A DNA stretch of 24,029 bases from Cyanobacteria bacterium P01_A01_bin.123. GTDB lineage: Bacteria > Cyanobacteriota > Cyanobacteriia > Phormidesmidales > Phormidesmidaceae. The DNA lies in NCBI GenBank assembly GCA_039815185.1, contig JBCBZT010000083.1:1-24029 (forward strand), given 5' to 3'. Below are positions 1-24,029 of the stretch, in pieces. Under the pieces are notes generated by a model. That model was not told the DNA's origin. It did not search any database and saw only the letters and a list, made by a program, of their open reading frames with translations. The translations under genes were made by a program, and so were the position numbers. The stretch's first letter is position 1. Each line of letters starts with the position of its first letter.

Positions 1-281
1 GTGAACTGTCGCTGCACAACCGCGTCATTTACCGTGCTCCCTGAACCAATGGGCTTCGTTGTGTTGTGCCAACTTACCCAGGAGTCCCGGCCTGCTATGA
101 CGTTTCTGTTCGTCGGCTCACAGCTTTGCTGCTGGCTTCCTTCAGACCCTCCCTCGCGGGAACGCCCTTGCCTTAAGCTAGTCGTTGTTGTCTCTCGGCT
201 CCTATGACTTTCGAGCATTTGGACACTGGTTCTCCGACAGGGGACTTGCACCCCATTAGTTCACGCCCGTGCCGGGCGTAC
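1..281 (-). mobile_element. Group II intron, class IIC (attC-targeting), 5' end/domain I; the rest, including any RT ORF, lies left of the window
   Basis: The minus strand from 281 reads GTACGCCCGGCACGGGCGTGAACTAATGGGGTGCAAGTCCCCTG..., typical of a IIC intron 5' end. The 5' exon ends TTTGT (IBS1 TTGT). A hairpin GTTG-GCACAACA-CAAC at 73..58 carries the complementary EBS1 ACAA (64-67). The intron is antisense to the adjacent cassette genes. Confidence 0.85.
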
Positions 282-337
282 ACAAACTCATTGCAGCGGG
301 CGGAAGCGAGAGCCTGGTATAGGTATAAAATTTGTTA

Positions 338-1259
338 GAGGATATTTGGAAACCCGGAGAGATGAAAATAGGTCACGCCAATCTGCGTAGCATGAGTCGA
401 ATCATGGCAATGTGAATGAAGGCTTCCGAGGACTCTGGGAGGCGCTCATAATCGACATTGAGACGCCGACACCAGTGCAGCCAACCATAGGTGCGTTCGA
501 CCATCCAGCGCTTGGGCAGCAGGACAAACCCTTGGGCTCCCTCGGGGCGCAAGACCACCTCCCAAATCAAGCAAAAGGTATCCATCACCCATTGGCAAAA
601 GTCCTTGCCAGAGAAGCCCCCATCCACCCAGATACGCACTAACCGAGGAAACCGATGGGGTTCGTTTTCTACTTTGTACAGTAACTGTTTAGCCCCTTCT
701 CGTTCCGGCACACTGGCGGCGACAACATGAACTGCCATCAGCAAGCCGAAGGTGTCCACTAGTGTAAAACGCTTGCGGCCTTTGACTTGTTTGCCTGCGT
801 CGTAGCCAACTGCCTCATGCACCATAACTGCCGTCGGCACAGATTGGGAATCCACAGAGCCTGCGCTGGCGGTAGAGGGATGGTCTTCGAGCACCCGTAC
901 CCACTGCACGAGATGGTCGTGCACTCGTTTCCAAGTGCCATCATGGCGCCACTGTCGGAAGTAATAGTAGACGGTGGAATAGGGCAAAAAGGTCTTGGGT
1001 AACAGAGACCAAGCACAGCCTGTCATCAAGACGTAGAGAATGGCGTTAACAACTTGGTACAGGTCTACGGTTCGGGGGCGACCTGTGGGCTTGGGAGCCG
1101 GTAATTGGGAAGCCAGCAGTTCCCATTGTGCTTGAGTCAGGTCACTGGCGTAGGCTAGAGTCATGGCTTTCTAGGAGGCTAAGATTTGCTAATTTCAGCC
1201 TAATGACTAGAAAGCCTTTCTTGGATACGGGTGCTCTTTGCTACTTTTCAAATATCCTC
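338..1259 (-). mobile_element. IS5-family (IS1031-group-like) insertion sequence, 922 bp
   Basis: Terminal IRs GAGGATATTTGGAAA (338-352) and TTTTCAAATATCCTC (1245-1259) match at 14/15. 3-bp TTA target duplication at 335-337 and 1260-1262. Single transposase ORF inside. Confidence 0.93.
373..1164 (-). CDS. IS5-family DDE transposase
   Basis: 263 aa; N-terminal YASDLTQAQW...GRPR...NAILY...TGCAW; DDE motifs VDSQSV, VDTFG, WVDGGF, KRWMVERTYGWL. Confidence 0.95.
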   Translation of the reverse strand: MTLAYASDLTQAQWELLASQLPAPKPTGRPRTVDLYQVVNAILYVLMTGCAWSLLPKTFLPYSTVYYYFRQWRHDGTWKRVHDHLVQWVRVLEDHPSTASAGSVDSQSVPTAVMVHEAVGYDAGKQVKGRKRFTLVDTFGLLMAVHVVAASVPEREGAKQLLYKVENEPHRFPRLVRIWVDGGFSGKDFCQWVMDTFCLIWEVVLRPEGAQGFVLLPKRWMVERTYGWLHWCRRLNVDYERLPESSEAFIHIAMIRLMLRRLA

Positions 1260-1319
1260 TTAGCCGCCGCTGAATGTGAACGTTATGCTGCTTCAATCTG
1301 AATTCACCATAGGATTAAT

Positions 1320-1688
1320 ATGATTGGTTATTTAACGATTGGAACAAATGACTTAGAAAGAGCTACGGATTTTTACGATAGTCTTCTAAAAGATCTAGGT
1401 GGGACTAAAGCTTTTCAAACTGAAGAGTTAACAGCGTGGAGTTTTGGGGAGGGGACATCGCTTCTAACTATCACAAAGCCCTTTGACAAAAATATTGCAA
1501 CGGCAGGTAATGGAGTGATGGTTGCATTGAAAGCCGAAAACCCTTCTGTAATAGATGCTCTGCATTCTAAAGCATTGACTTTAGGTGGAACTAACGAAGG
1601 CGATCCTGGTCCACGTGGAAAAAACTTTTATGCTGCATATTTTCGTGATCTCGATGGTAATAAACTCAATTTTTTCTGCTATACATAA
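1320..1688 (+). CDS. VOC/glyoxalase family protein (gene cassette)
   Basis: MIGYLTIGTNDLERATDFYD...GNGVMVAL...EGDPGPR...FYAAYFRDLDGNKL. AGGA RBS upstream. The stop TAA lies inside the attC R'' ACATAAC. Confidence 0.9.
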   Translation: MIGYLTIGTNDLERATDFYDSLLKDLGGTKAFQTEELTAWSFGEGTSLLTITKPFDKNIATAGNGVMVALKAENPSVIDALHSKALTLGGTNEGDPGPRGKNFYAAYFRDLDGNKLNFFCYT

Positions 1689-1699
1689 CAACCGGTTGC
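1683..1699 (+). repeat. attC site 2, left arm only (truncated)
   Basis: R'' ACATAAC (near-complement of the preceding GTTATGC) followed by AACCGGTTGC, resembling the L'' of site 3479-3564; no right arm follows. Confidence 0.55.
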
Positions 1700-1916
1700 G
1701 GATTTTCGGCACTGGTCTCGCGTGATAGGATTTTGGAATGCTCTCACAGCAAGGGATACGAGGATCATCAACAAAATAAATATGGCGGAAATTTTGGCTT
1801 AAAACCGCTCGAACCCTATGTTTTGGTTGAGAAATCGTTTGATTGCTCTGATCACCCAAAATCCTAGATCCTTTATGTAGCAAGGGATTTCGGGCTCACA
1901 TCCAATGGGCCAGCCG
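1700..1916. mobile_element. Possible MITE-like/IS-end remnant interrupting attC2
   Basis: Non-coding. Inverted repeat TAGGATTTTGG (1726-1736)/CCAAAATCCTA (1856-1866) and direct repeat AGCAAGGGAT (1748-1757, 1879-1888). Boundaries approximate. Confidence 0.35.
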
Positions 1917-2015
1917 ATCTTATAGGGTGCGTTCTTTACTGCAACGCCTACTACCCCACTGATAGATTTTTGTGAACGCACCATGCTCGTAAATTTCTTG
2001 AAGCAAGCGATCGCA

Positions 2016-2103
2016 GCCTAACAACGCCCACGCCCACCGACCGCCGAAAATGGGTCGGTATGATGCAGAGGTTCTCTGCGGCGAGTGATGGGCAACGTTA
2101 GGT
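2016..2103 (+). repeat. attC site 3
   Basis: R'' GCCTAAC (its TAA ends a short remnant frame ...NFLKQAIAA*) and R' GTTAGGT; imperfect inner arms GCCCACGCCCACCGACCGC/GCGGCGAGTGATGGGC; 88 bp. Confidence 0.75.
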
Positions 2104-2408
2104 AACTTGCCTCTTTGATAGAGGAATGTTAAGAGGTTGTCCAAAGGTATTAAGTAGAAACGCCAAGCTAACGAAGTGGTTGCTGGGGCTAGGATCAATG
2201 CTCTATGGGGTTATTGAATATTTCAATACAGGCGCGGCTGTTGGCATCTATCGTCGTGCCCGCGATCGCGGACATCAGTTGATAAGCCAACAGACTTCTC
2301 AACACAAAGTATAAGATGATGTTCGAGGAGAACATAGAAGATGAAATTGCCATAATTGCACCGTCTTCAAAGTTGCCATTAATGGTCTAGCTCTGACCAA
2401 GGAAATCT

Positions 2409-3245
2409 ATGGGAGAAACAAATCGCAGTGAAGAACAGTGGCGAGAACTATTCCGTTCAACGCTTACTAAAAACAAAGATCCTGATCGGTTTAGGCAAGC
2501 GTTTTGTCAGATTTTAGCAGGTCAAGACAATGTAGCCTTTAAAGTGCTTGAAAGCGAAATGAGGCAGCTTAGATTTGAACTGCTTGACAAGGATCTATGC
2601 AGCCAACTGGAGAAATATTTAAGTTCAGGCGATTGGCAAAAGGCAGATGAGGAAACAGCATGGCTTTTTTATCTTACTATGGTCAGGCAGAACTATCTCA
2701 ATTGGTTTGAACTATGTCAAAAATTTCCTGATGAGATCCTTAAAGAAATTGATGACCTTTGGGTTGCCCACAGTGGAGGACGATTTGGACTAAGCGTTCA
2801 AAGGTGTATTTGGGAAGGCTTTGGAGGAACCTTAAGCGGAGAGAGTGAACATACGGAAGTGTATGATTTTTTTGACTCTCCAGAAGAGTTTGAGAGCTGG
2901 ACTAAGTTTTGCCAGAAAGTTGAATGGTGTATATCTGAAAAGTGGATATTAGAAAACCAAAACTTACTCTCTCTTGAGTTTCTAAAGCCATGTTTGGATT
3001 CATTCAAACGGCACTCTAATTCTTCGATAAAGCGTCAAAGGAAATTTTCGTGGTGGATTTCTTACGAATCAGTACTTTCCTTAAAAAAATACAAGGGGGA
3101 ATTAGCGATTGGTGCATTACCTGCCTTGCATGCCAATGGTCAATGGGGGTTTCTTTTTAAGCGAGGTATTAGCGGCGGGAGCTGGGGGATTAGGAAAGAA
3201 TTGAGAGCTTTATTTTCACATCAAGCCTTAGTCGATAAGCATTAG
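2409..3245 (+). CDS. GUN4-domain-containing protein
   Basis: LEKYLSSGDWQKADEETAW...FPDEILKEIDDLWVAHSGGRFGLSVQRCIW matches the GUN4-like domain signature; N-terminal extension of unknown function. Confidence 0.8.
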   Translation: MGETNRSEEQWRELFRSTLTKNKDPDRFRQAFCQILAGQDNVAFKVLESEMRQLRFELLDKDLCSQLEKYLSSGDWQKADEETAWLFYLTMVRQNYLNWFELCQKFPDEILKEIDDLWVAHSGGRFGLSVQRCIWEGFGGTLSGESEHTEVYDFFDSPEEFESWTKFCQKVEWCISEKWILENQNLLSLEFLKPCLDSFKRHSNSSIKRQRKFSWWISYESVLSLKKYKGELAIGALPALHANGQWGFLFKRGISGGSWGIRKELRALFSHQALVDKH

Positions 3246-3275
3246 TTTATGTATTTCCGTGGAAAACGATTGCAA

Positions 3276-3364
3276 ACCTAACTATTCGGCTATAACCGAT
3301 GAAATAGAGGTTCTTGATTTGGACTAAAAAGTTATCTCACACGGATAAACCGGAGACATTAGAC
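3276..3364 (+). repeat. attC site 4 (degenerate)
   Basis: R'' ACCTAAC is the exact complement of the previous R' GTTAGGT; arms CGGCTATAACCG/CGGATAAACCG; R' decayed to ATTAGAC; 89 bp. Confidence 0.6.
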
Positions 3365-3478
3365 CGCGAAAATTCGTCCCCGATGCTACGGGGTTTATTG
3401 CGAGGATATTTCAATCGATAAAGCACTCTGTACGTACTGAAACGAGCCACGGCTGTTTCTACTAAGACTAATATCGCC

Positions 3479-3564
3479 GCCTTACTATCCGGTTGCACTC
3501 GATGAAGCGGTAAGTTCTGGTTAGAATTAAAATCTTCTACCATGGGTGAACCGAGACATAATGG
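3479..3564 (+). repeat. attC site 5 (degenerate)
   Basis: GCCTTAC-TATC-CGGTT[G]CACTC ... GGGTGAACCG-AGAC-ATAATGG; the L boxes pair with an extrahelical G, both R boxes are mutated; 86 bp. Confidence 0.55.
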
Positions 3565-3749
3565 ACAACAACGACATGGAACCTATCCTCCTTGACTCGA
3601 CAGACGAACACGCGGTGGAAGATTTGGTGATGTCTCTCATTCAGACTGAGCCCACTGAGTATACCGTCCTGAATGAGCACCGAGAAGACATCACCCACGA
3701 GATCAAGAAGCTCGTATCACTCAGGGCCAGAATTATCAAAGGCCGATAG
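3561..3749 (+). CDS. Small hypothetical protein (cassette-like)
   Basis: 62-aa ORF from ATG 3561 (ORF track starts at GTG 3546), lying between two attC-like sites. Confidence 0.5.
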   Translation: MDNNDMEPILLDSTDEHAVEDLVMSLIQTEPTEYTVLNEHREDITHEIKKLVSLRARIIKGR

Positions 3750-3837
3750 CCTAAGAACTGTGCAGTCTCTCGCATAACCCACAAGCCAGATCTTGTAGCG
3801 CAGCAGACAACCTCTACTGCATTACAGATCGTTGTAA
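3749..3837 (+). repeat. attC-like site 6 (very degenerate)
   Basis: GCCTAAG-AACTGTGCAG ... CTGCATTACAG-ATC-GTTGTAA directly after the ORF stop; 89 bp, the same size as the other sites. Confidence 0.35.
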
Positions 3838-3856
3838 TTGATGAGTTTGGGTTCCC

Positions 3857-3915
3857 TACAAACGTGAGCAGTTGTGGTTGTCGCCCGATCTCGCAACTGA
3901 GCTCTTATGTTATGC
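3857..3915 (+). repeat. attC-like site 7 (short, degenerate)
   Basis: TACAAAC-GTGAG-CAGTTGTG ... CGCAACTG-AGCTCTTAT-GTTATGC; 59 bp, ending in the same GTTATGC core as site 1. Confidence 0.4.
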
Positions 3916-4087
3916 AGTGCGATCGCCTCTCAGCTCCGCTCAATGAAACCGACCTGAAAAGCGTTGAAACCGCTTTCAAACGTTCTTTATTGAACCAAAC
4001 CGTCTTGTGGCAGAGTCAAATTGCGTTTATCAGGAGCGATCGCGCTAAGGGGATTGCGATTCACACACCCAACTAAAATCTGACAAC

Positions 4088-4531
4088 ATGGCCGTCAATG
4101 ATAACGATTCTCCGCAAGGTATCTTCACTGATTCTCACCATGCAGCATCTCACCGATTTGCAATCTTCGAGGACGACGGCACATCCGCGTGGCTCTACCT
4201 CACCGAACCAAACACTCAAAAACCGACTGCTGCTGCATGGGTATACAACCGTATCGCCGCTCCACCAGCTAAAGATATTCAGACGTATCGCGGTGGGTCG
4301 CCGCCTGCTGCAATTGGCTACGCATCTGTCACCGCATTGTGTCAGTCACCACATACGCACAAATGGAAGATCATCTGGGCTGATGATGGCAATTCCGTAG
4401 CAATAACCAAAGATGGTAACCCCGTCGCTTGCATAATCTCCGTCCCCAAAGCAAGTTACAGTCGCGAGTTGATCAAGGACGGGCCGTGGGGGCACATGTG
4501 GTCTGACTATGAGTTTAATCGCGTATTCTGA
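4088..4531 (+). CDS. Hypothetical protein
   Basis: 147-aa ATG ORF with protein-like, conserved-looking composition (FEDDGTSAWLYL...WVYNR...GPWGH); family not recognised. Confidence 0.7.
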   Translation: MAVNDNDSPQGIFTDSHHAASHRFAIFEDDGTSAWLYLTEPNTQKPTAAAWVYNRIAAPPAKDIQTYRGGSPPAAIGYASVTALCQSPHTHKWKIIWADDGNSVAITKDGNPVACIISVPKASYSRELIKDGPWGHMWSDYEFNRVF

Positions 4532-4704
4532 AGACGTTGCCAAACATCACTTTCTTGATGTTTAAGGCGAGAAGAGGATGGGTCAGACGCCTGAGTGTTT
4601 TGTCCACGCAGAGCACGGGTGAACAGGACTTTGATTCTGCCTGTCCGTCTCGAATAACAGAACTTAAACTGTTATCCTACTGAAGCCTTAGTCAGCCTTC
4701 TGAA

Positions 4705-5250
4705 ATGAAAATCACCTACTCTGTAGCCACAAGTCTCGATGGTTTCATTGCAAGAGAGGATGGAGATGTCTCTTGGCTAGATGAAATGAATATCGACACC
4801 AATGAAACAGGTCTGGAGGCGTTCTTCGCCAGCATCGATGGTCTCGTAATGGGGCGTAATACTTACGACTTTGTCTTCAACTACGGATCTTGGCCGTACG
4901 AAGATAAACCGACATGGGTGTGCACACATAGTGATCTTCAACCGCTAGACGGTGCGAACCTGATAGTGGTTGGAGATATCGACAAAGTCATCAGTGGGGC
5001 AACCACAAGCGGCCTTGAACACCTCTGGCTGGTCGGTGGCGGACGGCTTGCATCTGCCTTTTTGGCGAAAGGCTTGATTACAAATGTGAGCATTGCCGAG
5101 ATGCCAATCAAATTGGAATCAGGAATACCGCTTTTTTCTGATTACAAACTAGAAGATATCGTTTTCATAGAACGAAACGTCATACAAAAGAACGGCTTCA
5201 GGCAGATTGACATCGTCATAAAGAACAATCGCAACATCACAAACGAATGA
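4705..5250 (+). CDS. Dihydrofolate reductase-like (RibD C-terminal) family protein
   Basis: YSVATSLDGFIAREDGDVSWL...LVMGRNTYD...WPY...LWLVGGGRLASAF...GIPLF. Confidence 0.9.
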   Translation: MKITYSVATSLDGFIAREDGDVSWLDEMNIDTNETGLEAFFASIDGLVMGRNTYDFVFNYGSWPYEDKPTWVCTHSDLQPLDGANLIVVGDIDKVISGATTSGLEHLWLVGGGRLASAFLAKGLITNVSIAEMPIKLESGIPLFSDYKLEDIVFIERNVIQKNGFRQIDIVIKNNRNITNE

Positions 5251-5348
5251 ACCGGAACCGCAAAAGCTGGGTTGGCGAGCTGTACTCGTTCATGCTAGCT
5301 CTCGACTTGGCTATCCTAATCTTTGCTTTGGCTGAACCGGAGGAGAAC

Positions 5349-6056
5349 ATGGGCTGTTTCGGTGGCGTAGGCTGTTTCGACTTCCAACGGTGGTGCAATG
5401 AGATCGTCCCTGCCCTTAAAATCGGCGAAGCCACGAGCATCGTTGCTGCGGAGATAGCAGAGCTTCGGCAGCAGCGGCGATGGGGCGTGAAGTTTCGTGG
5501 GCTTGGGGCTGTCTGTATGACTTTTGACCATGAGCTGTGTGATAGCCCCCTGGGTCGACTTTTCCGCGTCGATGAAAATGGCTTGTTTGTCGAAGACCAC
5601 AAGCCATTGGGGCGGACAGGAGGTTGGGGATACGAGGAGTTGGCCGATCTCGTTGAGCAACTGGCATCCACTTGCATCACAGAAGTTGAGGTGGTTGGTC
5701 GGACGTACCGCTTGCCGTGGTTACTTCAACCGTTGCACGACACTGACCTGACAATCAGTAAGGATCTTTTACTCCTGGCGCACAAGCTTGATACACAGGG
5801 TGAATTTTGGACCCACGGCAGCGGGGGTTACGGAGAGGGGATACATGGCTGGCTTGATCCGGAAGAAACGGCCTGGTTAGCGCACCTTCTCGATCAGCTG
5901 TTTGAATCGGCGGTATGGGGGCAACTGCCACATGATGACTACACGATCAACGAATCCCAAAGTAAGTTGCGGCAAGTGCAACGCGTTGCTAACTTATCAA
6001 CTAAAGCGGAAAGAGGCCTACTTTGGGGAGGAGACCTAGAGATCTTCTACCCATGA
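5349..6056 (+). CDS. Hypothetical protein
   Basis: The open frame runs from 5247, but the ATG at about 5349 follows a strong GGAGGAG RBS; no family recognised. Confidence 0.6.
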   Translation: MGCFGGVGCFDFQRWCNEIVPALKIGEATSIVAAEIAELRQQRRWGVKFRGLGAVCMTFDHELCDSPLGRLFRVDENGLFVEDHKPLGRTGGWGYEELADLVEQLASTCITEVEVVGRTYRLPWLLQPLHDTDLTISKDLLLLAHKLDTQGEFWTHGSGGYGEGIHGWLDPEETAWLAHLLDQLFESAVWGQLPHDDYTINESQSKLRQVQRVANLSTKAERGLLWGGDLEIFYP

Positions 6057-6083
6057 AGGGGTGAAGGAGGTGTACGTATCGTG

Positions 6084-6614
6084 ATGGCCATAAATCTTCG
6101 CACCAAAAGGCTGACACTCGAACCCCTGAAATTAGCTGATATGCCAGCCATTTACAATATTGCCAAAGAGAGAAAAAGCATCGAAGACTTTCAGTACGTT
6201 GCCGACAGTCTTGATGATGTTAAGGATTGGCTAGAGCCCAGTTACCATGACCCGAACAACTTAGTCTGGATCATACAAAAACAAGGACAGACCATTGGGC
6301 TTTTTGACGTTTGCTTTGAAGCTGAATACTCCGACTTAGAAACCAACGTATGTCGCATCGGATATTTCCTCGACTTTAGGGAACACAATCAGGGTTATAT
6401 AACGGAGGCATTACTCGCGGTAGTAGACTGGTTGTTTCGTTCTACAGATGTTGAGCGAATTGAAGCCGGAGTTACGCTGCACAATATACCTTCATACCGT
6501 GTCCTGGAAAAAGCAGGGTTTATCCGAGAGAAAGTAATTGAAAACAATTGGAAATGGTATGACAAAGTCTATGACAGTGCTTACTACTATTTACCTAAAA
6601 CATCTACCACTTGA
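6084..6614 (+). CDS. GNAT N-acetyltransferase, RimJ/RimL-like
   Basis: LRTKRLTLEPL...IGYFL...NQGYITEAL...NIPSYRVLEKAGF; AAGGAGG RBS. Confidence 0.9.
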   Translation: MAINLRTKRLTLEPLKLADMPAIYNIAKERKSIEDFQYVADSLDDVKDWLEPSYHDPNNLVWIIQKQGQTIGLFDVCFEAEYSDLETNVCRIGYFLDFREHNQGYITEALLAVVDWLFRSTDVERIEAGVTLHNIPSYRVLEKAGFIREKVIENNWKWYDKVYDSAYYYLPKTSTT

Positions 6615-6860
6615 CTCTGCAAAGCGATTCTGAGCAATAACGAGTCGTTGTGTGGGTTAGTTTGAACCTCGAAACTCAGAAATTACTGGTCTTTGTATGA
6701 CTAACTTGACCTGGGAGTAGATGTAAAGGCGAAGTGATTGGACTTCATTGTAAAGTGGCTTCACACTACCCAACTTTGAGGCCCAGATTATCGCTGAAGT
6801 AATTCTCTAAATTGATAAACTTCAATAAGCTAGGCGTTTGTCCTCCCATCTCGCCCAACC

Positions 6861-8318
6861 ATGCTCGACCTCACCCAACTCACTGGCAAACAGCAACAGT
6901 TCATACAGCTTTTGCAGCAGCAGCCTCAAGTCAACAGTCTGCGATCGCTGTGTCACCAGCACAAGTTTGACTTTAACTTCATCAAGGGATTTCTGCTGAG
7001 TGGCGTGTTAAATGACTACGTCCAATGGCAAGAAAATGCTAAGGAGACCTGGGGGCTGACGCCGAAGGGGAAAGATGCCAATGGGGTGATTCCTGGTTTC
7101 GCACTAGCCGAAAAGTTGCTCAGCGGGATAACTGATGTCCCCACATTGCAGGCAGACCTGGGCGATCGCTTTAGTATCAACTACGGTGCCCTCAAAAAGG
7201 CAAAAGCCGTTGATCTCAAAGCGGAAGGAAACACCAAAATCGTCACAATTCTCAACCCCAGCGTCTTAGAACAATACCGTCAGCGTCAGCAAGTCTTCAG
7301 CGCCCTTTCCCAAAACCAACCCATTACCCATTACCCCATTGCCCATCTAGACTGGCTCGAAGGCCAAGATTACATCGAATCCAAAGTTGAAACCGACTAT
7401 ACGTTGACAGTGTTGCCGGGACTGAGCGCGATCGCGATCCAACCCGTCGTCACTAACCTCACCAGCGATCTAATCTTGTCTGGCAAATGGCAACAGGTGA
7501 GCTTCAAACCCTACGACATCCATGCCCCCGCCCCTGATGTGGCCTATGGTCGCCCCACTATCTTGACCCAATGCATTCAGCACATTCGCGACATTTTCCT
7601 CAACATGGGCTTCGATGAAATGTCCGGCTACATCGTTGAATCCGCCTTTTGGAACTTCGATGCCCTGTTTACCCCTCAAGACCACCCCGCCCGCGAAGTC
7701 CAAGACACCTTCTACCTCGCCAATCCTAAAACCGTTCCTTTACCCGAGGATGAAATCCTGGTAGAACAGGTCAAACAAGTCCATGAAGCGAACTACGGCG
7801 GCGAGTGGAAAGCCTCGGAAGCCAGCCGCGCCATTTTACGGGCACACACCACAACCTCCACCGCCCGCAGGCTGAACCAAATTCAAGGCAAAAATGGCAA
7901 ATACTTTTCCATCGATAAAGTCTTCCGCAACGAAACCGTCGATCGCACTCACCTGGCCGAGTTCCATCAAATTGAAGGGGTAATTGTCGGCGAACTGCTC
8001 AGCGTCCGCACATTGATGGGGTATCTGATCTATTTTTATGAGCGGCTTGGCTTCAAAGACCTCAAGTTCAAACCCACCTACAACCCCTATACAGAACCAT
8101 CTCTGGAGGTTTTGGCCTATCACCCCCCCAGCGATCGCTACATCGAAGTCGGCAATTCTGGTCTATTTCGTCAAGAAATGCTCAAGCCCCTCGGTTGTGG
8201 TCGCAAATCGACTGTGGCTTGGGGGCTAGGGTTAGAGCGAATTGCCATGCTGCTTTACGGCGTTGAAAAATTGTCAGATTTGATTGGGCCAGACATTCGC
8301 CTTGATACTGCACCATAG
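6861..8318 (+). CDS. pheS: Phenylalanine--tRNA ligase alpha subunit, archaeal/eukaryotic-cytosolic type
   Basis: 485 aa with a long N-terminal extension; VESAFWNFDALFTPQDHPAREVQDTFY, LRAHTT, KYFSIDKVFRNETVDRTHLAEFHQIEG, KPTYNPYTEPSLEV, EVGNSGLFRQEML, AWGLGLERIAM. Confidence 0.95.
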   Translation: MLDLTQLTGKQQQFIQLLQQQPQVNSLRSLCHQHKFDFNFIKGFLLSGVLNDYVQWQENAKETWGLTPKGKDANGVIPGFALAEKLLSGITDVPTLQADLGDRFSINYGALKKAKAVDLKAEGNTKIVTILNPSVLEQYRQRQQVFSALSQNQPITHYPIAHLDWLEGQDYIESKVETDYTLTVLPGLSAIAIQPVVTNLTSDLILSGKWQQVSFKPYDIHAPAPDVAYGRPTILTQCIQHIRDIFLNMGFDEMSGYIVESAFWNFDALFTPQDHPAREVQDTFYLANPKTVPLPEDEILVEQVKQVHEANYGGEWKASEASRAILRAHTTTSTARRLNQIQGKNGKYFSIDKVFRNETVDRTHLAEFHQIEGVIVGELLSVRTLMGYLIYFYERLGFKDLKFKPTYNPYTEPSLEVLAYHPPSDRYIEVGNSGLFRQEMLKPLGCGRKSTVAWGLGLERIAMLLYGVEKLSDLIGPDIRLDTAP

Positions 8319-8335
8319 AAAGAAGGAGTAGTGCC

Positions 8336-8563
8336 ATAGCCCAAGTAAAGGTATTTTACGAGCCAGAGATGGAATTGCTCAACGTTTTTTGGCAAAGTTC
8401 ATGCCCTGACCAACTCTGTACCGAACTGGGTGATGGTGTCATTCTTATCAAAGATGTCGATAGCGGCGAACCCATTGGGATGGAACTGCTTGCCTACAAA
8501 CCTGAAGATGCCCGTTTCGACTCCGTTAGTGTATGAATTGGAACTCTTAAAGCGATTATCTAG
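8336..8563 (+). pseudogene. DUF2283-like small protein, degraded (not in ORF track)
   Basis: After an AAGGAG RBS the frame starts ATA instead of ATG: (I)AQVKVFYEPEMELLNVFWQSSCPDQLCTELGDGVILIKDVDSGEPIGMELLAY...SVSV, TGA at 8534-8536, then IGTLKAII TAG. Confidence 0.65.
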
Positions 8564-8740
8564 AAATGATGTTCTGCAAATCTATGGCCTCAGCTCCATC
8601 GACGATCTCCTCGAAAAACTCCCCTCTCCATCCTCAACCTCGAACTCGCCACCTAAGAAAAGTAAGGCGAGTCCGTTGTTGGCCTATGGAATCCTACACA
8701 ATCACACTAGATACGCTCAAACCTAACAAAGGAAAATGCT

Positions 8741-8947
8741 ATGAATACTACCGATGTCAAAGAGCAGTTACTGCAAGCAATTGATCAGACCCCCGCTCCT
8801 ATTTTGAAAGAAGTATTGGACTTTTTGCTATTCGTCAGAGCCAAAGAACTCCAGAAAGAACAACTCGAAGTCAGTTTACTAAGTGAACCCCTACTAGCTG
8901 AAGAATGGCTTACCCCTAAAGAGGACGAAGCATGGCAGCATTTGTAA
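8741..8947 (+). CDS. DUF2281-like putative antitoxin
   Basis: 68 aa, EVLDFLLF...SEPLLAEEWLTPKEDEAWQHL; overlaps the toxin start. Confidence 0.8.
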   Translation: MNTTDVKEQLLQAIDQTPAPILKEVLDFLLFVRAKELQKEQLEVSLLSEPLLAEEWLTPKEDEAWQHL

Positions 8948-9264
8948 AAGGAGATGTTGTTATTGTTCCGTTTCCATTTTCCGATCTGAGCAATGCCAAG
9001 CGTCGGCCAGCTCTCGTTATAGCAAGTTTGGGACGTCAAGATCTTATTCTTTGTATGATCACCAGTCAAAGCTCCAATGACCAGTACATAACTGCCATCT
9101 CTAATAGAGATTTTGTCTCAGGTACGCTCAACAGAGATAGCTATGTCAAAGCCAACCGCGTATTCACAGCTAACGAAAGAATCATCACTTATATAGCTGG
9201 CACCTTGGTACCTGACAAAGTTAATGAGGTAATTTCAAATTTGATTACTATTTTGCGTACTTAG
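8932..9264 (+). CDS. mazF: PemK/MazF-family toxin (RNase)
   Basis: KGDVVIVPFPFSDLSNAKRRPALVI...ILCMITS. Confidence 0.9.
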   Translation: MAAFVKGDVVIVPFPFSDLSNAKRRPALVIASLGRQDLILCMITSQSSNDQYITAISNRDFVSGTLNRDSYVKANRVFTANERIITYIAGTLVPDKVNEVISNLITILRT

Positions 9265-9396
9265 CTCAAGAGGTAATTTCATAGAATCGCATGCATGCAT
9301 CATTAATCTGCAACTCGTTGAATCACTGATACAAGTTATTAAATCCTTTTCAGCCCGTGAACAAACCTTGATGCTCTATAGTGCCCCCACTTTGCC

Positions 9397-11055
9397 ATGC
9401 CAACCGTTACCTTCCCCCTGGAATATCTCCAACAGCTAACCGCCACACCGCCTCAGCAGCTTGCTGAGCAAGCATTTGAATACGGCTTAGATGCCGCCCT
9501 GTTTGACCACACGCTGGAGGTCGAGGTCACGGCTGAGCGCCCCGATCTACTTGCGGCTGAAGGGTTTACCCGTGCGATTAATATCTATAACGGTGCGTCT
9601 CGGGAAGTGCCGGAGCAGTTAGAAGCTTCTGGACGACGGGTAACTGTGGATCCATCTGTGCAGTCCCTCCGCCCGCATATTGCTGCCCTCGTGGTAGAAA
9701 ATGCCAACCTCAAAGCAGGTGGGCTGGACGTGCTGATTCAGTTTCAAGAGAAAGTTACCCAGACCTTTGGCCGTCAGCGCAAGAAAATTGCCATCGGCGT
9801 TTACGACCTTGATCAAATTTCTGGCGATTTAGTTTACACGGCATTACCCAAAGATGACCTCAGTTTCATGCCGCTCAATGCCAGTCAATCGATGACGGCG
9901 GCGCAAATTTTGGCTGAGCATCCCGTGGGCAAGCTCTATCGCCATACCCTACCGGAGGGCACAAGGGTTCCCATACTGCAAGATGCAACGGGTCAGATCT
10001 TGTCGATGCCGCCGATTATCAATGCCGCCGGGGTAGGCGAAGTGGGGGCTAACACGCGCAGTTTGTTGATTGATGTCACTGGGATCTTGCCCCAGACCGT
10101 GTTGGACACCTTGAATATCTTGGCTCATAACTTTATTGACACTGGGGCAACGGTGAAAACGGTTGAGATTCTGATGCCCCAAGGTGCGTTGACTACGCCC
10201 GAGTTAACCCGCAAGCCAATTCAGTTTTCTGCCAAATATCTCAATGAGATTATGGGGAGCGCCATTCCCAAACATGCGTTGGGTAATTACCTATCGCGGA
10301 TGGATTTGGATGCGACCGGCACCGATATCGTGTTGATCCCCACCTATCGCACGGATATCTTTAGCGAAGTGGATATTGCCGGGGATTTGATGGTGGCTTT
10401 GGGGATCGAAAACTTGCCCCCTGATCTGACGGCGATCCAGTTTTATACCGGCGATGCCAATCCGCTGAAAACTTTTGTGTTTCGCGTGGGAGATTTGGCC
10501 CAGCGCATGGGGCTTATGGAGGTCAAAAGCTTTGTGCTCACCGATCCGGATTTGTTGGCACTATTTTCTAACCCCGCAATCCAAACGGGTAATGCGAAAA
10601 GCCGCACCTACAGTGCTACCCGCACGACGCTGCAAGCTGGGTTGCTTGATATTTTGTCGCGCAATATTAATGCACCCAAACCGATCAACATTTACGAAAC
10701 GGGAGAAGTACTGCGTATTAATGCCTCAAAGGTGATTGAGGAAACCTGCTGCTGGGGCTTTGCTAGCTTAGACGCGCGGGCTTCATTTACCTGGGCAAAA
10801 TCCTATGTGCAAACGCTGCTGAAAGCCCTCAACATCGACTACACGCTGATCCCCTGTGAGGCACAGCACCATATTGTGGGACGGGCAGCTACGGTGATAA
10901 TTGACGGTAAAGCCGCTGGCCAATTTGGCGAAATTGATCCCACCGTGCTGCATCACTTCTCGTTTCCAGAACCCGTCTGCGCTGGGGAGTTGGATTGTGG
11001 TGTGCTGATGTCTTACGCTTCACCAGTGGCGTTGCCAGAATCTCACGTGGGTTAA
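9397..11055 (+). CDS. pheT: Phenylalanine--tRNA ligase beta subunit, archaeal/eukaryotic type (short; no B2/B8 domains evident)
   Basis: 552 aa; MPTV start, EVTAERPDLLAAEG, QEKVTQTFGRQRKKIAIGVYDLD, ILSMPPIIN, LLIDVTG, PTYRTDIFSEVDIAGD, GQFGEIDPTVLHHF. Confidence 0.93.
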   Translation: MPTVTFPLEYLQQLTATPPQQLAEQAFEYGLDAALFDHTLEVEVTAERPDLLAAEGFTRAINIYNGASREVPEQLEASGRRVTVDPSVQSLRPHIAALVVENANLKAGGLDVLIQFQEKVTQTFGRQRKKIAIGVYDLDQISGDLVYTALPKDDLSFMPLNASQSMTAAQILAEHPVGKLYRHTLPEGTRVPILQDATGQILSMPPIINAAGVGEVGANTRSLLIDVTGILPQTVLDTLNILAHNFIDTGATVKTVEILMPQGALTTPELTRKPIQFSAKYLNEIMGSAIPKHALGNYLSRMDLDATGTDIVLIPTYRTDIFSEVDIAGDLMVALGIENLPPDLTAIQFYTGDANPLKTFVFRVGDLAQRMGLMEVKSFVLTDPDLLALFSNPAIQTGNAKSRTYSATRTTLQAGLLDILSRNINAPKPINIYETGEVLRINASKVIEETCCWGFASLDARASFTWAKSYVQTLLKALNIDYTLIPCEAQHHIVGRAATVIIDGKAAGQFGEIDPTVLHHFSFPEPVCAGELDCGVLMSYASPVALPESHVG

Positions 11056-11086
11056 GGTTGATGGTTTAACCCACAGAAATAAAGCG

Positions 11087-11563
11087 ATGACTCCGCCGCA
11101 AATTACGTTCCGGCTCGCTGACGGTTCAGATGTGCCAGCATTGGCCCAGCTCTTTAAAGAAACGGTATTGGCGATCGCGCCCCAGAAATACTCCCCAGAA
11201 CAAACCCAAGCCTGGGCTGCTTTTGCCGCCGCTGGCGATCCCTTTCACCGATTTATTGTTGAGGCCATAACCTACGTGGCCGAAGATAATACAGGCATTG
11301 CTGGATTTGCGGGGATTGCTTCGGATGGCCACGTTACGGCAACCTATGTTCGACACGATCGCATCCGTCAAGGCATTGGTTCCCAACTCATGCATCATAT
11401 TTTTGAGTACGCCAAAAAGCACCACATCCAACGCCTATACTCAGAAGCCAGTGAATTTAGTTTGGGACTGTTTAAAAAATTTGGCTTTCAGCAATACGAC
11501 ACCGAGGTTGTCGAACGCCATGGGGTCACCTTTACCCGCTATCTAATGGAATATTATCTGTAA
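11087..11563 (+). CDS. GNAT N-acetyltransferase (YafP-like)
   Basis: YSPEQTQAWA...IAGFAG...GHVTATYV...RQGIGSQL...EASEFSLGLFKKFGF; starts 31 bp after the pheT stop. Confidence 0.9.
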   Translation: MTPPQITFRLADGSDVPALAQLFKETVLAIAPQKYSPEQTQAWAAFAAAGDPFHRFIVEAITYVAEDNTGIAGFAGIASDGHVTATYVRHDRIRQGIGSQLMHHIFEYAKKHHIQRLYSEASEFSLGLFKKFGFQQYDTEVVERHGVTFTRYLMEYYL

Positions 11564-11565
11564 GG

Positions 11566-11597
11566 CAAACGGGCGATCCTGCGGGATCGCCCGTTTG
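11566..11597. terminator. Hairpin between convergent genes, probable bidirectional terminator
   Basis: Perfect 14-bp stem CAAACGGGCGATCC/GGATCGCCCGTTTG, loop TGCG. Confidence 0.75.
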
Positions 11598-11621
11598 AAT
11601 AATCATGATTGAGACGTTGAC

Positions 11622-13118
11622 TTACAACAGCGCATCGCCACGACGGTAAAGCTCACGGGCATAGTCTGTCCAAGCCCCCTGACCCCAGTAGCGGAAGCAG
11701 CTTGTTTCCACCAGCAACACATACAGGAGTGCTTCTTGATATTCCCGCGTTTGGGTAACGTTGGGATCTGCCTGTACCGCCCGATCAAACTTGGCGTGGA
11801 ACTTGGCGCTGAGCTGATTCATGGGCTCCAGCACGTTGTCGTAGCCGCTGACCCAGCTGAGGTCATTGGTCCACGAGGCCCCATCCATAGAAAACTGATG
11901 GTCGGTTTGCTTCAGATCTGCGATCGCGGCCTCTACCGCCTCCGGTGTGGCTTGTTCCGGAGTTACCTTGGCCCAAATCTTGTGTTGGTGAACCGCTTGG
12001 CAGGTGGGATAGTCTTCGGGGCTAACGCCAGCCGCTTCAATCAACTCTAGATATTCAGTCCCGTTGAGACCGACTACCCCCTCAGCACCGCGACCATTTT
12101 GCTGAATGTCATCCCACACGGGCATAAACCCACGGGGAAATTCATTCATCATCACGCCGCCATTTTCACCGTCGGCAATTTGGGTCACACAGGACGGGAT
12201 CACTTTGCCGTTGCCAATTTCCTGACGTCCGCGCCCCAGGGCTTCATGGTATGGCTGCATTTGAGCCACCAGCTTAGTGTCTGATCCCTGGGTTTTGATC
12301 AGGGCGGTAATAGTGACCGTTTCCCCACGGGAGTTTCGAGCCATCAGGGTATTGGGGACATACTTGTGTTCGTGCCAAATACCAGAACCGTCGAGACGCT
12401 CCACGGAATGTTCTTGTACCATCAGCCACTTATAGCCGCAGTCTTTGAGCGCCTTGATGTACTCATACAAGGTGTCGGGGTGGTTGGGCAGGTGCATTTC
12501 CGGGGGTGAAAAACCCTTGACCCGCTTCAATGCATCGTAGCCAAATAAGGCGGCGAAGTAATGCTGCCAAGCTTGGATGTGCAGCTTAATATCAGGAATC
12601 GGGGTAGAGGGAACTACAGCGTGACTCCACATTGTGCCCAGCCATTCGACATAGGGTTGATATTGGCGATCGCAGGTGATTTTCTTCAAATTGTCTAAGA
12701 TATCGCTGCGACCCATTTGGCGCAGACCCCACAGCAAATTGCCAGAATAATCCAGCATAATGCGGGGATTGCCGCCTTTGGCCACGATCTCAGGGATGAA
12801 GTCACCCATGCGGCTGTAGCACCAGGCAAATACCCCTGCATTATGGTTGTCGCCATCGTGGGGATGCTCAAACATGTGCTGCAAGTTGCAAATGTTTTCG
12901 CCATTACTGCCAGCGGGGATCGTCGGCTGGTGCATGTGTAGGGCACAGGCAAACCCGGCTGTAATCTGGTTGAGGTTGAGATTAGAGTCGTTCAGAAAGA
13001 CGGGATCGTTGTGATTTGTCACCGATGCGATCGCGGCTTCTGCACCACAGATCATCGGTAAGCCAGATTGAATTTCCTCCAGTTGCGGTAACTGATCATG
13101 GAACGCGGTTGCAACCAT
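11622..13118 (-). CDS. Glycoside hydrolase family 57 protein
   Basis: ALHMHQP, LDYSGNLL, GFSPPEMHLP, IADGENGG, ETSCFRYWG motifs. Confidence 0.9.
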   Translation of the reverse strand: MVATAFHDQLPQLEEIQSGLPMICGAEAAIASVTNHNDPVFLNDSNLNLNQITAGFACALHMHQPTIPAGSNGENICNLQHMFEHPHDGDNHNAGVFAWCYSRMGDFIPEIVAKGGNPRIMLDYSGNLLWGLRQMGRSDILDNLKKITCDRQYQPYVEWLGTMWSHAVVPSTPIPDIKLHIQAWQHYFAALFGYDALKRVKGFSPPEMHLPNHPDTLYEYIKALKDCGYKWLMVQEHSVERLDGSGIWHEHKYVPNTLMARNSRGETVTITALIKTQGSDTKLVAQMQPYHEALGRGRQEIGNGKVIPSCVTQIADGENGGVMMNEFPRGFMPVWDDIQQNGRGAEGVVGLNGTEYLELIEAAGVSPEDYPTCQAVHQHKIWAKVTPEQATPEAVEAAIADLKQTDHQFSMDGASWTNDLSWVSGYDNVLEPMNQLSAKFHAKFDRAVQADPNVTQTREYQEALLYVLLVETSCFRYWGQGAWTDYARELYRRGDALL

Positions 13119-13390
13119 AGGTTTTCCTTGTTGTCTTAATTATTGTGCTGATTCGAAATTGCCCAGCTCCAGAGCAAATCGGCTATTGCGTCTCGGTTGT
13201 TACAAGCTTCTATCATCATCGCCTTTCAGCATGGGCACACCTCTTACGGGGCATTTAATCCTCTCTAGCCAAGGCATCATGTCAGATGATAACGCAGGTA
13301 ATAAGTGAAGTAAGCTAAAGCTCTGCTAAGCAATGTCAACACCAGTAATGTCGTGGGATGACAACCTTAGTGCGGCAACCGTAACCCAGC

Positions 13391-13415
13391 AAAAAGCGCT
13401 CTGAAGAGAGCGCTT
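13391..13415 (-). terminator. Rho-independent terminator of ndhCKJ
   Basis: Stem AAGCGCTCT/AGAGCGCTT with a 4-nt loop and a T-run on the minus strand, about 40 bp after the ndhJ stop. Confidence 0.7.
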
Positions 13416-13454
13416 GGGATTCGACAAACATCTACGTACTAGACTCAACAGATT

Positions 13455-13979
13455 CTAATAAGCATCTTGCAGCTCATAGAAATCAGGAGAGATATAGTCC
13501 TTGCGGAGGGGCCAGCCCATCCAGTCTTCAGGCATCAACAAGCGCTTGAGATTGGGATGACCTTCATAGACAATGCCGTACATGTCATAGCTTTCTCGCT
13601 CTTGCCAGTCGGCAGCCTTCCAGATCCAGTAGACCGAAGGGATTTTAGGATTATCTCGCGGCAAAAATACCTTGACTCGAATCTCTTCAGGGCAATCAGC
13701 ATTGTCATCCAATTTAACCAAATGGTAGAAGCTGACGAGGTCTTCCCCCGGCCCGCTGTCATACGCCCCTTGGCACTGGAGATAGTTGAACCCGTAGGCG
13801 TACAACGCCGTGCAAAACGGAATCAAGAAAGCAGGGTCAACCTTAACAACTTCAATCCCTAAATGATCTGGCTCTAAAACATCATGGCCAAATCCTTGCT
13901 CGGTTAACCACTTAGAAACCTTACCAGCTTCAACAATAGAGCCCTCTTGCTCAGGTGCTTTGTTTTCTGGGTCAGCCAT
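13455..13979 (-). CDS. ndhJ: NAD(P)H-quinone oxidoreductase subunit J
   Basis: [13 protein letters not shown]...[12 protein letters not shown]...[15 protein letters not shown]; operon context. Confidence 0.97.
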
Positions 13980-14709
13980 TTTCCACCTCTGATTTCTCAG
14001 CTTCGCTCAAAGCAGGCGAAACAGGTAGCCCCATTGCCTCCATTAACTCCTTTGGAGGTGCTTCACGCGTACCAGAACGTAGATATTGTCCCGTCAGAAT
14101 AGGAGACGTTGGCTTCATTTTGTGAGTCGTCGTGTAGAAGCGGTGGGCTTGGCTCTGATAACTCCGCTCTTGAATCGACTCATTGGCAATCTTTTTGCGC
14201 AGCTTGATAATGGCGTCAATGATTGCTTCAGGACGAGGTGGGCAGCCTGGAATGTAAACATCAACTGGAATCAGCTTATCCACACCGCGTACTGCCGATG
14301 GGGAATCTACACTGAACATGCCGCCAGTAATAGTGCAAGCACCCATGGCAATGACATATTTGGGGTCAGGCATCTGCTCGTAGAGCCGCACCAGTGCAGG
14401 TGCCATCTTCATAGTGACGGTACCTGCCGTGATAATCAAATCTGCCTGTCGCGGGCTAGAGCGAGGCAGCAACCCAAACCGATCAAAGTCAAACCGAGAG
14501 CCAATTAGCGCCGCAAACTCAATAAAACAGCAAGCTGTGCCATACAAAAGTGGGAACAAACTAGAAAGACGAGTCCAGTTATATAGATCGTCTACCGTCG
14601 TCAGAATCACATTCTCTGACAAATCTTGAGTCACCGTCGGCTGTCCAGCCGGATTCTCAATCCGCTCATTGGGGTTGAGTAGAGGACTCCCCGTGGGTTT
14701 CATGACCAT
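13972..14709 (-). CDS. ndhK: NAD(P)H-quinone oxidoreductase subunit K
   Basis: [27 protein letters not shown]; start placed at ATG 14709, overlapping the ndhC end. Confidence 0.97.
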
Positions 14710-15062
14710 TCCAATGCTCCTTTGCGCCAAGCGTAGACGAGACCAATCACCAGAATTGCGATAAAGATCAGCGCTTCTATGAACGCTAACAATCCTAGTC
14801 TGCTAAAAGCCACTGCCCAGGGGTAGAGAAAGACAGTCTCAACGTCAAATATCACAAATACCAGGGCAAACATGTAGTAGCGAATGTTGAACTGAATCCA
14901 GGCTCCTCCGATCGGCTCCATACCCGATTCGTAGGTTGTACGCCTAACAGGACCCCGCCCCGCTGGGCGCAAGAATTTGGCAGCAGTCAGCGCCAGGATC
15001 GGAACCAAGCTACTGATAATCAAAAAGCCTAAAAAATACTCGTAGCCGCTTAAAACAAACAC
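14700..15062 (-). CDS. ndhC: NAD(P)H-quinone oxidoreductase subunit 3
   Basis: [10 protein letters not shown]...YESGMEPIG...[12 protein letters not shown]...[11 protein letters not shown] start. Confidence 0.97.
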
Positions 15063-15319
15063 AGCATCAAATCTCTGTAGTCACTAAGTTATGTTACCTG
15101 CTCTCCTATATTCTAATGGCATTTGTTGGCGTTATCCGGCGAATTGCTAGCCTGCTCAGGAGATCGAAGACCTTGAGTCGAACCTTGCAATTGAGTCATC
15201 GGTCGGGACGCAGAAAGGGTGACCGCAATATGTCATAATCTTTAACAGTATTCTCATGAAGCTGTTGCTGCATGACCTTACAGTCTGCGCGTTAATGATT
15301 AGTGTGAGTTTTGTCATCA

Positions 15320-15751
15320 ATGAGTACTGAGCCAAAAGCGCAGCCAGCCCCCAACGATTTAGCTGGTAGTGACGCATCTCCAGACCCTGCGCCTGGGAGC
15401 ACTACTAATATTGAGCCTGAGCCTGAGGCGCTGACCCCTGTTGAGATGGATCAGTACGAGTGTCGTGCCTGTGGGTATTCATATGAGCCGACAAAGGGAG
15501 ACAGTCAGGGAAATATTCTTCCAGGGGTCGAGTTTACTCAGCTCCCTACATCATGGCGTTGCCCTGTTTGTGGTGCTCCAAAGAACCAATTTAGCAACAT
15601 TGGGCCGGTGGGCAAAGCGTCTGGTTTCAAAGAAAATCTGGGCTATGGGTTAGGTGTCAACACCTTAACGCCAGGTCAGAAAAACATCTTGATTTTTGGC
15701 TCCCTTGCGCTGGCCTTCTTGTTCTTTCTTAGTCTATATGGGTTGAGATAG
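15320..15751 (+). CDS. rubA: Membrane-anchored rubredoxin
   Basis: ECRACGY...WRCPVCG, C-terminal TM helix; located upstream of ycf48. Confidence 0.93.
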   Translation: MSTEPKAQPAPNDLAGSDASPDPAPGSTTNIEPEPEALTPVEMDQYECRACGYSYEPTKGDSQGNILPGVEFTQLPTSWRCPVCGAPKNQFSNIGPVGKASGFKENLGYGLGVNTLTPGQKNILIFGSLALAFLFFLSLYGLR

Positions 15752-15818
15752 CTCCAGGCGATTGAACCCTGAGCTGTTTAGCTTTTGTTTCTGTGTCATT
15801 TAATTTTTATCCCCTCTT

Positions 15819-16832
15819 ATGGTGAGTCAGTTTTTAGTCAAGTCGTTGAGAAAAGTGGTGGCGATCGCTGCGATCGCACTTTTGGCAACCAGTTGCTCAG
15901 GGGTCTTTCTGTCATCAACGGAGAGCAACCCTTGGAAGGTGATTGACACTGCCAACGATGCCACCTTCTCTGATGTTGCCTTCACTGGTGATCGCAATCA
16001 CGGCTGGCTGGTTGGCAATCACAATACCCTCCTGGAGACGCTCGATGGGGGGAACACTTGGGTGTCTAAATCTCTGGATTTAGAGGGAAATCACACGCTC
16101 ACCTCAGTCAGTTTTGCTGACCAGGAGGGTTGGGTAACGGGTCAACCAAGTTTGTTGCTCCACACCAAAGACGGGGGCCAATCCTGGGAGCGGATTCAGC
16201 TCAGCGCAAAACTGCCGGGAGAGCCGTTCATGATTACGGCCCTAGGGCCAAATTCTGCCGAAATGGCTACCGATGTGGGGGCAATTTATGTTACTCAAAA
16301 CTCAGGGAGTAACTGGACAGCCCTGGTTGAAGCAGCTATTGGCGTCTTGCGTAACATTAATCGTTCTGAAGACGGTCAATATGTCGCAGTATCTTCCCGA
16401 GGCAACTTTTATTCAACTTGGCAGCCTGGACAGCGTACTTGGCAGCCCCATAATCGACAAAACTCTCGCCGCTTACAGAATATGGGCTTTTCAGCAGATG
16501 GCAATTTTTGGCTGATTGCTCGAGGGGGCCAAATCCGCTTTGGCACCAACGCCGACACTGAAGAGTGGCAAGACCCGATTAATCCTGAGTTATCGACCAG
16601 TTGGGGGCTATTAGACATTGCTTATCGCACAGCAGATGAAATTTGGGTGTCTGGCGGCAGTGGAAGTATGCTCTACAGCCCTGACGGCGGCAAGAGTTGG
16701 CAAAAGGATAGCGCCCTAGAAAATGTGCCTTCAAACTTGTATCGCATTGTGTTTATCAGCCCCGATCAGGGATTTGTGATGGGGCAACGAGGTATTCTAC
16801 TGAAGTATGAAGGAGATCCCCAGTCTGTTTAG
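15819..16832 (+). CDS. ycf48: PSII assembly factor Ycf48/HCF136
   Basis: Lipoprotein-like signal (LATSC), BNR repeats, AVSSRGNFYSTW, SRRLQNMGF. Confidence 0.95.
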   Translation: MVSQFLVKSLRKVVAIAAIALLATSCSGVFLSSTESNPWKVIDTANDATFSDVAFTGDRNHGWLVGNHNTLLETLDGGNTWVSKSLDLEGNHTLTSVSFADQEGWVTGQPSLLLHTKDGGQSWERIQLSAKLPGEPFMITALGPNSAEMATDVGAIYVTQNSGSNWTALVEAAIGVLRNINRSEDGQYVAVSSRGNFYSTWQPGQRTWQPHNRQNSRRLQNMGFSADGNFWLIARGGQIRFGTNADTEEWQDPINPELSTSWGLLDIAYRTADEIWVSGGSGSMLYSPDGGKSWQKDSALENVPSNLYRIVFISPDQGFVMGQRGILLKYEGDPQSV

Positions 16833-16970
16833 TGCGTGTACCCTTTCGAGCCAAATTGGCAGATTAGAAAACGCCTGTCCGCCCCATATCGAGTTTTTTC
16901 TTGTTCGGGCAAGCTTCATTTCGTATGATAGGAACAAGCGTTTTAATTTCTTTTTATAGGAGGTATCAAG

Positions 16971-17219
16971 ATGACTGGTAGCACCGGAGAAAGACCTTTT
17001 TCAGACATCATTACAAGCATCCGTTACTGGGTGATTCATAGCGTCACGATTCCAGCGTTATTCATTGCAGGCTGGCTATTTGTTAGCACTGGCTTGGCCT
17101 ACGATGCTTTCGGCACTCCCCGACCCAATGAGTATTATCCTAATAATCAGATGGAGCTGCCAATTCTCCAAGATCGTTATGGGGCAGACGAGCAAATCAA
17201 CGACTTCACATCACCATAG
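16971..17219 (+). CDS. psbE: Cytochrome b559 alpha subunit
   Basis: [33 protein letters not shown]. Confidence 0.98.
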
Positions 17220-17273
17220 TCGGATCAATCCTATCTTTATTGTTTCAGAGTTAAAGCTAGCCCATTTTGAACC

Positions 17274-17408
17274 ATGACCAACAGTAATTTCAACGAGCCA
17301 ACCGTTTATCCCATTTTTACAATCAGATGGCTTTCAGTTCACGCCCTTGCTGTACCAACTGTTTTCTTTTTGGGCGCGATCGCCGCGATGCAATTTATTC
17401 AGCGATAG
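17274..17408 (+). CDS. psbF: Cytochrome b559 beta subunit
   Basis: Hand-translated [44 protein letters not shown]. Confidence 0.97.
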
Positions 17409-17417
17409 GAGTATTTC

Positions 17418-17537
17418 ATGGATCGTACTAAAAACCCCAATAAGCAACCCGTCGAGCTAAACCGGACTTCTCTCTATCTTGGTTTACTGCTTGTTTTTGT
17501 TCTTGGATTGTTGTTTTCTAGCTATTTCTTCAACTAG
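17418..17537 (+). CDS. psbL: Photosystem II protein L
   Basis: Hand-translated [39 protein letters not shown]. Confidence 0.97.
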
Positions 17538-17687
17538 GACATAGTTGAGTTAAACAACATCCAATCTGAAAGCTTAAGCTTTTGGCTTAGGCAAATCGCG
17601 ATCATGGACTTGATCAAAGTATATTTTCGAACATTTCTCTAACGGTACTTTTACCGTATAGACTCAAAAACGCTTAGGAGGTGTGTT

Positions 17688-17807
17688 GTGAATCAAGGCG
17701 GTCGGATTCCTTTGTGGATCGTGGCAACTATTGCAGGTACTGGCGTGCTGGTTGTCGTAGGCTTATTTTTCTACGGAGCTTATGCAGGTGTGGGGTCTGC
17801 GATTTAG
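17688..17807 (+). CDS. psbJ: Photosystem II protein J
   Basis: GTG start after [45 protein letters not shown]. Confidence 0.96.
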
Positions 17808-17909
17808 GCTTCCAGTGCCAGCTCATGGCCCTATCTGTTAATTTATCTGAAGACACGGTTTGTTTTGATGGGTTGAGCGTTTAGTCTCCATCTGCGTGTG
17901 GCATTAACT

Positions 17910-17955
17910 AAAAAAAGGAAAGCGCTGTTTGCTACAACAAACAGCGCTTTCTTTT
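17910..17955. terminator. Bidirectional intrinsic terminator (psbJ/psaI)
   Basis: 14-bp stem GAAAGCGCTGTTTG/CAAACAGCGCTTTC, A-run before and T-run after. Confidence 0.85.
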
Positions 17956-17989
17956 GTCATTGATGTCTGATCATCCTCAATGCAGCCCC

Positions 17990-18100
17990 TCAAACCGCAT
18001 CTTCACGCTCGATATAGAGGAAGAGAAAAGCCATGGTTACCGCTGGGAAAATAATGCCTACCAAAGGAACCAGTATTGATGGAAGAAATGAAGCTGTCAT
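17990..18100 (-). CDS. psaI: Photosystem I subunit VIII
   Basis: Hand-translated [36 protein letters not shown]. Confidence 0.93.
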
Positions 18101-18198
18101 GCTATGTTTCCTTTTCAACGCTAATTAAATATTACATTGCTGAGAGCATTCTACCAGTAAGTCGACAACTTGTTCTCTTGTCCTACCTAGCAGCGTGC

Positions 18199-20832
18199 TT
18201 AAACATCAAATTCGTCCAATGAGAGGGAGGGCAAGTCCGCAGGCGTAACCCGACGATTACAAATGACCCGCTCACTCTCACGTTGGGTGGGCATATCAAC
18301 CGCGATCGCAGCGACTTGTATCTCCAGGCAATGCATAGGAACCGTCACCCTCAAGGTCGTTTCGACACTCCCCTGACCATTGGGTTCTAGATACATCAAC
18401 CAACGGGGTTCATCGACCAATGTCCGAGTTTGGCGATCGCTGACCCATAGCTTAACGTAAAGCCGTTGATCGCTATCGGGTAACACAATCCGAATCGGTA
18501 ACTGCTGCCCAGCCTTAAAATCTCCATCGGGTAGAAAAACCTGAGGTTGCGGAATCATCCATTGATCATCCCTGTCAGTAAATGAAGGTTGGACTTCATC
18601 AGGAAGCAGCGCATCAGGTAGCCCCGCGATCGCAGGAGTATCCTCATAAATGACAACCTCATCGGCAAAGCTTGCTTCACCGTAATCCATGCCATTATCA
18701 GTATCCAAAGACGGGGATGTATGCAGCGGGGCCGCATCATCGAGGGGAAGCGGATCAACTGCCGGAGACTGCTCTGGAGGCACAACCACCTCACTGGCCG
18801 CCATCGCCGAGCGCAGCTCATGGGACGCTTGATAGCCTTCAATCGCAAACGCATTCAGACGATCCCAAAAGCGGGTTTGCAAATTCAATGCTTGAAATGA
18901 AGATTCTACCTGAGCCTTAGTTTCAGTTGGCGTATGGGGAGTCTCTGGCAAATTCGAGTCTAAGGCAGTGTCGGATTCAGCCGTCAAATCATTATCCAGC
19001 AATAAATATTGATCGGTATCAGCACTCAGTTCTGTGTCGCTAAGTTCTGCATCGTCCACAAAGGCAAACGCCCGATCTAACGGCGGCTCATCCCAAAGAT
19101 GGGGATCTGCTTCCTGGGCAACCAAGGCTGCATCTAGATCGTCATCAATTGAGCGGAAAACTGGGTTAGCAGCAGCGACGGGCTCTGAGGGGAGTGGATC
19201 TATTGGATACTCAGCGTCTAAATCTCCATGGGTTAGGGCTTCTGATGTTGGTGATAACGCTTCATCTACATCTACCAAAGAATTTGGGTCGAAGGAGTCC
19301 AGGCCTGATTCCTGAGAATTGCTTAAGTCAGGAGCATCGTCACTTGACTGATCAGGTTGAGGAGACTGAGGCGATCGCTTACGGGCAAACCCAGGCAGTT
19401 CTAGCGACTTGGAGCGTAAGTCACCCCCACTATTCCCCATTTCTGGCAACGGGTCATGAGACGCTAAAGGCTGACTGTTCGTCGCAGTTGGGCGGGTAGT
19501 TGCAGGTGTCGTCTTCGATGGCAATGGCGGTAAAGCCAGAGATGCTGTCTCAGCGTCACCAAGCTCAGACTGATAAATTTGAGGCGGCATGATCCAACCC
19601 AGGGCGGGTAAGAGAGAGGACTGCGCCTCTAGACTAGGCAAATCCCCAACGGGCAACGTCAACTTAACAGATTTATTTTTGGACGGCGCGGACGCTGCGG
19701 GCAACAAAACAGAATCGGCCGCTTCTGTCGGCAAAAGGGGCATGACAACCGAATCCACATCTGAGTCATCTTGTGCTTCCGCTTGATCTGCAATCACATC
19801 CAATAATTCATTCAGGGCGATGGTGACTGTAAAGGCCTGGGTTGCCCAGATGTAAGACTGTTGAACTTCAAGACTCGACTGCACCATGACTTCCCCCAGC
19901 ACCAACCGGGTATCTAAGGCATCAGGCAGGTGAATCTCAACTTCAAAGGCTTGATTCGGATCGTCAGTCAGAGGATGTTGAACCTGTTTAATCAGTTCAG
20001 CCGTTTGGGGATCGCGTAAGTAAACGTGCAAGCATAGGGATAGTGGGGATGTATCTATCCCTTGTTCTGTTTCTCCCTGTTCTGCACCCTCCTCATGTTC
20101 TACCCTCGAAAAGGGATGTTTAAACTGCCCAGCCAGGGTAAATAAACGACCATTAGGCAGCACATAGGCCGTTTGCTGAAGCTGGAGGCAAATAGATTCA
20201 GTTGGCGCCACTTCTGACTCAACGGGATCCAGATCAGTCGGGACAACACTATCCCGATGATGATTAGCCTGATCCTCAGCAAGCACAGGACTTAAATCTT
20301 GGTGGACTGTGCTAAGGGGGCTTAGATCATCCACAGGTGATTCGAACGGATTGGCAACTGGCTCCGTATCAACAACATCTGCTGATTGCCGTGAAGCTTC
20401 TGGTATAGTTTCTGGCGCTGCGGCAACTCCCCCTTGCTCTGACCCTCGATCATCCCAATCAGCTGGATCCTCTTCTCGACTTTGGGACAACACCTGGAGC
20501 TGAACGGAATATTGCCAACCCTCGCCCAGAATATCTTCCATCAAATCGCCACCAATACAGCGCAGTTCCCAAGCGCCAGGCCTCAAGTGGGTGAAGGGCA
20601 TGACGACAATTAGCCCTTCCGGATTGGTTTGATGATGGCGTTTATGTACCCGGCGCTTAGGGGGCATCTGGTCAGGCAAGATATGGCTAATGCGAATTTC
20701 CACTGCAGTGCTGATATAGCTTGAGTGGGCCATCACCCGATATCGCCCTTCCAAAATCTCTGCCGTAGAAGATTCCAGGGGCAACCAGGTGCGATCGCCT
20801 TCTTGCTGTAATAAAAACTCCCATTGATCCAT
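18199..20832 (-). CDS. Large acidic hypothetical protein (cyanobacterial type)
   Basis: About 877 aa; folded-looking N-terminal (WEFLLQQEGDRTWLPLE...EGRYR), middle and C-terminal (VKLWVSDRQTR) segments joined by long D/E/P/S-rich linkers. Confidence 0.8.
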   Translation of the reverse strand: MDQWEFLLQQEGDRTWLPLESSTAEILEGRYRVMAHSSYISTAVEIRISHILPDQMPPKRRVHKRHHQTNPEGLIVVMPFTHLRPGAWELRCIGGDLMEDILGEGWQYSVQLQVLSQSREEDPADWDDRGSEQGGVAAAPETIPEASRQSADVVDTEPVANPFESPVDDLSPLSTVHQDLSPVLAEDQANHHRDSVVPTDLDPVESEVAPTESICLQLQQTAYVLPNGRLFTLAGQFKHPFSRVEHEEGAEQGETEQGIDTSPLSLCLHVYLRDPQTAELIKQVQHPLTDDPNQAFEVEIHLPDALDTRLVLGEVMVQSSLEVQQSYIWATQAFTVTIALNELLDVIADQAEAQDDSDVDSVVMPLLPTEAADSVLLPAASAPSKNKSVKLTLPVGDLPSLEAQSSLLPALGWIMPPQIYQSELGDAETASLALPPLPSKTTPATTRPTATNSQPLASHDPLPEMGNSGGDLRSKSLELPGFARKRSPQSPQPDQSSDDAPDLSNSQESGLDSFDPNSLVDVDEALSPTSEALTHGDLDAEYPIDPLPSEPVAAANPVFRSIDDDLDAALVAQEADPHLWDEPPLDRAFAFVDDAELSDTELSADTDQYLLLDNDLTAESDTALDSNLPETPHTPTETKAQVESSFQALNLQTRFWDRLNAFAIEGYQASHELRSAMAASEVVVPPEQSPAVDPLPLDDAAPLHTSPSLDTDNGMDYGEASFADEVVIYEDTPAIAGLPDALLPDEVQPSFTDRDDQWMIPQPQVFLPDGDFKAGQQLPIRIVLPDSDQRLYVKLWVSDRQTRTLVDEPRWLMYLEPNGQGSVETTLRVTVPMHCLEIQVAAIAVDMPTQRESERVICNRRVTPADLPSLSLDEFDV

Positions 20833-20986
20833 AGCCCTCATCCCCGCAGGAGATCGCTGCCGTGTCGCGAAAAATTACCTAGATGCCGAAGTATAGCGGT
20901 CATCTTAACGGCAATCGCCTGAATCAACAAATCCTTTAAGGGTTGTTTGACAAACGGGGCTAGGGTCGTTGACGAATTGACGTCAA

Positions 20987-21508
20987 TCAGGTGCTTGATC
21001 TAGATTGCCAGTAACGTCTGAAATAGACTTTTGCCGCAACCCACAAAGACAGTTGATAGTGCTCTGCCAACAGCCAAGCCACCATACTGCCATGTAATAC
21101 CAGGGTTAACCCAGCCCAAATTTGCGGTAGTGACTGTCCCGGACTATCCACTAGGGGTGGAAATATTTGGGCTGAGAGCCAAACTAATCCAGCTGGAAAA
21201 ACGACTAAGGCAACAGCAACAAGCCAAACCATAAAGGAAAGACTGAAGTCGGGTTGAACCGCAGATCTCCAGTGTCGCCCGAGCCAGTACCAAGTCATGG
21301 GTTGGGTGCTATCAATCACCTGGACAGATTGCTTGGCTAAGTTAGCCGACAGCATGTGACGACAAAAGTTACAGGCAAAAGCATCCATCAGCACTAGGGC
21401 TTCAATCTGGCCATGACGACAAACAGGGCACGGATAGGTATGATCCAGTGACAAACGTCGTGAGGCACCGTTTACCGATGAGGCTAGGGAATTTCTAGAG
21501 CTCGACAT
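20987..21508 (-). CDS. Hypothetical membrane protein with N-terminal zinc ribbon
   Basis: CPVC...CNFC followed by two hydrophobic segments. Confidence 0.75.
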   Translation of the reverse strand: MSSSRNSLASSVNGASRRLSLDHTYPCPVCRHGQIEALVLMDAFACNFCRHMLSANLAKQSVQVIDSTQPMTWYWLGRHWRSAVQPDFSLSFMVWLVAVALVVFPAGLVWLSAQIFPPLVDSPGQSLPQIWAGLTLVLHGSMVAWLLAEHYQLSLWVAAKVYFRRYWQSRSST

Positions 21509-21558
21509 GGCAACCCAAATAGACGGATTGGTAGGGCATAGACTTGAGGGGTTAGGAT

Positions 21559-22359
21559 CTACAGCAAGCCAACCAAGGATGCCCCGCCCACGATCCTAGA
21601 ATATTCACGACCGTTATATTCCAAGATCACGATAGGCTCTTGGCCATTAGCCACGTCAATCTGCTTAACCAAAACTTGGCCAGCCGCAATCCGTTCCCCA
21701 ACCTGGGCATAGCGGCTCCCCTCGTTGGGTACCTGCACAATAGCGCTAACGCGATCGCCCAATTGCACCACCCCAGTCACTTGAATCGAATCGGCTAAAG
21801 AGCCTTGGGAAGCTGGGGGAGTCTGAGGGACGTTGATCGTTGCTATCGTTGGGGATGGCGTTGGAGCCACAGCCACAACTGTACCTTGAGCCGGAGCAGG
21901 CAAGCTTGGCAAGGCAGGTGGTGTAGGCAAGGGAATCAAGCTAATAGACTGGCCCGCTGCAGGGTTGAACGGTGTTGCTGGTGCCCTATCTGGCGCTGCT
22001 GCCATGGTTTGAGCCGTGGTCGCTCTGGGGGTTGTAGGAATAAAGGGTAAAGAAAAGGGATCTTGTCGCCCAGCTGAAATTGAGTTAAGCCGCTGGGGAG
22101 CGTCTGTCGAGCGAACAATCACAGGATCAGCAGCTGAGGGCAAATCAGCCGAGAGCTCAGCTGATTCTGCTACCAAAGAACCGTCAAAGGAGGCCGTTCC
22201 TTCAATAACGATTTTTTCCTCGCCAGCCTCAGCCTGCCGTGACGCAGGGGTCCCGTGACGACTCGATATCAATCCAACCGTGCCCCCAATCGCAGCCGAG
22301 CCTAAAATACCAATCCCCAAACCAATCGCAACTTTCTTGTACTTCGCTTCCAGTTTCAT
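21559..22359 (-). CDS. Pro-rich membrane-anchored protein, possibly PilP/GspC-like
   Basis: N-terminal TM, GRQDPF motif, Pro-rich linker, C-terminal VTGVVQLG...AIVQVP...RYAQVGERI beta domain. Confidence 0.55.
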   Translation of the reverse strand: MKLEAKYKKVAIGLGIGILGSAAIGGTVGLISSRHGTPASRQAEAGEEKIVIEGTASFDGSLVAESAELSADLPSAADPVIVRSTDAPQRLNSISAGRQDPFSLPFIPTTPRATTAQTMAAAPDRAPATPFNPAAGQSISLIPLPTPPALPSLPAPAQGTVVAVAPTPSPTIATINVPQTPPASQGSLADSIQVTGVVQLGDRVSAIVQVPNEGSRYAQVGERIAAGQVLVKQIDVANGQEPIVILEYNGREYSRIVGGASLVGLL

Positions 22360-22441
22360 AACCCATCCCCCACAATCCTGATTTAGGCATGACTCAGGAT
22401 AGCCAATTCTCACCAAATCGGATCATTCTCAGGGACAACAG

Positions 22442-22708
22442 TTAGCTGGATTGATGGATGCTAATCCGCTGATGATCACTCACTCGCCTTTGATTAACAG
22501 CTTGCAGCTCTACCAGCAGCGCGTCGGCTTCAGCCTGGAGATGCAACAACTCAACTTGATGATCAGCCTTATAGGGATAAGATTTGACCTCGATCCAGCA
22601 AATCTTATCGTCTACGGAGGGGTAAGACTCCGGGGCCTCAGAAGAAGACGCTGGAAATGAGGATTCGGTAGACAAAGAAGCTGTTGATACGTTCATTGAT
22701 GATTCCAA
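22442..22708 (-). CDS. Small hypothetical protein
   Basis: 88-aa ORF with coiled-coil-like HQVELLHLQAEADALLVELQ; start codon uncertain. Confidence 0.6.
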   Translation of the reverse strand: MESSMNVSTASLSTESSFPASSSEAPESYPSVDDKICWIEVKSYPYKADHQVELLHLQAEADALLVELQAVNQRRVSDHQRISIHQSS

Positions 22709-22909
22709 GTAAGATTTTTTACTTAAACCACATCCGATTTTAAAATTTGAGCTTGAGCAAAATGGTGGATCTGGATGTGAACGAAGTTTATATCAAAAGA
22801 TTGAGATATTTTAACCTGAAATTGATAGCCTAATTGTAGGGACATCACCACAAAGCCAACCTATTGTTCATGGCAGTTCCCAAATTGGTTGTTTGGCACT
22901 GGATGGACA

Positions 22910-24029
22910 TTAACCTTGGTGTTCTTGATCCTGAATGGCCTGGTTCAGGATTGTTTTGATGTCGTCGAGCTTGAGTTGCAGGGTTAAGTCCAACAGCGAT
23001 CGCCCAAAGGCTTCATAGTCTGGGTTGGTGGTGATGAGGTCCTCCAGTTGTTGGCACACATCGCGGACGTTCTCAGCTTCGACGTTGTCACGGAGCGATC
23101 GCAACGTTTCTAACGGCGGTAAAATCGGCGCTAGTGATTCCTCAGCGGGGGCAGCGTCCTCAGTTGCAGTGGGCAAAGCTTCGGCAGCATATTGCCATTC
23201 CAGCCCCAGCTGATGCGCCAGCATATCCAGCAATTCACCGACATGGACAGGTTTCGGCAAAAAGTCATCCGCCCCTGCATCCAGTGCCAACTGCCGATCC
23301 TGTTGAGATACCGATGCAGAAGACGCAATCACTTTCTGTTGGGACAGGGTGGCGGACTGGCGAATCTGCTTGAGCAACTCATATCCATCCATCACCGGCA
23401 TGGCCAAATCGGCAATCACCCCATCAAACGATTGACGCTGGAGTTGGTCGAGGGCCTGTTGCCCATCTTCTGCTTCGGCAATCTCAAACCCGAGCGGCTT
23501 TAACACAGTCACCAAAACACTGCGGTTGTCCACACGGTCATCCACCACCAACAGCCGACGTTGCTTTCCTTCATAGCCAACAATGGCAGAGTCGATAGTG
23601 CTGCTAACGGTGGGAATGTCCGACTCTGGTGCCAGGGGCACGGCGATCGCAAAGCTAAATTGACTGCCCTCACCCAACTCACTCTGCACCTGAATCTCAG
23701 ACCCCATCAGCTGCACAATCGTCTGGCTAATGGCCAGCCCCAACCCGGAGCCCTCGGCATATCGTTGGCGATCGCCCACCTGCTCAAACGCTTGAAACAG
23801 TTTATCGATATCCTGATCCGCAATGCCCATGCCGGTATCTTCCACCGAGAAGCGGAGGCGACTGATCTCAGCAGCATCGGCAGCAGCAGTTGCTGATGCC
23901 CGCAGCGTCACTGTTCCCTGGTCGGTAAATTTAATCGCATTGCCCAACAAATTGAACAGCACCTGGCGAAATCGTTGTTCATCCAGATAAACCCCTTCCG
24001 GTAATGTCGATTCAACCTGGTAGGCAAAC
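22910..24029 (-). CDS. Hybrid sensor histidine kinase/response regulator, 3' part (5' end beyond the window)
   Basis: N box NLLGNAIKFT, G1 VEDTGMGI, F box, G2 GSGLGLAIS; REC domain VVDD...IADLAMPVMDG...FLPKP. The frame stays open to the window edge. Confidence 0.93.
   Translation of the reverse strand, partial: FAYQVESTLPEGVYLDEQRFRQVLFNLLGNAIKFTDQGTVTLRASATAAADAAEISRLRFSVEDTGMGIADQDIDKLFQAFEQVGDRQRYAEGSGLGLAISQTIVQLMGSEIQVQSELGEGSQFSFAIAVPLAPESDIPTVSSTIDSAIVGYEGKQRRLLVVDDRVDNRSVLVTVLKPLGFEIAEAEDGQQALDQLQRQSFDGVIADLAMPVMDGYELLKQIRQSATLSQQKVIASSASVSQQDRQLALDAGADDFLPKPVHVGELLDMLAHQLGLEWQYAAEALPTATEDAAPAEESLAPILPPLETLRSLRDNVEAENVRDVCQQLEDLITTNPDYEAFGRSLLDLTLQLKLDDIKTILNQAIQDQEHQG

Follow-up and report, generated by a model that had tools for sequence, protein, structure and literature searches.

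Archaeal-type phenylalanyl-tRNA synthetases (PheRS) have been reported in the spirochaetes Spirochaeta, Borrelia and Treponema, where a form related to that of the Thermococcales replaced the bacterial enzyme (Andam and Gogarten 2011, PMC3191353). The possession of two synthetases for the same amino acid is described as very frequent, with 25,913 cases of duplication in 26,837 genomes, and includes the cyanobacterium Anabaena, which keeps duplicated threonyl-tRNA synthetases, T1 and T2, one of them used under particular stress (Rubio et al. 2015, PMC4787780). Our literature search found no published description of an archaeal-type second PheRS in cyanobacteria. Such an enzyme is encoded in the window studied here, the whole 24,029-nucleotide stretch of DNA from Cyanobacteria bacterium P01_A01_bin.123 that we analysed.

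The two genes lie on the forward strand, and their coordinates and lengths are exactly those given by an earlier, sequence-only reading of this DNA: pheS, for the alpha subunit, at 6861..8318 (485 aa) and pheT, for the beta subunit, at 9397..11055 (552 aa). That reading had assigned both to the archaeal/eukaryotic type with long alpha and short beta subunits, an assignment that the searches uphold, since both proteins exceed the curated thresholds of the archaeal equivalog models. The alpha subunit matches NF003210 with 408.2 bits (cut-off 350), its residues 6-479 covering profile positions 3-485 of 496, and the class II catalytic core PF01409 with 265.4 bits over residues 218-481. Because this core begins only at residue 218, the roughly 220-aa N-terminal extension claimed for the protein is real; it spans approximately residues 1-217, is of the tRNA-binding kind and, as the NF003210 alignment shows, is homologous to the archaeal extension. 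The beta subunit matches TIGR00471 (pheT_arch) with 368.7 bits (cut-off 282.65) over residues 1-538, but the bacterial model TIGR00472 (pheT_bact) with only 106.5 bits against a cut-off of 402.65. Its domains are B1, the B3/4 editing domain, B5 and a catalytic-like module; in the Pfam search CLM and B5 were matched, B1 and B3_4 gave weak matches, and neither B2 (tRNA_bind) nor B8 (FDX-ACB) was found. The best solved relatives of both subunits in the PDB are the human and Pyrococcus horikoshii enzymes: alpha scores 275.7 bits against human FARSA (3l4g_A), and beta 159.8 bits against P. horikoshii 2cxi_A and 158.6 bits against human 3l4g_B, as compared with at most 112 (alpha) and 37 bits (beta) against bacterial PheRS structures, which places both subunits outside bacterial PheRS. 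The alpha translation holds the four motifs quoted earlier, FWNFDALF, KYFSIDKVFRNE, YNPYTEPS and EVGNSG, although YNPYTEPS fails as a eukaryotic mark, being common to DPANN-like and other archaeal sequences.

The same genome also encodes a canonical bacterial PheRS on other contigs, with a pheS of 341 aa containing FPFTEP (contig C65) and a pheT of 818 aa scoring 766.8 bits (contig C31). This PheT has the full set of tRNA_bind (B2), B3_4, B5, CLM and FDX-ACB (B8) domains, so that the lengths, motif and domains previously given for the bacterial enzyme hold here. The archaeal-type pair is thus a second PheRS beside the resident bacterial one, as had been suspected, and not its replacement. All four genes occur in the five near-closed relatives (5/5), and bacterial pheT was above the cut-off in 40 of 41 sampled genomes, including every carrier of the archaeal-type genes. 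Carriers show no decay of their bacterial PheT, whose 746.7-782.6 bits compare with 744-803 bits for the family's non-carriers.

The proposal of an interdomain transfer was likewise borne out, both by the archaeal equivalog models and by trees that group the cyanobacterial clade with eukaryotes, DPANN and Njordarchaeota. The clade is supported by values of 100/100 for alpha and 100 for beta and stands on similarly long stems (1.69 for alpha, about 1.6-1.8 for beta); the pair was probably transferred a single time, and stems of such great length in both subunits may reflect a spell of relaxed or redirected selection. The alpha core is about 45% identical to archaeal enzymes and beta about 30%. 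A FastTree analysis made the clade adjoin eukaryotes (SH 93), but this sister position was not supported by site-heterogeneous trees, which gave it only 60. The careful tree links the clade weakly (72/57) with Woesearchaeota-like sequences; the robust group that encloses them comprises eukaryotes, DPANN and Njordarchaeota. The clade falls in this group and not inside the eukaryotes, and its origin is only partly resolved, the supports that bear on the donor lineage being 72/57 and 83/92 in trees built without spirochaete or Thermococcales sequences and, for beta, without eukaryotes. Archaeal-type alpha and beta genes also occur in other bacterial MAGs, from Eisenbacteria, Acidobacteriota, Bradymonadia and Planctomycetaceae (loci L089, L091, L080 and L108), with beta within about 150 bases of the alpha end, or overlapping it, in L080, L089 and L091, and no beta match in L108. 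These sequences form their own group among other archaeal lineages, far from the cyanobacterial clade (support 99 for alpha, 100 for beta), and therefore represent an independent transfer.

Archaeal-type pheT is present in 64 of the 173 genomes of the family, patchily distributed (8 of 19 genera carry the gene), and in none of 400 further genomes sampled from across the phylum. One genus has it in 51 of 53 genomes, both archaeal-type genes are intact and above the cut-off in 62 genomes, and protein identity between genera is 60-72%. The description of the locus as an accessory region therefore holds for the mobile DNA that surrounds this copy but not for the gene pair, a conserved clade feature long retained by a whole set of related filamentous cyanobacteria. 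Sequence conservation agrees with a working enzyme. In an alignment of 18 cyanobacterial, archaeal and eukaryotic alpha sequences, 33 columns are invariant, including the motif 2 arginine R356, the motif 3 arginine R460 and Q370, and F368 is shared by 90% or more of the sequences. Of the columns conserved at 90% or more outside the cyanobacterial clade, the clade keeps 54 of 61 in alpha and 51 of 60 in beta; seven near-invariant positions of alpha and nine of beta are changed clade-wide (for example H233T/P234I and T328A in alpha), and specificity may therefore be altered, even non-canonical. In the beta editing pocket, nine of ten residues are as in P. horikoshii (Q117, E118, R128, L160, L194, S203, N209, D226 and T228), the exception being E215 in place of R223 of P. 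horikoshii, at a position also variable in archaea. The dN/dS of the archaeal-type PheRS, read only where dS was unsaturated, is 0.065-0.19. For the same genome pairs, dN is 0.21-0.35 in alpha versus 0.16-0.23 in bacterial pheS, and 0.24-0.41 in beta versus 0.22-0.32 in bacterial pheT, a ratio of 0.95-1.6, as co-divergence predicts. The genes are thus under purifying selection and, from catalytic columns, editing residues and dN/dS together, the archaeal-type enzyme looks functional.

We consider it very probable that the pair encodes a working PheRS of archaeal/eukaryotic type, acquired once, retained vertically and charging the resident tRNA-Phe. The two products would assemble into a heterotetrameric (alpha-beta)2 synthetase. 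Both subunits would have been gained together by an ancestor of Nodosilinea/Leptolyngbya-type filamentous cyanobacteria, from an archaeal lineage (DPANN-like or unsampled) near the base of the eukaryotic enzyme, and since then inherited mostly vertically, beside the bacterial PheRS and not instead of it. The substrate would be the single bacterial-type tRNA-Phe(GAA) of the cell, aminoacylated in vivo, and the B3/4 site would still hydrolyse mis-made Tyr-tRNA-Phe. The genome has one tRNA-Phe(GAA) among 60 tRNAs, with a gene 99-100% identical between carriers and non-carriers; neither those 60 tRNAs nor this comparison revealed a tRNA dedicated to the second enzyme. This tRNA-Phe is of bacterial type with U20. 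G20 is an identity element for yeast PheRS and, given the yeast system, U20 counts against charging by the archaeal-type enzyme. As for the reason for retention, we tentatively suggest, by analogy, a different amino-acid discrimination, in a conditional or quality-control isoform, an idea that we rate as possible but doubtful. In an oxygenic phototroph, the second PheRS might safeguard the purity of Phe-tRNA-Phe whenever oxidised aromatic amino acids build up. The affinity of human cytosolic PheRS for meta-tyrosine is reported as ten-fold below that of bacterial and mitochondrial PheRS, and the enzyme edits Tyr-tRNA-Phe but not m-Tyr-tRNA-Phe (Klipcan et al. review, PMC3275996). This roughly ten-fold better rejection at the synthetic site, measured on the human enzyme and not on the cyanobacterial clade, is what suggests a quality-control role.

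Gene context gives that role no support, since neighbours differ between genomes (17 loci) and the only recurrent ones, clpS-DUF2103-trm1, also occur without PheRS. In the window, mobile DNA surrounds the pair: an IS5 transposase and the end of a group II intron occur there, and a MazF module stands between the two genes. Also flanking the pair are genes for a protein with the glyoxalase/bleomycin-resistance fold and for two GNAT acetyltransferases, together with the toxin-antitoxin module. The latter sits in the 1078-base spacer between alpha and beta (8319..9396, forward strand) and comprises a MazF/PemK-type toxin of a type II system (8932..9264, forward strand, 110 aa; PF02452 PemK_toxin, 38.6 bits over residues 6-108, cut-off 23.1) and, from the ORF list, a 68-aa candidate antitoxin (8741..8947, forward strand), so designated from its position: its last 16 bases are shared with the beginning of the MazF gene, and its DUF2281 match is below threshold (16.4 bits, cut-off 26.5). 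This spacer is specific to the arrangement of this genome and splits a pair that is directly adjacent, 36-162 bases apart, in four relatives (L016, L018, L019 and L033). In near-closed relatives, all four PheRS genes are usually on one large contig, the archaeal-type pheS and pheT being hundreds of kb apart, and in most carriers these two are unlinked from each other and from clpS-DUF2103-trm1. Neither the window nor the loci of relatives showed a conserved functional partner or biosynthetic cluster favouring any proposed use. The upstream regions of nine alpha or five beta loci have no 8-mer in common, and therefore give no hint of a common stress regulator.

Other explanations deserve consideration. 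That the pair is a chimeric or contaminant assembly, or that it displaced the bacterial PheRS as in spirochaetes, has next to no probability and is already refuted. The window is an entire 24-kb contig of a 133-contig assembly with an estimated contamination of 5.99%, which would fit an artefact, but the contig also carries ndhC/K/J, rubredoxin, ycf48 and psbE, core genes that confirm its cyanobacterial setting. Moreover, identity to the 120 best alpha homologues is 57-96%, and those with an organism name are all cyanobacterial. Near-closed relatives carry all four genes on chromosomes, in their main contigs, and in G030 a single contig (C5) holds both archaeal-type pheS and bacterial pheT. 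Replacement is contradicted by the bacterial pheT of every carrier. A functional but selectively neutral duplicate under slow loss could account for the patchiness within the family and for a copy lying in mobile DNA and split by a toxin-antitoxin insertion. However, a neutral two-gene system would not outlast the divergence seen between genera, and the intactness of both unlinked genes, the retention in one genus, the dN/dS of at most 0.19, the dN close to that of the housekeeping PheRS and the conserved editing and catalytic residues make this reading, already disfavoured, highly improbable.

Somewhat less remote, though still unlikely, is a toxin-proof spare, one that a natural Phe analogue or PheRS inhibitor, self-made or from competitors, would leave unaffected. 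Resistant duplicate synthetases are a known theme and accompany some antibiotic pathways. The two enzymes differ so strongly in structure, as the low scores of the archaeal-type subunits to bacterial structures indicate, that an inhibitor of one could spare the other, and the GNATs, the glyoxalase/bleomycin-resistance-fold protein and the toxin-antitoxin module would suit such a role. Nevertheless, none of the 22 scanned ORFs of the window is a natural-product biosynthetic enzyme, the GNATs and other neighbours are absent beside the genes in seven relatives, and the 51/53 retention and clock-like co-divergence with the housekeeping PheRS look like those of a core function; we know of no natural cyanobacterial PheRS inhibitor. 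We regard as quite improbable, more so than the toxin-proof spare, a non-canonical job outside bulk translation, either trans-editing of mischarged tRNA-Phe or delivery of Phe-tRNA for a use outside the ribosome. One such use would be the addition of N-terminal Phe/Leu that feeds the ClpS N-degron pathway. At four loci, clpS-DUF2103-trm1 immediately precedes the PheRS genes on the same strand, the editing pocket is kept while otherwise near-invariant positions carry clade-specific changes, and whole PheRS is reported to edit in trans (PMC3275996; NAR paper). Yet the synthetic site retains every catalytic column tested, which is unexpected for a pure editing factor, the cluster also exists in non-carriers (L116 and L121; Trm1 is in all 25 family genomes within the 41-genome sample), and linkage to it is lacking in most carriers.

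This second, probably working PheRS of archaeal/eukaryotic type resembles known systems only in part. Like Anabaena with T1 and T2, these cyanobacteria have two synthetases for one amino acid, but T1 and T2 are described as both of bacterial type and able to form mixed dimers, with a stress-linked use of one of them (PMC4787780), whereas the two PheRS differ in structural type. The domain architecture is that of human cytosolic PheRS (PDB 3L4G) and of the P. horikoshii beta editing fragment (PDB 2CXI), from which the cyanobacterial enzyme differs by the substitutions of its own clade and by its predicted work inside a bacterium, where the tRNA-Phe is of bacterial type and has U20. As in the spirochaete account, both long-alpha and short-beta subunits appear to have been transferred together and inherited by descendants, so that the gene pair marks a clade (PMC3191353). 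In contrast to the Thermococcales-related spirochaete enzymes, the cyanobacterial clade has a very long stem and groups with eukaryotes, DPANN and Njordarchaeota, in trees without spirochaetes or Thermococcales, and, unlike the replacement reported there (PMC3191353), every cyanobacterial carrier examined keeps its bacterial PheRS.

Our analyses show that this cyanobacterial contig codes for both subunits of a phenylalanyl-tRNA synthetase (PheRS) of the archaeal/eukaryotic type, and the identity of the enzyme is secure. The two open reading frames, both on the forward strand, lie where the sequence-only reading had placed them (pheS at 6861-8318, 485 aa; pheT at 9397-11055, 552 aa), and the four alpha subunit motifs that it quoted (FWNFDALF, [sequence], YNPYTEPS and EVGNSG) are all present in the translation. 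The type that it had proposed was borne out by profile searches, in which both subunits exceeded the cut-offs of the corresponding models: alpha scored 408.2 bits against NF003210 (cut-off 350), with residues 6-479 aligned to positions 3-485 of a profile of 496, and beta scored 368.7 bits against TIGR00471 (pheT_arch, cut-off 282.65) over residues 1-538. Alpha, whose Pfam class II core begins at residue 218, also passed TIGR00468 (303.5 bits, cut-off 237.45), and beta fell well short of the bacterial model TIGR00472 (106.5 bits, cut-off 402.65). The only Pfam domains retrieved from the 552-aa beta were B1 and B3_4, both weakly, together with B5 and CLM; tRNA_bind (B2) and FDX-ACB (B8) were absent. 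Among solved structures, alpha scored 275.7 bits against human FARSA and at most 112 bits against bacterial PheS, and beta scored 159.8 bits against Pyrococcus horikoshii 2CXI, 158.6 against human FARSB and at most 37 against bacterial PheT. The motifs, profile scores and structure scores thus confirm the presence of this type of PheRS.

Both subunits retain the residues expected of an active enzyme. Aligned alpha sequences of cyanobacteria, archaea and eukaryotes (18 in all) have 33 invariant columns, including R356 of motif 2, R460 of motif 3 and Q370; at least 90% of these sequences share F368. Alpha keeps 54 of the 61 columns that are at least 90% conserved in 56 non-cyanobacterial rows, beta keeps 51 of 60 such columns defined on 42 rows, and the exceptions in both are altered across the entire cyanobacterial clade. 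For the editing domain, we relied on ten P. horikoshii residues ascribed to Sasaki et al. 2006, which we take to form the B3/4 pocket; their letters match the 2cxi_A sequence in our beta alignment. Nine of them are identical in the contig's beta (Q117, E118, R128, L160, L194, S203, N209, D226 and T228), each being present in 7-9 of the nine cyanobacterial rows, and the tenth, R223, corresponds to E215, archaea being variable at this site as well (R 18, K 13, T 6, E 4, Q 1; n=42). The weak Pfam B3_4 match (20.3 bits) might be read as a decayed editing domain. We rejected this because the pocket residues are conserved and because the unrelated archaeal-type beta of L089 gives no B3_4 match at all. 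A catalytically dead pair that had lost its ATP-binding and editing residues and kept its reading frames is rejected as well, since catalytic and editing residues are both still in place. The best-supported reading of these sequences is that alpha and beta would assemble into a functional (alpha-beta)2 PheRS whose editing site is active.

This PheRS is a second enzyme, as had been thought probable: the same genome carries, elsewhere, a bacterial pheS (341 aa, motif FPFTEP) and a bacterial pheT (818 aa, 766.8 bits on TIGR00472, with tRNA_bind, B3_4, B5, CLM and FDX-ACB). The window corresponds to the entire contig C21 of an 8.09-Mb assembly in 133 contigs, and it carries, along with the archaeal-type pair, the genes ndhC/K/J, rubredoxin, ycf48 and psbE. 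All four PheRS genes occur in each of five near-closed relatives, usually on one large contig, with the archaeal-type pheS and pheT hundreds of kilobases apart, and in the relative G030 a bacterial pheT and an archaeal-type pheS share one contig. These genes of cyanobacterial nature on the contig, the four-gene relatives and the bacterial pheS and pheT of the genome itself exclude both a chimeric assembly and a xenologous replacement following the spirochaete model. A bacterial pheT above cut-off was found in 40 of 41 genomes, including every genome that carries the archaeal-type PheRS (hereafter carriers), the exception being a genome only 69% complete. The bacterial PheT of carriers shows no sign of degeneration, its scores falling within the range of non-carriers. 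In one single-contig relative, the match to bacterial pheT falls into three successive open frames (G509:C1:2730054-2732487), which may reflect a sequencing-error frameshift or a decaying gene; the archaeal-type pheS and pheT of this genome are intact.

The sequence-only reading had placed the pair in an accessory region; its distribution is not that of a strain-level accessory gene. Alpha shares 57-96% identity with its 120 best homologues, which public records already annotate as PheS; those listed under an organism name are all cyanobacterial (Nodosilinea, several Leptolyngbya including PCC 6406 and BL0902, Phormidium tenue, Prochlorothrix hollandica and others). Clustering at 50% identity leaves a single library representative for all full-length members of the clade (765.7 bits), and the next full-length match scores 314.4 bits. 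The pheT_arch model retrieved 8 of 41 genomes (the one studied here and 40 relatives) above its cut-off and two more just below it. Across the whole family, an archaeal-type pheT is present in 64 of 173 genomes at E <=1e-40, 62 of them above cut-off, and carriers amount to 51/53, 4/5, 2/3 and 2/6 of the genomes in four genera and 1/1 in four more; no match came from family genera sampled 14, 22, 46, 5 and 4 times or from any of 400 genomes in an even draw of the rest of the phylum. These counts define a clade-level trait.

Comparison with seven relatives indicates purifying constraint on the archaeal-type genes, with dN/dS of 0.065-0.19 where dS could be estimated, many pairs being saturated. 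Their dN values (0.21-0.35 for alpha, 0.24-0.41 for beta) stand next to those of bacterial pheS (0.16-0.23) and pheT (0.22-0.32) for the same genome pairs, and the ratio between archaeal-type and housekeeping PheRS is near-constant (0.95-1.6), which fits a long vertical co-divergence of the two. Both enzymes are under strong constraint and have coexisted stably while several genera diverged.

Trees of both subunits uphold the interdomain transfer that had been proposed from sequence. Among the matches listed by a genome scan for named sequences, at least five were cyanobacterial, at least 71 archaeal and at least four from bacterial metagenome-assembled genomes (MAGs). A FastTree phylogeny of alpha (142 rows) placed the cyanobacterial clade, on a stem of 1.06, beside a set of 32 rows (SH 93); of the ten members of this set that we looked up, eight bear eukaryote names and two are clusters without organism name. 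The sister relationship to eukaryotes that this tree implies is unsupported by LG+C20 trees (support 60). The alpha phylogeny inferred with IQ-TREE (LG+C20, PMSF) comprised 66 rows, namely 10 cyanobacteria, 8 named eukaryotes, 4 metagenomic or Woesearchaeota sequences and 44 of the 75 listed non-cyanobacterial loci, hand-picked so that every label was kept, with 31 left out. It recovered the cyanobacterial clade at 100/100, with a stem of 1.69, inside a 31-row group (100/99) of eukaryotes, Iainarchaeota, Micrarchaeota, Aenigmatarchaeota, Njordarchaeota and a few others. The nearest neighbours of the clade were a Woesearchaeota protein and a metagenomic relative, at a support of only 72/57, and eukaryotes joined this trio at 83/92. 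Since the eukaryotic alphas form a group of their own (99), the cyanobacterial genes did not arise inside the sampled eukaryotic diversity. The beta tree (51 rows, constructed without eukaryotes; two truncated sequences of the 44 non-cyanobacterial beta matches were left out) likewise recovered the clade (100), with a stem of ~1.6-1.8, on the side of Micrarchaeota, Aenigmatarchaeota and Njordarchaeota (97). As far as these phylogenies go, the pattern fits one joint transfer of both genes from an archaeal or stem-eukaryote-like donor, unsampled or much diverged.

An archaeal-type pheS also occurs in four MAGs labelled as Bradymonadia, Eisenbacteria, Acidobacteriota and Planctomycetaceae (loci L080, L089, L091 and L108). 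It is followed by pheT in the first three of these loci and by no pheT match in L108; two of the beta ORFs are longer (~600-650 aa). These sequences form their own well-supported group and, taking the MAG labels as given, this looks like a separate transfer into bacteria.

The genomic surroundings of the pair are poorly conserved. Alpha and beta are separated by 1078 bases in the contig, which hold a MazF/PemK toxin and its likely antitoxin, an overlapping upstream 68-aa ORF with weak DUF2281 likeness (8741-9264, forward strand). They lie 36-162 bases apart in four relatives (L016, L018, L019 and L033) and are unlinked in most other carriers. In these four loci, clpS, a DUF2103 gene and a Trm1-type tRNA (m2,2G) methyltransferase gene precede the pair on the same strand (at 3383-5132 in L016 and 3549-5531 in L033), a cluster also found in loci L115-L121. 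Co-transfer or co-variation of Trm1 and DUF2103 with the synthetase was rejected, since the cluster is common in the family with or without the archaeal-type PheRS: among the family genomes of the 41-genome sample, Trm1 occurs in 25 of 25, carriers or not, and DUF2103 in 23 of 25, being absent only from the genome studied here and from G001, and neither gene lies near pheS or pheT in any of 75 non-cyanobacterial loci. This adjacency is probably an old chromosomal position and not a functional partnership. In our genome and its genus mate, clpS still adjoins trm1, without DUF2103.

All other neighbour families recur in at most 2 of 17 loci. A functional link to the flanking GNATs, the RibD_C gene, the 269-aa ORF (5247-6056, forward strand) or MazF is rejected, as no homologue stands beside the genes in seven relatives. 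Nor does the pair look like a self-resistance synthetase embedded in a conserved biosynthetic cluster: no biosynthetic enzyme family was found among the 22 ORFs of the window. The 269-aa ORF has no Pfam or NCBIfam match at E <=0.01, nor do four ORFs on the reverse strand, of 498 aa (11622-13118), 880 aa (18199-20841), 173 aa (20987-21508) and 285 aa (21559-22416); for the 269- and 498-aa ORFs, relaxing the Pfam threshold to E 1 yielded nothing either. Upstream of the synthetase genes, no 8-mer is common to at least four of nine alpha or three of five beta regions, and scanning for consensus promoters and terminators yielded fewer sites than in shuffled sequence. The sole Rfam match in the window, where neither a leader nor a riboswitch was retrieved, is a group II intron cut by the contig end (1-163, reverse strand; RF02001 D1-D4, 125.9 bits). 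This intron and an IS5-family transposase (373-1164, reverse strand; NF033580, 208.3 bits) probably account for the contig break at the start of the window.

A dedicated or co-evolved tRNA for the archaeal-type enzyme can be rejected. The genome encodes one tRNA-Phe(GAA) among 60 tRNAs, with an A73 discriminator, a bacterial-style D-loop and U20; the gene is 99-100% identical between carriers and non-carriers, and the window contains no tRNA gene. Without a private tRNA, both PheRS must use the same substrate, and the best-supported reading of the sequence data is that the archaeal/eukaryotic-type PheRS would charge this shared tRNA-Phe alongside the bacterial enzyme. One relative (G007) has a second tRNA-Phe, 89% identical, on a 582-base contig, which is uninformative on this question. 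ARAGORN reported in our genome a tRNA-like gene whose anticodon loop has six bases and whose anticodon is undetermined (Gln/Pro-like; G000:C124:26363-26436) and no tRNA in C112:17000-24000. The 3' half of tRNA-Phe alone (~positions 27-73) occurs in many copies, up to 100% identical, in five places of C112 (1-23268) and in contigs C70, C71 and C100, as well as in eight relatives (G002, G008, G011, G013, G014, G019, G020 and G026). These halves could be attachment-site duplications left by elements integrating into tRNA-Phe, or a tRNA-derived repeat.

Why would a cell keep two PheRS? According to the review by Klipcan et al. (PMC3275996), human cytosolic PheRS binds meta-tyrosine some ten-fold more weakly than bacterial and mitochondrial PheRS, and edits Tyr-tRNA-Phe and not m-Tyr-tRNA-Phe. 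In view of these properties, a different profile of amino-acid discrimination would be a reasonable role for the second enzyme in an oxygen-producing phototroph. It might instead serve as a spare PheRS insensitive to an inhibitor, or have a use outside translation. A bolder reading, which we hold to be rather unlikely as a whole, joins function and origin: one group of oxygenic phototrophs would serve a single tRNA-Phe with two PheRS that are unrelated in structure, of which the archaeal/eukaryotic-type one would apply different rejection rules to oxidised or analogue aromatics and guard translation under stress, and the pair may preserve a pre-eukaryotic PheRS. The rejected substrates would be m-Tyr, o-Tyr, DOPA or a PheRS-directed toxin, and translation would stay accurate, or alive, when photo-oxidative or chemical stress compromises the bacterial enzyme; a lineage near the root of eukaryotic cytosolic PheRS, unsampled today, may be the source of the pair. 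If this were true, a pre-eukaryotic form of the cytosolic enzyme would be preserved inside bacteria.

PheRS is generally regarded as a single-copy marker, with the spirochaetes as the textbook case of interdomain replacement. The cyanobacterial pair calls for caution in using pheS and pheT as phylogenetic or binning markers in cyanobacteria, and its placement near the group of eukaryotes, DPANN and Njordarchaeota bears on the source of eukaryotic cytosolic PheRS. It also provides a natural experiment on the reasons for maintaining two synthetases per amino acid (fidelity, stress, toxin tolerance), a test bed for the recognition of tRNA-Phe by an archaeal-type enzyme inside a bacterial cell, and PheRS pairs that engineering might draw on. 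The literature searched does not describe a PheRS of archaeal type in cyanobacteria. It is the phenomenon that seems to be undescribed, since the gene names PheS and PheT already stand in public records.

Duplicated synthetases with divided labour are documented in cyanobacteria for ThrRS (T1/T2), as reported by Rubio et al. 2015 (PMC4787780). For PheRS, the closest described case appears to be that of Spirochaeta, Borrelia and Treponema, in which, according to Andam and Gogarten 2011 (PMC3191353), an archaeal-type PheRS from a donor near Thermococcales replaced the bacterial one. The affinity of the cyanobacterial clade, as placed in our trees, seems different from that reported for the spirochaete enzymes. 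Judging from the same source, the outcome differs too: in spirochaetes the bacterial enzyme was replaced, whereas in these cyanobacteria the archaeal-type PheRS was added to it.
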